Shown: positions 1 through 64,000 of the stretch, piece after piece
Layout of the letters: every line of letters starts with the position of its first letter
How positions within the stretch are numbered: position 1 is the stretch's first letter
Assembly (NCBI RefSeq): GCF_030013595.1
Contig: NZ_CP122768.1
Strand: one strand, 5' to 3'
Length of the DNA stretch: 64,000 nt
DNA from: Escherichia coli
GTDB taxonomy: Bacteria > Pseudomonadota > Gammaproteobacteria > Enterobacterales > Enterobacteriaceae
Translations under genes and position numbers: made by a program
Notes under the pieces: generated by a model
What the model saw: the letters and a program-made list of their open reading frames with translations, nothing else
Databases searched by the model: none
Told to the model about the DNA's origin: nothing

Positions 1-1062
<1,062 letters not shown>

Positions 1063-1066
1063 ACCT

Positions 1067-1366
1067 ATGGCGCTTACAAAAGCTGAAATGTCAGAATATC
1101 TGTTTGATAAGCTTGGGCTTAGCAAGCGGGATGCCAAAGAACTGGTTGAACTGTTTTTCGAAGAGATCCGTCGCGCTCTGGAAAACGGCGAACAGGTGAA
1201 ACTCTCTGGTTTTGGTAACTTCGATCTGCGTGATAAGAATCAACGCCCGGGACGTAACCCGAAAACGGGCGAGGATATTCCCATTACAGCACGGCGCGTG
1301 GTGACCTTCAGACCCGGGCAGAAGTTAAAAAGCCGGGTCGAAAACGCTTCGCCCAAAGACGAGTAA
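1067..1366 (+). CDS. ihfA: integration host factor alpha subunit
   Basis: 99-aa ORF with HU/IHF-family sequence (GFGNF...RNPKTGE); 4 bp after pheT stop. Confidence 0.95.
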
Positions 1367-1383
1367 TCTGATCTAACTAAAAA

Positions 1384-1405
1384 GGCCGCTTTGCGGCCTT
1401 TTTTC
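1384..1405 (+). terminator. rho-independent terminator after ihfA
   Basis: GC stem ggccgc-tttg-gcggcc followed by T-run. Confidence 0.7.
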
Positions 1406-1466
1406 TTTTCACTGTCGAAGAGTCACCGTAAAATCAACGCCATGACACTTCAGCAGAACGGATACC

Positions 1467-2447
1467 ATGCTGACACTTGCCCGCCAACAACAGCGACAAA
1501 ATATTCGCTGGTTATTATGCCTGTCAGTTTTGATGCTGCTGGCGCTTCTCTTAAGCCTTTGCGCCGGTGAACAATGGATTTCGCCCGGTGACTGGTCTAC
1601 TCCTCGTGGCGAACTGTTCGTCTGGCAAATTCGCCTGCCACGTACGCTGGCTGTATTGCTGGTTGGTGCGGCGCTGGCTATATCCGGCGCAGTAATGCAG
1701 GCGTTGTTTGAAAATCCTCTGGCAGAACCTGGACTACTTGGCGTCTCTAACGGCGCAGGCGTAGGGCTTATCGCCGCGGTGTTGCTTGGGCAAGGGCAAC
1801 TCCCAAACTGGGCACTAGGGCTGTGTGCGATTGCTGGCGCGCTTATCATCACTTTAATACTCTTACGTTTCGCCCGTCGTCATCTTTCGACCAGTCGGTT
1901 ATTGCTGGCTGGCGTTGCATTAGGGATTATCTGTAGCGCACTAATGACGTGGGCTATCTACTTTTCCACCTCTGTTGATTTACGTCAGCTGATGTACTGG
2001 ATGATGGGCGGTTTTGGCGGCGTAGACTGGCGGCAAAGCTGGCTGATGCTGGCATTGATCCCCGTGTTGTTGTGGATCTGTTGTCAGTCCAGGCCGATGA
2101 ATATGTTAGCACTTGGCGAGATCTCGGCGCGGCAACTGGGTTTACCCCTGTGGTTCTGGCGCAATGTGCTGGTGGCAGCGACCGGCTGGATGGTTGGCGT
2201 CAGTGTGGCGCTGGCGGGTGCTATCGGCTTTATTGGTCTGGTGATCCCCCATATTCTCCGGTTATGTGGTTTAACCGATCATCGCGTATTACTTCCCGGC
2301 TGCGCGCTGGCAGGGGCGAGCGCATTGCTGCTGGCCGATATTGTAGCGCGCCTGGCATTAGCTGCCGCAGAGCTGCCTATTGGCGTGGTCACCGCAACGT
2401 TGGGTGCGCCGGTGTTTATCTGGTTATTGTTAAAAGCAGGACGTTAG
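1467..2447 (+). CDS. btuC: vitamin B12 ABC transporter permease
   Basis: 326-aa polytopic membrane ORF recognised as BtuC; position between ihfA and btuE. Confidence 0.9.
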
Positions 2448-2509
2448 CCGCAAAAAGACGGTCTATGATTAAAAGCTAAGATTTTTACTGACCACACCCA
2501 GGAGAAACG

Positions 2510-3061
2510 ATGCAAGATTCCATTCTGACGACCGTAGTGAAAGATATCGACGGTGAAGTGACCACGCTGGAGAAGTACGCCGGTAATGTGCTGTTGATTG
2601 TCAATGTCGCCTCAAAGTGTGGCTTAACGCCGCAATATGAGCAGTTGGAGAATATTCAGAAAGCCTGGGCCGATCGTGGTTTTGTGGTGCTGGGATTCCC
2701 GTGCAACCAGTTTCTGGAGCAAGAACCGGGCAGCGATGAAGAGATTAAAACTTACTGCACCACTACATGGGGGGTGACGTTCCCGATGTTCAGTAAGATT
2801 GAAGTTAATGGCGAAGGACGCCATCCGCTGTATCAAAAATTGATTGCCGCAGCGCCGACCGCAGTCGCGCCGGAAGAGAGCGGATTCTATGCCCGTATGG
2901 TCAGCAAAGGTCGTGCACCGCTGTACCCTGATGATATTTTATGGAATTTTGAGAAATTTTTAGTTGGCAGGGACGGATTGGTCATCCAGCGTTTTTCCCC
3001 GGATATGACGCCGGAAGATCCCATTGTGATGGAAAGCATTAAACTGGCGTTGGCGAAATAA
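2510..3061 (+). CDS. btuE: glutathione-peroxidase-family thiol peroxidase
   Basis: 183-aa ORF with GPx motifs ([15 protein letters not shown]). Confidence 0.9.
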
Positions 3062-3810
3062 TGTCTATTGTGATGCAGCTACAGGATGTTGCGGAATCAA
3101 CCCGCCTTGGGCCGCTTTCTGGCGAGGTTCGGGCAGGGGAGATCCTGCATCTGGTGGGGCCGAATGGCGCGGGTAAGAGTACCTTACTGGCGCGAATGGC
3201 CGGAATGACCAGCGGTAAGGGAAGCATTCAGTTCGCGGGGCAACCACTGGAAGCATGGTCCGCAACAAAACTCGCACTGCATCGCGCCTATTTTTCACAA
3301 CAGCAGACGCCGCCGTTTGCAATGCCGGTCTGGCACTACCTGACACTGCATCAGCACGATAAAACGCGTACCGAACTACTGAATGATGTCGCAGGGGCGC
3401 TGGCTCTTGATGACAAACTCGGACGTAGCACCAATCAACTTTCCGGCGGCGAATGGCAACGCGTACGTCTTGCTGCGGTGGTGCTGCAAATCACACCACA
3501 AGCCAATCCCGCAGGCCAATTACTACTTCTTGATGAGCCCATGAACAGTCTTGATGTTGCGCAACAAAGTGCATTAGACAAAATTCTGAGCGCGCTGTGT
3601 CAGCAAGGACTGGCGATTGTGATGAGCAGTCACGATCTCAACCATACATTGCGTCATGCGCATCGGGCGTGGTTGCTAAAAGGTGGAAAAATGCTGGCCA
3701 GTGGACGCAGGGAAGAGGTGCTCACGCCGCCAAATCTGGCGCAGGCCTATGGGATGAATTTTCGCCGTCTGGATATCGAAGGTCACCGAATGCTGATTTC
3801 GACCATCTGA
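3061..3810 (+). CDS. btuD: vitamin B12 ABC transporter ATP-binding protein
   Basis: 249-aa ORF with Walker [10 protein letters not shown] and ABC signature LSGGEWQR; start overlaps btuE stop by 1 nt. Confidence 0.9.
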
Positions 3811-3887
3811 TTTCATTAGTATCTTGAAAATCGGGTAATTACGACGCTAAATTAATGCAAGAATAAAAAACAGAGGAACCGTACGGA

Positions 3888-4352
3888 ATGCGTTTCTGCC
3901 TTATTTTGATCACAGCACTGTTTCTGGCCGGGTGTAGCCACCATAAAGCACCGCCGCCAAATGCCAGACTTTCTGATTCGATTACCGTTATTGCCGGTTT
4001 GAACGACCAGCTACAAAGCTGGCATGGCACGCCGTATCGTTATGGTGGCATGACGCGGCGCGGTGTGGACTGTTCGGGATTTGTGGTTGTGACGATGCGC
4101 GATCGTTTCGATTTGCAGCTGCCCCGAGAAACCAAAGAACAAGCCTCTATCGGCACGCAAATTGATAAAGACGAGTTGCTGCCTGGTGACCTGGTCTTTT
4201 TCAAAACGGGTTCCGGACAAAATGGTTTGCATGTAGGTATTTACGATACCAACAACCAATTTATCCACGCCTCTACCAGCAAGGGAGTGATGCGTTCCTC
4301 ACTCGATAATGTCTATTGGCAGAAAAATTTCTGGCAGGCGAGACGAATCTAG
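3888..4352 (+). CDS. nlpC: NlpC/P60-family lipoprotein peptidase
   Basis: 154-aa ORF with lipobox LAGC and NlpC/P60 catalytic Cys region (GVDCSGFV). Confidence 0.9.
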   Translation: MRFCLILITALFLAGCSHHKAPPPNARLSDSITVIAGLNDQLQSWHGTPYRYGGMTRRGVDCSGFVVVTMRDRFDLQLPRETKEQASIGTQIDKDELLPGDLVFFKTGSGQNGLHVGIYDTNNQFIHASTSKGVMRSSLDNVYWQKNFWQARRI

Positions 4353-4598
4353 TATGTCGAAAAATGGACGGCGATGATACATCTCCGTCCATTTACTCCT
4401 GAATACAGTAGTATTTTACAGACAAAAATTCCGTAAATGGATTATTCGTTTATAATCAGGATAATCTAATAAAAGGACCCCTGAAAAAGTGGTTAACATG
4501 GAACAAATGAAAGTTACTCCTTCTGTAATTGTTATGTCTTATGGCCTCATCCCTTTTAGCCGGATACTGAAAAACATCCTTCGAGAGGGACGGTTACC

Positions 4599-5312
4599 AT
4601 GAAGATTTTTTTGGAGAATCTTTATCATTCTGATTGCTATTTCCTGCCGATAAGAGATAACCAGCAAGACCTTGTCGGCGTTGAGTTAATTACCCATTTC
4701 TCCAGTGAAGATGGTACGGTTCGTATTCCGACGAGTCGGGTTATAGCGCAACTTACCGAGGAGCAACATTGGCAATTATTTTCAGAGCAGTTGGAATTAC
4801 TAAAATCATGCCAACACTTTTTTATTCAACATAAACTCTTTGCCTGGCTTAATTTAACCCCACAAGTGGCTACATTATTATTAGACAGGGATAATTACGC
4901 AGGCGAACTATTAAAATATCCGTTTATTGAACTGTTGATTAATGAGAATTACCCGCATCTCGATGAAGGAAAAGATAATCGCGATCTTTTGTCCTTATCG
5001 CAAATGTATCCCCTTGTTTTAGGTAATTTGGGCGCAGGCAATAGCACAATGAAAGCGGTTTTTGATGGTCTTTTCACCCGCGTCATGCTGGATAAAAGTT
5101 TTATTCAGCAACAAATCACGCATCGCTCCTTCGAACCGTTTATTCGTGCGATCCAGGCGCAAATTTCCCCATGTTGCAATTGCATCATCGTGGGGGGCAT
5201 TGATACGCCAGAAATAATGGCACAGATTACCCCCTTTGATTTCCATGCTCTCCAGGGATGCCTATGGCCTGCCGTTCCTGTAAATCAGATAACGACGTTG
5301 GTTCAGCGATAA
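4599..5312 (+). CDS. ydiV: degenerate EAL-like protein, anti-FlhD4C2 factor
   Basis: 237-aa ORF recognised as YdiV; conserved K-12 position. Confidence 0.85.
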   Translation: MKIFLENLYHSDCYFLPIRDNQQDLVGVELITHFSSEDGTVRIPTSRVIAQLTEEQHWQLFSEQLELLKSCQHFFIQHKLFAWLNLTPQVATLLLDRDNYAGELLKYPFIELLINENYPHLDEGKDNRDLLSLSQMYPLVLGNLGAGNSTMKAVFDGLFTRVMLDKSFIQQQITHRSFEPFIRAIQAQISPCCNCIIVGGIDTPEIMAQITPFDFHALQGCLWPAVPVNQITTLVQR

Positions 5313-5335
5313 CCCTCCTGTTTGCTGGTGTTTAA

Positions 5336-6811
<1,476 letters not shown>

Positions 6812-6814
6812 AGG

Positions 6815-7006
6815 CTACTTGGTCAACAGCAGCTTGCCAGCCTGAGTTTTACGGAGCAGATATTCTTGCCCGTCATGATCGATAATCAGTTTGCCATCCG
6901 GACCTAACAGTGTCTGGCTGGTAATTCGCCGGATGGGCTGCGGGGAAGCGGTCTTGTGATTGGCATCCGTTTCAGGCGTGAGTTTTCTGCTATCCGTATA
7001 ACGCAT
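6815..7006 (-). CDS. ydiE: HemP-like small protein
   Basis: 63-aa ORF ([12 protein letters not shown]...) inside the longer 72-aa track ORF; start chosen from remembered YdiE N-terminus. Confidence 0.7.
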
Positions 7007-7027
7007 AAAAATTAATAATAATTGATA

Positions 7028-7050
7028 TAACAATGATTCTTATTATCAAT
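7028..7050 (-). promoter_or_regulatory. Fur-box-like motif immediately upstream of ydiE
   Basis: aatgattcttattatc resembles Fur consensus gataatgataatcattatc (about 12 of 16 positions). Confidence 0.4.
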
Positions 7051-7137
7051 ATTATAGCGGGCCAGAGCAAGCAGTAATGTGTTGAGAAGACAACAAGTTG
7101 CGCAGAAATGCCCATTCCGTCAGGAATGGGCACGCAT

Positions 7138-8184
7138 TCAGAAGCGGGTATCTACCGCAGAGGCGAGTTTTTCGACCAGGCGTTCGGTATCTTCCCAGCC
7201 CAGACACGGGTCGGTAATCGATTGACCGTAAGTGAGCGGCTGACCGCCGACGATTTTTTGCGTTCCTTCGCGCAGGAAACTTTCCGCCATAATTCCAGCA
7301 ATCGCCGTAGAGCCATTGCGGATTTGCTGACAAATATCCTCACAAACTTCTAACTGGCGACGGTGCTGCTTCTGGCAGTTACCGTGGCTGAAATCCACCA
7401 CCAGATGTTCAGGTAAATCAAACTCGTGCAGCGTATCGCAGGCTGCGGCGATATCATCGGCATGGTAATTCGGTTTTTTGCCGCCACGCATAATAATGTG
7501 GCCATACGGGTTGCCGCTGGTCTGATAGATGGTCATCTGACCATTTTTGTCTGGCGAGAGGAACATATGGCTGGCGCGGGCTGCGCGGATAGCATCTACG
7601 GCAATCCGCGTGTTGCCATCGGTACCATTTTTAAAACCTACCGGACAGGAGAGTGCCGAAGCCATTTCACGGTGGATCTGACTTTCGGTAGTACGTGCGC
7701 CAATCGCGCCCCAACTGATTAAATCAGCAATAAACTGACCGGTCACCATATCGAGGAACTCAGTCGCGGTAGGAACACCCAGCTCATTTACCTGTAAAAG
7801 TAATTTGCGCGCCAGCTCCAGACCGTGATTTACCCGATAGCTGCCGTTTAAATCCGGATCGGAGATTAGCCCTTTCCAGCCGACAACAGTTCGTGGTTTT
7901 TCAAAATAGGTGCGCATTACGATTTCCAGCCGTGACTGGTACTGGTTGCGCAGCGACTGCAGACGGGTGGCGTACTCCATTGCAGCGGTGAGATCGTGGA
8001 TCGAGCAGGGGCCAATAATGACCAACAGTCGCTTATCTTCACCATTCAGTATTTTTTCAATTCTGCGGCGGGAGTCGGTGACATGGGTGGCGACGCCAGG
8101 CGTTACGGGATACCGTAGCGCGAGTTCGGCGGGCGTTACCAGGCTCTCAATACGCGCAGTACGGAGTTCGTCAGTTCTGTTCAT
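7138..8184 (-). CDS. aroH: DAHP synthase, Trp-sensitive
   Basis: 348-aa ORF recognised as AroH. Confidence 0.95.
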   Translation of the reverse strand: MNRTDELRTARIESLVTPAELALRYPVTPGVATHVTDSRRRIEKILNGEDKRLLVIIGPCSIHDLTAAMEYATRLQSLRNQYQSRLEIVMRTYFEKPRTVVGWKGLISDPDLNGSYRVNHGLELARKLLLQVNELGVPTATEFLDMVTGQFIADLISWGAIGARTTESQIHREMASALSCPVGFKNGTDGNTRIAVDAIRAARASHMFLSPDKNGQMTIYQTSGNPYGHIIMRGGKKPNYHADDIAAACDTLHEFDLPEHLVVDFSHGNCQKQHRRQLEVCEDICQQIRNGSTAIAGIMAESFLREGTQKIVGGQPLTYGQSITDPCLGWEDTERLVEKLASAVDTRF

Positions 8185-8329
8185 TACAAGTCTCAGAAAT
8201 TTGTTGCTTCTACGGCAGGACTACCGGGAAGTGATGCGCATCACGATAAACCAATCGCAGCTGATTTCAAGTGCGAGGTGTGTCACACCTCGCCGGGTGG
8301 TTAGCATGATAACAAAAAAATAAGCTAAT

Positions 8330-8347
8330 GCACTAGTTCTCTAGTAC
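8330..8347 (-). promoter_or_regulatory. TrpR-operator-like palindrome upstream of aroH, overlapping the ppsR stop codon
   Basis: gcaCTAGttctCTAGtac, two CTAG half-sites in trp-operator arrangement. Confidence 0.5.
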
Positions 8348-9174
8348 ATTCGACGGCTAAGGCCCATGATATCGAGGATCTTGGTGGCAATCTCTTCTAC
8401 CGAATAATTGGTACTGTTAATCCACGGGATCTGATTTTTACGGTACAACGCTTCCACTTCCGCGACTTCCATCCTGCACTGACGAAGCGAGGCATAGCGA
8501 CTGTTCTCCCGACGTTCCTCGCGAATCGCCGCCAGTCGTTCCGGGTCGATAGTCAGGCCGAACAATTTATGCTGAAGCGGTTTGAGCGACGCGGGTAGCA
8601 CCAGATTATCCATATCGTCGGCAATAAAGGGGTAGTTTGCCGCGCGGATACCAAATTGCATTGCCAGATACAGACTGGTGGGGGTTTTACCACAGCGAGA
8701 AACGCCGAGCAGGATCACCTGAGCCTGGTCCAGATTGCGCAACGAAATGCCATCATCGTGGGCGAGGGTGTAATCAATCGCCGCAATGCGCGCATCATAT
8801 TTATTGAGATTATTAGGGTTAAGGCCATGGGTACGATGAGCAATCGGCGTGGGATCCAGTTTCATCTCTTGTTGTAGCGGGGCAACCAGTGCCTGAACGA
8901 TATCCTGGCAAAAGCCTTCACTTTGCAAGATGATGGCGCGAATTTCCGGCAACACGATGGAGTAGAAGACCAGCGGGCGCACACCTGTCTGGTGATAAAT
9001 TGCGTCAATCTGATCCTTCACTGCCCGTGCACGGCTCTCATTTTCGACAAACGGCAGCGTAATGCTGCTGATAGTGACGGGAAATTGTGACATTACTGCG
9101 TGTCCTAATACCTCCGCAGTTATTGCCGTACCATCAGAAATATAAAAAACGTGGCGATCAACAGCATTATCCAT
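8341..9174 (-). CDS. ppsR: PEP synthetase regulatory protein (kinase/pyrophosphorylase)
   Basis: 277-aa ORF with P-loop GVSRCGKT; divergent from ppsA. Confidence 0.9.
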
Positions 9175-9404
9175 TTTGTTCTTCCCGTGATGCAGACATA
9201 ATTCTATGAAAGCATAAATTAAAAACGCACAGAAGCGTAGAACGTTATGTCTGGTTTATAAAATGAACCTTCAATTTTATTTTTTATGAAAACAGCATTT
9301 CATTTTTACGGTTTCGTTTATACCGATGGTTTATGTGGAAATTGTCGAAGAGAGCAGATTTGCGCAACGCTGGGATCAGTCTTAAAAAGTAAAAAAATAT
9401 ATTT

Positions 9405-9420
9405 GCTTGAACGATTCACC
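9405..9420 (+). promoter_or_regulatory. Cra(FruR)-like operator in ppsA promoter region
   Basis: gcTTGAAcGATTCAcc matches Cra half-sites TGAA.C / G.TTCA; about 90 bp upstream of ppsA ATG. Confidence 0.5.
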
Positions 9421-9506
9421 GTTTTTTTCATCCGGTTAAATATGCAAAGATAAATGCGCAGAAATGTGTTTCTCAAACCGTTCATTTATCACAAAAGGAT
9501 TGTTCG

Positions 9507-11885
9507 ATGTCCAACAATGGCTCGTCACCGCTGGTGCTTTGGTATAACCAACTCGGCATGAATGATGTAGACAGGGTTGGGGGCAAAAATGCCTCCCTGG
9601 GTGAAATGATTACTAACCTTTCCGGAATGGGTGTTTCCGTTCCGAATGGTTTCGCCACAACCGCCGACGCGTTTAACCAGTTTCTGGACCAAAGCGGCGT
9701 AAACCAGCGCATTTATGAACTGCTGGATAAAACGGATATTGACGATGTTACCCAGCTTGCGAAAGCGGGCGCGCAAATCCGCCAGTGGATTATCGACACT
9801 CCCTTCCAGCCTGAGCTGGAAAACGCCATCCGCGAAGCCTATGCACAGCTTTCCGCCGATGACGAAAACGCCTCGTTTGCGGTGCGTTCCTCCGCTACTG
9901 CAGAAGATATGCCGGACGCTTCTTTTGCCGGTCAGCAGGAAACTTTCCTCAACGTTCAGGGTTTTGACGCCGTTCTCGTGGCAGTGAAACATGTATTTGC
10001 TTCTCTGTTTAACGATCGCGCCATCTCTTATCGTGTGCACCAGGGTTACGATCACCGTGGCGTGGCGCTCTCCGCCGGTGTTCAGCGGATGGTGCGCTCC
10101 GACCTCGCATCTTCTGGCGTGATGTTCTCCATTGATACGGAATCCGGCTTTGACCAGGTGGTGTTTATTACTTCCGCATGGGGCCTTGGTGAAATGGTCG
10201 TGCAGGGCGCGGTTAACCCGGATGAGTTTTACGTGCATAAACCGACACTGTCGGCGAATCGCCCGGCTATCGTGCGCCGCACCATGGGGTCGAAAAAAAT
10301 CCGCATGGTCTACGCGCCGACCCAGGAGCACGGCAAGCAGGTTAAAATCGAAGACGTACCGCAGGAACAGCGTGACATCTTCTCGCTGACCAACGAAGAA
10401 GTGCAGGAACTGGCAAAACAGGCCGTACAAATTGAGAAACACTACGGTCGCCCAATGGATATTGAGTGGGCGAAAGATGGCCACACCGGCAAACTGTTCA
10501 TTGTGCAGGCGCGTCCGGAAACCGTGCGCTCACGCGGTCAGGTCATGGAGCGTTATACGCTGCATTCACAGGGTAAGATTATCGCCGAAGGCCGTGCTAT
10601 CGGTCATCGCATCGGCGCGGGTCCGGTGAAAGTCATCCATGACATCAGCGAAATGAACCGCATCGAACCTGGCGACGTGCTGGTTACTGACATGACCGAC
10701 CCGGACTGGGAACCGATCATGAAGAAGGCATCTGCCATCGTCACCAACCGTGGGGGGCGTACCTGTCACGCGGCGATCATCGCTCGTGAACTCGGCATTC
10801 CGGCGGTAGTGGGCTGTGGTGATGCAACAGAACGGATGAAAGACGGTGAGAACGTCACTGTTTCTTGTGCCGAAGGTGATACCGGTTACGTCTATGCGGA
10901 GTTGCTGGAATTTAGCGTGAAAAGCTCCAGCGTGGAAACCATGCCGGATCTGCCGCTGAAAGTGATGATGAACGTCGGTAATCCGGACCGTGCTTTCGAC
11001 TTCGCCTGCCTGCCGAACGAAGGCGTCGGCCTTGCGCGTCTGGAATTTATCATCAACCGTATGATTGGCGTCCACCCACGCGCACTGCTTGAGTTTGACG
11101 ATCAGGAACCGCAGTTGCAAAACGAAATCCGCGAGATGATGAAAGGTTTTGATTCTCCGCGTGAATTTTACGTTGGGCGTTTGACTGAAGGGATCGCGAC
11201 GCTGGGTGCCGCGTTTTATCCGAAGCGCGTCATTGTCCGTCTCTCTGATTTTAAATCGAACGAATATGCCAACCTGGTCGGTGGTGAGCGTTACGAGCCA
11301 GATGAAGAGAACCCGATGCTCGGCTTCCGTGGCGCGGGCCGCTATGTTTCCGACAGCTTCCGCGACTGCTTCGCGCTGGAGTGTGAAGCAGTGAAACGTG
11401 TGCGCAACGATATGGGGCTGACCAACGTTGAGATCATGATCCCGTTCGTGCGTACCGTAGATCAGGCGAAAGCGGTGGTTGACGAACTGGCGCGTCAGGG
11501 GCTGAAACGTGGTGAGAACGGGCTGAAAATCATCATGATGTGTGAAATTCCGTCCAACGCCTTGCTGGCAGAGCAGTTCCTCGAATATTTCGACGGCTTC
11601 TCAATTGGCTCAAACGACATGACGCAGCTGGCGCTCGGTCTGGATCGTGACTCCGGCGTGGTGTCTGAACTGTTCGATGAGCGCAACGATGCGGTGAAAG
11701 CACTGCTGTCGATGGCGATTCGTGCCGCGAAGAAACAGGGCAAATATGTCGGGATTTGCGGTCAGGGTCCATCCGACCACGAAGACTTTGCTGCATGGTT
11801 GATGGAAGAGGGGATCGATAGCCTGTCTCTGAACCCGGACACCGTGGTGCAAACCTGGTTAAGCCTGGCTGAACTGAAGAAATAA
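9507..11885 (+). CDS. ppsA: phosphoenolpyruvate synthase
   Basis: 792-aa ORF recognised as PpsA (phosphohistidine region [13 protein letters not shown]). Confidence 0.95.
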
Positions 11886-11894
11886 AATAAATAC

Positions 11895-11917
11895 CCGGCG
11901 GCGTTTTGTCGCCGGGT
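11895..11917. terminator. hairpin between convergent ppsA and fadK (possible bidirectional terminator)
   Basis: cccggcg-gcgttttgt-cgccggg stem-loop between the two stop codons. Confidence 0.55.
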
Positions 11918-11941
11918 TTATGTGATCCCCGAAGATGAAAC

Positions 11942-13588
11942 TTATTCAATCTCTTCACAGACATCCTGAGTTAATCGCCGCATAATATCTTTCCTTAACA
12001 AAAACTTTTGTATTTTACCTGAGGCAGTGCGAGGTAGTTTTTCGATTACCACGATATGTTCAGGATATTTATATTTCGCGACCCGTTTACGGCTAAAAAA
12101 AGTCACCACGTCTTCCAGCGATAATGAATGATGCGGCGCTTTCAGCACGACATAAGCGCATGAGCGTTCACCTAAACGTTCATCGGGCATTGCAATCACA
12201 CAGGCATCGTGAATTTTAGGATGCTGTAATAAAATATCTTCTACTTCACGGCTGCTAATATTTTCGCCGCCGCGGACAATAATATCTTTCTTGCGCCCGG
12301 TTATTTTTATATAGCCAGCCTCATCCATGCGGCAGAGATCGCCGCTGTAATACCAGCCTTCTTCATCCAGCGCACGGGCGGTTAATTCAGGTTCATCAAA
12401 ATACCCCATAAACACATTGGGGCCACGCGAGGCTTCTTCACCTTCGCAACCTGGCGGTAAGGTCTTGCGTGCGTCATCGACCACTTTAATCTCAACTCCT
12501 GCGGCAGCGTAACCATCGGTATGCATAAAGCGCGATAAAGGATCGTCGAGATTCACCACTGCGTGCGGCGAACTTTCTGTGGAACCATAAACACTTAATA
12601 ATTTAATGCCGCGCTGTTGGCATTCACGCGCCACTTTTTTGGGGATTGTGGTCCCGCCGCAAAGAAAGAAGCGCAGCGCTGAAAGGTCAGCGGGTTGTTT
12701 CTCCAGTAAATTCAAAAGATCATAGACAAACGGCGTTGCGCCGAGCATACAGGTGCAACGCTGCTGCTCAAGCAGCGCGAGACACGCATCAGGAGTGAAA
12801 ATATCTAACAACACGCTGCGAGCGCCAATTAAGAATGGTGCCGTTACGCCATGCAGAAAGCCCGTTGCATGACCAAGTGGCGCAGGCATCATAAAGACAT
12901 CCTGCCAGGTCAGATTCAACCGCGCGCAATAAGCCCGCTCACTGGCGAGAATATTGTTATGCGTTAGCATCACGCCCTTTGGCAGACCCTCGGTTCCGGA
13001 GGTAAACAGCACCGCGGCTAATTCATCGCCGTGGACCGTTATCGCCGTGGTCAGAGGAGTATTGTCGGCGATAATCTGACTTAATGAGAGGGAAGAGGTG
13101 GCGGGAGCCAGTTTGTCCACGCCGACAATTTGTTGTAGTTGTAGAAGCTGATTTTGCAGCGGCAGGATTAAATCTACCGGACGCGTTTGTTTAAACAACG
13201 TCGGTGCAAAGAACATTTTTGCCTGACACTTATTGAGTACCCATACCAGTTCTGCTTCCCGCCAGGAAGGCAACAGCGGTACGGAAACCGCACCGATTTT
13301 CAGGCAGGCAAGATAGATAACGGTAAATTCACACCAGCCAGGCAGTTGAAATGCGATACGATCGCCTGATTCAATACCCTTCGCTAACATCCAGTTTGCC
13401 AGACAGCTCGCGGCGTGATCGAGCGCGCTATAGGTGTACGATGCACCATGATTATCGACCACGGCAATTTTGTCTGGCATCGCACGAGCGGTCTGCTGCC
13501 AGTAATCGGCCAGCGAAGCATCGCCCCATAGCCCTTGCTGACGATACGCCGCACGACGTTGTTCGTAAAACGTTAATGTCACTTTCAT
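11942..13588 (-). CDS. fadK: short-chain acyl-CoA synthetase
   Basis: 548-aa ORF (start MKVTLTF inside the 566-aa track ORF) with AMP-binding motifs. Confidence 0.85.
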   Translation of the reverse strand: MKVTLTFYEQRRAAYRQQGLWGDASLADYWQQTARAMPDKIAVVDNHGASYTYSALDHAASCLANWMLAKGIESGDRIAFQLPGWCEFTVIYLACLKIGAVSVPLLPSWREAELVWVLNKCQAKMFFAPTLFKQTRPVDLILPLQNQLLQLQQIVGVDKLAPATSSLSLSQIIADNTPLTTAITVHGDELAAVLFTSGTEGLPKGVMLTHNNILASERAYCARLNLTWQDVFMMPAPLGHATGFLHGVTAPFLIGARSVLLDIFTPDACLALLEQQRCTCMLGATPFVYDLLNLLEKQPADLSALRFFLCGGTTIPKKVARECQQRGIKLLSVYGSTESSPHAVVNLDDPLSRFMHTDGYAAAGVEIKVVDDARKTLPPGCEGEEASRGPNVFMGYFDEPELTARALDEEGWYYSGDLCRMDEAGYIKITGRKKDIIVRGGENISSREVEDILLQHPKIHDACVIAMPDERLGERSCAYVVLKAPHHSLSLEDVVTFFSRKRVAKYKYPEHIVVIEKLPRTASGKIQKFLLRKDIMRRLTQDVCEEIE

Positions 13589-13644
13589 TTTGGACTCTCG
13601 AGACAGAACATCAGGCCCGAGATGCGGGCCTGTGGGATGCATGA

Positions 13645-13938
13645 TTAGCCGTAGCGAAAATCAATACCGAAGGTGCCTGCAGGATATTGCCACTGTTCGA
13701 GAATAGTGTTGCCGCACAGCACCCGACAGGTGCCGCACTCCAGACAACCGGCGGAATCGAAATGAATGTTTCCTGCGTCATCCTGCTTATAAAGTCCGGC
13801 AGGGCAAGCTTTCATTAATTTACGGAATTCATTGATATCGGGATTTGCCGCCAAAATGATATGCGGGTGGCCCTCATCAACATGGAATTTATTGACGCCT
13901 AATTTGATGTCGACGTTAACCGTAGCGTTCTGGCTCAT
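13645..13938 (-). CDS. ydiT: FixX-like ferredoxin
   Basis: 97-aa Cys-rich ORF; 4-bp overlap with ydiS. Confidence 0.85.
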   Translation of the reverse strand: MSQNATVNVDIKLGVNKFHVDEGHPHIILAANPDINEFRKLMKACPAGLYKQDDAGNIHFDSAGCLECGTCRVLCGNTILEQWQYPAGTFGIDFRYG

Positions 13939-15224
13939 AGCGCGGTTGCTCCCTTAATGCCATCTTTCAGCAAGTTGATCAGTCCAATTTTCTTCGCGTG
14001 TCCCATGATCATTTTGCGTACCGGTTGGTTAGGTTTGCCGTCGATGGTGAACATCTCGTTCATGATGTCGGCGACCATTCGTGGGTATTGGCTAAACAGG
14101 CGCGGGTTTTCCATCAGCGCCGGGATCTTGCGGAAATGCTGCATATCGCGCATAACACAACTTTGTTCCAGCTCACGTTTGTATTGCGCCAGACTGCTGG
14201 CGGAGAAATCCGCGCGTTCTTTGGCGGCGATCACCGTTGTGGCGGCAGCCTGAGCCGATGCAATGGCTAAATCCATGCCGCGGACTGTAAAACCCAAATT
14301 CAGGCAGAAGCCTGCGGCGTCACCAACGATCATCACGCCCTCGTTAACCAGTTGCGGCACCATTGCCAGACCGCCTTCCGGCACCATATGCGCGGAATAT
14401 TCAAGCAGTTTGCCGCCGCTGATCAGCGGGCGAATGGCGGGGTGTTGTTTAAAATCTTCCAGCATTTGCGGCACGCTTTTTTGCGCATGGGCGATATCAC
14501 CCAATCCACAAACCAGCCCCAACGATACGGAATCATTGTTGGTATAGAGGAATCCGCCACCCATCAGGCCGTCCGAAGGGGAACCGGCAAACAGCCAGGC
14601 GGCACCTTCCTCGCCCGTAACATTAAAGCGATCGTTGATCTGTTCTGGTGTGAGGCCAATAACCTCTTTAACACCAACAGCGTAATGATGCGGATCGGAA
14701 GCGGGAACCATTCCCAGCGAGCGGCCAAGCATCGAGTTAACGCCATCAGCCAGAATCACCACATTCGCTTCGAGAATATCATCCCCGGCCTGCACGCCAG
14801 TGACCTTGTTTCCTTCACGAACCAGCGCATCGACACGAACGCCCGGGATAAACTGCGCGCCAGCCTGTTCGGCTTGATCCATCAACCACGGGTCCAGACG
14901 ATTACGCAATACGGTATAAGACGCGTGTTGCGGAACATCTGGTTGCTCGCGGTGAAAATCGAGGGTAACGGCACTCTCTTCGGTTAAGAAGGAGATTTTC
15001 TCGCGTGTGACCTTGCGTTCTACCGGCGCTGATGCTGCAAAGCCTGGAATGATCGCTTCAAGTGTGTGGGCATAAAGACGCCCGCCGGTCATGTTTTTAC
15101 ATCCGGCACTGTCGCCGCGTTCTATCACCAGGACATCCAGCCCGGCTCGCGCCATGACCAGTGCGGCAACGCTACCAGCAACGCCCGCACCGACCACAAT
15201 GGCATCAAATTTGTCATCCGACAT
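13935..15224 (-). CDS. ydiS: FixC-like ETF-quinone oxidoreductase flavoprotein
   Basis: 429-aa ORF with N-terminal FAD fold GAGVAGS. Confidence 0.85.
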   Translation of the reverse strand: MSDDKFDAIVVGAGVAGSVAALVMARAGLDVLVIERGDSAGCKNMTGGRLYAHTLEAIIPGFAASAPVERKVTREKISFLTEESAVTLDFHREQPDVPQHASYTVLRNRLDPWLMDQAEQAGAQFIPGVRVDALVREGNKVTGVQAGDDILEANVVILADGVNSMLGRSLGMVPASDPHHYAVGVKEVIGLTPEQINDRFNVTGEEGAAWLFAGSPSDGLMGGGFLYTNNDSVSLGLVCGLGDIAHAQKSVPQMLEDFKQHPAIRPLISGGKLLEYSAHMVPEGGLAMVPQLVNEGVMIVGDAAGFCLNLGFTVRGMDLAIASAQAAATTVIAAKERADFSASSLAQYKRELEQSCVMRDMQHFRKIPALMENPRLFSQYPRMVADIMNEMFTIDGKPNQPVRKMIMGHAKKIGLINLLKDGIKGATAL

Positions 15225-15279
15225 GCGTTATGCTCCCTTCCCGCTGCGTTTACAGCGGGAGATGTGGTTGAAAGGGGAA

Positions 15280-16218
15280 TTAGCGGCTCAACTGGCTAAT
15301 CAGGGCAGGGACGACTTTGTAGATATCGCCCACCAGACCGTAGTCGGCATAGTTGAAGATTGGCGCATTTTTATCTTTATTGATGGCGACAATCACTTTT
15401 GCGCCGTTGCCGCCAACCATATGCTGGATCTGCCCGGAGATCCCCAGCGTCAGGTAGAGATCGGATTTCAGCAACACGCCGGAGACACCGATATAACGTT
15501 CACGCTCCATCCAGTTCTCGCCTTCGGCAATTGGACGTGAACAGCCGACTTCAGCATTCAGCACCGCCGCCAGTTCGTGGACCATTTTCAGGTCATCCTG
15601 CGCTGCCAGACCACGACCGACGCCAACCACACGTTTTGCTTTGCTCAGGTCCACGCTGCTTGCCGCTTTCGCACGGCGTTCGCGACAGAGAATTTCATGA
15701 CGCGGGGCAACATAAGGTACCGTTTCTGTCGGGCACTGATGAGAGGTATCACTGGTGCACGGTTCCTGAACACCGGGCGCAAGGGTAATGATCGCCAGCG
15801 GGCTGTTGATCTTTTCCTGTGCGAACGCTAACCCGCCATACATCCGGTGTTCGGCGCAAATGTGACCATCGACAATATCCACCGCCGTGGCATCGTTCAC
15901 CAGCGCCGCATTCAGTTGCACACTTAACCGTGCTGCCAGAGCTTTACCGCGTTTCGTCGCGGCCAGCAGCAACATAGAAGGGTGTTTATCTTTCAGCAGG
16001 GCAGCAATGCTTTCGGCGTAATTTTCAGTACGTTGCAGCGCATCATTTTGCTCAAGAACATAAATACATTTTGGACCATAAGGCATAACTGCCTGCGCCT
16101 GGTCGGTATTTTGTACAATGGCATACACCTGTTGGCCCCATTGCTGCGCGCCGCTAAACAATTCAGCATAACGTTCAGGATTATCGCTAAAGACCCAGAC
16201 GCTGTTTAATTGACTCAT
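15280..16218 (-). CDS. ydiR: electron transfer flavoprotein alpha subunit (FixB-like)
   Basis: 312-aa ORF recognised as ETF alpha. Confidence 0.85.
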   Translation of the reverse strand: MSQLNSVWVFSDNPERYAELFSGAQQWGQQVYAIVQNTDQAQAVMPYGPKCIYVLEQNDALQRTENYAESIAALLKDKHPSMLLLAATKRGKALAARLSVQLNAALVNDATAVDIVDGHICAEHRMYGGLAFAQEKINSPLAIITLAPGVQEPCTSDTSHQCPTETVPYVAPRHEILCRERRAKAASSVDLSKAKRVVGVGRGLAAQDDLKMVHELAAVLNAEVGCSRPIAEGENWMERERYIGVSGVLLKSDLYLTLGISGQIQHMVGGNGAKVIVAINKDKNAPIFNYADYGLVGDIYKVVPALISQLSR

Positions 16219-16237
16219 CGTTTCTTCTCCGTAGGCT

Positions 16238-17002
16238 TCAGTTCAGGGCTTTCTTCAGATGTTCCGCCAGCTCGGCAATGGCCTCCGGCGAATCGTTATC
16301 GAGAATGATGTGCTTACGTTCTGTTTGCGGCGGTACGCGAATGCTGGTCAGTTCAGCAAGTGGTGCGCTCTGGCTCCAGCCAATATCACTTGCCTGCCAC
16401 TGATTTACCGGTTTTTTACCCGCGCCGAGAATGGCTTTCATCGAAGGAATGCGTGGCACGTTAATATCGGAGGTGACGCAGAGCACGGCTGGAACAGAGA
16501 GTTCAATAACTTCAACATCATCTTCAAGCATGCGTTCAATCACCAGTGTATTGCCCTGACGCTGAATAGCACTCACTGCATTAATCACCGGAAGTTGCAG
16601 AATTTCTCCGACCAGCAAGCCAACCTGCTGGGCATAAAGGTCGCCGGAACCTTCACCAAAGATCAGTAAATCGAAGCCGATCTTTTCAACTGCTGCCGCC
16701 AGCGCCTTTGCGGTATCGAGAGGCAGTGCATGTTCAAGTTGCGCATCCTGCACCAAATACAGGCTATGCGGCCCGCGGGATAGCACGTCTTTACGCACTT
16801 TCGAGTTCTGCAACAATGAGCCGCCAATGGTCAGCGCGGCTATCTCATCGTCATCTGTTGCAATCTGGCTTGCAGCTTCAATGGCATTGAGATCGAACTG
16901 GCTGATTTTGGCGTCGGCATTGTCGAAATTCAGGGTATATTCTGGAGTGACAACAATGTCCTGTTCTTCAGGCACCAGCTTAAAGCAGGTTATTATTTTC
17001 AT
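16238..17002 (-). CDS. ydiQ: electron transfer flavoprotein beta subunit (FixA-like)
   Basis: 254-aa ORF starting MKIITCFKLVPEEQ inside the longer track ORF. Confidence 0.85.
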   Translation of the reverse strand: MKIITCFKLVPEEQDIVVTPEYTLNFDNADAKISQFDLNAIEAASQIATDDDEIAALTIGGSLLQNSKVRKDVLSRGPHSLYLVQDAQLEHALPLDTAKALAAAVEKIGFDLLIFGEGSGDLYAQQVGLLVGEILQLPVINAVSAIQRQGNTLVIERMLEDDVEVIELSVPAVLCVTSDINVPRIPSMKAILGAGKKPVNQWQASDIGWSQSAPLAELTSIRVPPQTERKHIILDNDSPEAIAELAEHLKKALN

Positions 17003-17317
17003 GATTTCTCCTGTGAGTCGCATACGGAACCATCTCCGATGGAAGGTAAAAATGGCCTGAAAATAGTGTGCGATAGCGGTGCGGGGTTTTCGACGGAGCA
17101 AGCTGTTTTCCTTGCCAACAATCTTGCAAAAAAAATGCGATCGCTAAAACAAAAGTGCAATTTGCGGCAATATAGTTATTCCATGACCGTACAATCTTGC
17201 ATTCAGTGTAAATAATCTTGTTTAGCTCTCGCTAAACGCGGTTGTATAACCGCAATACACGCCGTATTTTATCCGGCATATATTGTTTTTGCTTGCTCAT
17301 GGAATAGGGAGGTTATC

Positions 17318-18229
17318 ATGTATCAACGCTGTTTTGATAACGCCAGCGAAACGCTGTTTGTCGCCGGTAAAACGCCACGGCTTTCACGTTTTGCATTTAG
17401 CGATGATCCAAAATGGGAGTCCGGACATCACGTTCATGACAATGAAACCGAGTTAATTTACGTCAAGAAAGGGGTAGCAAGGTTTACCATCGATTCTTCG
17501 TTATATGTCGCGCACGCCGATGACATTGTGGTGATAGAACGTGGCAGGCTGCATGCGGTGGCCTCTGACGTTAACGATCCGGCAACGACGTGTACCTGTG
17601 CGCTGTACGGCTTTCAGTTTCAGGGGGCTGAGGAAAATCAGCTACTGCAACCGCATTCTTGCCCGGTAATTGCCGCAGGGCAGGGAAAAGAAGTTATTAA
17701 AACCTTATTTAATGAGCTAAGTGTGATTTTGCCGCAAAGTAAAAATAGCCAAACATCTTCGTTATGGGACGCATTTGCCTATACGTTAGCAATTCTTTAC
17801 TATGAAAACTTTAAAAATGCTTATCGTTCGGAGCAGGGATATATTAAAAAAGATGTTCTGATAAAAGATATTCTTTTCTATCTGAATAATAACTATCGCG
17901 AAAAAATCACTTTAGAGCAGTTATCGAAAAAGTTTCGTGCCAGCGTCAGTTATATTTGCCATGAATTTACCAAAGAGTATCGCATTTCCCCTATTAACTA
18001 TGTTATTCAACGGCGTATGACGGAAGCGAAATGGTCACTCACTAATACTGAATTATCACAGGCAGAGATCTCCTGGCGTGTGGGTTATGAAAATGTCGAT
18101 CACTTTGCCAAACTGTTTTTGCGCCATGTCGGCTGTTCGCCCAGCGATTACCGCAGGCAATTTAAAAACTGTTTTGCGGAACAAGAAATCTTATCTGAAT
18201 TTCCTCAACCGGTAAGTCTTGCCGGATAA
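17318..18229 (+). CDS. ydiP: AraC-family transcriptional regulator, divergent from ydiQ
   Basis: 303-aa ORF with C-terminal AraC-type HTH. Confidence 0.85.
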   Translation: MYQRCFDNASETLFVAGKTPRLSRFAFSDDPKWESGHHVHDNETELIYVKKGVARFTIDSSLYVAHADDIVVIERGRLHAVASDVNDPATTCTCALYGFQFQGAEENQLLQPHSCPVIAAGQGKEVIKTLFNELSVILPQSKNSQTSSLWDAFAYTLAILYYENFKNAYRSEQGYIKKDVLIKDILFYLNNNYREKITLEQLSKKFRASVSYICHEFTKEYRISPINYVIQRRMTEAKWSLTNTELSQAEISWRVGYENVDHFAKLFLRHVGCSPSDYRRQFKNCFAEQEILSEFPQPVSLAG

Positions 18230-18271
18230 ATCTGGCGGCGCAGTTTGTTAAGAAGCTGCGCCGCCTGCAGA

Positions 18272-19423
18272 TTATTTGTTCTGATAATCTTTCAGGATCT
18301 GCCGACCCGCTACGTAAATCATAATTTCGTCTGTACCGCCGCCGATACGTTCACAACGGACATCACGCCAGAAGCGAGAGACGCGCGCCTCATCGGTATA
18401 GCCCAGACCGCCCATGATTTGAATCGCATCATCAATAACTTCCATTGCGGTACGTGCGCAGTACAGTTTTGCCAGCGCCGCGCTGGTGCGCAGTGACTGA
18501 TGCTGATCGGCTTGCCATGCCACTTTCAGCACCATGTTGCGCATGTTGTCGATCTTAATCGCCATCAGCGCCAGTTTTTCCTGGATCATCTGGTTATGAC
18601 CAATGGGCTTACCAAAAGCGATACGTTGGTTGGCATAGCGGGCGGCATCTTCAAAGGCACACTCGGCAAAGCCGGTGCTGCGCGCGGCGTTGATCAGGCG
18701 CTCCATCTCAAAGTTATACATCACATTGAGGAAACCCATTCCTTCTTCGCCCACCATGTCGCTCTCTTCAACTTCCACGTTGTCGAGATAGACTTCGCAG
18801 GTGCTGAGCATATGCCAGCCGATTTTATGCAGCGGGTTAATCTTAATGCCGGGCTTACTGGAGTCGACCCACCACAGGGTGAAGGCTTTTTTGGGATCTT
18901 TCGGTTCTGGATCGCGCGCCAGCACCAGCATATACGGGTACTCTTTCGCACCGGTAATAAAGGTTTTCTGTCCGTTGATGTAAACCTTGCCGTTTTTACG
19001 CGTGTAAGTGGTGGTGGCGCTGTTGTTATCTGAGCCTGCGCCTGGTTCCGTCAATGCCAGGGCATAGGCGGGATCACCCGTTTCCAGGGTGCTTTCCGCC
19101 GTTTTACGTAGCTGCTCTGCAGAACCGAAACGGCGCATACTGTGAATACATTGACCGTTGGTGATCAAAAATGCCGGGGCACCGCATTTTGACACTTCCA
19201 TCAGCGCCAGCATCTGGGTGACGTAATCCGCAGGGATGCCACCAAATTCTTCCGGCACGCCAAGCATAGAAATGCCGTTATCCGCCAGCGCCCGCATAAA
19301 CTCACGCGGGTATGTCCCGTTTTGATCGCAGGTGCGGAAATACTCTTCCGGGAAGTTGGTCGTAATCAACTCGCGAATACTGGCCAGCAGCAGTTCTTGT
19401 TCTTCAGTTAAAGAAAAATCCAT
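18272..19423 (-). CDS. ydiO: acyl-CoA dehydrogenase family protein
   Basis: 383-aa ORF from MDFSLTEEQ (track ORF has an 18-codon upstream extension). Confidence 0.85.
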   Translation of the reverse strand: MDFSLTEEQELLLASIRELITTNFPEEYFRTCDQNGTYPREFMRALADNGISMLGVPEEFGGIPADYVTQMLALMEVSKCGAPAFLITNGQCIHSMRRFGSAEQLRKTAESTLETGDPAYALALTEPGAGSDNNSATTTYTRKNGKVYINGQKTFITGAKEYPYMLVLARDPEPKDPKKAFTLWWVDSSKPGIKINPLHKIGWHMLSTCEVYLDNVEVEESDMVGEEGMGFLNVMYNFEMERLINAARSTGFAECAFEDAARYANQRIAFGKPIGHNQMIQEKLALMAIKIDNMRNMVLKVAWQADQHQSLRTSAALAKLYCARTAMEVIDDAIQIMGGLGYTDEARVSRFWRDVRCERIGGGTDEIMIYVAGRQILKDYQNK

Positions 19424-19436
19424 CATTATACTCCTG

Positions 19437-21032
19437 TTAATGAGCCGCTTCAGGCAGGACAAAACCCATCGCCGCATCGATAAATAATCTTTCGTCCATC
19501 AGTTTGAGTTCTGGCGAAATCACTGGGGTGAAATCCATTTTGTCGAGAATATCTTTTTGTAAATCGACGCCAGGGGCGATTTCGATTAAATGCAGGCCGT
19601 CTTCTTTCAGCGTGAATACTGCGCGCTCAGTGATATAACGAACATCCAGCCCTCGCTCGAGAGCGATTTTTCCGCTGAAAGTAATTTCCGGTAGTTCCCG
19701 AATAAATTTCTTCACCCGTCCTTCCTGGACGATATTTAATTTGCCGTCGGTAATTTCTGTTTTTAAACTGCCCGCAGTTAATGTGCCGCAGAAAACGATT
19801 TTCTTCGAAGTGGCACTGATATCAATAAATCCACCGGTGCCCATGATTTTACCATTGAATTTATGCACGCCGACGTTACCGTGCTGGTCGACTTCAGCAA
19901 AACTCAAGTAACAAACATCCAGACCGCCACCGTGATAAAAATCAAACTGGGACGTCATATCCAGAATGGCGCGGGTATTCACGTTCGCGCCAAAGGCGAT
20001 CCCCTGTGAAGTAATTCCGCCAATCGGACCTGTTTCTACCGTCAGAATAAAGTCATCAGCACAACCTTCTTCCCGGGCGACCAGGCCAATGCCGTCAGCA
20101 ATACCGACGCCGACATTCCCCACCGCGCCTTTGCGCATTTCGAATAATGCGCGCCGCGCAACTAATTTACGTTGGTTTAGGGGCAGGCTAAGTTTGGTGC
20201 TTTCATCAAGGGTGAAGTCACCAGAAATAAAGCGGTTAACCGGTGCACCGCCATACAGTTGGGTTTGATCCGGATCGACCACCACAATATCCACCAGATA
20301 ACCCGGAATACGGACAGATTTAGGATGCAGCGTGGCTTTCTTAACCATTTTCTGCACCTGCATCATCACAATACCGCCGTTATTGTGCACCGCCTGGGCA
20401 ATAACCAATGCGTCGAGATACATCACCTCATCTTCAAAAGTGGCGTAGCCTTCGCTGTCGCAGGTGGTAGCGCGAATGAAGGCAATATCTGGCGCTATCG
20501 CTTTGTAATAGAGATATTCTTTGTTTTCAAACTCGACCAGTTTAATCAGGTCTTCTTTAGTGACTTCATTCAGTTTGCCGCCTTGCTGGCGTGGATCGAC
20601 AAATGTTCCGATGCCAATATCACTAATAATACCAGGCTGGTGGGCTGCGGCGGCGCGTAAGGTTTGTGTAAGTACACCTTGTGGATAGTTATAAGCAATA
20701 ATTTTATTTTGTTCTGCGAGATCAGAAATACGCGGCGATTGTCCCCAGTGACCGCATAATGCCCATTTCACCAGACCTTCTTGCGCCAGCGGACTAATAC
20801 CGCGATCGGCGCGATCGCCAAGCCCTGTTGGACTAATAATCGATAAATTACGTGGCGTTTGAGTCTGTTTATATTTATCAGCAAGAGCAGTAATTAACGT
20901 GGTGGCTTCCAGAATACCGCCGCCAGCGCCTAACACACAAAGTGTTGCTTCGTCGGGAATATAATTCACCGCTTCCTGTGCCGACAGGACCGGCACTCGT
21001 CCATTAATACGAGGTGGTTTTACAGGTTTCAT
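19437..21032 (-). CDS. ydiF: fused alpha/beta acetate CoA-transferase
   Basis: 531-aa ORF recognised as family-I CoA-transferase. Confidence 0.85.
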   Translation of the reverse strand: MKPVKPPRINGRVPVLSAQEAVNYIPDEATLCVLGAGGGILEATTLITALADKYKQTQTPRNLSIISPTGLGDRADRGISPLAQEGLVKWALCGHWGQSPRISDLAEQNKIIAYNYPQGVLTQTLRAAAAHQPGIISDIGIGTFVDPRQQGGKLNEVTKEDLIKLVEFENKEYLYYKAIAPDIAFIRATTCDSEGYATFEDEVMYLDALVIAQAVHNNGGIVMMQVQKMVKKATLHPKSVRIPGYLVDIVVVDPDQTQLYGGAPVNRFISGDFTLDESTKLSLPLNQRKLVARRALFEMRKGAVGNVGVGIADGIGLVAREEGCADDFILTVETGPIGGITSQGIAFGANVNTRAILDMTSQFDFYHGGGLDVCYLSFAEVDQHGNVGVHKFNGKIMGTGGFIDISATSKKIVFCGTLTAGSLKTEITDGKLNIVQEGRVKKFIRELPEITFSGKIALERGLDVRYITERAVFTLKEDGLHLIEIAPGVDLQKDILDKMDFTPVISPELKLMDERLFIDAAMGFVLPEAAH

Positions 21033-21111
21033 TGTTAATTCCTGATACAGGTGTGATTTTCCCTACGCCAGATGGAGAATTAGCGCACAGAGACTCACGA
21101 AATATTATTGC

Positions 21112-21870
21112 TTATGCCTGATGTAAAATAGTTAATACTGTGCGCAAATCATTTACCGAGATTTGCCCTGGCGCAGAGGCTTTTTTTACCGCACCAAAAG
21201 TTGCCGCCGAGCCAAATACTTCACCAGCCAGACGAGAAATTACGCCAGTTTTTGCCATCGACATCGTGATGATTGGACGATCGGCATACTGCTCCTGCAT
21301 CTCCAGGGTCGCGGCAAGCAACGTCAGCACATCGCTGGTACTTTGCGGCATCAGCGCAATCTTAGGAATATCGGCGTCGAAGGACTGCATTTTGCGCAGA
21401 CGGGCAATGATTTCTTCGGCTTCCGGCGTTTTATGGAAGTCATGGTTGGACATGACAACTTTCACATCATGCGCGTGGGCGTAGGCGACGGTTTCTTTAA
21501 CCTGATCATCGCCGGTAAATAACTCCAGATCGATCATATCAACCAGGCCACTATCGATGGCTGCACGATTGAGTGCAATATATGCCTCGGTGGAAATCGC
21601 CTGCTCGCCGCCTTCTTTGGCACTGCGGAAGGTAAACAGCAGCGGTTTTTCTGGCATGGTTTCACGGAGAATTTTTGCTGCCGCCATGACAGACTCCACA
21701 TTGGAGAGGTCGGCATAGTGGTCCACACGCCATTCCAGAATATCAAAGTCCGCTTCACGATAGGCGAGAGCTTCGGATTTCACGCTGGCGATATCTTTCG
21801 CCATCAGCGAGACGATGATTTTAGGTGCGCCCGTACCAATGACGAGATCTTTTACAGTTACGGTTTTCAT
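21112..21870 (-). CDS. aroD: 3-dehydroquinate dehydratase, type I
   Basis: 252-aa ORF recognised as AroD. Confidence 0.95.
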
Positions 21871-21900
21871 TTTTTACCCTTTCTGCACGCGGTCAGCCTG

Positions 21901-22767
21901 TCAGGCACCGAACCCCATGACCTGTTTAACATATTCCAGAGGGAAATCTTTGCCAGTCCATAACGTGAACTGTTCAGCCCCTTGCCACAACAACATGCCG
22001 TATCCATCAATCGTTTTGCAACCAGCTTGTTGCGCCTGCTGCAATAACTTCGTCATATGCGGGTTATACACGCATTCAGTGACCAGAAGTCCCGGATGTA
22101 ACAGACTGATATCATTAACCAATGATTCATTCTCAAGGGGTTTCATACCCACTTTTGTGCCATTGGTTAAAATGTCGGCGGAAGCCAGGGCTTCAGCAAA
22201 GGCTTGCTGATCGGCGAGATCGGTGACCGTGACGACACAATCGGTGTTTTCGTTAACCCGCTGCGCGAAGGCGAGGGCTTTATCGAAGAACTCATCCCGA
22301 CGGTTAAAGAGTTTAATTTCTTTTAAACCTTCAATTGCCCCCTGCGCGCCAATCGCCGTTGAGGCACCTCCGGCCCCTAACAGCACCATCGTTTTGCCTT
22401 TGATATCAAAACCGCTCTCTTTAATGGCGCGAATATGGCCCGTGCCGTCGGTGTTATAGCCACGCAGATAGCCATCATCATTAACGATGGTGTTGATGGC
22501 ACCCACCAGTTTGGCCGCTGGCGTTAATTCATCAACATATTCACACGCCAGTTGTTTGTTCGGCATTGATACACCAGTTCCGCGCATTTTGAGGGCTTTT
22601 AATCCTTCAATTGCTCCGGGAAAACTATCGTTATCCACTTCAAAGGCCATATAGGTAAATGGCAATCCCGCTTTTTCTAAGGCTTTATTCTGCATTTCAG
22701 GCGATAAACTGTGGCGGATGGGATAGGCCATCAGCCCAATCAATTCGTATTTTGCGGTAACATCCAT
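21901..22767 (-). CDS. ydiB: quinate/shikimate dehydrogenase
   Basis: 288-aa ORF with Rossmann motif GAGGAS. Confidence 0.9.
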
Positions 22768-22778
22768 AATTAACTCCT

Positions 22779-24044
22779 TTAACCTCTATGCTTAATTGTG
22801 TTTAACCGGGTGCTAAATTTACGCTCGCCAAACCGCACATCATTTTCAGGAATAATGAAAACGCGGTAATAGCGGATAAAGACAATAATTGCGGTAATCA
22901 GGGCCAGCAGCGCGAAAGTAAAATCGAGAGCAATGATATATTGCAGGCCGATGTTCGACAGATAACCGGTAATCAGCGGAATAACAAAGTTAGCCAGTCC
23001 ACCCATCATCATATAAATACTGGTGACTTTGGCTTTGCTTTTGGGGAAAAACTCTGACATGACCGAAACGCCGAGCTGTAAAATGCCGCCAGCTGCTGAG
23101 AAACCGATAACAAAGGCTCCGGCATTACACACCAGTGGAGAAGGGTACAGGTAGATAATGGCTGCTGTTATTGTTGCCAGTGCAGAGTTAAATACATTAG
23201 CCCAGATGGGCCGGACCATTTTTTTCAGTAGTGCGGCAAAAATAAAGACACAGACCAACGAGCCCATACTGTAATAAGAGATGGTTTTTAATGCTTCAGC
23301 TTCTGACATACCAGCAAAAGCCATCGCATATTTGGGCATCCACACCACAATCACATAAAAGGTCGAGAATGCGGCTACACCGAACAGTACCGATGAAACA
23401 CCTTCCAGCCAGACTAACGGTTTGCTGTTCATTTGCGGTAATTCATGAGCTACGCTGGCGTCCACCAACTGGCTGGGGAATTTGCTTTTCAACAGCATCA
23501 GTGTGATCAGTACAAACAGAATACCCGGAATAATCAGCCCATAGCCGTACCAGATGTTATTGAGCAACATATAGCTCACCAGCATTGGGTAGAACATTTG
23601 CCCGAATGACACCATCGCTTTAACCAGTATGACCGCCGAACCAGAGGCTTTCGGAAAGCATTCCATGAGCGCGGGGTAGCCACCCGTATCCAGCGCTGAG
23701 TTAGCGATACCTACGCACACTGCCAGACAGTAGGCGAGAGTTAAATTCGGGCAAGCAGGGATACCAAAGAAGAATAGCAGATACATTATTACTGCCATTA
23801 ATATTACCGCCCGACGACCAAACTTATCGGAGATCACACCGAAGAATAAAATACTGATCAATCGCCCCAAACCGATACCGGAAATTAAATAGGCAATGCC
23901 CGCGTTGTCAGTGGAAAACTTTTCTGCCAGAGATGACATATTTTGGGCAAGCGTAATAACACTAATGCCGTGCAGGAAATAGCTGAAGTAAATACAAAGA
24001 ACAGCCAGGATAAATGGCGTGCTGAAAGCCTTATTTTGAGACAT
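22779..24044 (-). CDS. ydiN: MFS transporter
   Basis: 421-aa 12-TM ORF with MFS motif DKFGRR; paralogous to ydiM. Confidence 0.85.
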
Positions 24045-24270
24045 TTTCACAGCTCCTTGCTGAAAGATAATTTCGTTACCGTACGTATTGTTCTCCGACG
24101 GTTTACATAATTACTATACTGAAGATGATTTTCCCTGGGTACATGGCATATAGTTTATGTTTCCAGGAATATTGCATGTCATAGTTTGTTTTTGATCGCG
24201 ATTTTCCTTAGTTAGCGCAGAAAGAGTTATTTATCCGTAAGATCTTGCATGACCTGAAAAGAATATTGCA

Positions 24271-25485
24271 TTACCCACCCGGAGCGACATTTTCCTTTAG
24301 CGAGTGATGCCGCGTTTCTTTGCGGCTGCGTAAGCCGATAAACAGTGCCAGTAAAAAGCCGATGGCAGCGATGGCGGTATCGAACCACATAATATCGGCA
24401 ATACTTCTTTGGGACAGATGAGCCGTAATCAACGGAATGGTAAATGTTGCAATACTGCCCGCACTGTAATAGATCCCTGTAGCTTTACCTTTAGCATAGG
24501 GGAAACGTTCAGCCATTAACGTCAGGCCAATTTGCACAACACCTCCAGCAGAGGTAAAACCAATGACAAAAGCAAATATTATCACCACATAAAATGTGGG
24601 ATGCAGACAGACGGTAAACAGAGCAATAAATGAGATAAAGGTGTACAGCATCAGTAATGTTGTTGGGCGAACGGTATTACGAATGAGTGGAGCGGTAATA
24701 AATACACAAAGCAGCGAACCCACGGTGTAGATACTAAGTAGTTTGATCGACATAGTGTATGACATGCCTGCAACAAATTGTCCGTACTGTGCCAGCCACT
24801 GGCTAACCAGATAAAACGTTGCCATTGAGATATAGCCATATAAGGTATAACTGGCTAAATCGATAATTGAACAGCGATGTTCCGTAGAGCTGGTGGTTTT
24901 CTTTATGACAGGTAAGCGACGACCCGGATGGGGTGGGAACGTACAACGGCATAAAAACAGAGCGTTAATAAACATAATGCCTGCGGCAATCATAAAGGAC
25001 CAACCGAACCACAGTTCAGCCCACACTAACAGGATGATGATTAGCGGTAATAAAAATTGTCCGCTGGAAACAAATGCTTTAATTAAAATATTGGCTGTCC
25101 CCGGTGAGCGTGGAAAAGCTTCCATCAAACTGGGATAGGTGCCTGCATCGAGAAAACTGTTTGCCATTCCCGCCAGAAAGCCAAAAACATAAGCGATAAT
25201 GATGTTATTGGTGTGCAGGATGCCAAAAAAGAAGGCCATATAGCAGCACATCCCGAGCATGATAAAAGGGCGGCGACCAAAGCGATCGGATAATAATCCT
25301 GCAAAAAGCAAGACACTTAATCGACCAATGCCCAGTGATGAGATAACTATCGAGACGCCCGCGGCATTAGTCTGCCAAAGCGTCTCCAGCGAGGCCATAT
25401 TCAGGCTCATCAAAATGACGCCCATACCATGCACCAGGTAATTAAAATACAACCCCAGTGCGGTAGGGTAATAGGGATTTTTCAT
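24271..25485 (-). CDS. ydiM: MFS transporter
   Basis: 404-aa 12-TM ORF with MFS motif DRFGRR. Confidence 0.85.
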   Translation of the reverse strand: MKNPYYPTALGLYFNYLVHGMGVILMSLNMASLETLWQTNAAGVSIVISSLGIGRLSVLLFAGLLSDRFGRRPFIMLGMCCYMAFFFGILHTNNIIIAYVFGFLAGMANSFLDAGTYPSLMEAFPRSPGTANILIKAFVSSGQFLLPLIIILLVWAELWFGWSFMIAAGIMFINALFLCRCTFPPHPGRRLPVIKKTTSSTEHRCSIIDLASYTLYGYISMATFYLVSQWLAQYGQFVAGMSYTMSIKLLSIYTVGSLLCVFITAPLIRNTVRPTTLLMLYTFISFIALFTVCLHPTFYVVIIFAFVIGFTSAGGVVQIGLTLMAERFPYAKGKATGIYYSAGSIATFTIPLITAHLSQRSIADIMWFDTAIAAIGFLLALFIGLRSRKETRHHSLKENVAPGG

Positions 25486-25584
25486 AGGTTCTACTTAGCA
25501 AAGGTGCTTTAAAAAGTGTAGCGATGTTGTGTCAGTATCCGTTCATTATTGTTGTAACAACGACAATTCCTTTCTGTGGAGAAA

Positions 25585-25941
25585 TTAACAAAGCCGCTCC
25601 AGATCGTGTGCATATAATTCAGCGGCTACCGATTGATAGATCTTCCAGTCAATAAAATTGCCATCAGGGTAGACTTGTTGAAACGCGGTTAAGTCGGGGA
25701 AAAAACGCATGGTGTTGTTGCCGATGCGGTTATTTATTTTCTCTATGATGGCATGAAGATGTTTTTTTCTTTGCTGACGCATAGCCAACAGTTGCTCGAC
25801 TACACGATCAGGAATGGCGTATTTGCCATTTTCCCACTGACGCCAGCTTTCACTGTCACCGGTCTGGGCAATCCAGGTCGCGCATTCATCAATAGTCATG
25901 GCAAAAATATGGCGAAGTGCCTGGAGTTCATAAGCGTTCAT
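25585..25941 (-). CDS. ydiL: small uncharacterised protein
   Basis: 118-aa ORF from MNAYELQALRH (track ORF is 9 codons longer). Confidence 0.75.
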   Translation of the reverse strand: MNAYELQALRHIFAMTIDECATWIAQTGDSESWRQWENGKYAIPDRVVEQLLAMRQQRKKHLHAIIEKINNRIGNNTMRFFPDLTAFQQVYPDGNFIDWKIYQSVAAELYAHDLERLC

Positions 25942-26079
25942 CGTGTAATGGCTGCATGAAATAAACAATAAAATATAAATAACATTATCAGCCTGCTGAC
26001 GGCTTGAAGAGAGTCACAGTATCTTGTGCAACATTATTGGAAAGCGTGAGGGGCGAGGTAGCGAAGCGGAAAAATGTTA

Positions 26080-26184
26080 AAAAAAAGCCCATCGTGGGAG
26101 ATGGGCAAAGACTACACACAGCAATTCGTTGTTTCACTCAGGGGATTTCCATGCTTATAAATCAATATGTTGATTTATAACCGT
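26080..26184 (-). ncRNA. rprA: small regulatory RNA RprA
   Basis: Minus-strand sequence matches RprA as I remember it (ACGGTTATAAATCAACATATTGATTTATAAGCATGG...CCCATCTCCCACGATGGGCTTTTTTT), ending in a terminator hairpin and U-run. Confidence 0.85.
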
Positions 26185-26369
26185 GAGCTAATAGTAGGCA
26201 TACGGACTTTTTGCGTCGATCAGATTCGTCTCATTAGTTTAAAAACTGTAAAGAATTTGCGACAGGTACTACCAGCTGAATGGCGGTAAGCAGGAAAATA
26301 TGGGGAAGAGCAAGCAAATATCAATTAGCAGGGGTTAACAATCAGGCGGCAGAGCCGCCTGATGAGAAA

Positions 26370-27482
26370 TTACTTATTCGATTTCTCGATTTCGCCAAGT
26401 TCTTCGAGAATTTCTTCCGGTTGGTCCGTCGGCGGTGGGACTTCTTCCACCCACGCGGCAAAAAGACGCCAGGAAACGGCTAACAGAACCGGACCAATAA
26501 ACAGGCCGATCATCCCGAAAGCAATCAAACCACCAATAACGCCAGAGAGGATCAGGATCAGCGGTAAATCGGCACCCATGCGAATTAACATTGGGCGGAT
26601 GACGTTATCCAGCGTGCCAACCACACCGCTCCACACTAACAATACCGTTCCCCAGGTGGTATCGCCAGTCCAGTAGAGCCAGATAATCGCCGGAATCAGT
26701 ACCGGCAACGGTCCAAGCTGGACAAGGCAGGAGAGGATCATCAACACCGTTAGCAAAGTTGCATAAGGTACGCCGGATACGGCGAGGCCGATACCGCCAA
26801 GCACTGCCTGTACTAACGCCGTCACCACCACACCCAGCGCCACCGCGCGGATAGCCTGTGCCGCCAGCAGCACGGCGGCATCACCGCGAACGCCTGCCAG
26901 ACGGGTTGCAAAATGGCGAATGCCTTGTGCCACCTGTTCACCGCGCCAGTACAGCAGGGCACTGAAGAGAAGCATCAGCGCACAATGCACCATAAAGCGC
27001 CCGATATGCGCCGCCTGCCCAACGAACCAGGTGGTGGTGGTGCCAATATAAGGACGGACTTTCGCCATGATCGCCGTACCCCCCATATCCAGCAAGTTGT
27101 GCCAGCCTGCATATAGCTTCGCGCCAATCACCGGAATGGTATTAAGCCACGCCAGATCGGGTAATGTCATGTCACCGCTGGAAATGGCTTTAATTAGCGG
27201 ACCGCTGCCGTCGACGATACTGTTAACCAGCAAGGCAATAGGGATGATAAACACCATCACTAATAACAGCGTCATCACCAGAACGGCGAGAGAGCGGCGA
27301 CCAAACATGATCTTTTGCAAACGTAACAATACCGGCCAGGTGGCGATAACCACCGTACCAGCCCATGCAAAGCCGAGAATAAAGGGTTGTACAATCCACA
27401 GACATGCCACAATCATGATGGCTAAAAAGAGCACCGAAAGCAGAATTTGTGCGACATCCCTGGGCTGACGAACATTTACCAT
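26370..27482 (-). CDS. ydiK: AI-2E/PerM-family inner-membrane transporter
   Basis: 370-aa polytopic ORF recognised as YdiK. Confidence 0.85.
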   Translation of the reverse strand: MVNVRQPRDVAQILLSVLFLAIMIVACLWIVQPFILGFAWAGTVVIATWPVLLRLQKIMFGRRSLAVLVMTLLLVMVFIIPIALLVNSIVDGSGPLIKAISSGDMTLPDLAWLNTIPVIGAKLYAGWHNLLDMGGTAIMAKVRPYIGTTTTWFVGQAAHIGRFMVHCALMLLFSALLYWRGEQVAQGIRHFATRLAGVRGDAAVLLAAQAIRAVALGVVVTALVQAVLGGIGLAVSGVPYATLLTVLMILSCLVQLGPLPVLIPAIIWLYWTGDTTWGTVLLVWSGVVGTLDNVIRPMLIRMGADLPLILILSGVIGGLIAFGMIGLFIGPVLLAVSWRLFAAWVEEVPPPTDQPEEILEELGEIEKSNK

Positions 27483-27870
27483 AACTACTTTTCACCTTTT
27501 TTGTGCGTCAAATCGTCGACGCGACGTGAACACGCGAAACTCACCTGCATAATGATGAGCAATTTCAGCGGTTTTTAACAGGCCGATTCTGCCCTTAATT
27601 CTGATGGGCGTGTTAGAAAAAAATGTGGTACAACAACTCAGGCAACACGCAAACGATTTACTCGTCGTATTTCAAGTTGCATATGCTGCGGCTACGTTCG
27701 TTCACCCCAGTTACTTACTGTTGTAAGCTCCTGGAGTTCACTCGCTTGCCGCCTTTCTGCAACACGAAATCCATAGAGTAAACAAACATCACCTTTCAGT
27801 GCGCTATTGCAGCAGCCTGAAAGAATAGTGTATCGACCTACATCACAGACCGCAGGAAAGGGTCAATATA

Positions 27871-30800
27871 ATGATTCCACAGATTTCCCAGGCACCCGGC
27901 GTCGTTCAACTGGTGCTTAATTTTTTGCAAGAGCTGGAGCAACAGGGGTTTACCGGCGATACGGCGACAAGTTATGCCGATCGTCTGACAATGTCGACCG
28001 ACAACAGTATTTACCAACTTCTCCCCGATGCGGTGGTATTTCCGCGTTCAACCGCAGATGTGGCGCTGATCGCCCGTCTTGCCGCGCAGGAACGCTATTC
28101 ATCGCTGATCTTTACCCCCCGCGGCGGCGGCACCGGCACTAACGGTCAGGCGCTCAACCAGGGGATTATTGTTGATATGTCCCGCCATATGAACCGCATC
28201 ATCGAAATTAACCCTGAAGAGGGCTGGGTGCGCGTTGAGGCCGGGGTGATAAAAGACCAACTCAATCAGTACCTGAAACCGTTCGGCTACTTTTTTGCAC
28301 CAGAACTTTCGACCAGCAACCGGGCAACGCTCGGCGGGATGATCAATACCGATGCATCCGGTCAGGGATCGCTGGTCTATGGCAAAACGTCAGATCACGT
28401 ACTTAGCGTACGTGCAGTGTTGTTGGGGGGCGATATTCTCGATACGCAACCTTTACCCGTCGAACTGGCGGAAACGCTGGGTAAATCCAATACCACAATC
28501 GGGCGAATTTATAACACGGTTTATCAACGTTGCCGTCAGCAACGCCAGTTAATCATCGACAACTTCCCCAAACTTAACCGCTTTCTTACCGGTTACGATC
28601 TGCGTCATGTCTTTAACGACGAGATGACCGAGTTTGACCTGACGCGCATTCTGACGGGTTCAGAAGGGACGCTGGCCTTTATTACCGAAGCGCGGCTGGA
28701 TATTACGCGCTTGCCTAAAGTGCGCCGTCTGGTGAACGTCAAATATGACTCTTTTGACTCTGCGCTGCGTAACGCGCCGTTTATGGTTGAGGCGCGGGCG
28801 CTTTCGGTAGAGACGGTGGACTCAAAAGTGCTGAATCTGGCGCGGGAAGATATTGTCTGGCATTCCGTCAGCGAGTTGATTACCGATGTGCCTGACAAAG
28901 AGATGCTCGGGCTGAACATTGTGGAATTTGCTGGTGATGATGAGACGCTGATTGATGAGCGGGTAAATGCACTCTGTGCGCGGTTGGATGAACTGATTGC
29001 CAGCCAACAGGCAGGTGTGATTGGCTGGCAGGTGTGCCGCGAACTGGCGGGTGTTGAACGTATCTATGCGATGCGCAAAAAAGCCGTTGGTCTGCTTGGC
29101 AATGCCAAAGGTGCAGCCAAGCCAATTCCGTTTGCTGAGGATACCTGCGTACCGCCGGAACATCTGGCAGATTATATTGCTGAATTTCGCGCGCTGCTCG
29201 ACAGCCACGGCTTAAGCTACGGTATGTTCGGTCACGTCGACGCAGGTGTCTTGCACGTCCGTCCGGCACTGGATATGTGCGATCCACAACAAGAGATTTT
29301 GATGAAACAAATCTCTGATGACGTGGTGGCGCTGACTGCGAAATACGGTGGCTTGTTGTGGGGCGAGCACGGCAAAGGTTTTCGCGCTGAATACAGCCCG
29401 GCGTTTTTCGGTGAGGAACTTTTTGCAGAACTGCGCAAAGTGAAAGCGGCATTTGACCCGCATAACCGACTCAACCCAGGGAAGATTTGCCCGCCAGAAG
29501 GTCTCGATGCGCCGATGATGAAAGTGGACGCGGTGAAGCGCGGTACATTCGATCGGCAGATCCCCATTGCGGTACGCCAGCAGTGGCGTGGTGCGATGGA
29601 GTGTAACGGCAACGGTTTATGCTTCAACTTTGATGCCCGTAGTCCGATGTGTCCGTCGATGAAGATCACCCAGAACCGGATTCATTCACCGAAAGGGCGC
29701 GCAACGCTGGTGCGTGAATGGCTGCGCTTGTTGGCGGATCGCGGCGTTGACCCACTCAAACTGGAACAAGAACTGCCTGAATCCGGCGTCAGTTTACGGA
29801 CGTTAATTGCCCGCACGCGCAATAGCTGGCATGCGAATAAAGGCGAATACGACTTCTCACACGAAGTCAAAGAGGCTATGTCGGGCTGTCTGGCCTGTAA
29901 AGCGTGTTCGACCCAGTGCCCTATCAAAATTGATGTGCCGGAGTTTCGCTCTCGTTTTCTGCAGCTCTATCACACCCGTTATTTACGCCCGCTTCGCGAC
30001 CACCTCGTTGCTACGGTCGAGAGCTACGCACCGCTGATGGCACGCGCGCCGAAAACCTTTAACTTCTTCATTAACCAGCCGCTGGTGCGCAAACTCTCGG
30101 AAAAACATATCGGCATGGTTGATTTGCCACTGCTGTCAGTCCCCTCGCTACAACAACAAATGGTGGGGCATCGCTCGGCAAACATGACGCTGGAACAGCT
30201 TGAAGCTCTCAATGCAGAGCAGAAAGCGCGCACGGTGTTGGTGGTGCAGGACCCCTTTACCAGCTATTACGATGCGCAAGTGGTGGCGGATTTTGTCCGT
30301 CTGGTCGAAAAATTAGGTTTCCAGCCTGTGTTGCTGCCATTTTCGCCAAATGGTAAAGCCCAGCATATCAAAGGCTTTCTTAATCGTTTTGCGAAGACGG
30401 CGAAAAAGACGGCGGATTTCCTCAACCGTATGGCGAAGCTGGGGATGCCAATGGTGGGCGTCGATCCGGCGCTGGTACTTTGTTATCGCGATGAATATAA
30501 ACTGGCGCTGGGCGAGGAACGTGGCGAGTTTAACGTATTACTGGCGAATGAATGGCTGGCAAGCGCACTTGACTCACAGCCAGTGGCTACAGTCAGCGGT
30601 GAATCATGGTATTTCTTTGGTCACTGTACCGAAGTTACCGCTTTGCCGGGCGCGCCAGCACAATGGGCCGCGATATTTGCCCGTTTTGGCGCGAAACTGG
30701 AAAATGTCAGCGTGGGTTGCTGCGGCATGGCAGGGACTTACGGACATGAAGCGAAAAACCATAAAAATTCGCTCGGGATCTATGAGTTATCCTGGCATCA

Positions 30801-30927
30801 GGCGATGCAGCGACTGCCGCGTAATCGCTGTCTGGCGACCGGATATTCCTGCCGTAGCCAGGTAAAACGGGTCGAAGGCACGGGGGTACGCCATCCTGTG
30901 CAGGCTTTACTGGAGATTATTAAATGA
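27871..30927 (+). CDS. ydiJ: large FAD-linked oxidoreductase with Fe-S/Cys-rich C-terminal domains
   Basis: 1018-aa ORF recognised as YdiJ; start overlaps nothing upstream, stop overlaps menI start by 4 bp. Confidence 0.9.
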   Translation: MIPQISQAPGVVQLVLNFLQELEQQGFTGDTATSYADRLTMSTDNSIYQLLPDAVVFPRSTADVALIARLAAQERYSSLIFTPRGGGTGTNGQALNQGIIVDMSRHMNRIIEINPEEGWVRVEAGVIKDQLNQYLKPFGYFFAPELSTSNRATLGGMINTDASGQGSLVYGKTSDHVLSVRAVLLGGDILDTQPLPVELAETLGKSNTTIGRIYNTVYQRCRQQRQLIIDNFPKLNRFLTGYDLRHVFNDEMTEFDLTRILTGSEGTLAFITEARLDITRLPKVRRLVNVKYDSFDSALRNAPFMVEARALSVETVDSKVLNLAREDIVWHSVSELITDVPDKEMLGLNIVEFAGDDETLIDERVNALCARLDELIASQQAGVIGWQVCRELAGVERIYAMRKKAVGLLGNAKGAAKPIPFAEDTCVPPEHLADYIAEFRALLDSHGLSYGMFGHVDAGVLHVRPALDMCDPQQEILMKQISDDVVALTAKYGGLLWGEHGKGFRAEYSPAFFGEELFAELRKVKAAFDPHNRLNPGKICPPEGLDAPMMKVDAVKRGTFDRQIPIAVRQQWRGAMECNGNGLCFNFDARSPMCPSMKITQNRIHSPKGRATLVREWLRLLADRGVDPLKLEQELPESGVSLRTLIARTRNSWHANKGEYDFSHEVKEAMSGCLACKACSTQCPIKIDVPEFRSRFLQLYHTRYLRPLRDHLVATVESYAPLMARAPKTFNFFINQPLVRKLSEKHIGMVDLPLLSVPSLQQQMVGHRSANMTLEQLEALNAEQKARTVLVVQDPFTSYYDAQVVADFVRLVEKLGFQPVLLPFSPNGKAQHIKGFLNRFAKTAKKTADFLNRMAKLGMPMVGVDPALVLCYRDEYKLALGEERGEFNVLLANEWLASALDSQPVATVSGESWYFFGHCTEVTALPGAPAQWAAIFARFGAKLENVSVGCCGMAGTYGHEAKNHKNSLGIYELSWHQAMQRLPRNRCLATGYSCRSQVKRVEGTGVRHPVQALLEIIK

Positions 30928-31334
30928 TATGGAAACGAAAAATCACCCTGGAAGCACTGAATGCCATGGGTGAAGGAAACATGGTGGGGTTACTGGATAT
31001 TCGCTTTGAACATATTGGTGATGACACCCTTGAAGCGACAATGCCAGTAGACTCGCGAACAAAGCAGCCTTTCGGGTTGCTGCATGGAGGGGCATCCGTG
31101 GTACTGGCCGAAAGTATCGGTTCCGTTGCCGGTTATTTATGTACCGAAGGTGAGCAAAAGGTGGTTGGCCTGGAAATCAATGCTAACCACGTCCGCTCGG
31201 CACGAGAAGGGCGGGTACGCGGCGTATGCAAACCGTTGCATCTCGGTTCGCGTCACCAGGTCTGGCAGATTGAAATCTTCGATGAGAAAGGGCGTTTGTA
31301 CTGTTCGTCACGATTGACGACCGCGATTTTGTGA
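30924..31334 (+). CDS. menI: 1,4-dihydroxy-2-naphthoyl-CoA thioesterase (hotdog fold)
   Basis: 136-aa ORF recognised as MenI/YdiI. Confidence 0.9.
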   Translation: MIWKRKITLEALNAMGEGNMVGLLDIRFEHIGDDTLEATMPVDSRTKQPFGLLHGGASVVLAESIGSVAGYLCTEGEQKVVGLEINANHVRSAREGRVRGVCKPLHLGSRHQVWQIEIFDEKGRLYCSSRLTTAIL

Positions 31335-31436
31335 CGTTGTCACCAGAAAAGTGTGACGCATATTGCTTTTGGTCATTATCTGCACAGTAAACGGTGGTAT
31401 ACTGTGCAGGTCTTGTCTAAAAGCGAGGATGCTATG

Positions 31437-31622
31437 TCTACTCAACTTGATCCCACCCAGCTGGCCATTGAATTTTTACGCCGTGACCAGAGCAATCTTT
31501 CACCTGCCCAATATCTCAAACGTCTGAAACAACTAGAACTTGAATTTGCTGACCTGCTTACTCTCTCTTCTGCTGAATTAAAAGAAGAAATCTACTTTGC
31601 CTGGCGTCTGGGCGTGCATTGA
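31437..31622 (+). CDS. ydiH: small uncharacterised protein
   Basis: 62-aa ORF (MSTQLDPTQLAIEFL...) inside the 89-aa track ORF. Confidence 0.65.
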   Translation, partial: STQLDPTQLAIEFLRRDQSNLSPAQYLKRLKQLELEFADLLTLSSAELKEEIYFAWRLGVH

Positions 31623-31821
31623 TCCTGACTTAATGCTGCAATTTCGCCAAATCGACCTGGATTAACCTCCGTCCAGGTTCGATAACCTTCTTAATACTGC
31701 TTATCTAACCGCCTGATATTGTTCAAAAATAATACTAATCGCAGTTTGTGTTAAAACGACGGCTTAGCTTTATGAGATTATTCTTATCGCCCCTTCAAGA
31801 GCTAAGCCACTGAGAGTGCCG

Positions 31822-31889
31822 GAGATAAGCGCCGGATGGGGTAGAAACCCTTAAGCCTGTGTCGCACAGACTTAAGGGTTTTCTTATTT
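31822..31889 (+). ncRNA. candidate small RNA ending in a strong intrinsic terminator (possibly RydB)
   Basis: Hairpin cccttaagcctgtg-tcg-cacagacttaaggg plus U-run at 31848-31889, about 225 bp after ydiH; K-12 has RydB between ydiH and sufA; 5' end not determinable here. Confidence 0.35.
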
Positions 31890-31975
31890 CTGAACGCTGC
31901 ACTTTTTTACCTATCTCTTAAATAGTCATTTTCAATACAACTTTTTCTTTTTCATCACAGCCTTAATGCTCCTTA

Positions 31976-31991
31976 GATAATAATCATTATC
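31976..31991 (+). promoter_or_regulatory. distal Fur-box-like (or IHF-like) motif upstream of sufA
   Basis: gataataatcattatc, near-perfect match to Fur consensus core, about 195 bp upstream of sufA ATG. Confidence 0.3.
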
Positions 31992-32111
31992 TAACAATGA
32001 GATACCTAATTCTTAGCGTGCCTGTTAACCCACACATCAGGGTCTATGCTTATTAAAAGCAAGAAAAAAGCATGTTTTACGGTAAAGCCCCTGCGTTTGC
32101 TGGGTTGAACT

Positions 32112-32126
32112 GATAATCATTATCAC
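32112..32126 (+). promoter_or_regulatory. Fur box at the suf operon promoter
   Basis: gataatcattatcac about 45 bp upstream of sufA ATG; suf operon is Fur-repressed in K-12. Confidence 0.6.
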
Positions 32127-32170
32127 TAACATGCTGTTATACGCTGAAAGCGATGAAGTGAGGTAAATCG

Positions 32171-32539
32171 ATGGACATGCATTCAGGAACCTTTAATCCA
32201 CAGGATTTCGCCTGGCAGGGCTTAACGCTGACACCCGCAGCCGCTGTCCACATACGCGAGCTGGTGGCAAAGCAGCCGGGTATGGTCGGCGTGCGCTTAG
32301 GCGTGAAGCAAACGGGCTGCGCGGGCTTTGGCTATGTGCTCGACAGTGTTAGCGAGCCGGACAAAGACGATCTGCTGTTTGAACACGACGGTGCGAAGCT
32401 GTTTGTCCCGCTGCAAGCGATGCCGTTTATTGATGGCACGGAAGTCGATTTCGTTCGTGAAGGACTTAATCAGATATTCAAATTTCACAACCCTAAAGCC
32501 CAGAATGAATGTGGCTGTGGCGAAAGCTTTGGGGTATAG
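32171..32539 (+). CDS. sufA: Fe-S cluster A-type carrier
   Basis: 122-aa ORF with C-terminal CGCGESF motif. Confidence 0.95.
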
Positions 32540-32547
32540 GCGGTACT

Positions 32548-34035
32548 ATGTCTCGTAATACTGAAGCAACTGACGATGTCAAAACCTGGACCGGCGGCCC
32601 GCTGAATTATAAAGAAGGATTCTTCACCCAGTTAGCCACCGATGAGCTGGCAAAGGGGATAAACGAAGAGGTGGTGCGCGCAATTTCGGCGAAGCGTAAT
32701 GAGCCGGAGTGGATGCTGGAGTTTCGTCTCAACGCCTATCGCGCATGGCTGGAGATGGAAGAACCGCACTGGTTGAAAGCGCACTACGACAAGCTGAATT
32801 ATCAGGATTACAGCTACTACTCAGCACCATCGTGCGGTAATTGTGACGACAACTGCGCGTCTGAACCCGGCGCGGTGCAGCAAACTGGTGCGAACGCCTT
32901 TTTAAGTAAAGAGGTGGAGGCGGCGTTTGAGCAGTTGGGCGTTCCCGTGCGGGAAGGCAAAGAGGTGGCGGTGGATGCCATTTTCGACTCTGTTTCGGTT
33001 GCCACCACTTATCGTGAAAAACTGGCGGAGCAGGGAATTATTTTCTGTTCCTTTGGCGAGGCGATCCACGATCACCCGGAACTGGTGCGTAAATATCTCG
33101 GCACCGTGGTGCCGGGGAATGACAACTTCTTTGCCGCACTTAATGCGGCGGTAGCCTCTGACGGAACGTTTATTTATGTGCCTAAAGGCGTGCGCTGCCC
33201 GATGGAACTTTCCACCTATTTTCGCATTAACGCGGAAAAAACAGGGCAGTTTGAGCGCACCATTCTGGTGGCCGACGAAGACAGCTATGTCAGCTACATT
33301 GAAGGCTGTTCCGCTCCGGTGCGTGACAGCTATCAGTTACACGCGGCGGTGGTGGAAGTCATCATCCATAAAAACGCCGAGGTGAAATATTCCACGGTAC
33401 AAAACTGGTTCCCTGGTGATAACAACACCGGCGGTATTCTCAACTTCGTCACCAAGCGTGCTTTGTGCGAAGGCGAAAACAGCAAAATGTCATGGACGCA
33501 ATCAGAAACCGGGTCAGCGATTACGTGGAAATATCCCAGCTGTATTTTGCGCGGCGATAACTCCATTGGTGAGTTTTACTCAGTGGCACTGACCAGCGGT
33601 CATCAGCAAGCGGATACCGGCACCAAGATGATCCACATCGGTAAAAACACCAAATCGACCATTATCTCGAAAGGGATCTCTGCCGGACATAGTCAGAACA
33701 GTTATCGCGGCTTAGTGAAAATCATGCCGACGGCAACCAATGCGCGCAATTTCACTCAGTGCGACTCAATGCTGATTGGCGCTAATTGTGGGGCGCATAC
33801 CTTCCCGTATGTCGAATGTCGCAATAACAGCGCACAACTGGAGCACGAGGCAACGACATCACGTATTGGTGAAGATCAACTGTTTTACTGCCTGCAACGC
33901 GGGATCAGCGAAGAAGACGCCATCTCGATGATTGTTAACGGTTTCTGCAAAGACGTGTTCTCAGAACTGCCGCTGGAATTTGCCGTTGAAGCACAAAAAC
34001 TCCTCGCCATCAGTCTTGAACACAGCGTCGGATAA
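32548..34035 (+). CDS. sufB: Fe-S cluster assembly scaffold SufB
   Basis: 495-aa ORF from [10 protein letters not shown] (track ORF has a 13-codon upstream extension). Confidence 0.9.
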
Positions 34036-34044
34036 GGAATAAAC

Positions 34045-34791
34045 ATGTTAAGTATTAAAGATTTACACGTCAGCGTGGAAGATAAAGCTATCCTGCGTGG
34101 ATTAAGCCTCGACGTTCGTCCCGGCGAAGTTCACGCCATTATGGGGCCAAACGGTTCTGGCAAAAGTACCTTATCGGCAACGCTTGCCGGGCGAGAAGAT
34201 TATGAGGTGACGGGCGGCGCAGTTGAGTTCAAAGGCAAAGATTTGCTTGCGCTGTCGCCGGAAGATCGTGCAGGTGAAGGCATCTTTATGGCCTTCCAGT
34301 ATCCGGTGGAAATTCCCGGCGTCAGTAACCAGTTTTTCCTGCAAACGGCACTTAATGCGGTGCGCAGCTATCGCGGCCAGGAAACGCTCGACCGCTTTGA
34401 TTTTCAAGATTTGATGGAAGAGAAAATCGCTCTCCTGAAGATGCCGGAAGATTTATTAACCCGTTCGGTAAACGTTGGTTTTTCCGGCGGCGAGAAAAAG
34501 CGCAACGATATTTTGCAAATGGCGGTGCTGGAACCGGAGTTATGTATTCTTGATGAGTCGGACTCCGGGCTGGATATTGACGCATTAAAAGTGGTTGCCG
34601 ATGGCGTGAACTCGCTGCGTGACGGCAAGCGTTCATTCATCATTGTTACGCACTACCAACGCATTCTCGACTACATCAAGCCTGATTACGTCCATGTGCT
34701 GTATCAGGGACGAATTGTGAAATCCGGCGATTTCACGTTGGTCAAACAACTGGAGGAGCAGGGTTATGGCTGGCTTACCGAACAGCAGTAA
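34045..34791 (+). CDS. sufC: Fe-S cluster assembly ATPase
   Basis: 248-aa ORF with Walker A GPNGSGKST. Confidence 0.95.
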   Translation: MLSIKDLHVSVEDKAILRGLSLDVRPGEVHAIMGPNGSGKSTLSATLAGREDYEVTGGAVEFKGKDLLALSPEDRAGEGIFMAFQYPVEIPGVSNQFFLQTALNAVRSYRGQETLDRFDFQDLMEEKIALLKMPEDLLTRSVNVGFSGGEKKRNDILQMAVLEPELCILDESDSGLDIDALKVVADGVNSLRDGKRSFIIVTHYQRILDYIKPDYVHVLYQGRIVKSGDFTLVKQLEEQGYGWLTEQQ

Positions 34792-36037
34792 CGCGCTGCA
34801 ACAGTGGCATCATTTGTTTGAAGCCGAGGGTGCAAAACGCTCCCCGCAAGCACAGCAGCATTTACAACAATTGCTGCGTACCGGACTGCCGACACGGAAA
34901 CATGAAAACTGGAAATATACGCCGCTGGAAGGGCTGACCAATAGCCAGTTTGTCTGCATTGCGGGAGAGATATCCCCACAGCAGCGAGATGCCTTAGCGT
35001 TAACGTTAGACGCTGTGCGGCTGGTATTTGTCGATGGACGTTACGTGTCAGCACTGAGCGATGCGACTGAAGGCAGCGGGTATGAAGTGAGCATTAACGA
35101 TGACCGCCAGGGGTTACCCGACGCTATTCAGGCGGAAGTGTTTCTGCATTTGACGGAAAGCCTGGCGCAAAGCGTGACGCATATCGCAGTGAAGCGCGGT
35201 CAACGACCAGCAAAGCCATTGCTGTTAATGCATATTACCCAGGGCGTGGCAGGTGAAGAGGTGAACACTGCCCATTACCGACATCATCTGGATCTGGCGG
35301 AAGGTGCCGAAGCAACGGTGATCGAACATTTTGTCAGCCTTAATGATGCTCGTCACTTCACCGGCGCACGGTTCACTATCAACGTCGCAGCGAACGCCCA
35401 CTTGCAGCATATCAAGCTGGCGTTTGAAAACCCGGTCAGTCACCACTTTGCCCATAACGATTTGTTGCTGGCTGACGATGCTACCGCATTTAGCCACAGT
35501 TTCCTGCTGGGTGGCGCAGTGTTACGACACAACACCAGTACGCAACTCAATGGCGAAAACAGCACGCTGCGGATCAATAGCCTGGCGATGCCGGTGAAAA
35601 ACGAGGTGTGTGATACCCGTACATGGCTGGAACACAATAAAGGTTTTTGTAACAGCCGACAGTTGCATAAAACTATCGTCAGCGACAAAGGCCGTGCGGT
35701 GTTTAACGGTCTGATCAACGTCGCGCAGCACGCCATCAAAACGGATGGTCAGATGACCAACAATAATCTGCTGATGGGCAAACTGGCGGAGGTGGATACG
35801 AAACCGCAGCTGGAAATCTATGCAGATGATGTGAAATGCAGCCACGGCGCGACGGTGGGGCGTATTGATGACGAACAGATGTTTTATCTGCGCTCGCGCG
35901 GGATCAATCAGCAGGATGCCCAGCAGATGATCATCTACGCCTTTGCTGCTGAACTGACGGAAGCACTGCGTGATGAGGGGCTTAAACAGCAGGTGCTGGC
36001 CCGAATCGGTCAACGACTGCCAGGAGGTGCAAGATGA
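34766..36037 (+). CDS. sufD: Fe-S cluster assembly protein SufD
   Basis: 423-aa ORF; overlaps sufC by 26 bp and sufS by 4 bp. Confidence 0.9.
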
Positions 36038-37254
36038 CTTTTTCCGTCGACAAAGTGCGGGCCGACTTTCCGGTGCTTTCGCGTGAGGTAAACGGTTTGC
36101 CGCTGGCTTATCTCGACAGCGCCGCCAGTGCACAGAAACCGAGCCAGGTGATTGACGCCGAGGCCGAGTTTTATCGTCATGGCTACGCGGCGGTGCATCG
36201 CGGTATTCATACCTTAAGCGCCCAGGCGACCGAGAAAATGGAGAACGTGCGCAAGCGGGCATCGCTGTTTATTAATGCCCGTTCGGCGGAAGAGCTGGTG
36301 TTCGTCCGCGGCACGACGGAAGGGATCAATCTGGTCGCCAATAGCTGGGGTAACAGCAATGTGCGGGCGGGCGATAACATCATCATCAGTCAGATGGAGC
36401 ACCACGCTAACATTGTTCCCTGGCAGATGCTTTGCGCACGCGTTGGCGCAGAGCTGCGTGTGATCCCGCTCAATCCCGACGGTACGTTGCAACTGGAGAC
36501 GCTACCTACGCTGTTTGATGAGAAAACTCGCCTGCTGGCAATTACTCATGTCTCCAACGTGCTGGGAACGGAAAATCCGCTGGCGGAAATGATCACGCTT
36601 GCGCATCAGCATGGCGCAAAAGTACTGGTGGATGGCGCTCAGGCGGTGATGCATCATCCGGTGGACGTTCAGGCGCTGGATTGCGATTTTTACGTGTTCT
36701 CCGGGCATAAACTGTATGGCCCCACTGGGATTGGCATTCTTTATGTCAAAGAAGCCTTGCTACAGGAGATGCCGCCGTGGGAAGGGGGCGGTTCTATGAT
36801 CGCCACCGTCAGCCTGAGTGAAGGCACTACCTGGACCAAAGCACCTTGGCGGTTTGAAGCCGGTACACCCAATACCGGGGGCATCATTGGTCTTGGCGCG
36901 GCGCTGGAGTATGTGTCGGCGCTGGGGCTTAATAACATAGCCGAGTATGAACAGAATCTGATGCACTACGCGCTATCACAGCTGGAATCTGTACCGGATC
37001 TCACTCTCTATGGCCCGCAGAACAGGCTTGGCGTTATTGCTTTTAATCTCGGTAAACACCACGCCTATGATGTTGGCAGTTTTCTCGATAACTACGGCAT
37101 TGCTGTGCGTACCGGACATCACTGCGCTATGCCATTAATGGCCTATTACAACGTTCCTGCTATGTGTCGGGCGTCGCTGGCCATGTATAACACCCATGAA
37201 GAAGTGGATCGTCTGGTGACCGGCCTGCAACGTATTCACCGTCTGCTGGGATAA
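36034..37254 (+). CDS. sufS: cysteine desulfurase (PLP-dependent)
   Basis: 406-aa ORF recognised as SufS. Confidence 0.95.
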
Positions 37255-37266
37255 CAGGGAGGCACT

Positions 37267-37683
37267 ATGGCTTTATTGCCGGATAAAGAAAAATTGCTGC
37301 GTAATTTTTTACGCTGCGCCAACTGGGAAGAGAAATATCTCTACATTATTGAGCTGGGCCAGCGTCTGCCAGAATTACGCGACGAAGACCGAAGCCCACA
37401 AAATAGCATTCAGGGTTGCCAGAGTCAGGTGTGGATTGTGATGCGTCAGAATGCCCAGAGAATTATTGAATTACAGGGCGACAGCGATGCGGCGATTGTG
37501 AAAGGGCTTATTGCGGTCGTCTTTATTCTCTATGATCAAATGACGCCGCAGGATATTGTCAATTTCGATGTGCGTCCGTGGTTTGAAAAAATGGCGCTCA
37601 CCCAACATCTCACCCCATCTCGTTCACAAGGTCTGGAAGCGATGATTCGCGCAATTCGCGCCAAAGCCGCTGCACTTAGCTAA
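37267..37683 (+). CDS. sufE: sulfur acceptor protein SufE
   Basis: 138-aa ORF recognised as SufE. Confidence 0.95.
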
Positions 37684-37831
37684 ACTAAAGGGACAGCTTT
37701 CATCCGGTTGGCTCACATTGCCGGATGGTCAATGTTTACACTGACCTGCACAGGAGTGTTTCGGTTTCAGGTGAACATAAGTGCCATCCGACGTTTCAGC
37801 GTGAGTCTCCGGCAAATACAGGAGGTTTACA

Positions 37832-38836
37832 ATGAAACGCGCGTCTTTGCTTACACTCACGCTTATCGGCGCTTTTAGCGCCATCCAGGCTGCCTGGGCG
37901 GTTGATTATCCGCTACCTCCAACCGGAAGCCGACTGGTTGGGCAAAATCAAACGTATACGGTGCAAGAAGGGGATAAAAACCTTCAGGCCATCGCCCGAC
38001 GTTTTGATACTGCGGCAATGTTGATCCTTGAAGCCAATAACACTATCGCCCCGGTGCCAAAACCTGGTACGACGATAACTATTCCTTCGCAACTGTTATT
38101 ACCTGATGCGCCGCGTCAGGGGATTATCGTTAACCTGGCAGAGCTGCGCCTTTATTATTATCCGCCGGGAGAAAATATCGTGCAGGTCTATCCGATAGGT
38201 ATTGGTTTGCAGGGGCTGGAAACGCCAGTGATGGAAACGCGTGTGGGGCAGAAAATCCCTAACCCAACCTGGACGCCTACGGCGGGCATTCGTCAGCGTT
38301 CGTTGGAGCGTGGCATTAAATTACCGCCAGTCGTTCCTGCCGGGCCAAATAACCCACTAGGACGTTACGCACTGCGCCTCGCGCATGGTAATGGCGAATA
38401 CCTCATTCATGGCACCAGTGCGCCGGACAGCGTCGGTTTGCGCGTCAGTTCGGGCTGTATTCGCATGAATGCGCCGGATATTAAAGCCTTATTCTCCAGC
38501 GTGCGGACGGGAACGCCGGTGAAAGTGATCAACGAACCGGTGAAATATTCCGTGGAACCGAACGGGATGCGTTATGTTGAAGTACATCGACCACTATCAG
38601 CAGAAGAACAGCAGAACGTTCAGACAATGCCATACACACTGCCAGCAGGCTTTACGCAATTTAAAGACAATAAGGGTGTAGATCAGAAATTAGTCGATAA
38701 AGCGTTGTATCGTCGGGCAGGGTATCCGGTTGCGGTGAGCAGTGGAGCAACTCCCGCAGCCAGCAATGCGCCTTCAGTAGAGTCAGCGCAGAATGGTGAA
38801 CCAGAGCAAGGGAATATGTTACGCGCGACGCAGTAG
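37832..38836 (+). CDS. ldtE: L,D-transpeptidase (YnhG)
   Basis: 334-aa ORF with signal peptide and YkuD catalytic motif [20 protein letters not shown]. Confidence 0.9.
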
Positions 38837-38851
38837 CGGTAAATAGCAGAC

Positions 38852-38883
38852 AAAAAAAATGGCGCACAATGTGCGCCATTTTT
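38852..38883. terminator. bidirectional intrinsic terminator between ldtE and lpp
   Basis: A-run, stem ggcgcac-aat-gtgcgcc, T-run. Confidence 0.8.
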
Positions 38884-38899
38884 CACTTCACAGGTACTA

Positions 38900-39148
<249 letters not shown>

Positions 39149-39181
39149 CTAGATTGAGTTAATCTCCATGTAGCGTTACAA

Positions 39182-39211
39182 GTATTACACAAAGTTTTTT
39201 ATGTTGAGAAT
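39182..39211 (-). promoter_or_regulatory. lpp promoter (-35 TTCTCA, -10 TAATACT, 17-bp spacer)
   Basis: Minus-strand sequence matches the classic lpp promoter as I remember it. Confidence 0.7.
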
Positions 39212-39390
39212 ATTTTTTTGATGGGAAGGCACTTATTTTTGATCGTTCGCTCAAAGAAGCATCGAACGCTGGGTTTTAGATAAAAAAATTTAGAGAAAAC
39301 AGGATGCTTCCATCGGATTCATCTTAGATAAAGTGAGATTATATAGTGAAATCCGATTTGATTTTTTATTGCTTCTGGTTATAGATTAAA

Positions 39391-39416
39391 TAAAAAAAGC
39401 GCCCATCAGGGCGCTT
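39391..39416 (-). terminator. intrinsic terminator after pykF
   Basis: Stem aagcgccc-atca-gggcgctt followed by U-run on minus strand, 30 bp after pykF stop. Confidence 0.7.
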
Positions 39417-39446
39417 CGATATACAAATTAATTCACAAAAGCAATA

Positions 39447-40859
39447 TTACAGGACGTGAACAGATGCGGTGTTAGTAGTGCCGCTCGGTACCAGTGCACC
39501 AGAAACCATAACTACGACGTCGCCTTTGTGTGCCAGACCGCTCTGCAGAGCCAGTTCTTTACCCAGACGGTAGAAATCATCAGTAGAAGTGATCTCTTTA
39601 ACCAGCTGCGGCACAACGCCTTTGCTCAGTACCAACTGATGAGCCGTTTTTTCGTTGGTGGTCAGTGCCAGGATGGTGGCATCCGGGAAGTATTTACGTA
39701 CTGCGCGAGCAGATTTACCGCCCTGGGTGGCAACCACGATCAGCGGAGCATCCAGTTTTTCAGCAGTTTCAACGGCACCACGGCATACCGCTTCGGTAAT
39801 GCGCAGTTTACGGTTGTCATTGTTGAACTCGAGACGGCTGTTCATCACGCGGTCGGTACGTTCGCAGATGGTCGCCATGATAGAAACCGCTTCCAGCGGG
39901 TATTTACCTTTTGCGGATTCACCAGACAGCATCACTGCGTCAGTACCGTCGAGGATGGCGTTTGCAACGTCACCGGCTTCTGCGCGAGTCGGGCGTGGGT
40001 TTTTGATCATGGAATCCAGCATTTGGGTCGCAGTGATAACGACTTTACGTGCACGGATACATTTTTCGATCATCATCTTCTGGGCGAAGATAACTTCTTC
40101 TACCGGGATTTCTACACCCAGGTCGCCACGCGCAACCATGATGCCGTCAGAGGCTTCGAGGATTTCGTCGAAGTTGTTGAGGCCTTCCTGGTTTTCGATT
40201 TTGGAGATGATGTGGATGTTTTCGCCGCCGTGCGCTTTCAGGTGCTCACGGATTTCGATAACGTCAGAACGCTTACGAATAAAGGAAGCAGCGACAAAGT
40301 CTACGCCTTGTTCGCAACCAAAGATCAGGTCCTGTTTGTCTTTTTCAGCCAGTGCTGGCAGGGTAATGGAAACGCCAGGCAGGTTCACACCTTTGTTTTC
40401 ACCCAGGTCGCCGTTGTTCAGCACTTTACAGATAACTTTGTTACCTTCAATGGCAGTAACTTCCATACCGATCAGACCATCGTCAACCAGTACGGTGTTG
40501 CCAACAGACAGGTCAGTTGTGAAACCTTCATACGTTACCGCAACCATTTCGCTGTTGCCGATAACAGATTTATCAGTGGTGAAAGTAAAGGTCTGACCCG
40601 CTTTCAGAGAAACGTCGTTACCGCCTTCCAGTTTCATGGTGCGGATTTCCGGACCTTTGGTATCAAGCAGGATAGCGGCGGTTTTACCAGTTTTGCTCAT
40701 CACGTTGCGCAGATTCTGAATGCGCTGACCGTGTTCTGCATAGTCACCATGAGAGAAGTTCAGACGCATAACGTTCATGCCAGCGTCCAGCATTTTAGCT
40801 AACATCTCTTCAGATTCGGTTTTCGGTCCGATGGTGCAAACAATTTTGGTCTTTTTCAT
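39447..40859 (-). CDS. pykF: pyruvate kinase I
   Basis: 470-aa ORF from [15 protein letters not shown] (track ORF extends 72 codons upstream). Confidence 0.95.
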
Positions 40860-41416
40860 GACAGTCTTAGTCTTTAAGTTGAGAAGGATGGGAGAAACTT
40901 GCTTTCTGGGCGCACTGCCGGAAAGCGAATCCGGTATTACGAAAGTGGTGGTGCCTCGCTCTAAGGATAGGTGACATCGAAAAAGCGTGCAGAGGAATGT
41001 GTGCTTGTGTCTCAGCCCAACGTGAGTGCCTGTTTTTGAGTCGTTGAGTTCTACAGTCCAAAGTGCTGAAACCATTCAAGAGTCAATTGGCGCGCATTAT
41101 ACGCTGAAATTAATCCAAAAGGAAAACAAAAACAGCGTTTCAAAAAATATACAACTTGTAAGACAATAAATTGTTATCAAAGATTTAACGTTACAGGGAA
41201 AAGGTTACGCAAAAACTTCGTTGTTTGCGCAACGTCTGGGGCCGGGGTTGTCAGTGTGAGGATAAGTGAGAGTTCATCCGGCGTATAAAATACATCATCG
41301 CTCAATTGCTACAGTGAAAATAATTTATCGCGTTATTTGTCTGATTTTGTTTGGTTTTTGTTTAATTGGTTAGATTGATATATGCTGATAGTTGGCATGA
41401 TAAATAGGTATAAAGA

Positions 41417-41626
41417 ATGGGAAATCGGACAAAAGAGGATGAACTGTACCGAGAAATGTGCAGAGTTGTCGGTAAAGTTGTGCTGGAAATGCGCGATCTG
41501 GGGCAGGAACCAAAGCATATTGTTATCGCAGGCGTATTACGTACAGCATTAGCCAATAAACGCATTCAGCGCAGTGAGCTGGAAAAGCAGGCGATGGAAA
41601 CCGTCATTAACGCACTGGTAAAATGA
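41417..41626 (+). CDS. ydhZ: small protein YdhZ (FumD)
   Basis: 69-aa ORF MGNRTKEDELYREM... Confidence 0.75.
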   Translation: MGNRTKEDELYREMCRVVGKVVLEMRDLGQEPKHIVIAGVLRTALANKRIQRSELEKQAMETVINALVK

Positions 41627-41866
41627 CCATTCAGGATGAGGCGGTAAGCTTCATCCTGATATTCTTGCTTCAGTTGCGGTCGAGTTAATCATTCTAAATA
41701 ACAACTGCTGAAATTATACGAATTTCGGTATGTATTTTAATTTATAACGATAATGTTATTTTTATTTTCTGCAATGAACGTCACAAATAATTGTCGTTTA
41801 AGTTAAATTTATTTCAAATGATAATAAATATCAGTTCACTTATAATTTCTTGCTTTGTGATTTTAA

Positions 41867-41880
41867 TTGATAACGATCAA
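41867..41880 (+). promoter_or_regulatory. FNR-box consensus upstream of ydhY
   Basis: TTGAT-aacg-ATCAA, perfect FNR/CRP-family palindrome about 200 bp upstream of ydhY ATG in AT-rich DNA. Confidence 0.55.
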
Positions 41881-42081
41881 TGTTAAGAGCTCAGAATAAT
41901 CACATTATTTTTTCTCCTAACCATAAAGGATTAGTTTATCAGCGTTAAATCTTTTCTCATACACTATCGGGTTAGGGAAAATATCTGGTGTTGGGGACAG
42001 AGTCAGCAGCGTATTAGTTGAATGCTTAATATCAGTCTGCTGAATTGTCAGCACTGTGTTTGCGAAGAGGATGCGAAATAA

Positions 42082-44832
<2,751 letters not shown>

Positions 44833-44835
44833 GGA

Positions 44836-45495
44836 ATGGGTGAGATGAACCATCAGGATGAATTGCCGTTAGCGGAAGTCAGCGAAATTGACGAGGCGAA
44901 GCGGCAATGGTTGCAGGGGATGCGTCACCCCGTTGATACGGTAAGTGAAGACATCACAGAACCAGAACCTGCTGAAATCCTGGCAGAGTTCATTCGCCAG
45001 CATTCTGCGGCTGGGCAGCTGGTGGCGCGCGCCGTGTTTCTCTCGCCGCCCTATTCGGTTGCAGAAGAGGAACTGTCAGTTTTGCTGGAAAACATTAAGC
45101 AGAACGGAGACTACGCGGATATCGCGTGTATGACGGGAAGCCAGGATGATTACTATTACTCAACGCAGGCCATGAGTGAAAACTACGCGGCGATGTCTTT
45201 GCAAGTTGTGGAGCAGGACATTTGTCGCGCCATTGCACACGCCGTTCGTTTTGAGTGCCAGACGTATCCTCGTCCTTACAAAGTCGCCATGCTGATGCAA
45301 GCGCCATATTACTTCCAGGAAGCGCAGATCGAATCCGCGATCGCCGCGATGGATATTGCACCTGAATATGCTGATATACGGCAGGTGGAGTCATCGACGG
45401 CGGTGTTGTACTTGTTTAGCGAGCGATTTATGACCTATGGCAAGGCGTATGGCTTATGCGAATGGTTCGAGGTAGAGCAGTTTCAGAACCCCTGA
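44836..45495 (+). CDS. ydhW: uncharacterised acidic protein
   Basis: 219-aa ORF immediately after ydhV. Confidence 0.75.
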   Translation: MGEMNHQDELPLAEVSEIDEAKRQWLQGMRHPVDTVSEDITEPEPAEILAEFIRQHSAAGQLVARAVFLSPPYSVAEEELSVLLENIKQNGDYADIACMTGSQDDYYYSTQAMSENYAAMSLQVVEQDICRAIAHAVRFECQTYPRPYKVAMLMQAPYYFQEAQIESAIAAMDIAPEYADIRQVESSTAVLYLFSERFMTYGKAYGLCEWFEVEQFQNP

Positions 45496-45558
45496 AATTT
45501 CAGGGAGATGTCATGGATAGGGTGGACAGTTGCAGCCACTGCATTAGGGGATAATCAG

Positions 45559-46227
45559 ATGTCCTTCACTCGACGCAAATTTGTTCTGGGGATGGGAACA
45601 GTAATCTTTTTTACTGGTTCTGCGTCTTCTCTGTTAGCGAACACGAGGCAAGAAAAGGAAGTTCGGTATGCCATGATTCATGACGAGTCACGGTGCAATG
45701 GCTGTAATATTTGCGCCCGCGCATGCCGTAAAACTAACCACGTCCCCGCTCAGGGAAGCCGTTTATCGATAGCACACATTCCAGTCACCGATAACGACAA
45801 CGAAACGCAGTATCACTATTTTCGCCAGTCATGCCAGCACTGTGAAGATGCTCCTTGCATCGATGTTTGCCCGACAGGGGCGTCGTGGCGTGATGAGCAG
45901 GGGATCGTGCGGGTAGAAAAATCGCAGTGCATCGGCTGCAGTTATTGCATTGGCGCTTGCCCGTACCAGGTTCGCTACCTTAACCCTGTCACTAAAGTGG
46001 CAGATAAATGTGATTTCTGCGCTGAGTCCCGACTGGCAAAAGGCTTTCCGCCCATTTGCGTCAGCGCCTGCCCGGAACACGCCTTGATCTTTGGTCGCGA
46101 AGATAGCCCAGAAATTCAGGCGTGGTTGCAGGAAAATAAATACTATCAATATCAGCTACCTGGTGCCGGGAAACCGCATCTGTATCGCCGATTCGGTCAA
46201 CATTTGATTAAAAAGGAAAATGTATGA
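45559..46227 (+). CDS. ydhX: ferredoxin-like protein with twin-arginine signal
   Basis: 222-aa ORF from MSFTRRKFVLG (Tat motif) with four Cys-cluster motifs; track ORF starts 17 codons earlier. Confidence 0.8.
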   Translation: MSFTRRKFVLGMGTVIFFTGSASSLLANTRQEKEVRYAMIHDESRCNGCNICARACRKTNHVPAQGSRLSIAHIPVTDNDNETQYHYFRQSCQHCEDAPCIDVCPTGASWRDEQGIVRVEKSQCIGCSYCIGACPYQVRYLNPVTKVADKCDFCAESRLAKGFPPICVSACPEHALIFGREDSPEIQAWLQENKYYQYQLPGAGKPHLYRRFGQHLIKKENV

Positions 46228-47009
46228 ACCCGTCGCAACATGCTGAACAGTTTCAGAGCCTGTTGGCGAACTATGTGCCACAGTTCACTCCCGAATTTTG
46301 GCCGGTGTGGTTGATCATTGCCGGACTATTGCTGGTTGGGATGTGGTTGGTGCTGGGGCTGCATGCCTTGCTTCGTGCTCGTGGCGTGAAGAAATCAGCC
46401 ACCGATCATGGTGAGAAGATTTATCTTTACAGCAAAGCGGTCAGATTATGGCACTGGTCGAATGCGTTACTCTTTGTATTGTTGCTGGCAAGTGGGCTGA
46501 TAAATCACTTTGCGCTGGTGGGCGCAACTGCGGTTAAAAGTCTGGTTGCGGTGCATGAAGTTTGCGGATTTTTGTTACTGGCATGCTGGCTTGGCTTTGT
46601 TCTGATCAATGCCGTTGGGGGTAATGGTCACCACTATCGCATTCGTCGTCAGGGTTGGCTGGAGCGAGCGGCAAAACAAACGCGATTTTATTTGTTTGGT
46701 ATTATGCAGGGGGAAGAACATCCTTTCCCGGCAACAACACAGTCTAAATTTAATCCCTTACAGCAGGTCGCCTATGTTGGTGTCATGTATGGATTGCTGC
46801 CGTTGTTACTATTGACGGGGCTGCTGTGTCTCTATCCGCAAGCCGTGGGAGATGTGTTTCCTGGCGTAAGATACTGGTTATTGCAGGCGCATTTTGCTCT
46901 GGCATTTATAAGCCTCTTTTTTATCTTCGGTCATCTTTATCTTTGCACCACGGGGCGTACGCCACACGAAACCTTTAAAAGCATGGTCGATGGCTATCAC
47001 CGGCACTAA
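46224..47009 (+). CDS. ydhU: integral membrane cytochrome-b-like (PhsC-like) protein
   Basis: 261-aa multi-TM ORF; 4-bp overlap with ydhX. Confidence 0.8.
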   Translation: MNPSQHAEQFQSLLANYVPQFTPEFWPVWLIIAGLLLVGMWLVLGLHALLRARGVKKSATDHGEKIYLYSKAVRLWHWSNALLFVLLLASGLINHFALVGATAVKSLVAVHEVCGFLLLACWLGFVLINAVGGNGHHYRIRRQGWLERAAKQTRFYLFGIMQGEEHPFPATTQSKFNPLQQVAYVGVMYGLLPLLLLTGLLCLYPQAVGDVFPGVRYWLLQAHFALAFISLFFIFGHLYLCTTGRTPHETFKSMVDGYHRH

Positions 47010-47012
47010 CGA

Positions 47013-47825
47013 ATGATCATTACACGAGCAGACCTGCGAGAATGGCGTATCGGAGCGGTGATGTATCGCTGGTTCCTGCGCCATTTCCCACGCGGCGGTA
47101 GTTATGCCGATATTCATCATGCACTGATTGAGGAAGGATATACGGACTGGGCGGAGAGTCTGGTTGAGTATGCGTGGAAAAAATGGCTGGCGGATGAAAA
47201 CTTCGCGCATCAGGAAGTTTCCTCTATGCAAAAATTGGCCACAGATCCCGGAGAGAGAGCATTTTGTAGTCAGTTTGCCCGCAGCGACGATCATGCTCGC
47301 ATCGGCTGTTGTGACGATAACGCCAGAATCGCAACCGCTGGGTATGCTGCACAAATTGCCAGTATGGGTTATAGCGTGCGGATTGGAAGTGTCGGCTTTA
47401 ACAGTCACATTGGCAGCTCCGGTGAGCGTGCACGGGTTGCTGTAACCGGCAATTCTTCGCGGATAAGCAGCGCTGGAGATAGTAGTCGGATTGCGAATAC
47501 CGGAATGCGAGTACGCGTTTGTACATTGGGTGAACGGTGTCATGTCGCCAGTAATGGTGACCTGGTGCAAATCGCCAGCTTTGGCGCAAACGCCAGAATT
47601 GCCAACAGCGGCGACAATGTACACATCATTGCCAGCGGTGAAGATTCAACAGTAGTGAGCACGGGCGTGGTCGACTCAATTATTCTCGGGCCAGGGGGAA
47701 GCGCCGCACTGGCATATCATGACGGCGAAAGAGTTCGCTTCGCCGTCGCCATTGAAGGTGAAAACAATATTCGAGCCGGAGTCCGCTATCGCCTTAATGA
47801 ACAGCATCAGTTTGTTGAGTGCTGA
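47013..47825 (+). CDS. ydhT: uncharacterised protein with about 13 tandem 9-residue repeats
   Basis: 270-aa ORF; central region is periodic x-R-[IV]-x-x-x-G-x-x. Confidence 0.8.
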   Translation: MIITRADLREWRIGAVMYRWFLRHFPRGGSYADIHHALIEEGYTDWAESLVEYAWKKWLADENFAHQEVSSMQKLATDPGERAFCSQFARSDDHARIGCCDDNARIATAGYAAQIASMGYSVRIGSVGFNSHIGSSGERARVAVTGNSSRISSAGDSSRIANTGMRVRVCTLGERCHVASNGDLVQIASFGANARIANSGDNVHIIASGEDSTVVSTGVVDSIILGPGGSAALAYHDGERVRFAVAIEGENNIRAGVRYRLNEQHQFVEC

Positions 47826-47830
47826 TAGCT

Positions 47831-49441
47831 TTACATTTGATTAAACGAAAGACGCTGACGAGCACGGGATGCAGGCTTTACGACCGCCTGAGCCATCGCC
47901 TCACCAATTTCTGCACATGCCGTAAGTCCCTGTACGAATGGCTGGTCGTGCATCAACCAGGGCAACGCGCCGAACGCTACGCGCCCACGAATTTCTTCGG
48001 GTTGCTGTAGCGTATAATCTTCGCCAACATCAGGGATTTCATCCCCTGTTTTCTGTAATTGTTCGCGTAGTCCAGGGAAAGGAATATCTTTCACTTTAAG
48101 CGGACGCTGCCCACGGGCATCAATAAAAACGTCAAACGAGTAGCTGTTGTCTTCCGTTTTCAGGACGGTGCGCGACTCATTAATTTCCATTTCGTAGTCT
48201 TCACCGAGGGCGAGTATATGAATGATTCCCGCTTCACGTAAGGCCAGCAGCCGACGAATAGACTCTGAAGGGATTGCCGCATAATTATCTATGAAAACTC
48301 GGGCAAGGCCTTTACTGAACCGTTTATGGTCGTGTTCATTCAGATGTGGAACAATTTCCTGTACTGCTTCATGCAGGCGCAGAATGACATAACGCCAGGG
48401 AACAGTATGTTTTTCTCGTTTATTGCGTTCGACTTCCTGGAGATTTTTTTCTGCCCAGTCAAATGGGTCGCGTTGTTTGCGCTCGGCAAACCAGGCTTGA
48501 GCAAAGGAATCAACATTCAGGCTCTCTAAGGCTATGCGTTGGCTCCAGTCTGGATCAGCAAACTTGATTTCCTCTACTATCAATCTAAATACCCGATCCA
48601 AAAGGCCCTTTTCGCCTTTTTGAATCTCAGCATTTAATGCCTGATCAGTGACGATGTGTAAGGGCTCGTAGGGAATAGGGCAATAGAAATCGGCTTCGGG
48701 TAAAATACCCGTGCGCGACATTAACGTAATATTTAGCTTTTCACTTGCGTTATCGCGGTGAAAAATGACGTGTTGTTTATCATCTTCAATGAACGAACCA
48801 TGCTGAATAGCCACTGCCATTGCCGCATCTAGTCCGCTCAAGGATGTTCCCATAATACCCACGTTACACGCATCGACCTTTGCTTCCATCAGGCCTGACC
48901 ACGGGCTGGGAAAATACGTTCTGGTTGCTTCTTCTTCATCAGGCCAGACGTGACCCGTCGCGATCACTGCTAAATCAAACGTCTCGCTGGGTAAATCCTG
49001 ATTTGTAGCGAGCATGACGCCAGCATTTATAATTTGCAGATCGGTAACCTGGCATGATTCATAAACAGCCACTGCAAATTTTTGCTGTCGTGCCTGGTCT
49101 ACTAATCGTAAAAATTGATCGCGGAAATATTCGCCCAGCAGAATTCGCGGTAAAAACTGGCGATCGTGCAAGGTTTCTTTTTTAACGCCATAACGCTGGA
49201 GATGGCTGGCTTCTTGCTTTTGTAGCCATTCGAGATACGTACAATAAATCGGCGGTATTTCAATACTGGCAATATTTGCCAGCATCAGTTTTGAGTTTTC
49301 CTCATCACTGTATGGCATCCCGACACCGGCTTCGTCAGCCTGCTCGAAGATAGAAATAGAAAGTGGAGTTTGTTGCTGCAGAAGCGAGAATAAGGTGTAG
49401 ATCCCCGTAGGCCCGGCACCCACAATAGCAATTTTTTTCAT
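47831..49441 (-). CDS. ydhS: FAD/NAD(P)-binding protein of unknown function
   Basis: 536-aa ORF with N-terminal GAGPTG Rossmann motif. Confidence 0.8.
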   Translation of the reverse strand: MKKIAIVGAGPTGIYTLFSLLQQQTPLSISIFEQADEAGVGMPYSDEENSKLMLANIASIEIPPIYCTYLEWLQKQEASHLQRYGVKKETLHDRQFLPRILLGEYFRDQFLRLVDQARQQKFAVAVYESCQVTDLQIINAGVMLATNQDLPSETFDLAVIATGHVWPDEEEATRTYFPSPWSGLMEAKVDACNVGIMGTSLSGLDAAMAVAIQHGSFIEDDKQHVIFHRDNASEKLNITLMSRTGILPEADFYCPIPYEPLHIVTDQALNAEIQKGEKGLLDRVFRLIVEEIKFADPDWSQRIALESLNVDSFAQAWFAERKQRDPFDWAEKNLQEVERNKREKHTVPWRYVILRLHEAVQEIVPHLNEHDHKRFSKGLARVFIDNYAAIPSESIRRLLALREAGIIHILALGEDYEMEINESRTVLKTEDNSYSFDVFIDARGQRPLKVKDIPFPGLREQLQKTGDEIPDVGEDYTLQQPEEIRGRVAFGALPWLMHDQPFVQGLTACAEIGEAMAQAVVKPASRARQRLSFNQM

Positions 49442-49566
49442 TGTTACTTACCTGTACGCATTCTTTCGAATTTAGTGTTATCAGATAAGTTTGGTTGAGA
49501 TTTTTAGAATTTGAGAAATTTCAGACAGGGATGAAAAGGGCGCTAACCGCCCTTGATTAAATTCTG

Positions 49567-49872
49567 TCAGGCGAGTTTTGCCTGATTGATTTGACTAAGT
49601 GGCTCATTGACATCGAAAACTTTGGCGACAACTTCCTCAACGCCGAGATTTTTCAGTCGGGCAGTATGTTTTTCCAGATAGGCAAGGGCGCTTTTTTCAT
49701 CAGTAAAAAGGTAGATCCCACCGGCTTCGTGGTTCTTTTCACTTTCTGTCCATACCTTCCACAGAAAACCAGGTTCCTGATTAATCGACTCAGCAAGCGG
49801 TTTAAGCTGCTCAGCCATTGCGTCGCCAAATGGGCCATTGAAAGAAAAATGAAGTTGTAACAAAGTTGCCAT
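49567..49872 (-). CDS. ydhR: small uncharacterised protein
   Basis: 101-aa ORF. Confidence 0.75.
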
Positions 49873-49980
49873 AGCGATTCTCCTTCTGATAACGCATACG
49901 AAGACAGTGTAAATCTTTTAACGTATTGGATACAGAGAAGAAACAGAGGGAAAAAAGGAGAAGACCAGATTAAGAAAATC

Positions 49981-50057
49981 TGGTGCGTCCGAGTGGACTC
50001 GAACCACCGACCCCCACCATGTCAAGGTGGTGCTCTAACCAACTGAGCTACGGACGC
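49981..50057 (-). tRNA. valW: tRNA-Val (anticodon GAC)
   Basis: Reverse complement reads GCGTCCGTAGCTCAGTTGGTTAGAGCACCACCTTGACATGGTGGGGGTCGGTGGTTCGAGTCCACTCGGACGCACCA; valV/valW naming is by position and uncertain. Confidence 0.9.
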
Positions 50058-50061
50058 AGGA

Positions 50062-50138
50062 TGGTGCGTTCAATTGGACTCGAACCAACGACCCCCACCA
50101 TGTCAAGGTGGTGCTCTAACCAACTGAGCTATGAACGC
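50062..50138 (-). tRNA. valV: tRNA-Val (anticodon GAC)
   Basis: Reverse complement reads GCGTTCATAGCTCAGTTGGTTAGAGCACCACCTTGACATGGTGGGGGTCGTTGGTTCGAGTCCAATTGAACGCACCA; 4-nt spacer from the other copy. Confidence 0.9.
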
Positions 50139-50446
50139 AACGTTGTAGGTGACAACGGGGACGAATATTAGCGGCAGAGTGGGAAGGTGGCAAGAGGCAA
50201 AACGTATTTTTCTGCGGTATTTCGACCGTTTGCAGAGCTTTTAAGCAAATTGGCTATATTTTGTTGATTTGCAAGGGCGATTTTTATTCAGGATCGCATT
50301 TACATCAGATACAACCCAATAATCCGTGTATCAGAGTTTAAACAGAGTTGTTTGCCACCATCTCAAAATCTGTCGTGGATAAATCCTCCGTAGCCTTTAC
50401 ACTTAGGTAGCAATAAAGGCACACAGATGCAGCAAAGGAATAAATC

Positions 50447-51703
50447 ATGGGATCTGATGCGAAAAACTTGATGAGCGACGGGAACGTGCAAATTGTTAAG
50501 ACCGGCGAGGTCATTGGCGCGACGCAACTTACTGAAGGTGAGTTAATTGTTGAAGCTGGCGGAAGAGCCGAAAATACCGTGGTCACGGGGGCTGGCTGGT
50601 TGAAAGTGGCAACCGGTGGGATCGCCAAATGCACACAGTACGGCAACAATGGCACGCTATCGGTCAGCGACGGTGCCATTGCCACAGATATTGTTCAGTC
50701 CGAGGGAGGCGTAATTAGTCTCTCTACGCTCGCTACGGTTAATGGCCGCCATCCCGAAGGTGAATTCAGCGTTGATAAAGGTTATGCCTGCGGTTTGTTG
50801 CTGGAAAATGGCGGTAACCTGCGTGTACTGGAAGGCCATCGCGCGGAAAAAATTATTCTCGATCAAGAGGGTGGCCTGTTGGTCAATGGGACAACCTCAG
50901 CGGTCGTGGTAGATGAAGGTGGTGAATTGTTGGTGTATCCCGGTGGGGAAGCCAGCAATTGTGAGATTAATCAGGGCGGCGTTTTTATGCTGGCGGGGAA
51001 AGCCAGTGATACATTGCTTGCTGGTGGCACCATGAATAATCTCGGTGGTGAAGACTCTGACACTATTGTTGAGAATGGATCCACTTATCGTCTGGGGACG
51101 GATGGTCTTCAGCTCTACAGTTCCGGTAAGACGCAAAACCTGTCCGTTAATGTGGGTGGTCGGGCTGAAGTGCATGCCGGTACGCTGGAAAATGCGGTAA
51201 TACAAGGTGGGACAGTCATCCTGTTGTCACCCACCAGCGCGGACGAAAATTTTGTCGTAGAGGAAGATCGCGCACCGGTTGAACTGACCGGTAGTGTTGC
51301 ATTACTGGACGGCGCTTCAATGATTATTGGCTATGGCGCAGATCTGCAACAATCAACGATTACTGTACAGCAGGGCGGTGTATTGATTCTCGACGGCAGT
51401 ACGGTAAAAGGTGACAGTGTCACTTTCAATGTTGGTAACATCAATCTGAATGGCGGAAAACTGTGGCTAATCACTGGTGCGGCAACGCATGTGCAACTGA
51501 AAGTGAAACGCCTGCGTGGAGAGGGAGCCATTTGCCTGCAAACCAGTGCGAAAGAAATTTCACCTGACTTCATCAATGTGAAAGGGGAAGTTACCGGGGA
51601 TATACACGTTGAGATAACAGATGCCAGTCGGCAAACTCTGTGTAACGCACTGAAACTACAGCCAGACGAAGACGGGATTGGCGCAACGCTCCAGCCTGCG
51701 TAA
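50447..51703 (+). CDS. ydhQ: autotransporter-passenger-like repeat protein
   Basis: 418-aa Gly-rich ORF with repeated GG-containing beta-helix-like units; no obvious signal peptide or beta-barrel domain. Confidence 0.8.
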   Translation: MGSDAKNLMSDGNVQIVKTGEVIGATQLTEGELIVEAGGRAENTVVTGAGWLKVATGGIAKCTQYGNNGTLSVSDGAIATDIVQSEGGVISLSTLATVNGRHPEGEFSVDKGYACGLLLENGGNLRVLEGHRAEKIILDQEGGLLVNGTTSAVVVDEGGELLVYPGGEASNCEINQGGVFMLAGKASDTLLAGGTMNNLGGEDSDTIVENGSTYRLGTDGLQLYSSGKTQNLSVNVGGRAEVHAGTLENAVIQGGTVILLSPTSADENFVVEEDRAPVELTGSVALLDGASMIIGYGADLQQSTITVQQGGVLILDGSTVKGDSVTFNVGNINLNGGKLWLITGAATHVQLKVKRLRGEGAICLQTSAKEISPDFINVKGEVTGDIHVEITDASRQTLCNALKLQPDEDGIGATLQPA

Positions 51704-51710
51704 AAACACA

Positions 51711-51743
51711 GGCGCAACCCGTGAAGGTTGCGCCTTGTCTTTA

Positions 51744-51744
<1 letters not shown>
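51711..51744. terminator. bidirectional terminator between ydhQ and mdtK
   Basis: Stem ggcgcaacc-cgtgaa-ggttgcgcc flanked by A/T-rich runs. Confidence 0.6.
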
Positions 51745-53138
<1,394 letters not shown>

Positions 53139-53331
53139 TTATATGAGAGACTAAAAAGCCGCCTGAATGGGCAGCAAAAAGAAGAAGCAGGGGAAATTCA
53201 GTCTATTGTAGCGAGGATTTATTAATTCTCCAGTGAAAAAATAGTCATTCTTACCCCTTCACTGGTAAGGGCGTTTTCCACCTGCTATTGTGCTGAACAG
53301 AATGTCTTAACTGATTTCAGGAGTTGTAAGT

Positions 53332-53973
53332 ATGTTTACGGGGATTGTACAGGGCACCGCAAAACTGGTGTCGATTGACGAGAAACCAAATTTTCGCACA
53401 CATGTGGTGGAGTTACCCGACCACATGCTGGACGGTCTGGAAACCGGTGCTTCCGTGGCGCATAACGGTTGCTGCCTGACCGTGACGGAAATTAACGGCA
53501 ACCATGTCAGTTTTGACCTGATGAAAGAAACGTTACGCATTACCAATCTTGGCGATTTAAAAGTGGGGGATTGGGTAAACGTTGAGCGTGCGGCGAAATT
53601 CAGTGATGAAATTGGCGGACACTTAATGTCAGGTCATATTATGACCACCGCTGAAGTGGCGAAAATATTAACCTCGGAAAATAATCGCCAGATCTGGTTT
53701 AAAGTCCAGGATAGTCAGTTGATGAAATATATTCTGTACAAAGGATTTATTGGCATCGACGGTATTAGCCTGACCGTCGGCGAAGTCACGCCAACGCGTT
53801 TTTGCGTCCATTTAATTCCGGAAACACTGGAACGCACGACTCTTGGGAAGAAAAAACTTGGCGCACGCGTCAACATTGAAATCGATCCACAAACTCAGGC
53901 AGTGGTAGATACGGTAGAACGAGTGCTGGCGGCACGAGAAAATGCCATGAATCAACCAGGTACAGAAGCCTGA
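53332..53973 (+). CDS. ribC: riboflavin synthase
   Basis: 213-aa [19 protein letters not shown]... with internal duplication typical of riboflavin synthase. Confidence 0.95.
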
Positions 53974-53980
53974 TCTGAAA

Positions 53981-54001
53981 TCGCCCCCGGAGAGGGGGCG
54001 A
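53981..54001. terminator. bidirectional terminator between ribC and cfa
   Basis: Stem tcgccccc-ggagag-ggggcga. Confidence 0.65.
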
Positions 54002-54012
54002 TAGAATAGCCT

Positions 54013-55161
54013 TTAGCGAGCCACTCGAAGGCCGTTTTCAACACCGCGTGAGAACACGACCTGCCAGAGCTGAATATCACGGGCGCGGAAAGCACCCGCA
54101 CAGGCATTCAGATAATAGGTAAACATCCGTTTAAAGCGTTCACTGTAGTTATCCGCAATTTCTGGCCATGCGGCGAGGAATCGTTCATACCACGCCATCA
54201 ACGTAGTATCGTAATCAGCACCGAAGTTATGCCAGTCTTCCATCACAAAGTGGGGTTCGCTGGACTGAGCAATCTGGCGTACAGAGGGCAGGCAACCGTT
54301 CGGAAAAATATATTTATTAATCCAGGGATCAACATTCAGATCGGTTTTTTTCGAACCGATAGTATGGAGCAGGAATATGCCTTCCGGTTTCAAATTACGA
54401 TCCACCACCGCAAAATAGGTATCGTAATTTTTCGGTCCGACGTGCTCGAACATCCCCACAGAAACAATACGATCAAACTGGTCGTTCAGGTCACGATAAT
54501 CTTGCAGCAAAATGGTGACATCCAGGCCTTCACAGCGTTCCTGAGCCATTTTTTGCTGTTCGGCAGAAATGGTGACGCCAACCACGCTTACGTCATAATT
54601 AGATGCCATGTAGTGCGCCAGTCCGCCCCAGCCGCAGCCAATATCCAGTACGCGCATCCCTGGTTTTAACTGCAATTTTTCACAAATCATTTTGAGCTTC
54701 GCCTGCTGGGCAGATTCCAGATTATCGGCATCTTTCCAGTAAGCGCAGGAATATTGCATGAAGGGATCAAGCATGCGGCTGAACAAGTCATTACCCAAAT
54801 CGTAATGCTCTTTGCCGACTATCCAGGCACGTTTTTTACTCTGCAGATTGAAGAGACGAGCGCCGGCAATACGCAGCGTGTCTTTGAAATGATGGGGGAG
54901 TTGGTTCTCGAGACCTGCGCGTAAGACTTTGCTAAAAAACATATCCAGTCGGTCACATTCCCACCAGCCATCCATATAACTTTCGCCTAACCCCAACGAT
55001 CCTTCCTGCAGAACGCGTTTAAAAAAATCGGGGTTTTTCACACGAATATCCGCCGGGGCAGAACCGTTAATGGCTATACCGGCACGGCTAAGTAATTCGT
55101 TGGCGATACGGTACCAGTTGTCATCCGGTACACTGACTTCTTCTATACACGATGAACTCAT
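54013..55161 (-). CDS. cfa: cyclopropane fatty acyl phospholipid synthase
   Basis: 382-aa ORF with SAM-binding motif VLDIGCGWGG. Confidence 0.95.
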   Translation of the reverse strand: MSSSCIEEVSVPDDNWYRIANELLSRAGIAINGSAPADIRVKNPDFFKRVLQEGSLGLGESYMDGWWECDRLDMFFSKVLRAGLENQLPHHFKDTLRIAGARLFNLQSKKRAWIVGKEHYDLGNDLFSRMLDPFMQYSCAYWKDADNLESAQQAKLKMICEKLQLKPGMRVLDIGCGWGGLAHYMASNYDVSVVGVTISAEQQKMAQERCEGLDVTILLQDYRDLNDQFDRIVSVGMFEHVGPKNYDTYFAVVDRNLKPEGIFLLHTIGSKKTDLNVDPWINKYIFPNGCLPSVRQIAQSSEPHFVMEDWHNFGADYDTTLMAWYERFLAAWPEIADNYSERFKRMFTYYLNACAGAFRARDIQLWQVVFSRGVENGLRVAR

Positions 55162-55451
55162 AGTTTCTCCATCACTGGTCGGTGATCAGAACCTTAAAAC
55201 AGCGTAGACGCTTTTTGGGCTTTGTGAGAAATCTCGCAGAAAAAACCGCGAGTCTATAATCCGACGTAGAACAGAGGGAAAGGAGGAACCCTTGCCGAAA
55301 TGACCATCCATAGTGAGTCGGGAACGATCCTGTCCCCGTAAAAACATAATATTTATCGTAGCTTTAACAACTCGAAATTAGTATAGGCCGCTAATTTCAA
55401 TCATACAACAAAATTTTGTTAGCAGCCTAAGTATAAGTATATCGATATAGA

Positions 55452-56663
55452 TCAGTGTGATTCGCTATGAGCGACTTCGGCATTGCCATGATTCTGGCAG
55501 TCTACTTCTTCACAACGTTGCATCATGTAACCCAGAGCGACCAGCACTACTGTTGATAACATCACGCTGGTGGTGGTGAGCAATGGCGTGCTGATACTGA
55601 TAAGCCAGGAAACTACCAGACTTGCGAGGAAGCACAGACCCAGTTGTAGAGTGTTCTGCAACGCTGCGGCGCGACCAGTTGCATGTGGGAAGGGACGCAG
55701 CGCTTGGGCGACAACAATCGGGTAGATTGCGCCGTTGGCAATCGCCATCACACAGAATGGGATCAGGATTTCGACTAGCGACACATGGCTAATGAAGCCC
55801 GCAGCCCAGGTCGCAATGACGCTGACAGCAAACAGTACCAGCAACCACGGTAATAACTGCTTGCCTTGCCATTTCTGCAGTGCGGCGCGACAGCCATAAC
55901 CACCAATCAGAAACGCGATAGTTTGCGGGACATAACTTAAACCAATAACTGCCGGGCTGTAGCCCATTTCACTAAGGATGAACGGTGAGCCGGTCAGCCA
56001 TGCAAAAAAACTGGCTGAACAGGCCGCATATATCAGCACGTTGCCGCGATAGGTTTTAGAACGTAGCAGGTCGGTAAAGGTCAGACCATCCTGACTATTG
56101 TTACGGGCCTTCGTCGTGGGTTTGAGCCAGAAAATAGGCAGAATCAGCACCACGGTAATGGCAAACAGGGTGGCGAAAATCGCCTGCCAGGAAAAATGGA
56201 CCAGCAGCCAGCTTCCTAACAGAGGAGCCAGTGCCGGAGATAGACCCACCAGCGGCATGATGGTCGCAAAAATACGGTTAACTTTCTGTGAAGGATAATA
56301 ATCCGTCACTAACGCTTGCCAGATAACCGCCGCGGCGCAGACACCCACAGCCTGTACAAAACGCAATACCAGCAGCGTAGCGGCGTTTTCTACCCACAGC
56401 ATCCCCAGACTACCTAACGCAAAAATTGTCAGGCCGATTAATAATACCGGTTTACGACCATAACGGTCGGAGAGCGGCCCCCACAGAAGCTGGGCTGCGG
56501 CAAAACCGGCAAGGAACAGACTAAGGCTGGCACTGACAGCAGACGCAGGCGTTTGCAGGTCGGCCTGTATGGCGGCGAAAGCAGGCAGATACATATCGGT
56601 TGCCAGAAAACCGAGTACGCTCAAACCCGCCAGCCAGACTAAAAATCTTTTCCCAGGTTGCAT
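55452..56663 (-). CDS. ydhC: MFS transporter (YdhC/PunC)
   Basis: 403-aa 12-TM ORF with MFS motif DRYGRKP. Confidence 0.85.
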
Positions 56664-56775
56664 GTATATTCTCTAAATCTCTCAATTAAACACCGCCGCA
56701 AAGTGTAGGGAGTGAAATTAGTGTTGTGAAACGGTAATATTTGATGACTGGTTTCAAAAATTTTGCAGGCAGACT

Positions 56776-57708
56776 ATGTGGTCAGAATATTCACTCGAAG
56801 TTGTTGATGCGGTAGCGCGTAATGGTAGTTTTAGCGCTGCGGCACAGGAGTTGCATCGCGTTCCTTCTGCGGTCAGCTATACCGTGCGTCAGCTGGAAGA
56901 GTGGCTGGCGGTGCCGCTGTTTGAACGACGTCACCGTGATGTGGAACTGACCGCTGCCGGGGCGTGGTTTCTCAAAGAAGGGCGCTCTGTTGTCAAAAAA
57001 ATGCAGATCACCCGGCAGCAATGTCAGCAGATAGCGAATGGCTGGCGCGGTCAGTTAGCTATCGCAGTGGATAATATTGTCAGGCCAGAACGTACACGGC
57101 AGATGATCGTTGATTTTTATCGCCATTTTGATGATGTCGAACTTCTTGTCTTTCAGGAAGTGTTCAACGGTGTCTGGGATGCGCTTTCCGACGGGCGCGT
57201 GGAACTGGCGATTGGCGCAACACGCGCGATTCCGGTAGGCGGTCGTTATGCCTTCCGGGATATGGGGATGCTAAGCTGGAGTTGCGTTGTTGCCAGTCAC
57301 CACCCGCTGGCGTTGATGGATGGCCCGTTCAGCGATGATACGTTGCGCAACTGGCCGTCGTTGGTGCGCGAAGACACCTCGCGAACGCTACCTAAACGTA
57401 TTACCTGGTTGCTGGATAACCAAAAAAGACTTGTCGTGCCTGACTGGGAATCATCGGCAACCTGTATCTCGGCAGGATTATGCATAGGGATGGTGCCAAC
57501 ACATTTCGCCAAACCGTGGCTTAATGAGGGTAAGTGGGTAGCACTAGAACTGGAAAACCCCTTCCCGGATTCGGCATGTTGTCTGACATGGCAGCAAAAT
57601 GATATGTCGCCTGCGTTAACCTGGTTGCTTGAGTATCTCGGCGATAGTGAGACGCTGAATAAGGAGTGGCTGCGGGAGCCGGAAGAGACTCCCGCAACGG
57701 GTGATTAA
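56776..57708 (+). CDS. ydhB: LysR-family transcriptional regulator (YdhB/PunR)
   Basis: 310-aa ORF with N-terminal LysR HTH; divergent from ydhC. Confidence 0.85.
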
Positions 57709-58730
57709 CGACGATAGTCGCGGAACGGGCCGTCAGCCACGGAGCGGCGTTCAATCAACCGCGGATGCACTTCAATGGATTGCGGTTCTTCGCGTTTATT
57801 GACGATACGATCCAACAGCATGTTGAACGCCGTTTCGCCCAACGAATCTTTTGGCTGATGGATCGTGGTCAGCGCCGGCGTAAAATAGCGGGCGTTGCGC
57901 ACGTTATCATAACCGATCAGCGAAACATCCTGCGGCACGCGCAGACCCATTTCATCAGCAGCACAAAGTGCGCCCATTGCCATGATATCGCCACCACAGA
58001 AGACGGCAGTAGGGCGATGCGGTTGCGACAGTATTTGCTGCATGGCGCGATAACCGGATTCAGGTTCAAAATCACCCTGTACAATCCAGCTTTCCGGCAC
58101 CTTGATCATCGCTTCTTCCATCGCCTTCATAAAACCGGCAAGGCGGCCTGCGCCAGTGTTACGTTCCAGCGGGCCGGGGATAACGCCGATTTCGCGGTGA
58201 CCGCGTTCAATCAGATAACGCCCGGCCATGTAGCCGCCTTCGAACGCGTTATCAATGACCGCATCGGTGAAGTCAGCTTTTGCTTCACCCCAGTCCATCA
58301 CTACCATTGGGATATGGCGATACTCTTCCAGCATCGCCAGCAACGGCTCTGGGTACTCAGAACACATCACCAGCAGACCATCGACGCGTTTTTGCGCCAT
58401 CATCGACAGATAAGCCCGCTGTTTCTCAAGATTGTTCCACGCATTGCCCAGAATCAGGGTGTAACCTTTCTGGAAGCAATTTTTTTCAACCGCTTCAATG
58501 ATCTCGGCAAAATAGGCCGCTTCGCTGCTGGTCGCCAGCAAACCGATAGACTTGGTGTGGTTAACCTTCAGACTACGCGCCACCGCGCTAGGGGAGTAGT
58601 GTAATTCTTTGATCGCTGCCCACACGGCGTTGCGCGTTTCTTCAGCGACGAAACGTGTTTTGTTGATCACGTGTGACACGGTTGTAGTGGAAACGTTTGC
58701 TCGTTTCGCTACATCTTTTATTGTTGCCAT
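57705..58730 (-). CDS. purR: purine repressor (LacI family)
   Basis: 341-aa [27 protein letters not shown]... Confidence 0.95.
58687..58704 (-). promoter_or_regulatory. PurR-box-like operator within the purR 5' coding region
   Basis: ggAAACGTTTGCtcg matches the PurR half-palindrome AAACGTTTGC. Confidence 0.5.
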
Positions 58731-58774
58731 TCCATTTCACTCCAGACCCTAACTTCAGCTCCTGCAAAATCGCA

Positions 58775-58792
58775 AGGTAAACGTTTGCCTTT
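58775..58792 (-). promoter_or_regulatory. PurR-box-like operator in the purR leader
   Basis: aaggtAAACGTTTGCctt, palindromic match to PurR consensus. Confidence 0.55.
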
Positions 58793-59028
58793 ACACACCT
58801 TACGCACAACAAAAGTGTTGCGGTACGCCGGAAAAACGACACGGAGCGTCAGGAAGGGGTCAATGGCCAGTACGCAAATAGTGTAAGCGTGGAATTTTGG
58901 CCGATCTTGACGAAAAGGGGAAGTGGTAAAAACACTTATCATTATAAATGACGGGAGATTTTTTCATCACAGTGTGTAAAAATGCGTAATATCACTTTTT
59001 GTGTGGTAATAAAAAAGGAGAAAACTTG

Positions 59029-59118
59029 ATGAGCACCGACCTTAAATTTTCACTGGTAACAACGATTATCGTCCTCGGTTTGATCGTGGCCGTGGGTTTG
59101 ACTGCCGCGCTGCACTGA
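59029..59118 (+). CDS. ynhF: small hydrophobic membrane protein (29 aa)
   Basis: ATG preceded by aggag 8 nt upstream; encodes MSTDLKFSLVTTIIVLGLIVAVGLTAALH, a single TM helix; below the ORF-track length cutoff. Confidence 0.65.
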   Translation: MSTDLKFSLVTTIIVLGLIVAVGLTAALH

Positions 59119-59283
59119 TTTCCTCTCGAGGGAGCGCGTTCTCCCTCGCATCTCCTTCCTGTTTGTTAGCAAAATGGCAAAAGTGTTTTCTCTTTTTGTT
59201 ATTTTCATTTTTTTGTGATTGCTGTCATGCTTTCGCCACTTTAATGAATATCGCGTAATGACGCAAAGAGGTGGAGATAAGGC

Positions 59284-60453
59284 ATGAAAATTAACTATCC
59301 GTTGCTGGCGCTGGCGATTGGTGCGTTTGGTATTGGGACAACGGAGTTCTCGCCAATGGGCTTATTGCCCGTCATTGCGCGCGGTGTGGATGTCTCGATT
59401 CCCGCTGCCGGAATGTTAATCAGTGCCTATGCAGTTGGCGTAATGGTTGGCGCGCCGCTGATGACGCTTCTACTTTCTCATCGTGCTCGCCGCAGTGCGT
59501 TGATTTTCCTAATGGCGATTTTCACGCTCGGCAACGTACTTTCCGCCATCGCGCCGGATTATATGACCCTGATGCTTTCTCGCATTTTGACCAGCCTGAA
59601 TCACGGAGCATTTTTTGGTTTGGGTTCAGTCGTGGCCGCAAGCGTGGTGCCAAAACATAAACAGGCCAGCGCAGTTGCCACTATGTTTATGGGGTTAACC
59701 CTGGCAAATATCGGTGGCGTGCCGGCGGCGACCTGGTTGGGTGAAACCATCGGCTGGCGGATGTCATTTCTGGCAACGGCGGTGCTGGGAGTGATTTCAA
59801 TGGTAAGTCTGTTCTTCTCATTACCTAAAGGTGGTGCAGGGGCACGACCTGAAGTGAAAAAAGAGCTGGCGGTATTAATGCGTCCGCAGGTGCTGTCTGC
59901 ATTGCTGACGACGGTACTGGGAGCTGGTGCAATGTTTACCCTCTACACCTATATCTCTCCGGTACTGCAAAGTATTACCCACGCAACGCAGGTGTTCGTC
60001 ACAGCAATGCTGGTGCTGATTGGTGTCGGATTCTCTATCGGTAACTATCTCGGCGGCAAACTGGCAGATCGTTCAGTTAACGGCACGTTGAAAGGCTTTT
60101 TGTTGCTGCTGATGGTGATTATGCTGGCAATCCCGTTCCTGGCCCGCAATGAGTTCGGCGCAGCTATTAGCATGGTGGTGTGGGGCGCTGCAACCTTTGC
60201 GGTCGTACCGCCGTTACAGATGCGCGTGATGCGTGTCGCCAGTGAAGCGCCAGGTCTGTCTTCATCAGTCAATATTGGTGCCTTTAATCTTGGAAATGCG
60301 CTGGGAGCAGCTGCTGGTGGTGCGGTAATTTCCGCTGGGCTGGGATACAGCTTTGTGCCGGTGATGGGGGCGATTGTCGCGGGACTGGCATTATTGCTGG
60401 TGTTTATGTCAGCCAGAAAACAACCTGAGGCAGTTTGCGTTGCCAACAGCTAA
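59284..60453 (+). CDS. ydhP: MFS transporter
   Basis: 389-aa 12-TM ORF. Confidence 0.85.
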   Translation: MKINYPLLALAIGAFGIGTTEFSPMGLLPVIARGVDVSIPAAGMLISAYAVGVMVGAPLMTLLLSHRARRSALIFLMAIFTLGNVLSAIAPDYMTLMLSRILTSLNHGAFFGLGSVVAASVVPKHKQASAVATMFMGLTLANIGGVPAATWLGETIGWRMSFLATAVLGVISMVSLFFSLPKGGAGARPEVKKELAVLMRPQVLSALLTTVLGAGAMFTLYTYISPVLQSITHATQVFVTAMLVLIGVGFSIGNYLGGKLADRSVNGTLKGFLLLLMVIMLAIPFLARNEFGAAISMVVWGAATFAVVPPLQMRVMRVASEAPGLSSSVNIGAFNLGNALGAAAGGAVISAGLGYSFVPVMGAIVAGLALLLVFMSARKQPEAVCVANS

Positions 60454-60509
60454 TTACACAAAAACGCAGAAGGATAACCTTCTGCGTTACAGTTGCTGGC
60501 AACGTGCGA

Positions 60510-60547
60510 TTTATCTTGCCGGATGCGGTGTTAACGCTTCATCCGAG
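60510..60547. repeat. REP-like imperfect palindrome between ydhP and sodB
   Basis: tgccggatgcggtgttaacgcttcatccgagttggca resembles REP (GCCGGATGCGGCG...) consensus. Confidence 0.4.
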
Positions 60548-60598
60548 TTGGCATGGTAAGCGAAGTGCATCAGGCAATGTTGCATTTGCCATCAGTTA

Positions 60599-61180
60599 TT
60601 ATGCAGCGAGATTTTTCGCTACGAATTCCCAGTTCACCAGCGCCCAGAAGTGCTCCAGATAGCCAGGACGTGCATTGCGATAGTCGATGTAATAAGCGTG
60701 TTCCCAGACATCAACGGTCAGCAGCGGAGTCGCATCGGTGGTCAGCGGAGTACCCGCGTTAGAGGTTGAAACGATAGCCAGTTTGCTATCGCTGTTTTTC
60801 ACCAGCCAGGTCCAGCCAGAACCAAAGTTTTTGATTGCTGCATCAGTAAACTGTGCTTTGAAATCGGCAAAGCTGCCAAAAGATGCGGCGATAGCTTCAG
60901 CGACTTTTCCAGTCGGTTCGCCACCCGCGTTCGGTGCCAGGCAGTTCCAGTAGAAAGTATGGTTCCAGACCTGAGCTGCGTTGTTGAATACACCACCTTC
61001 AGAGCTGCGAATAATCTCTTCCAGTGATTTACCTTCAAACGCGGTACCTTTAATCAGGTTGTTCAGGTTAGTCACATAAGTCTGATGATGCTTGCCGTAG
61101 TGATACTCGATGGTTTCCGCAGAAATGTGCGGTGCCAGAGCATCTTTAGCATATGGTAGTGCAGGTAATTCGAATGACAT
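60599..61180 (-). CDS. sodB: iron superoxide dismutase
   Basis: 193-aa [39 protein letters not shown]... Confidence 0.98.
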
Positions 61181-61307
61181 TGCTACTCTCCTTTATTATT
61201 AATTTGCATACGTACAATAGCCTTATTGTGCGTATGGATAGGGTAGCAAATTAAAAGGTGAGACAAAAGATGAACTTACCCTGTTGCCGTAACAACAGGG
61301 TAAAGTT

Positions 61308-62135
61308 TTAGCGAAGTGTTTTTGGGGTCATTACCCGGCGAGCGCCAACATAGTGGCGCTGCCAGTAGTCTTCACTGAGAGAAGTGATTTGAATTTCCTG
61401 ACCCGTACGCGGTGACTGAATAAATTTGCCGTTGCCGACATATACGCCGACATGATCGGCTGTACCGCGTCCCTGAGTACGGAAAAAGACCAGGTCGCCG
61501 TTTTTCAGTTCACTACGTTCGATTGGCGCTGCATCTCGCAGGTGATACATTTCATTCGCCGTACGCGGAATACGAATTTTCACCAAATCTTTATAAGCGT
61601 AATAAACCAGGCCGCTGCAATCAAAACCGGTACGCGGTGAGCTGCCGCCCCAACGATATGGCTTACCAATTTGCTGCATCAGTTTATTCATTGCCACTTT
61701 CGTGGCTTTTTGCACCTTCGCTTTGTGCGCGTCGGCAAGGGTTCCTGACGCGGCATTTTTGACTTTCACACAATGCGATTTATAGCCCTTACGTTTGGTA
61801 CACTTTTCGGTAAAGTTGGCTGAGGCCGTTTTATTGACGGCGTGTTTGCTGCGAGTTTTGGCGTTTTTAGAAGCGGTAATGGAAGATTTTTTAACGGAAG
61901 AAGCGGTTTTGCTTTTGGTCGTACTTTTACTGGCGGCTTTTTTCGCTGTTTTCTGGCTGGCTTTCTGGGTCTTTTTGGTGGTTGCCGTGCTTTTCTTTTT
62001 ATCTGCTTTTTTGGTGATATGAGTGGTAGCAGAACTCTCCCTGGTTTGCTTTGAAGCATGGGCCATAGGCGTTAAAGGCAGGGTGGTAAAAAGTAAAGCA
62101 CAGAGCGTGATCGAAATACGGTTTATCCGCGCCAC
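61308..62135 (-). CDS. mepH: NlpC/P60-family murein DD-endopeptidase (YdhO)
   Basis: 275-aa ORF with signal peptide, Lys/Thr/Ser-rich linker and NlpC/P60 domain (FDCSGLVYYAY); start may be a few codons later. Confidence 0.85.
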   Translation of the reverse strand: MARINRISITLCALLFTTLPLTPMAHASKQTRESSATTHITKKADKKKSTATTKKTQKASQKTAKKAASKSTTKSKTASSVKKSSITASKNAKTRSKHAVNKTASANFTEKCTKRKGYKSHCVKVKNAASGTLADAHKAKVQKATKVAMNKLMQQIGKPYRWGGSSPRTGFDCSGLVYYAYKDLVKIRIPRTANEMYHLRDAAPIERSELKNGDLVFFRTQGRGTADHVGVYVGNGKFIQSPRTGQEIQITSLSEDYWQRHYVGARRVMTPKTLR

Positions 62136-62469
62136 TGAGCGTCCCTCTGTTAAGGCAGGTCTATCATGCCTGCGTCTGATTTACAAAACTTGATGATTCT
62201 AATGCATAGAAGAAGAGAAAGTTAATAGCTTTTATTGTTAAAAAATACGTTTCGTCGGCGAGCGCAAAAAAATGCAGCAGTGAAAGCTAAAAATGGTCAT
62301 AAATACGCCAGTTTGCCTTGCGTCAGGGAAGAAACGAATATTTGAAATGCAACAATTAGAGCAAAGGGATAAAATAGCAAAAGCGTGATGAAAATGTTAT
62401 TTCCCGATGCCGCACTGACCCGCTACAATGTCAGATTACTGCCGTAAAGAAGTTTGAGGAAGCAAGACA

Positions 62470-62817
62470 ATGAGCACCACTATCGAAAAAATCCAACGCC
62501 AGATTGCTGAAAACCCGATCCTGCTGTACATGAAAGGTTCACCGAAACTGCCGAGCTGCGGTTTCTCTGCCCAGGCAGTCCAGGCGCTTGCCGCATGTGG
62601 CGAACGTTTTGCCTATGTTGATATTCTGCAGAATCCGGACATTCGTGCGGAACTGCCGAAATATGCTAACTGGCCGACCTTCCCGCAACTGTGGGTTGAC
62701 GGCGAGCTGGTCGGCGGTTGTGATATCGTGATCGAAATGTATCAGCGTGGAGAACTGCAGCAGCTGATCAAAGAAACTGCCGCTAAATACAAGTCTGAAG
62801 AGCCGGACGCGGAATAA
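62470..62817 (+). CDS. grxD: monothiol glutaredoxin 4
   Basis: 115-aa ORF with CGFS active site. Confidence 0.95.
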   Translation: MSTTIEKIQRQIAENPILLYMKGSPKLPSCGFSAQAVQALAACGERFAYVDILQNPDIRAELPKYANWPTFPQLWVDGELVGGCDIVIEMYQRGELQQLIKETAAKYKSEEPDAE

Positions 62818-62865
62818 TCCGTCCTGCAGTACTGACGGATGCGAACGGGCATCCGTCAGTTCTTT
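62817..62865. terminator. bidirectional hairpin region between grxD and lhr
   Basis: Alternative stems atccgtc...gacggat and gacggatgc...gcatccgtc between convergent stops. Confidence 0.55.
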
Positions 62866-62867
62866 AT

Positions 62868-64000
62868 CTATCCCCAATCCAGCCCTTGTGGCGAACTTGA
62901 AAATCCCGCCTCACGCAGCAGCGTAAACATCGGCGTTTGCCGGACCGGTAGATCATTCACTTCTGTTAGCGTAAAGTGCAGCCGTGGTTCGCGACGCAGT
63001 GCGGTAGTCAGCGCGTGGAAAACCTCTGGGGCGAGTAATTCCTCTTTTTCCTGCCAGACCAGCATTTTTTTGCCACCTTGCGCCAGATAGAGTAACAATT
63101 TTCCGCCAGAAACGACCACCAGCGCACCCGCCCGACGCGTTGGAATCAGCGTTGCCGGATGTGCAGGCCAGGGCAGAAGATTTCCCCACACATTAGCCGG
63201 ATCGTTGGCAGAGAGCGCCACTGGTGTATAGTGGCGCGTTTGCGTGGCTTGTGTCGCCAGATCGCGCAATCGGTCAATAGTCAGACGTTCAGCGAATTGC
63301 GCGCCACCCAGACCTTCTACAAAACGACCTCGCATAATTCGCCCGGAGTCTTCCATACTTCGACAAAGCGTTTGCATCGATGGAAAACCGCCAGGGATAT
63401 TTTCGGCTATCACCGCCTGACGACTGATGATGCCGTAGCGGTCGAGCATATTTTCCGCCAGCGCCAGCATCCTTTCGGTATCGTTTAGTGGCTCCACCTG
63501 CAATAACGACCAGCGTCCGGCCAGCTTTGGTGTGTTGTAAGATACCCGCGGCGAGACGGGGTGTGCATAGACAGGACGCCCACGACGAGCCCGGTGACTG
63601 CGGCGAGTTGAGGTGCGCGCGTTGGAACTGCTGCGGGTGAGGGCGCGTAACGGTGCCCAAATATCGCTGGTGATGACGCCTTGCCAGACCAGCGCCCATA
63701 ACGCCTCTTGCAGTGCCGAGGGATCAACCGATTCGCCGATTTTATCGCGTATCCGTTGGCTGATTTGTTGTGCAAACCAGGCTCCTCCGTCAGCCAGAAC
63801 CGTGACTATCGCTTGCTGCAGTGCCGAACGATTCGCCTGATTCGCTTCGGCGGGAGTGAACGATTCTGCAGCATATTCCTGTAGATGCAGTGCCACCAGG
63901 CCGTCATCTTCACCCAGTTTTTTTGCCCCGACCAGATAACCGCACCGGTTGCCAGTAATTCATCGAGCATTTCTGGCGAATAGTCGCGTACGCGGGCAGG
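62868..64000 (-). CDS. lhr: Lhr large helicase-related protein, C-terminal region (partial), with an apparent frame change at a T7 run
   Basis: Minus-strand ORF 62868-63896 recognised as Lhr C-terminus; in-frame stop at 63960-63962 while another frame stays open to the window edge; frames meet at ttttttt 63918-63924. Confidence 0.75.

Follow-up and report, generated by a model that had tools for sequence, protein, structure and literature searches.

The ydhQ gene of Escherichia coli encodes a protein that resembles the passenger of an autotransporter, lacks a signal peptide and a beta-barrel, and lies beside a tandem pair of tRNA-Val(GAC) genes. Is it what is left of an adhesin locus that entered at a tRNA integration site, as a reading of the sequence alone had suggested, or is it a gene maintained in its present form? 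We addressed this question in a 64,000-nucleotide stretch of the E. coli chromosome (contig NZ_CP122768.1, assembly GCF_030013595.1; here called the window), in which the gene order is ydhU-ydhT-ydhS-ydhR-valV-valW-ydhQ-mdtK-ribC-cfa. The features of the locus are collected in Table 1.

TABLE 1 Features of the ydhQ locus and of YdhQ, in window coordinates
Feature	Position	Strand	Basis or remark
valV, tRNA-Val(GAC)	49981..50057	-	ARAGORN; Rfam tRNA 69.6 bits
valW, tRNA-Val(GAC)	50062..50138	-	ARAGORN, Rfam; 92% identical to valV
valWV promoter	50165..50193	-	-35 TTGCCA, 17-nt spacer, -10 TAATAT; consensus scan and cross-genus comparison
A/T-rich element, 45 bp	50240..50285	.	Near-invariant in all Escherichia lineages (alignment); tRNA-side edge of the Escherichia-specific insert
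Conserved ydhQ 5' region with Shine-Dalgarno sequence	50376..50446	+	Alignment
ydhQ CDS	50447..51703	+	418 aa; leaderless, barrel-less beta-helix protein
AIDA/Ag43-type strand-loop-strand repeat rungs, ~aa 26-260	50522..51226	+	Pfam AIDA; Ag43 model 249-558; PDB Ag43 and TibA sequence matches
YdhQ-specific acidic loop, aa 261-277 (SPTSADENFVVEEDRAP)	51227..51277	+	Alignment, model, segment dN/dS
Truncated pertactin/autochaperone-like domain, aa 329-403	51431..51655	+	Profile positions 1-78 of 121
Bidirectional intrinsic terminator common to ydhQ and mdtK	51710..51735	.	AGGCGCAACC-loop-GGTTGCGCCT

The ydhQ and valWV genes diverge from a 308-bp spacer, and on the other side the stop codons of ydhQ and mdtK are 40 bp apart. 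YdhQ begins MGSDAKNLMSDG; an in-frame TAA stands two codons 5' of the ATG, and a longer N terminus is therefore impossible. A Shine-Dalgarno sequence (AAGGA, 50435-50439) precedes the start by 7 nt, and a consensus scan of the plus strand found no strong sigma-70 promoter for the gene. GGA motifs in the 5' region fit the CsrA targeting given in PMC5389547, which lists ydhQ, earlier predicted only computationally, among proposed new direct CsrA targets on the basis of computational studies and its own omics data. A FlhDC SELEX site has also been mapped in the ydhQ-valV spacer (PMC9962212). The valWV promoter is kept in Salmonella, Citrobacter, Enterobacter, and Kosakonia and is therefore part of the ancestral mdtK-valW spacer; the A/T-rich element upstream of it probably serves that promoter as an upstream activating region. 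At the opposite edge, the hairpin that ended mdtK in the ancestral spacer has given way to the terminator shared by ydhQ and mdtK, in whose stem Escherichia species differ by compensatory changes. Separately, an Rfam match to HPnc0260 at 49856-50019 has its best part in the complement of the valV 3' half, with an A/T-rich remainder. We rejected this match as a small RNA tied to ydhQ; it probably reflects the model itself.

YdhQ is acidic (pI 4.44) and, as the sequence-only reading had noted, rich in glycine (15.3%). That reading had also described short GG-containing repeats. The repeats are real, but the GG motifs do not establish them: GG dipeptides were not significantly enriched (14 versus 9.6 +/- 2.6 in shuffled sequences, p ~0.07), and we dropped them as evidence in favor of profile HMM matches. 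The Pfam AIDA family (PF16168) matched in three stretches at E 8.9e-29 (99.8 bits against a cut-off of 27), and TIGR04415 strand-loop-strand repeats scored 44.9 bits against a cut-off of 30. These are the tandem repeats of ~19 residues that characterize the AIDA-I-type/SAAT family, and YdhQ has a weak periodicity of 18/36/54 residues. The Ag43 NCBIfam model aligned to YdhQ over passenger positions 249-558. The full length of YdhQ (positions 1-418 of 418) matched its own equivalog model, NCBIfam NF007409 (PRK09945), at 937.8 bits against a cut-off of 830, and no PADLOC defence family matched at E <= 0.01.

An AlphaFold2 model built from 15 sequences (mean pLDDT 83.9, pTM 0.76) was all-beta from residue 14 to 417, and Foldseek and PDB sequence searches agreed on an Ag43/TibA-type top family. 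On this model, YdhQ is predicted to be a right-handed beta-helix of the self-associating autotransporter type. The protein is homologous by sequence and fold to Ag43 (Flu), TibA, and AIDA-I (PDB 4KH3, 7KOH, 7KOB, and 4Q1Q) but differs from them in lacking a signal peptide, an alpha-helical linker, and a 12-strand barrel, in retaining 78 of 121 autochaperone positions, and in its cytoplasmic localization. Nearly all of YdhQ is collinear with an E. coli YcgV-like autotransporter (P0102/P0120): residues 2-392 align with 72-486 at 28% identity (E 4e-27), including the start of the autochaperone (LxGxGxxxxxT...D.lxVxGxxxGd; LRGEGAICLQTSAKEISPDFINVKGEVTGDIHVEITD in YdhQ and LSGNGNFYMRTDMANHQSDQLNVTGQATGDFKIFVTD in the homolog). 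The YcgV-like proteins, unlike YdhQ, open with a hydrophobic leader and close with a full Pertactin domain and a PF03797 barrel, and YdhQ carries the extra conserved acidic loop. This loop has low pLDDT and is ~5-9 residues longer than its counterpart in most of the aligned autotransporter homologs.

When 1.84 billion representatives were searched exhaustively, the top nonorthologous match was a 1,534-aa ESPR-AIDA-AC_1 autotransporter (P0026), with 38% identity over an AIDA super-repeat of ~95 residues that occurs in ~8-10 copies there and in one or two in YdhQ. Unlike YdhQ, that protein has a full-length secreted architecture, and its gene is not syntenic with ydhQ. No recent donor gene is known from this search, and at the DNA level no second copy or donor was found in E. 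coli, where ydhQ matches a median of one place per genome. The profile, fold, and collinearity results indicate that YdhQ descends from the passenger of a classical autotransporter of the AIDA-I/Ag43/TibA/YcgV type, in agreement with the passenger homology that had been proposed from the sequence and that our HMM search bore out.

Full-length relatives have a leader or ESPR, AIDA repeats, a complete Pertactin/AC_1 domain, and a barrel. Of the parts of a type Va autotransporter, YdhQ has the beta-helical passenger and lacks three, namely, the leader, the full autochaperone, and the barrel. No signal peptide was found; Kyte-Doolittle means over 11 residues peak at 1.25 within the N-terminal 70 residues of YdhQ, whereas five autotransporter homologs reach 2.3-2.5. 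Over 19 residues, the mean never exceeds 1.28 anywhere in YdhQ, and no segment is predicted to be able to span the membrane. There was no ESPR match in YdhQ, and the PF03797 barrel was absent even at E <= 1. Full-length homologs cover Pertactin profile positions 2-120, whereas YdhQ covers only 1-78 of 121, and in place of an alpha-helical linker and 12-strand barrel the YdhQ model remains an all-beta helix to its final residue. The missing hydrophobic signal and barrel had already been recognized from the sequence. Among the window ORFs, no barrel partner gene lies near ydhQ and no heptosyltransferase gene adjoins it.

Remnants of the missing ends were sought by tblastn of homolog N and C termini against 50100-50760 and 51650-52400 (E <= 50). 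Neither a leader remnant upstream nor a barrel remnant downstream was found; matches at E < 0.05 lay inside the ORF or at its very start, with one exception. This alignment (E 0.038, 26% identity) begins ~147 nt upstream and runs through stop codons, and most of its score comes from the ORF itself. The tblastn result, together with an in-frame translation 5' of ydhQ that is full of stops, led us to reject signal-peptide or barrel remnants flanking the gene. YdhQ, which has neither a signal peptide nor the first rungs and also lacks the linker, the barrel, and the final third of the autochaperone, therefore cannot transport itself, and it should be classified neither as an autotransporter nor as an adhesin.

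A surface adhesin that aids early adhesion would require unconventional export, either leaderless or through a barrel supplied in trans. PMC9110714, citing Roux 2005, describes an early adhesion role for ydhQ and claims a few positively selected sites, as in surface proteins. YDHQ is also listed among the AidA COG (COG3468) genes found in vesicle proteomes (PMC10458587), and an added signal peptide raised the extracellular agarase activity of a YdhQ fusion, which was reported as surface display (PMC13101318, 2026). The adhesion report, the signal-peptide display, and the vesicle listing point outward, not inward. However, the same display study, which treats YdhQ as a SignalP-negative "leaderless autotransporter," found that without an added signal peptide a YdhQ-pFAST fusion was fluorescent, cytoplasmic, and folded and the agarase fusion was inactive (PMC13101318). 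This finding settles the localization of tagged YdhQ that the sequence-only reading had put forward as a check. Its display result has no structural basis in a protein with no barrel, and the assay included neither protease shaving nor a test of BAM dependence. Given a protein with no signal peptide, hydrophobic segment, or barrel, a truncated autochaperone, and no partner barrel gene nearby, we regard a working surface adhesin as unlikely, although the adhesion report and the vesicle listing leave it some plausibility. The sequence-only reading had named two grounds for its own rejection, no passenger similarity or a demonstrated cytoplasmic function; the similarity is present, and a cytoplasmic localization has been published (PMC13101318).

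Truncation at both ends relative to every full autotransporter, and a knockout with no reported growth or phage phenotype, would also be expected of a decaying pseudogene, that is, a leftover adhesin gene that survives only because too little time has passed. Conservation of the gene speaks strongly against this. A single copy of ydhQ was present in 5,424 of 5,426 complete E. coli genomes, in the same context and nearly always complete; one strain has the gene split by ISEcp1. Orthologs of exactly 418 aa occur in Shigella flexneri, where the gene is intact, and in E. ruysiae, E. marmotae, E. albertii, E. whittamii, and several other Escherichia clades. This length was found in every named Escherichia lineage sampled, a set of fetched loci and named clusters that does not include E. 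fergusonii. The P0018 lineage has a 419-aa ortholog with 71% identity and the same valW-side flank.

Across all 21 pairwise comparisons (Nei-Gojobori), ydhQ dN/dS was 0.07-0.14 at dS of 0.4-1.2 or more, with no stop or frameshift; the neighbors mdtK and ydhR gave 0.011-0.019 and 0.05-0.18, respectively. A reading frame kept at such divergence is therefore not a neutral relic. Every segment of the gene had a dN/dS of <=0.26, including the truncated autochaperone (0.12) and the C-terminal tail (0.12), and the acidic loop was the most constrained (0.04). The Shine-Dalgarno sequence, the start codon, and ~70 bp upstream are kept across Escherichia in the alignment, and the protein has been detected. 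Split or IS-disrupted autotransporter pseudogenes exist in E. coli K-12, with partial autotransporter coding sequence and strain-specific lesions; in contrast, the truncated form of ydhQ is shared genus-wide and under purifying selection. ydhQ is an intact core gene under purifying selection, not a decaying one, and the pseudogene explanation is highly improbable. The earlier suggestion of an adhesin-locus remnant therefore stands as to passenger origin and falls as to decay, given the dN/dS range, the fixed length in at least six Escherichia species or clades, the core-gene status, and the detected protein.

We then asked how the gene came to lie beside the tRNAs, in an MdtK-anchored survey of the locus in 80 Enterobacteriaceae species. 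In 45 of the surveyed species outside the ydhQ carriers, among them Salmonella, Citrobacter, Enterobacter, Lelliottia, Leclercia, Kosakonia, Klebsiella, Trabulsiella, and Atlantibacter, mdtK and valW are 138-209 bp apart, and the short spacer has a conserved layout of an mdtK terminator hairpin followed by the valWV promoter (-35 CTTGCC, -10 TAATAT). ydhQ was found only in the four Escherichia loci of the survey, where the spacer is ~1,600 bp. Another 17 species carry unrelated small inserts in this spacer, including an Rce1-like protease, a LOG protein, SDR plus TetR, a 2-hydroxyacid dehydrogenase, ZinT, a porin plus a transporter, and LysR plus an oxidoreductase. The mdtK-valW spacer is therefore an insertion hotspot, and no integrase was found among the ORFs of the other-genus inserts. 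In the window, the ancestral spacer can be recognized for ~125 bp upstream of valW (to near 50263), beyond which homology fades; the ancestral mdtK terminator has been lost, and ydhQ and mdtK share a different hairpin. From the end of homology and the terminator swap, the insert therefore extends roughly from 50265/50290 to 51740. By parsimony rather than from a dated tree, we infer a single gain of ydhQ in the Escherichia stem.

A genomic island carrying an integrase and an adhesin could have entered at valVW and later eroded to ydhQ, and the proximity of tRNA genes had suggested such an integration site. Integrases act at tRNA 3' ends. The ydhQ insert lies instead upstream of the valWV promoter, on the 5' side of the tRNAs. 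The window ORFs include no integrase, the only direct or inverted repeats flanking ydhQ are the two tRNAs and short chance pairs, with no duplicated tRNA fragment, and the GC content of the gene (51.2%) is not anomalous against that of the window (49.8%). YdhQ thus has none of the marks of a tRNA-associated island (tRNA 3' insertion, repeats, integrase, atypical composition), and the unrelated metabolic or regulatory genes held in this spacer by other genera likewise come with no integrase. Kosakonia oryzendophytica does have a full 2,165-aa AIDA-type autotransporter directly 3' of the same tRNA pair, but it is only 28% identical and lies on the other side of the tRNAs. We found no full-length autotransporter at the mdtK-valW junction itself in any of the 80 species, where one had been thought worth looking for. 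The tandem tRNAs and the lack of integrase and direct repeats were as the sequence-only reading had described, but its tRNA integration site was not upheld, and an eroded tRNA-Val island is scarcely credible as the source of ydhQ.

Taken together, ydhQ probably encodes a soluble, passenger-derived, cytoplasmic beta-helix protein that was gained once in the mdtK-valW spacer in the Escherichia stem, has been under selection since, and offers an intracellular binding surface. In this explanation, ydhQ would have entered the 138-209-bp spacer with ~150-180 bp of its own upstream DNA and the new bidirectional terminator, in a single event in the stem lineage. The insertion would have fallen on the promoter side of the tRNA pair without tRNA-targeted integration. 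Since then, as the data show, ydhQ has passed vertically from ancestor to descendant as a single-copy core gene, with purifying selection acting along its entire length and with the lineage-specific N terminus, the acidic loop, and the C-terminal tail among the constrained parts. Within the cell, YdhQ might act as a stable beta-helix binding surface, a step that we hold with low confidence.

What it might bind is suggested by proteomics. EF-Tu is a common co-purification contaminant. YdhQ has been co-purified with EF-Tu (PMC2672614), and it was quantified in total and OOPS (RNA-protein interface) proteomes as one of 17 unannotated RNA-binding proteins (PMC11066096). These RNA and EF-Tu links, from high-throughput assays, are weak and are the only leads to function; a pI of 4.4 and the absence of an RNA-binding motif speak against direct RNA binding. 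The abundance of YdhQ changed 5.5-fold with vanillin (PMC6561319), and a delta-ydhQ strain has served widely in published work as a neutral control and the locus as an integration site. More specifically, YdhQ could be an exapted passenger that the Escherichia ancestor acquired with none of the export machinery and that was then selected for an intracellular role, possibly at the RNA/translation interface and possibly through the acidic loop. This version is a tentative one that we consider doubtful as it stands; if true, no earlier case of a type V passenger domesticated in the cytoplasm would have been documented.

The ydhQ gene, its odd architecture, and its cytoplasmic behavior are already in databases and papers. 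To these, the present analysis adds a measure of the purifying selection, fixation at the genus level (with E. fergusonii outside the sample), the promoter-side placement relative to valWV, and the spacer hotspot. Current understanding is little changed until a ydhQ phenotype is found, and interest would rise with an intracellular function. The results caution against naming YdhQ an adhesin or autotransporter by homology, as several papers do, and the mdtK-valW hotspot may explain why ydhQ is tolerated as an engineering site. The usual view is that autotransporter passengers do not fold until they have been exported. A passenger-derived beta-helix able to fold in the cytoplasm, and kept by selection across a genus, is therefore an exception of use to folding studies and to work on the E. 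coli "y-ome."

The mdtK-valW spacer, which holds ydhQ (the gene for the passenger-like protein YdhQ) in Escherichia, is an insertion hotspot across Enterobacteriaceae. Among the mdtK-anchored loci compared, the spacer measured 138 to 209 bp in 45 species and carried unrelated inserts of 0.4 to 4.8 kb in 17 species. Insert contents included Rce1-like, LOG, SDR plus TetR, 2-hydroxyacid dehydrogenase, ZinT, porin plus transporter, and LysR plus oxidoreductase genes; no integrase was found among the insert ORFs examined. The number of tRNA-Val(GAC) copies at the mdtK locus (L008 to L087) also depended on genus, with two copies in Escherichia, Salmonella, and Enterobacter and three in Klebsiella, Raoultella, and Pseudocitrobacter; of the two Trabulsiella loci, only that of T. 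odontotermitis had three. Several loci of the Citrobacter freundii complex had no tRNA-Val(GAC) within 7 kb of mdtK.

Features of the ydhQ neighborhood and of the compared loci
Feature	Location	Strand	Description
YdhT	window 47013-47825	+	repeat protein near ydhQ
Rfam "HPnc0260 bacterial antisense RNA" match	window 49856-50019	+	full-length; 112 bits versus gathering score of 59
45-bp A/T-rich element	window 50240-50285		edge of ydhQ insert
mdtK-valW spacer	L013-L087, 3' of mdtK, ~8372 onward in most loci		compared loci
AIDA-type autotransporter ORF, Kosakonia oryzendophytica	L079 8864-15361	-	complete, 2165 aa; ESPR + AIDA + AC_1

In the Kosakonia locus, the valVW tRNA pair (tRNAs at 8526 and 8615) is immediately followed on its 3' side by the autotransporter ORF. 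Its product shares only 28% identity with YdhQ, and the ORF and ydhQ are located on opposite sides of the tRNAs. Besides YdhQ, a second repeat or β-solenoid-like protein, YdhT, is encoded just 3 kb from ydhQ. Residues 89 to 232 of YdhT consist of ~15 tandem 9-residue repeats (pattern a-x-x-G-x-x-x-r-I/V), with a Gly autocorrelation of 0.62 at lag 9; the N-terminal YdhT_N is the sole domain named by Pfam.

In E. albertii (L001 and L012), ydhS is absent between ydhT and ydhR; the gene is present there in E. coli, E. marmotae, E. ruysiae, and E. whittamii. In E. coli AR_0013 (NZ_CP032204.1), ISEcp1 lies in the middle of ydhQ and splits it into two halves, both annotated as pseudogenes, making this strain a rare natural ydhQ knockout.

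The HPnc0260 match extends across the ydhR-valV spacer and runs antisense to the 3' portion of valV. Where it aligns best, it is simply complementary to the T-arm and acceptor stem of the tRNA, so the match may reflect a property of the Rfam model. The A/T-rich element is nearly unchanged in all Escherichia lineages, including the divergent lineage with a 71%-identical YdhQ ortholog, and had no counterpart in the other genera compared. This element could serve as an upstream activator of valWV or as a control site for ydhQ.

Follow-up and report, generated by a model that had tools for sequence, protein, structure and literature searches.

Convergent genes whose stop codons overlap within one of the tetranucleotides TTAA, TTAG, CTAA or CTAG represent the modal type of convergent overlap in prokaryotes; for Escherichia coli, the count of convergent overlaps is 58 (Lillo & Krakauer 2007, PMC2174442). 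Two kinds of hairpin-bearing transcript end have been described. According to PMC6061677, Rho-dependent transcripts have steady-state 3' ends with a stable stem-loop and no U-rich tail, the end lies right after the stem, and rut-like sequence is found downstream. According to a second body of work, convergent pairs in E. coli often share an overlapping bidirectional terminator, a Rho-independent hairpin that is unlike an intrinsic terminator (Ju et al. 2019, as reported in bioRxiv 10.1101/2022.10.23.513370); these terminators are said to pause the polymerases, with head-on and trailing collisions then bringing about release. The genes purR and punR each regulate purine metabolism, and conservation of the gene context that they share has been noted before (PMC8376909). 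Term-seq of E. coli K-12 has also mapped a dominant "primary" 3' end of purR, additionally classed as antisense to ydhB, at MG1655 position 1738907 (LB, OD 0.4) and, in the sheet for a second growth condition, at 1738908 (Adams et al. 2021, PMC7815308, supplementary file 1).

Here, we analyzed a stretch of 64,000 nucleotides of E. coli DNA (NCBI RefSeq assembly GCF_030013595.1, contig NZ_CP122768.1), referred to below as the window, in which punR (ydhB) and purR converge. A preliminary description of this DNA had assigned the tetranucleotide ttaa at the boundary to the TAA codon of ydhB on the plus strand and to that of purR on the minus strand, and the coordinates, the open reading frames and the RefSeq annotation all agree with that assignment (Table 1). 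The window sequence at the boundary is ggtgaTTAAcgacg, within the broader text ...acgggtgaTTAAcgacgatag...; four bases are common to the two open reading frames and two bases are common to their stop codons. The identity of both genes is supported by NCBIfam equivalogs: PunR scored 528.9 bits against NF008294 (cut-off 345), a profile that spans residues 1-300 only, and PurR scored 711.1 bits against NF007979 over its full length (cut-off 501). RefSeq annotates an identical 4-nt overlap in the closest strain, and the same 4-nt overlap in K-12 MG1655 (purR 1737844..1738869, punR 1738866..1739798). A 4-kb segment of the window had matches in 5,425 of 5,426 complete genomes (best match, 99.9%). 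The junction is a stable, nearly invariant one: a 101-nt segment spanning punR/purR was found with at least 99% identity in 5,393 of 5,423 E. coli genomes. The junction consists of two real genes on opposite strands, arranged tail to tail with both stops in TTAA, and is alike in kind to the 4-nt stop/stop overlaps of PMC2174442, with no difference. Because 4-base stop/stop overlaps are a documented and common class, the punR/purR overlap is ordinary; as a class it is not above chance, and it is already known and annotated. What the locus shows beyond that class is an origin for the overlap, with the punR stop shifting between two sites, one in a hairpin loop and one at the complement of the purR stop, as described below.

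Table 1. Coordinates of the features at the punR/purR boundary and of the same-strand gene overlaps in the window.
Feature	Position	Strand	Remarks
punR (ydhB), LysR-type activator of punC, 310 aa	56776..57708	+	ORF, RefSeq, NF008294
purR, LacI-type purine repressor, 341 aa	57705..58730	-	ORF, RefSeq, NF007979
TTAA	57705..57708	both strands	punR TAA 57706-57708 (+), purR TAA 57707-57705 (-)
12-bp GC-rich boundary hairpin	57669..57698	-	arms 57687-57698 and 57669-57680, loop 57681-57686
punR codons 305-310 (TPATGD), poorly conserved tail	57688..57705	+	only where the loop stop is absent
Window equivalent of the K-12 purR 3' end	57666..57667	-	2-3 nt past the stem; PMC7815308, converted coordinates
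btuE stop / btuD start	3061	+	TAATG, 1 nt
ydiS stop / ydiT start	13935-13938	-	ATGA, 4 nt
ydiJ stop / menI start	30924-30927	+	ATGA, 4 nt
sufC / sufD overlap	34766-34791	+	26 nt
sufD stop / sufS start	36034-36037	+	ATGA, 4 nt
ydhX stop / ydhU (annotated phsC) start	46224-46227	+	ATGA, 4 nt

The preliminary description had also listed six same-strand overlaps, reading them, for completeness, as ordinary compact junctions. That reading is supported: a codon-level check of the sequence and the RefSeq annotation showed all six lengths and gene names to be exact, and direct inspection of the coordinates found the starts and stops correct and in agreement with RefSeq. No further annotated gene overlaps, beyond those already listed, were found in the window. 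In all six pairs, the downstream start overlaps the upstream stop or sits inside the upstream gene. The pairs btuE/btuD, ydiS/ydiT, ydiJ/menI, sufD/sufS and ydhX/ydhU have the start atop the upstream stop, as in the ATGA/TAATG class of coupled cistrons, and in most of them a purine-rich stretch resembling a Shine-Dalgarno sequence lies within the upstream gene (such runs precede sufD, sufS, ydiT, menI and ydhU), whereas sufC/sufD differs from the class in overlapping by 26 nt rather than by 1 or 4. These are ordinary textbook operon junctions. Their anatomy suggests translational coupling, which would apply to the same-strand ATGA/TAATG junctions only; the convergent punR/purR overlap involves no coupling.

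At the convergent boundary, the preliminary description had seen the overlap but missed a conserved hairpin beside it. Immediately to the left of TTAA lies an inverted repeat with a perfect 8-bp core. On the purR-sense strand this repeat forms a stem of 12 bp, GUUGCGGGAGUC / GGCUCCCGCAGC, closed by a loop of 6 nt. The hairpin starts 6 nt beyond the purR stop and is contained entirely in punR codons 298-307, with one of its arms formed by the conserved PunR codons for Trp-Leu-Arg-Glu-Pro. A 73-nt segment containing the hairpin folded with a free energy of -25.2 kcal/mol (z = -4.97), and none of 200 shuffled sequences was as stable. When punR and purR were scanned in 44-nt windows, the hairpin was the most stable of all, at -23.2 kcal/mol versus -20.7 kcal/mol for the next and a mean of -8.6 kcal/mol. 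A search of the punR/purR junction against Rfam matched no family.

The mapped end of the purR transcript lies at this hairpin. The K-12 sequence here is identical to that of the window, and MG1655 coordinates were converted to window coordinates via the RefSeq annotation; the 61-nt strings given in PMC7815308 were calibrated on the ends of the aspU and aspV tRNAs and on the annotated purR stop, which placed the 3' end at base 51. The purR transcript reaches at least 38 nt into punR, and the purR-sense RNA past the hairpin is antisense to punR and untranslated. The sequence after the stem is CACUCCUU, in which 3 U in 8 nt do not make a U-tract. A scan for consensus promoters and terminators did not call the hairpin site, and nothing that it called was in excess of shuffles, the terminator-like sites of the region numbering 5 versus 3.7 +/- 2.1 in shuffled sequence. 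Because a U-tract is absent and the consensus scan left the site uncalled, the hairpin is not a canonical intrinsic terminator: the GC-rich stem-loop is there, and a U-tract holding the RNA 3' end is not. Beyond this end the purR-sense RNA is rich in C: the C/G ratio is 2.0 for the first 50 nt and 1.72 for 100 nt, values that represent a check of composition only. No Rho termination region is listed for MG1655 1738500-1739099 in supplementary file 2 of PMC7815308, a table that is not exhaustive, and the Term-seq tables of the same study list no punR-sense 3' end near the hairpin.

Further ends and end-like sites are present in the vicinity. PMC7815308 lists an "orphan" purR 3' end at MG1655 1737833, 11 nt upstream of the start codon (window position ~58741, minus strand), and an "internal" 3' end 108 nt inside purR at MG1655 1737952 (window position ~58622, minus strand); these ends may point to premature termination, or to processing, in the purR leader and the first part of its coding region. 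On the plus strand, a weak terminator-like site at 57781-57794 consists of a 5-bp stem followed by TTTATTG and is located 73 nt past the punR stop, antisense to purR. This site is the sole candidate for a punR terminator, but sites of its kind are no more numerous in the region than in shuffles.

We then compared the junction with its relatives. When one genome per species was scanned, 80 loci with close relatives of PunR were obtained, all in Enterobacteriaceae and with 84-98% identity. In 78 of these the sequence reached far enough for the junction to be counted, giving 79 junctions with that of the window. The convergent neighbor was purR in all 78 loci, and PurR had 341 aa in every one. 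A stable hairpin was found at the same place in all 78 loci; in the 77 aligned ones it had 8-14 pairs and free energies from -15.7 to -25.3 kcal/mol (median, -21.0 kcal/mol), even though the hairpin sequences themselves were 75 different ones among the 77 aligned loci. At one pair position, AU occurred 43 times, CG 19 times, GU 10 times and UA twice, and several other positions alternated between GC and AU. The arm encoding Trp-Leu-Arg-Glu-Pro varied with the protein, Glu being replaced by Ala, Thr, Val or Gln, and the opposite arm compensated. Loop size and stem register differed among genera; that is, a hairpin at this spot is kept, and homologous pairs are not fixed.

The variable arm fell out of register in the MAFFT alignment of the junctions, since neither loop size nor stem register is constant from genus to genus. 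Conservation of the hairpin was judged instead by folding each sequence separately, by an anchored table of pairs, by chimeras between species and by ranks in sliding windows. Native hairpins had a mean free energy of -20.7 kcal/mol, versus -15.3 kcal/mol for chimeras that joined half-hairpins of different species. Among the approximately 456 windows scanned per locus, the junction ranked first in 31 of 79 loci and within the top six in 58 of 79. A reading of the inverted repeat as a protein-binding palindrome was considered and rejected, because the arms co-vary rather than stay fixed in sequence. A family-wide test for asymmetry between the strands, based on G-U pairs and on free energy on both strands, gave no signal: the two strands fold equally well (mean, -20.7 versus -20.1 kcal/mol; 38 versus 37 loci, p = 0.2). 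Since both strands are equally stable, the strand on which the hairpin acts (that of purR, that of punR or both) is not readable from the sequences. These observations suggest that the functional element at the punR/purR boundary is most likely the hairpin and not the TTAA.

The TTAA, in turn, was present as a stop/stop overlap in only part of the family. The -4 state was found in 28 of the 79 junctions, including that of the window, and the remaining 51 had a gap: 14-22 nt in 45 loci, +1 in three, and +3, +5 and 45 nt in one locus each. A 303-aa PunR was present in 46 loci, a 310-aa form in 28 and lengths of 307-309 aa in 5; the stop in the loop goes with a gap of 14-22 nt, and the 310-aa form goes with the 4-nt overlap. 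In the 303-aa proteins codon 304 is a stop, and in 44 of the 46 loci this stop lies within the hairpin loop, as in ccggagTAAccgg of Klebsiella and Raoultella. In Escherichia, in most Citrobacter and in Salmonella arizonae, codon 304 specifies an amino acid (GAG in E. coli); reading then continues through the second arm, and a TAA or TAG follows exactly 21 nt on. This downstream punR stop is made up of the complement of the purR stop (TTA) and the complement of the wobble base (A or G) of the last Arg codon of purR (CGT in 60 loci, CGC in the other 19), giving TAA or TAG, respectively, on the plus strand. The purR stop complement and the wobble base thus form a stop between them, and the -4 overlap is therefore automatic in one of the three frames. 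Overlap and gap states are both present within Citrobacter, and a single point mutation would produce the overlap in the 12 loci whose gap is 17 nt. The 4-nt stop/stop overlap can arise or be lost through a single base change in the loop codon. The comparison of stop positions covers Enterobacteriaceae.

The additional residues specified by the longer form of punR are poorly conserved. Residues 303-310 showed 5-9 residue types per column in 28 sequences, whereas residues 287-302 are near-invariant, and residue 300 is the last one that the PunR family profile covers. From this pattern of sequence conservation, we infer that the 7-residue tail of PunR is dispensable. Because the extra seven residues are without conservation, the 4-nt overlap would most likely be a neutral consequence of the extreme compactness of this boundary.

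The other convergent junctions of the window provide a comparison for the arrangement at punR/purR. Ten annotated convergent junctions are found in the window, and three of them lie within 5 nt (punR/purR at -4, selO/hemP at +3 and ydhT/ydhS at +5). Seven other convergent junctions, including ldtE/lpp and ydhQ/mdtK, have one strong hairpin in a spacer of 39-145 nt, and in several the hairpin is flanked by runs of A and T. The punR/purR boundary seems to be of the same design, except that the spacer is gone and coding sequence has replaced the flanks. The two remaining convergent pairs that almost abut, selO/hemP (~6811-6815, gap of 3 nt) and ydhT/ydhS (47825-47831, gap of 5 nt), showed no strong hairpin at the boundary, the best structures there reaching about -15 to -16 kcal/mol.

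Taken as a whole, these data are best explained by a compact boundary with a functional hairpin, in which the purR end is probably produced by Rho and trimming, the overlap is a neutral by-product and the same-strand overlaps are ordinary operon junctions; we assign this reading a probability of roughly 60%. In this explanation, punR and purR converge and are packed so tightly that no intergenic space is left. RNA polymerase would run past purR into the C-rich, untranslated antisense of punR and would be halted there, probably by Rho. Exonucleases acting 3' to 5' would then trim the purR RNA back to the hairpin, which would protect the RNA from that point on. Where codon 304 is a sense codon, translation of punR would pass the second arm and meet its first in-frame stop at TTAA, with the overlap and the 7-residue tail as the outcome. 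A Rho-dependent stop followed by exonuclease trimming appears to be the most likely mechanism because no U-tract follows the stem. The purR end resembles the Rho-dependent ends of PMC6061677 in having a stem-loop that lacks a U-tract, an end right after the stem and a C-rich, G-poor, rut-like stretch of RNA downstream. It differs from them in that the hairpin is embedded in the coding region of the gene on the opposite strand and in that the parts played by Rho and trimming are here deduced.

A different account of the same hairpin would make it an overlapping bidirectional terminator, at which both polymerases pause and are released by head-on and trailing collisions, with neither Rho nor U-tracts involved. 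The position of the hairpin exactly at the boundary of a convergent pair, its equal folding on both strands, the absence of U-tracts on both sides and the single strong boundary hairpins at seven other convergent junctions of the window are all in keeping with this proposal, as is the existence of a published class of terminators unlike intrinsic ones and independent of Rho (bioRxiv 10.1101/2022.10.23.513370). The punR/purR boundary is like this class in having one strand-symmetric boundary hairpin that is not intrinsic-like, but differs in that only the purR 3' end is documented of the two expected and in that the E. coli hairpin is translated as part of punR. The punR-sense 3' end that the proposal calls for near the hairpin is absent from the Term-seq tables (PMC7815308). 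Moreover, punR appears to be weakly expressed, and collisions would therefore be rare. We regard bidirectional termination as possible, though on balance unlikely. The hairpin would in either case work like a known kind of 3'-end element, associated either with protection of a Rho-dependent end or with a bidirectional boundary. That it should act as a canonical Rho-independent terminator, whether for purR alone or for both genes, is scarcely credible: there is a GC-rich 12-bp stem directly after the stop codon, and E. coli has a moderately U-rich distal sequence, CUCCUUAUUC, but the 8 nt after the stem hold only 1-2 U in 66 of 77 loci, the mapped 3' end lies 2-3 nt past the stem and not 7-9 nt into a U-tract, and the site went uncalled in the scan described above.

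The tail-to-tail arrangement itself might instead be a regulatory device, in which convergent transcription or antisense pairing reciprocally tunes purR and punR. Both products regulate purine metabolism in a conserved shared context (PMC8376909), the genes are tail to tail in all 78 loci and the purR transcript enters punR. However, the 4-nt overlap gives way to a gap in most of the family, and shared function or inheritance alone can explain the adjacency; we consider such a device improbable. Highly improbable, in our judgment, is a more elaborate version in which the hairpin would be a selected two-way 3'-end element, convergent transcription would reciprocally set the levels of both regulators and the position of the punR stop would tune the unfolding of the hairpin by ribosomes.

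Gene overlaps are standard in compact bacterial genomes and those described here are already in every E. coli annotation, and in themselves they matter little. The hairpin and the shifting punR stop codon are a small descriptive addition. The locus offers a modest, clean example of a 3'-end hairpin that is maintained inside coding sequence, with one arm fixed by codons and the other compensating, and punR/purR is a convenient site at which termination by Rho plus trimming can be compared with collision-driven termination where no intergenic DNA is present.

Several additional observations were made in the window. Beyond the start of purR, a full-length match (396 bits) to the Rfam family STnc550, a Salmonella sRNA family, covers 58731-59121 on the plus strand. 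Its first base adjoins the start codon of purR, which is encoded on the other strand, and the small gene cydH (59029-59118) falls within it. Because the match adjoins the purR start and contains cydH, the STnc550 "sRNA" family probably represents the cydH mRNA together with the purR upstream region. The gene ydhV (42729..44832) has a run of 7 G at 43007-43013, versus 6 in the closest strain, which shifts the frame after approximately residue 97 and splits the gene into open reading frames at 42645..43106 and 43003..44832 instead of one encoding a 700-aa protein; this split reflects either a pseudogene or a homopolymer sequencing error. Between ydiM and ydiL, a 99.9%-identical reference strain carries an IS5-like element, ISKpn26 (24447-25427 of its segment), that is absent from the window (25486-25584). 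The ydiF-aroD spacer at 21033-21111 is 79 nt long in the window and ~65 nt longer, at 144 nt, in the closest strain. Finally, a match to HPnc0260, an Rfam family of bacterial antisense RNAs, lies at 49856-50019 on the plus strand, antisense to tandem tRNA-Val genes and the end of ydhR.

Follow-up and report, generated by a model that had tools for sequence, protein, structure and literature searches.

CydX, AppX and CydS are accessory subunits of cytochrome bd oxidases that, like CydH, have fewer than 40 aa and a single transmembrane (TM) helix, were discovered late, retain the formyl-methionine and make hydrophobic contacts to CydA. CydX, a product of the cydABX operon, occurs widely and is needed for assembly or activity; on CydA it lies across from CydH, next to heme b558. 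In contrast, CydH is the product of an orphan gene, is confined to Enterobacterales-type long-Q-loop enzymes and binds beside heme b595, and no loss-of-function phenotype has been reported for it. CydH was recognised when E. coli cytochrome bd-I was found to contain an unexpected fourth single-helix subunit, which nanoLC-ESI-MS/MS identified as YnhF (Thesseling et al. 2019, PMC6853902). YnhF keeps its formyl-methionine, its gene lies between ydhP and purR and not in cydABX, and it was proposed to block an O2 channel toward heme b595 (PMC6853902). Production of YnhF at low oxygen is reported there second-hand, after Hemm et al. (PMC6853902). The identification of CydH in bd-I by mass spectrometry comes from two independent cryo-EM studies. 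CydH was placed in a cleft of CydA at TM1/TM9, stabilised by lipid, where it fills what in mycobacterial enzymes is a menaquinone-binding site (PMC8951039); its contact on CydA has also been given as helices 1 and 8 (PMC12994193). New high-resolution structures retain the CydA-CydB-CydX-CydH architecture. E. coli bd-II has no CydH, and the subunit was absent from the bd-II preparation (PMC8585947). A passage on CydH in PMC12529367 conflicts with the structural papers, which assign the subunit to bd-I and did not detect it in bd-II (PMC8585947); the passage is likely a slip in that proteomics paper.

We analysed a small ORF in a stretch of 64,000 nucleotides of E. coli DNA (contig NZ_CP122768.1), hereafter called the window. 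The encoded peptide was identical at 29/29 positions (E 4.5e-13) to chain H of PDB entry 6RKO, E. coli cytochrome bd-I, where the chain is named 'Uncharacterized protein YnhF / Cytochrome bd-I ubiquinol oxidase CydH'. The identical peptide is present in 8 PDB entries and 12 chains, namely 6RKO and seven further bd-I entries. The NCBIfam equivalog NF033411, 'cytochrome bd-I oxidase subunit CydH', matched peptide residues 1-29 to profile positions 1-29 of 29 with 50.2 bits (cut-off 30, E 1.7e-13), and the Pfam family PF28012 'YnhF' is named in precomputed annotations of related loci. In essentially all of the 5,426 complete genomes of E. coli, RefSeq labels the gene 'cydH: cytochrome bd-I accessory subunit CydH'. 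Compared to the E. coli K-12 protein CydH/CydY/YnhF (UniProt A5A618; 6RKO_H; NF033411; PF28012), no difference was detectable: the sequence (29/29), the length, the Shine-Dalgarno (SD) sequence and the start codon are the same, as is the genomic place, which is separate from the cydABX operon and flanked by purR and ydhP. The window ORF is this very gene from a different E. coli strain, and the 553-bp intergenic region around it is 99.8% identical to that of many sequenced strains. These matches identify the ORF as cydH (b4602; formerly ynhF; alias cydY), an orphan gene that was already known and is probably monocistronic, and the structures establish the physical presence of its product in the complex. 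The first-pass annotation of the window, made from the sequence without database searches, had given the name ynhF, with which both 6RKO chain H and the RefSeq cydH label agree; its title had called the ORF unannotated, which was wrong since RefSeq already annotates it as cydH. Membership in the CydX/AppX family was considered and rejected, as the neighbours of cydH are purR and ydhP and cydAB is absent from the locus. The features of the locus are listed in Table 1.

Table 1. Features in and around the cydH locus, with further Rfam matches in the window (window coordinates).
Feature	Position	Strand	Detail
purR	57705-58730	-
Rfam RF02081 'STnc550', enterobacterial sRNA, match	58731..59121	+	396.1 bits, threshold 48
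PurR/GalR operator GGTAAACGTTTGCCT	58776-58790		in purR leader
Conserved non-coding block GTGGAATTTTG..ATCTTGA..AAAGGGGAAG	58889-58925
Predicted extended -10 promoter TGTGTAAAAAT	58973..58983	+	TRTGn plus hexamer keeping A2 and T6
Inferred 5' UTR, about 36-40 nt	58990..59028	+	holds SD and conserved CACTTTTTGTGTGG block
Site of IS1B insertion in strain YZLc1-3	59001-59009
Shine-Dalgarno AGGAG	59016..59020	+	spacer to cydH ATG of 8 nt
cydH (ynhF) CDS	59029..59118	+	29 codons plus TGA; start ATG 59029-59031, stop TGA 59116-59118; encodes MSTDLKFSLVTTIIVLGLIVAVGLTAALH
GC-rich hairpin CGAGGGAG-cgcgtt-CTCCCTCG	59127..59148	+	begins 9 nt past cydH stop; 59127-59134 paired with 59141-59148
Conserved block GTGATTGCTGTCATGCTTTCG with flanking T-runs	59190-59235		between cydH hairpin and ydhP
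ATGACA/GAAAAT promoter-scan site	59228-59201	-	within the preceding block
ydhP	59284-60453	+
Further Rfam matches	26077-26184 (-), 31789-31849 (+), 1308-1466 (+), 49984-50138 (-), 49856-50019 (+)

The cydH reading frame and its conservation

The cydH ORF lies in the 553-bp spacer between the divergent genes purR and ydhP, and the next genes outward are sodB and mepH. This intergenic placement, the length of 29 aa and an AGGAG located 8 nt before the ATG had all been described from the letters alone, and each agrees exactly with the sequence. Small ORFs are common by chance, with 78 short ORFs of at least 20 aa within 4.5 kb around cydH, and the rarity of the combination of features was therefore assessed. 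Among the 728 ORFs in the window that start with ATG and encode 15-50 aa, both strands counted, AGGAG was found 5-10 nt upstream of 2 and a TM-like 19-residue hydropathy window in 26. The two features occurred together in the cydH ORF only (1/728), where ~0.07 would be expected if they were independent. The best 19-residue Kyte-Doolittle window of CydH has a mean of 2.53, and the description of the peptide as a single-pass membrane microprotein stands, the 29-aa product being the one-helix subunit of bd-I. The peptide thus has the features of the NF033411 family, namely a length of about 29 aa, one TM helix and a polar N-terminus that is short. The initial observation of this ORF was thus real, and correct but ordinary.

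To follow the ORF across Enterobacteriaceae, 80 loci from about 25 genera were retrieved through the neighbouring PurR, so that conservation of the small ORF was not presupposed. A gap-free match of 29 codons was found in all 80, ~298 bp from purR, upstream of it and on the opposite strand. The ATG was present in 80/80, no internal stops occurred, every orthologue had exactly 29 aa, and codon 30 was a stop in each locus (TGA in 63, TAA in 17). In the 80 genomes, the spacing between the ATG and a purine-rich SD core was constant, with GGAG as the core in most and variants such as GGGG and GAGG in others. The first-pass annotation had named conservation of the ORF and its SD across Enterobacteriaceae as a check on coding, and both were kept in 80/80 genomes. 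A reading extended to 39 aa from a TTG was also considered; in-frame stops upstream, at differing distances, argue against it.

The substitution pattern, the other check that had been proposed, was likewise coding-like. Across 78 distinct nucleotide sequences, the entropies at codon positions 1, 2 and 3 were 0.47, 0.28 and 1.25. Nei-Gojobori counting in the cydH frame gave a pS of 0.61 and a pN of 0.135, that is, a raw pN/pS of 0.22 and a dN/dS of about 0.12 after Jukes-Cantor correction, compared to ratios of 1.3 and 1.5 in the two shifted frames. Eight residues (M1, L5, T11, T12, L16, I19, V20 and A26) were invariant in the 80 loci. The peptide is therefore under purifying selection. Its translation has been observed directly: top-down mass spectrometry detected the 29-aa protein intact, with 100% coverage and a formylated initiator (PMC12529367), in addition to the mass spectrometry of the cryo-EM studies.

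Transcript anatomy and the STnc550 entry

Upstream of cydH, the motif TGTGnAAAAAT was conserved to at least 90% in the alignment of loci from about 25 genera. In a tiling-array study that detected the ynhF transcript, a motif is reported at offset 55 of the 100-mer in front of it (PMC3009722). This offset would put the ynhF 5' end near 58993, ~100 nt after 58893 and 10 nt past the hexamer, and the cydH 5' UTR would therefore be only about 36-40 nt long. We infer that TGTGTAAAAAT is the extended -10 of cydH. A scan for sigma-70 -35/-10 pairs returned no canonical cydH promoter because a good -35 is lacking. Only about 100 bp appear to separate the divergent purR and cydH promoters, and the conserved non-coding block upstream of the cydH promoter probably belongs to that of purR. 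In the purR leader, GGTAAACGTTTGCCT is the PurR/GalR operator reported by ChIP-chip (PMC5110547). An FNR-box scan found no site upstream of cydH; its sole hit in the vicinity lies over the start codon, and the number of FNR-box matches across the window is at chance level. Literature searches for a tie between cydH/ynhF and ArcA or FNR found nothing.

Downstream of the stop codon, the E. coli sequence can form a hairpin with an 8-bp stem followed by a weak U-tract. A GC hairpin was present 10-17 nt past the stop in every genus examined, and stem sequence and loop differ between genera, suggesting that it is the fold and not the sequence that is conserved. When the 3' flanks were aligned with MAFFT and analysed with RNAalifold, no signal emerged because indels misalign the hairpins, which were consequently taken from single-sequence folds. 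The E. coli hairpin region was unexceptional against shuffled sequences (z = -1.45), and a terminator scan did not call the cydH hairpin because its T-run is poor. The hairpin is likely a terminator or a 3'-end stabiliser. Between it and ydhP lies a further conserved block containing GTGATTGCTGTCATGCTTTCG, presumably a ydhP promoter or regulator site; a promoter scan placed an ATGACA/GAAAAT site there on the minus strand.

The locus also falls within a match to the Rfam family RF02081, which covers model positions 1-388 of 388 and includes the whole cydH ORF. It might accordingly be read as primarily a regulatory sRNA (STnc550) or a dual-function RNA in which the conserved ORF is secondary. 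That the match is full-length, at 396 bits, and that cDNAs of the purR/sodB intergenic region were recovered in Salmonella Hfq co-immunoprecipitation (10 cDNAs compared to 6 in the control) speak for such an RNA, which we nevertheless consider very improbable. The STnc550 entry goes back to Table S3 of Sittka et al. 2008, where its coordinates are those of the whole purR/sodB intergenic region of Salmonella, the enrichment with Hfq is merely 1.7-fold and the Northern result is given as 'nd' (Sittka et al. 2008). By our reading, the Northern probe is antisense to the LGVIVA codons of the ORF.

The RF02081 consensus itself has no base pairs over its last ~85 nt, which are the cydH ORF, and shows wobble with a 3-nt period there. 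The STnc550 'sRNA' therefore corresponds to the cydH coding region plus the upstream spacer, including sequence antisense to the purR leader. The strong purifying selection on CydH at the protein level argues in the same direction. In its 5' part, the family coincides with the leader and operator of the divergent purR, which is encoded on the other strand. If, as it appears, cydH transcription begins near 58990, the initial ~260 nt of the model lie outside the cydH RNA and are conserved as purR leader and operator. RF02081 as a discrete, non-coding, structured transcript was thus rejected, the ORF being unpaired and evolving as codons and the Northern being 'nd'. RF02081 covers the same DNA as the cydH locus, with a protein-coding 3' quarter under purifying selection and 5' two-thirds that probably lie upstream of the cydH transcription start. 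It has the appearance of an mRNA and intergenic region wrongly typed as an sRNA, and the residual value of the comparison is that the entry appears to describe spacer and cydH CDS.

Elsewhere in the window, Rfam matches were found to RprA, rydB, STnc540, two tRNAs and 'HPnc0260 antisense RNA', all of which fit the part of the E. coli chromosome in which purR lies. The HPnc0260 match runs opposite to the tRNA region, on the other strand, and this family has probably produced it as an artefact derived from tRNA.

Neighbouring genes and other readings of the locus

A profile search of 1.84 billion proteins, in representative clusters at 50% identity (E <=0.001), was performed with a profile whose first row had 39 aa, the surplus columns being insert states. 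It returned 92 representative clusters, in which most full-length members had exactly 29 aa; named matches included 'YnhF family membrane protein' in Serratia, Pantoea and Plesiomonas. CydH homologues have been described as proteobacterial and as coinciding with long-Q-loop bd oxidases (PMC8951039), and the distribution in our search fits this restriction.

Within E. coli, the purR-ydhP intergenic region was found in 5,425 of the 5,426 complete genomes, at an identity of at least 99% in 4,949, and one genome gave no match to the spacer. In E. coli G749 (NZ_CP014488.1), only the last 66 bp of the 553-bp spacer match (12% coverage). The locus thus seems to be lost or rearranged in a few E. coli strains. 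An IS1B with the 9-bp target duplication TGTGTGGTA is present in two isolates from chicken, YZLc1-3 and EC17CM6; in YZLc1-3 (L082, NZ_CP123240.1) the element occupies positions 860-1680 of the locus. The insertion lies between the predicted cydH -10/TSS and the SD and so moves the gene ~0.77 kb from its native promoter. It may represent a natural CydH expression variant.

The gene ydhP follows cydH on the same strand in 76/78 informative Enterobacteriaceae loci. The first-pass annotation had suggested that small membrane proteins of this kind are often stress-induced regulators of transporters and had pointed to YdhP. MgtS-MgtA, AcrZ-AcrB and KdpF-KdpABC provide precedents, their small partners resembling CydH in size class, single TM helix, condition-dependent expression and binding to a larger membrane protein. 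The documented partner of CydH, unlike those of MgtS, AcrZ and KdpF, is a respiratory oxidase and not a transporter. A role for the peptide as such a regulator, most plausibly of YdhP and instead of or beside its role in the oxidase, could also appeal to the weak U-tract of the E. coli hairpin, with which some read-through into ydhP is conceivable, and to two-hybrid signals of the peptide with unrelated membrane-associated proteins. Of these signals, the hit with RNase E was ascribed by its authors to generic TMD contacts. The adjacency of cydH and ydhP carries little information because the whole purR-mepH neighbourhood is syntenic in Enterobacteriaceae, and the two genes are separated by a 165-bp spacer with conserved blocks of its own.

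Moreover, cydH is retained without ydhP in Salmonella enterica subsp. arizonae (L014), a Pluralibacter MAG (L052), Dickeya (L084) and the locus L083. The Dickeya locus keeps the divergent purR-cydH pair without ydhP or sodB, and in another genome cydH is adjoined by neither purR nor ydhP. The stable unit is the divergent purR-cydH pair, and the region downstream of cydH is variable. The gene sodB is missing from the cydH neighbourhood in eight Enterobacteriaceae loci, for example in Pseudescherichia, Franconibacter and Kosakonia cowanii. Structural and mass spectrometric evidence puts the peptide on CydA (6RKO; PMC6853902), and the literature searched contained no link between YdhP and CydH. 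The suggested transporter regulator is therefore unsupported, the peptide being a stoichiometric bd-I subunit whose gene persists without ydhP, and we regard this role as highly unlikely. Also unlikely is a second role of CydH, either as read-through that couples the MFS exporter gene ydhP to micro-aerobic respiration or as an extra partner of the transcript or peptide.

That the ORF is a chance open frame, or owes its conservation to a gene on the opposite strand such as the 52-aa antisense ORF at 59050-59208, is practically inconceivable: many short chance ORFs do surround cydH, and one antisense frame is stop-free over the 90 nt in 62/80 genomes with a pN/pS of 0.37, but that low ratio arises because the frame shares its wobble positions with the sense frame, and it has no ATG in 29/80 genomes and a stop-to-stop length of 5 to 136 codons and is therefore not a gene; the frame of the 52-aa ORF is interrupted by stops in 51/80 genomes, and the sense frame, with invariant ATG, SD and stop position, has the lowest pN/pS and a product directly detected by mass spectrometry and cryo-EM, which already refutes this explanation.

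CydH as a subunit of cytochrome bd-I

We are nearly certain of the overall account, in which the locus is cydH, with a predicted promoter of its own and a GC hairpin at its end, encoding the one-helix fourth subunit of bd-I that lies over heme b595. In the proposed sequence of events, a promoter located ~40 nt before the ATG would drive cydH, and the message, which is translated from the strong SD, would end at the GC hairpin right after the stop. The 29-residue product keeps its formyl-methionine and forms one TM helix. In the published cryo-EM and mass spectrometry of the identical K-12/BL21 protein, this helix is the fourth bd-I subunit and docks in the cleft of CydA (TM1 and TM8/9), with CydX on the other side. 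Once docked, CydH covers the membrane-facing access to heme b595, a site through which O2 enters the Geobacillus enzyme and which in mycobacteria is a menaquinone site. With this access covered, O2 would reach heme d only via a narrow channel starting in CydB.

Conservation along the helix is compatible with such docking. The conserved residues form a stripe, L5-L9-T12-L16-I19/V20-G23-A26, and the periodicity of conservation peaks at 100 degrees per residue, a peak that 841 of 20,000 shuffles (4.2%) reach. Judged from the sequences, the stripe is as would be expected of one-sided packing against a partner, with a modestly significant periodicity. Dual membrane orientation of a tagged CydH peptide has been reported, with reference to earlier work. 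The searchable literature contained no cydH deletion phenotype and no report of changed enzyme kinetics, so that a gating role of CydH, whether in blocking the channel or in selectivity, is deduced from structure. E. coli bd-II and the mycobacterial enzymes work without such a subunit, and CydH may therefore be dispensable.

The discovery value of the present observation is nil. The gene has reportedly been known since 2008, its product has been part of the bd-I structure since 2019, and it is annotated routinely. The observation is of value for calibration, in that a reader without tools caught a 90-nt gene through its SD, its ATG and the hydrophobicity of its product, and the pattern of 80/80 intact frames with a dN/dS of about 0.12 provides a true-positive signature for tiny ORFs. 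For the biology of the oxidase, a drug target, CydH is a possible determinant of gas selectivity, and it may tune the choice of bd-I between O2 and NO, CO or H2S.

Follow-up and report, generated by a model that had tools for sequence, protein, structure and literature searches.

Escherichia coli Lhr is a DNA-repair helicase (superfamily 2, with a glycosylase C-terminal region) encoded by an intact gene of 1538 codons. The helicase core comprises residues 1–897, and Asp1536 is essential for the C-terminal uracil-DNA glycosylase activity, which is independent of unwinding (PMC10953399). The gene is dispensable and its loss is tolerated in nature: knock-outs display mild phenotypes (PMC10953399; PMC3045373), ST131 strain 4993 retains between rnt and grxD only stubs of lhr, ~100 and 126 nt long, and a sensitive search detected no 3′ end of lhr in 1043 of the 5426 complete E. 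coli genomes (∼19%). Dcm-motif errors and homopolymer-length errors are the two main classes of Nanopore consensus error in Enterobacteriaceae (Wick et al. 2019, PMC6591954). −1 frameshift sites are known from dnaX and IS elements; A_AAA_AAC is a recognised −1 shifty heptamer, although E. coli shifts on it far less than on A_AAA_AAG (PMC5009743), and −1 shifting at C-AAA-AAA in E. coli reportedly amounted to 25–60% in one over-expression vector (PMC1851650).

The stretch of DNA analysed here (the window, 64 kb) runs along the E. coli chromosome from ihfA/btuC to the 3′ quarter of lhr, in which a run of eight A residues (A8) in the coding strand of reference genes is written as seven (A7). The identical change, in the same 81-mer and with the same frame consequence, occurs in RefSeq genomes whose lhr is annotated as “frameshifted” (ETEC4077 and others), but those entries lie on other haplotypes, 0 to 120 SNPs from K-12 as compared to ∼107 for the window lineage; because the haplotypes differ, the event in the window is independent of theirs. 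As in Nanopore consensus errors, a one-base under-call in an A run is found together with a private substitution in a CCAGG motif. In contrast to the Nanopore error profile, the window is affected at no more than one of its 28 runs and one of its 152 Dcm sites, and the other homopolymer change that it contains is real. The locus shares with ST131 strain 4993 a tolerance of the loss of Lhr function, yet unlike the stubs of that strain it is short of one base at most, the coding sequence being otherwise pristine. Finally, as at the dnaX and IS-element sites, A_AAA_AAC is present in the incoming frame and a −1 shift regains the native frame, but the window has neither a conserved two-frame arrangement nor a stimulatory structure, and its heptamer exists solely through the deletion. 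The A7 form of lhr is a consensus error or else a routine slip that turned a dispensable gene into a pseudogene, and does not depart from known kinds of event.

The window corresponds to 37–38 min of the K-12 map in reverse orientation, and its gene order and identity agree with K-12, the pig isolate HCP5S3_I2 and others, HCP5S3_I2 being the best match among RefSeq complete genomes (99.93%). The gene interrupted at its end is lhr, as had been read from the sequence alone, and this assignment holds by both position and domain content. It lies on the minus strand with its stop codon at 62868–62870 and exits the window at 64000, ∼3.5 kb of it falling beyond the window end. The 342-aa open reading frame (ORF) at this end adjoins grxD (62470–62817), and in relatives, as in K-12, the order is rnt-lhr-grxD. 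The same ORF is matched by WH4_Lhr (PF23234; E = 1e-28). On K-12 Lhr, Pfam places WH3_Lhr at residues 1130–1206 and WH4_Lhr at 1334–1416, so that the break, at codon 1189, falls within WH3. The DEAD/Helicase_C core is coded past the window end and is present in the lhr of the nearest sibling.

Each element of the frame break described in the original prediction was recovered in the sequence (Table 1): the T7 run at 63918–63924, a downstream ORF at 62868–63896 on the minus strand (342 aa, GTG start), the stop at 63960–63962 that closes this frame on its 5′ side, and a second frame open from the window edge. The second frame passes through A7, reading ...LLATGAVIWSGQKNWVKMTA / ...ATGAVIWSGQKNWVKMTA..., and ends at the TAG at 63806–63808. 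Restoring one A yields the joined reading ...LLATGAVIWSGQKKLGEDDGLVALH... / ...WSGQKKLGEDDGLVALH..., which had been judged a natural sequence and is in fact identical to residues 1171–1200 of the intact Lhr of the closest relative. At the tract, reference lhr differs from the window in one respect, A8 as against A7, so that the single added base proposed to restore one frame is the base that references carry; A8 was read in CFSAN061763, HCP5S3_I2, GCA_020301305.1, GCA_049544575.1 and K-12, and the change is placed at nt 3560 of the gene. The single ORF of ∼1538 codons, Asp1536 included, is accordingly broken in the window at codon 1189 and intact in all close relatives, and the comparison with reference lhr that had been proposed as a check returned A8 and one intact 1538-codon gene in these relatives. 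The predicted product of the A7 gene has 1188 native residues followed by 37 aberrant ones (1225 aa) and is devoid of the WH4 domain and of Asp1536. Reading the locus as a split gene that restarts at the GTG at 63896 was rejected, since no convincing ribosome-binding site precedes this codon and 90 nt of the restarted ORF are overlapped by the upstream frame.

Table 1. Positions of the lhr frame break and of other informative sites in the window
Feature	Coordinates	Strand	Remarks
A7 tract (T7 on the plus strand)	63918..63924	-	lhr codons 1187–1189; site of the frame break; A8 in relatives
lhr native frame 5′ of the break, to Gln1187	63925..64000	-	Runs past the window end
Out-of-frame read-through	63806..63919	-	37 aberrant codons NWVKMTAWWHCIYRNMLQNRSLPPKRIRRIVRHCSKR, then TAG (63806–63808)
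lhr codons 1190–1538 and stop, original frame, now severed	62868..63917	-	End of WH3, WH4_Lhr, Asp1536
TGA closing the downstream frame on the 5′ side	63960..63962	-	Ordinary off-frame triplet of native lhr
Substitution giving Lhr Q1308H	63561..63561	-	Common to two other assemblies with full-length lhr
Private synonymous A-to-C, ydhQ codon 165	50941..50941	+	Dcm site CCAGG changed to CCCGG
G7 in ydhV	43013..43019	+	G6 in relatives; inherited lineage marker, real as judged from independent contigs

As such, a T7 run is unremarkable in the window, which contains 25 runs of seven bases and three of eight, all three of the latter intergenic. The location of the break is nonetheless not random: it falls exactly on a run, and the A8 of the reference is the longest homopolymer in lhr. 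Comparison with HCP5S3_I2 revealed 41 substitutions and two one-base indels, both in homopolymers, namely G7 versus G6 at 43013 in ydhV and T7 versus T8 at 63918 in lhr. A second homopolymer frame break in the window, as originally reported, is therefore present (G7 at 43013–43019 versus G6). When the substitutions were polarised with ETEC4077 and K-12, about half were assigned to each branch, with a GC-to-AT bias and a nonsynonymous-to-synonymous ratio near 1:1, a pattern that looks like natural divergence and unlike that of a mismatch-repair mutator. A mutator lineage was rejected as an explanation, the lineage SNPs being about half transversions and nine nonsynonymous to nine synonymous. 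Relaxed selection following pseudogenisation, considered on account of nonsynonymous changes in ydhY, ydhV and lhr, was likewise rejected, since relatives with intact genes share these changes.

A much closer relative than HCP5S3_I2, GCA_020301305.1, was found through exact-protein look-ups of lineage-specific alleles; this nearest sibling matches ∼61 kb of the window. Five substitutions are derived in the window relative to it (3276, 6267, 35188, 50941 and 63561) and one is derived in the sibling (41253); the remaining differences are the two homopolymer indels and a 65-nt intergenic deletion in the window. Both ydhV (700 aa) and lhr (1538 aa) are intact in the sibling. The rare Q1308H change caused by the substitution at 63561 recurs in two other assemblies with full-length lhr, so that this SNP is real. 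Of these two, GCA_049544575.1 was read: across 4.1 kb, A8 and a single substitution of its own are all that set it apart from the window, which places A7 on the terminal branch of the window record. Exact look-ups in the protein collection returned neither the 342-aa C-terminal ORF nor the modelled 1225-aa product, and A7 on the lhr haplotype of the window was found in no complete genome. By these comparisons A7 is private to the window record.

This privacy bears directly on whether the missing base reflects a miscall or a mutation, the two options put forward originally and still the live ones. We favour the former for lhr: A7 is probably a base-calling or consensus miscall in the source assembly, the real state most likely being A8. 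The source assembly would then under-count the longest homopolymer of lhr by one base, a shortfall of the kind made by long-read consensus methods; the frameshift would be only apparent, and the lhr of the strain would be an ordinary intact 1538-codon gene. Consistent with this, the nearest sibling has an intact lhr, the Q1308H assembly GCA_049544575.1 has A8, and the direction of the change, a long A run called too short, is in keeping with long-read consensus errors. As is typical of a long-read error, the change affects the length of a homopolymer and nothing else, and independent assemblies of the closest relatives do not show it. One of the four private substitutions that are unverified, that at 50941, moreover destroys a Dcm site. 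The base 50941C occurs in 0 of 5425 complete genomes, the flanking 81-mer being otherwise nearly invariant, and may be a methylation-linked consensus error. Dcm motifs make up 1.2% of the window and were hit by none of the 15 lineage SNPs that the sibling assembly also has and by two of 18 SNPs private to HCP5S3_I2; within the Dcm site, the altered base is not the deamination position. The Dcm argument concerns one substitution only, which tempers its weight in favour of a miscall. Also against a miscall, the 26 other runs of seven or more bases, including the three intergenic 8-base runs, agree with close relatives.

In the alternative, A7 would be a genuine strain-private replication slippage in which one A was lost from A8, leaving lhr a young pseudogene or the source of a truncated protein. 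We consider this possible, if doubtful. The longest homopolymer in lhr is an expected slippage hotspot, and the dispensability of the gene, apparent from the ST131 stubs, from its frequent absence and from the mild knock-outs, makes such a loss tolerable, a point that also counts against a miscall. The branch leading to the window also carries plausible real mutations, a selO A298V allele that an exact look-up in the protein collection found on no other record and the 65-nt deletion, so that there has been time for a genuine slip. The deletion is itself a slippage-type event: the 65 nt are missing between ydiF and aroD (window 21098–21106) and are present in the closest sibling, HCP5S3_I2, ETEC4077 and K-12. 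The missing segment is bounded by a 9-nt direct repeat, CGAAATATT, and contains a GC-rich hairpin, and the best complete-genome matches all need two pieces across the site; the loss resembles a deletion between direct repeats and seems private to the window. Mutation-accumulation work on wild-type E. coli puts spontaneous indels and substitutions at a ratio of roughly 1 to 10. On the private branch this ratio is ∼2 to 4, well above the spontaneous one, which argues against genuine slippage. It also counts against slippage that neither of the two closest relatives has A7, nor any protein-collection record searched. We therefore tend to read the shortfall as error rather than mutation. Should A7 be real, it would be one more tolerated loss of Lhr function, in which the helicase core (1–897) and part of the C-terminal region are kept and WH4 and Asp1536 are lost; the uracil-DNA glycosylase activity would disappear, because WH4 and Asp1536 are removed, and the helicase would be spared.

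The same tract is broken elsewhere. Of 4351 complete genomes in which this part of lhr is present, 18 (0.4%) contain the A7 81-mer as an exact match, and in all six of these 18 that were examined (ETEC4077, 730V1, ETEC1734, ETEC1749, ETEC1706 and STEC388) lhr is annotated as “frameshifted” by PGAP. These six represent four clearly different lhr haplotypes, or at least five when that of the window is included; A7 therefore arose, or was called, repeatedly. Sporadic occurrence of the same A8-to-A7 call on at least five unrelated haplotypes favours a miscall. Four of the 18, Belgian pig ETEC assemblies whose accession numbers lie close together, seem to stem from a single study. Two assemblies, ASM3001367v1 and ASM3001343v1, have entries of “Oxford Nanopore GridION” only in a published table (PMC13109261), and by NCBI numbering these correspond to ETEC1734 and ETEC1749; ETEC4077 and ETEC1706 were presumably produced on the same Nanopore-only platform. 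Enrichment of the call in a set of which at least two members are listed as Nanopore-only again points to a miscall and away from slippage. Over 34 kb, ETEC4077 differs from its clone-mate EC556 by three SNPs, with A7 as the sole indel. On the other hand, A7 is found in pairs on one haplotype (730V1 with STEC388; ETEC1734 with ETEC1706), for which inheritance of a genuine slip is possible. Some A7 genomes have further damage, or further errors, in lhr: ETEC1706 has a second one-base homopolymer deletion (C5 to C4, nt 1290), and the STEC388 gene is annotated “frameshifted; internal stop”.

Recurrence on several haplotypes might also suggest that the A tract is a phase-variable (contingency) switch that frequently toggles the Lhr C-terminal region. 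We find this barely credible: the “off” state occurs in just 18 of 4351 genomes, the tract is shorter than would be expected of a contingency locus and sits three quarters into lhr, and clone-mates are almost all A8, as are the closest relatives, so that frequent variation is not what is seen. A metagenome scan for A7 and A8 gave one match, A7 in a gut contig of 2.1x coverage with more indels, and hence no usable frequency. C-terminal fragments of 200 and 211 aa, which begin at other start codons, are on record, but their sources proved to be metagenome scaffolds with N gaps or unrelated haplotypes in which lhr is broken at another place; with gaps or other break sites as their cause, they are uninformative on the window lineage. 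A literature search returned nothing specific on lhr frameshifts. In practical terms, the A8 tract of lhr is a trap that recurs, the same call being present in 18 “complete” RefSeq genomes, and the window record as written would lead pipelines to call lhr a pseudogene or two genes, a matter of annotation hygiene.

A real A7 allele might also be leaky, with a −1 ribosomal slip or RNA polymerase slippage restoring some full-length Lhr and two forms being made, which we regard as very unlikely. The incoming frame, CAA-AAA-AAC, does contain the A_AAA_AAC slippery heptamer, at which a −1 slip would regain the native frame. However, the two-frame arrangement is not conserved, relatives having A8 and a single ORF, and A7 is scattered over haplotypes in just 0.4% of genomes. 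No stimulatory structure was found downstream, the 80 nt after the site having a minimum free energy (MFE) of −20.2 kcal/mol as compared to a shuffle mean of −21.4 (z = +0.38), and no suitably spaced upstream element was evident by eye. The question is in any case moot if A7 is a miscall. Of the features of a programmed −1 frameshift, the locus thus has the heptamer and lacks conservation and a stimulatory structure; programmed recoding is unsupported, and a real A7 allele would be at most slightly leaky. It is more improbable still that real A7 would yield mostly helicase-only Lhr with a trace of the helicase-glycosylase, recurrent A8/A7 change acting as a reversible dial on the glycosylase half.

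The second frame break has a different history. In ydhV, which encodes an aldehyde ferredoxin oxidoreductase, G7, where most E. coli have G6, splits the gene into ORFs at 42729–43106 and 43003–44832. The exact 609-aa downstream product of the split gene is on record in 12 contigs, all fragmentary and short-read-like in appearance, among them GCA_008326365.1, the Logan assembly of ERR14334243 and GCA_021649405.1, the last without a difference from the window over 7.8 kb. Three of the 12, from independent samples, were read, and all three have G7. With the split product recorded unaltered in at least 12 independent contigs, ydhV G7 is a genuine inherited mutation that makes the gene a pseudogene and marks a sub-lineage. 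The same change has arisen independently in ST2747, an unrelated complete genome, in which ydhV is annotated as “frameshifted”. The suggestion that two homopolymer breaks in one window point to a systematic artefact consequently does not stand. The two breaks do not reinforce one another: that in ydhV is inherited and real, and that in lhr is private and probably spurious. As they differ in history, counting homopolymer breaks is not evidence of a systematic artefact, and each break needs its own comparison with independent assemblies of close relatives. For lhr, the ydhV result weighs on the side of mutation in two respects. G7 looked equally suspicious and yet turned out to be real, so that the record is not generally unreliable at runs, and the lineage has evidently already fixed one homopolymer frameshift.

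Further differences among the close relatives were observed elsewhere in the window. In HCP5S3_I2, ISKpn26 (IS5-like) is inserted between ydiM and ydiL (opposite window ∼25500), and a small phage-integrase island lies between ihfA and btuC (opposite window 1–1383); the window has neither and is K-12-like at both sites. In GCA_030347985.1 (∼5101; opposite window 4606–4612), the opening codons of ydiV, the gene for an anti-FlhDC factor, contain T6 rather than T7, and ydiV is called there from a later start (233 versus 237 aa).
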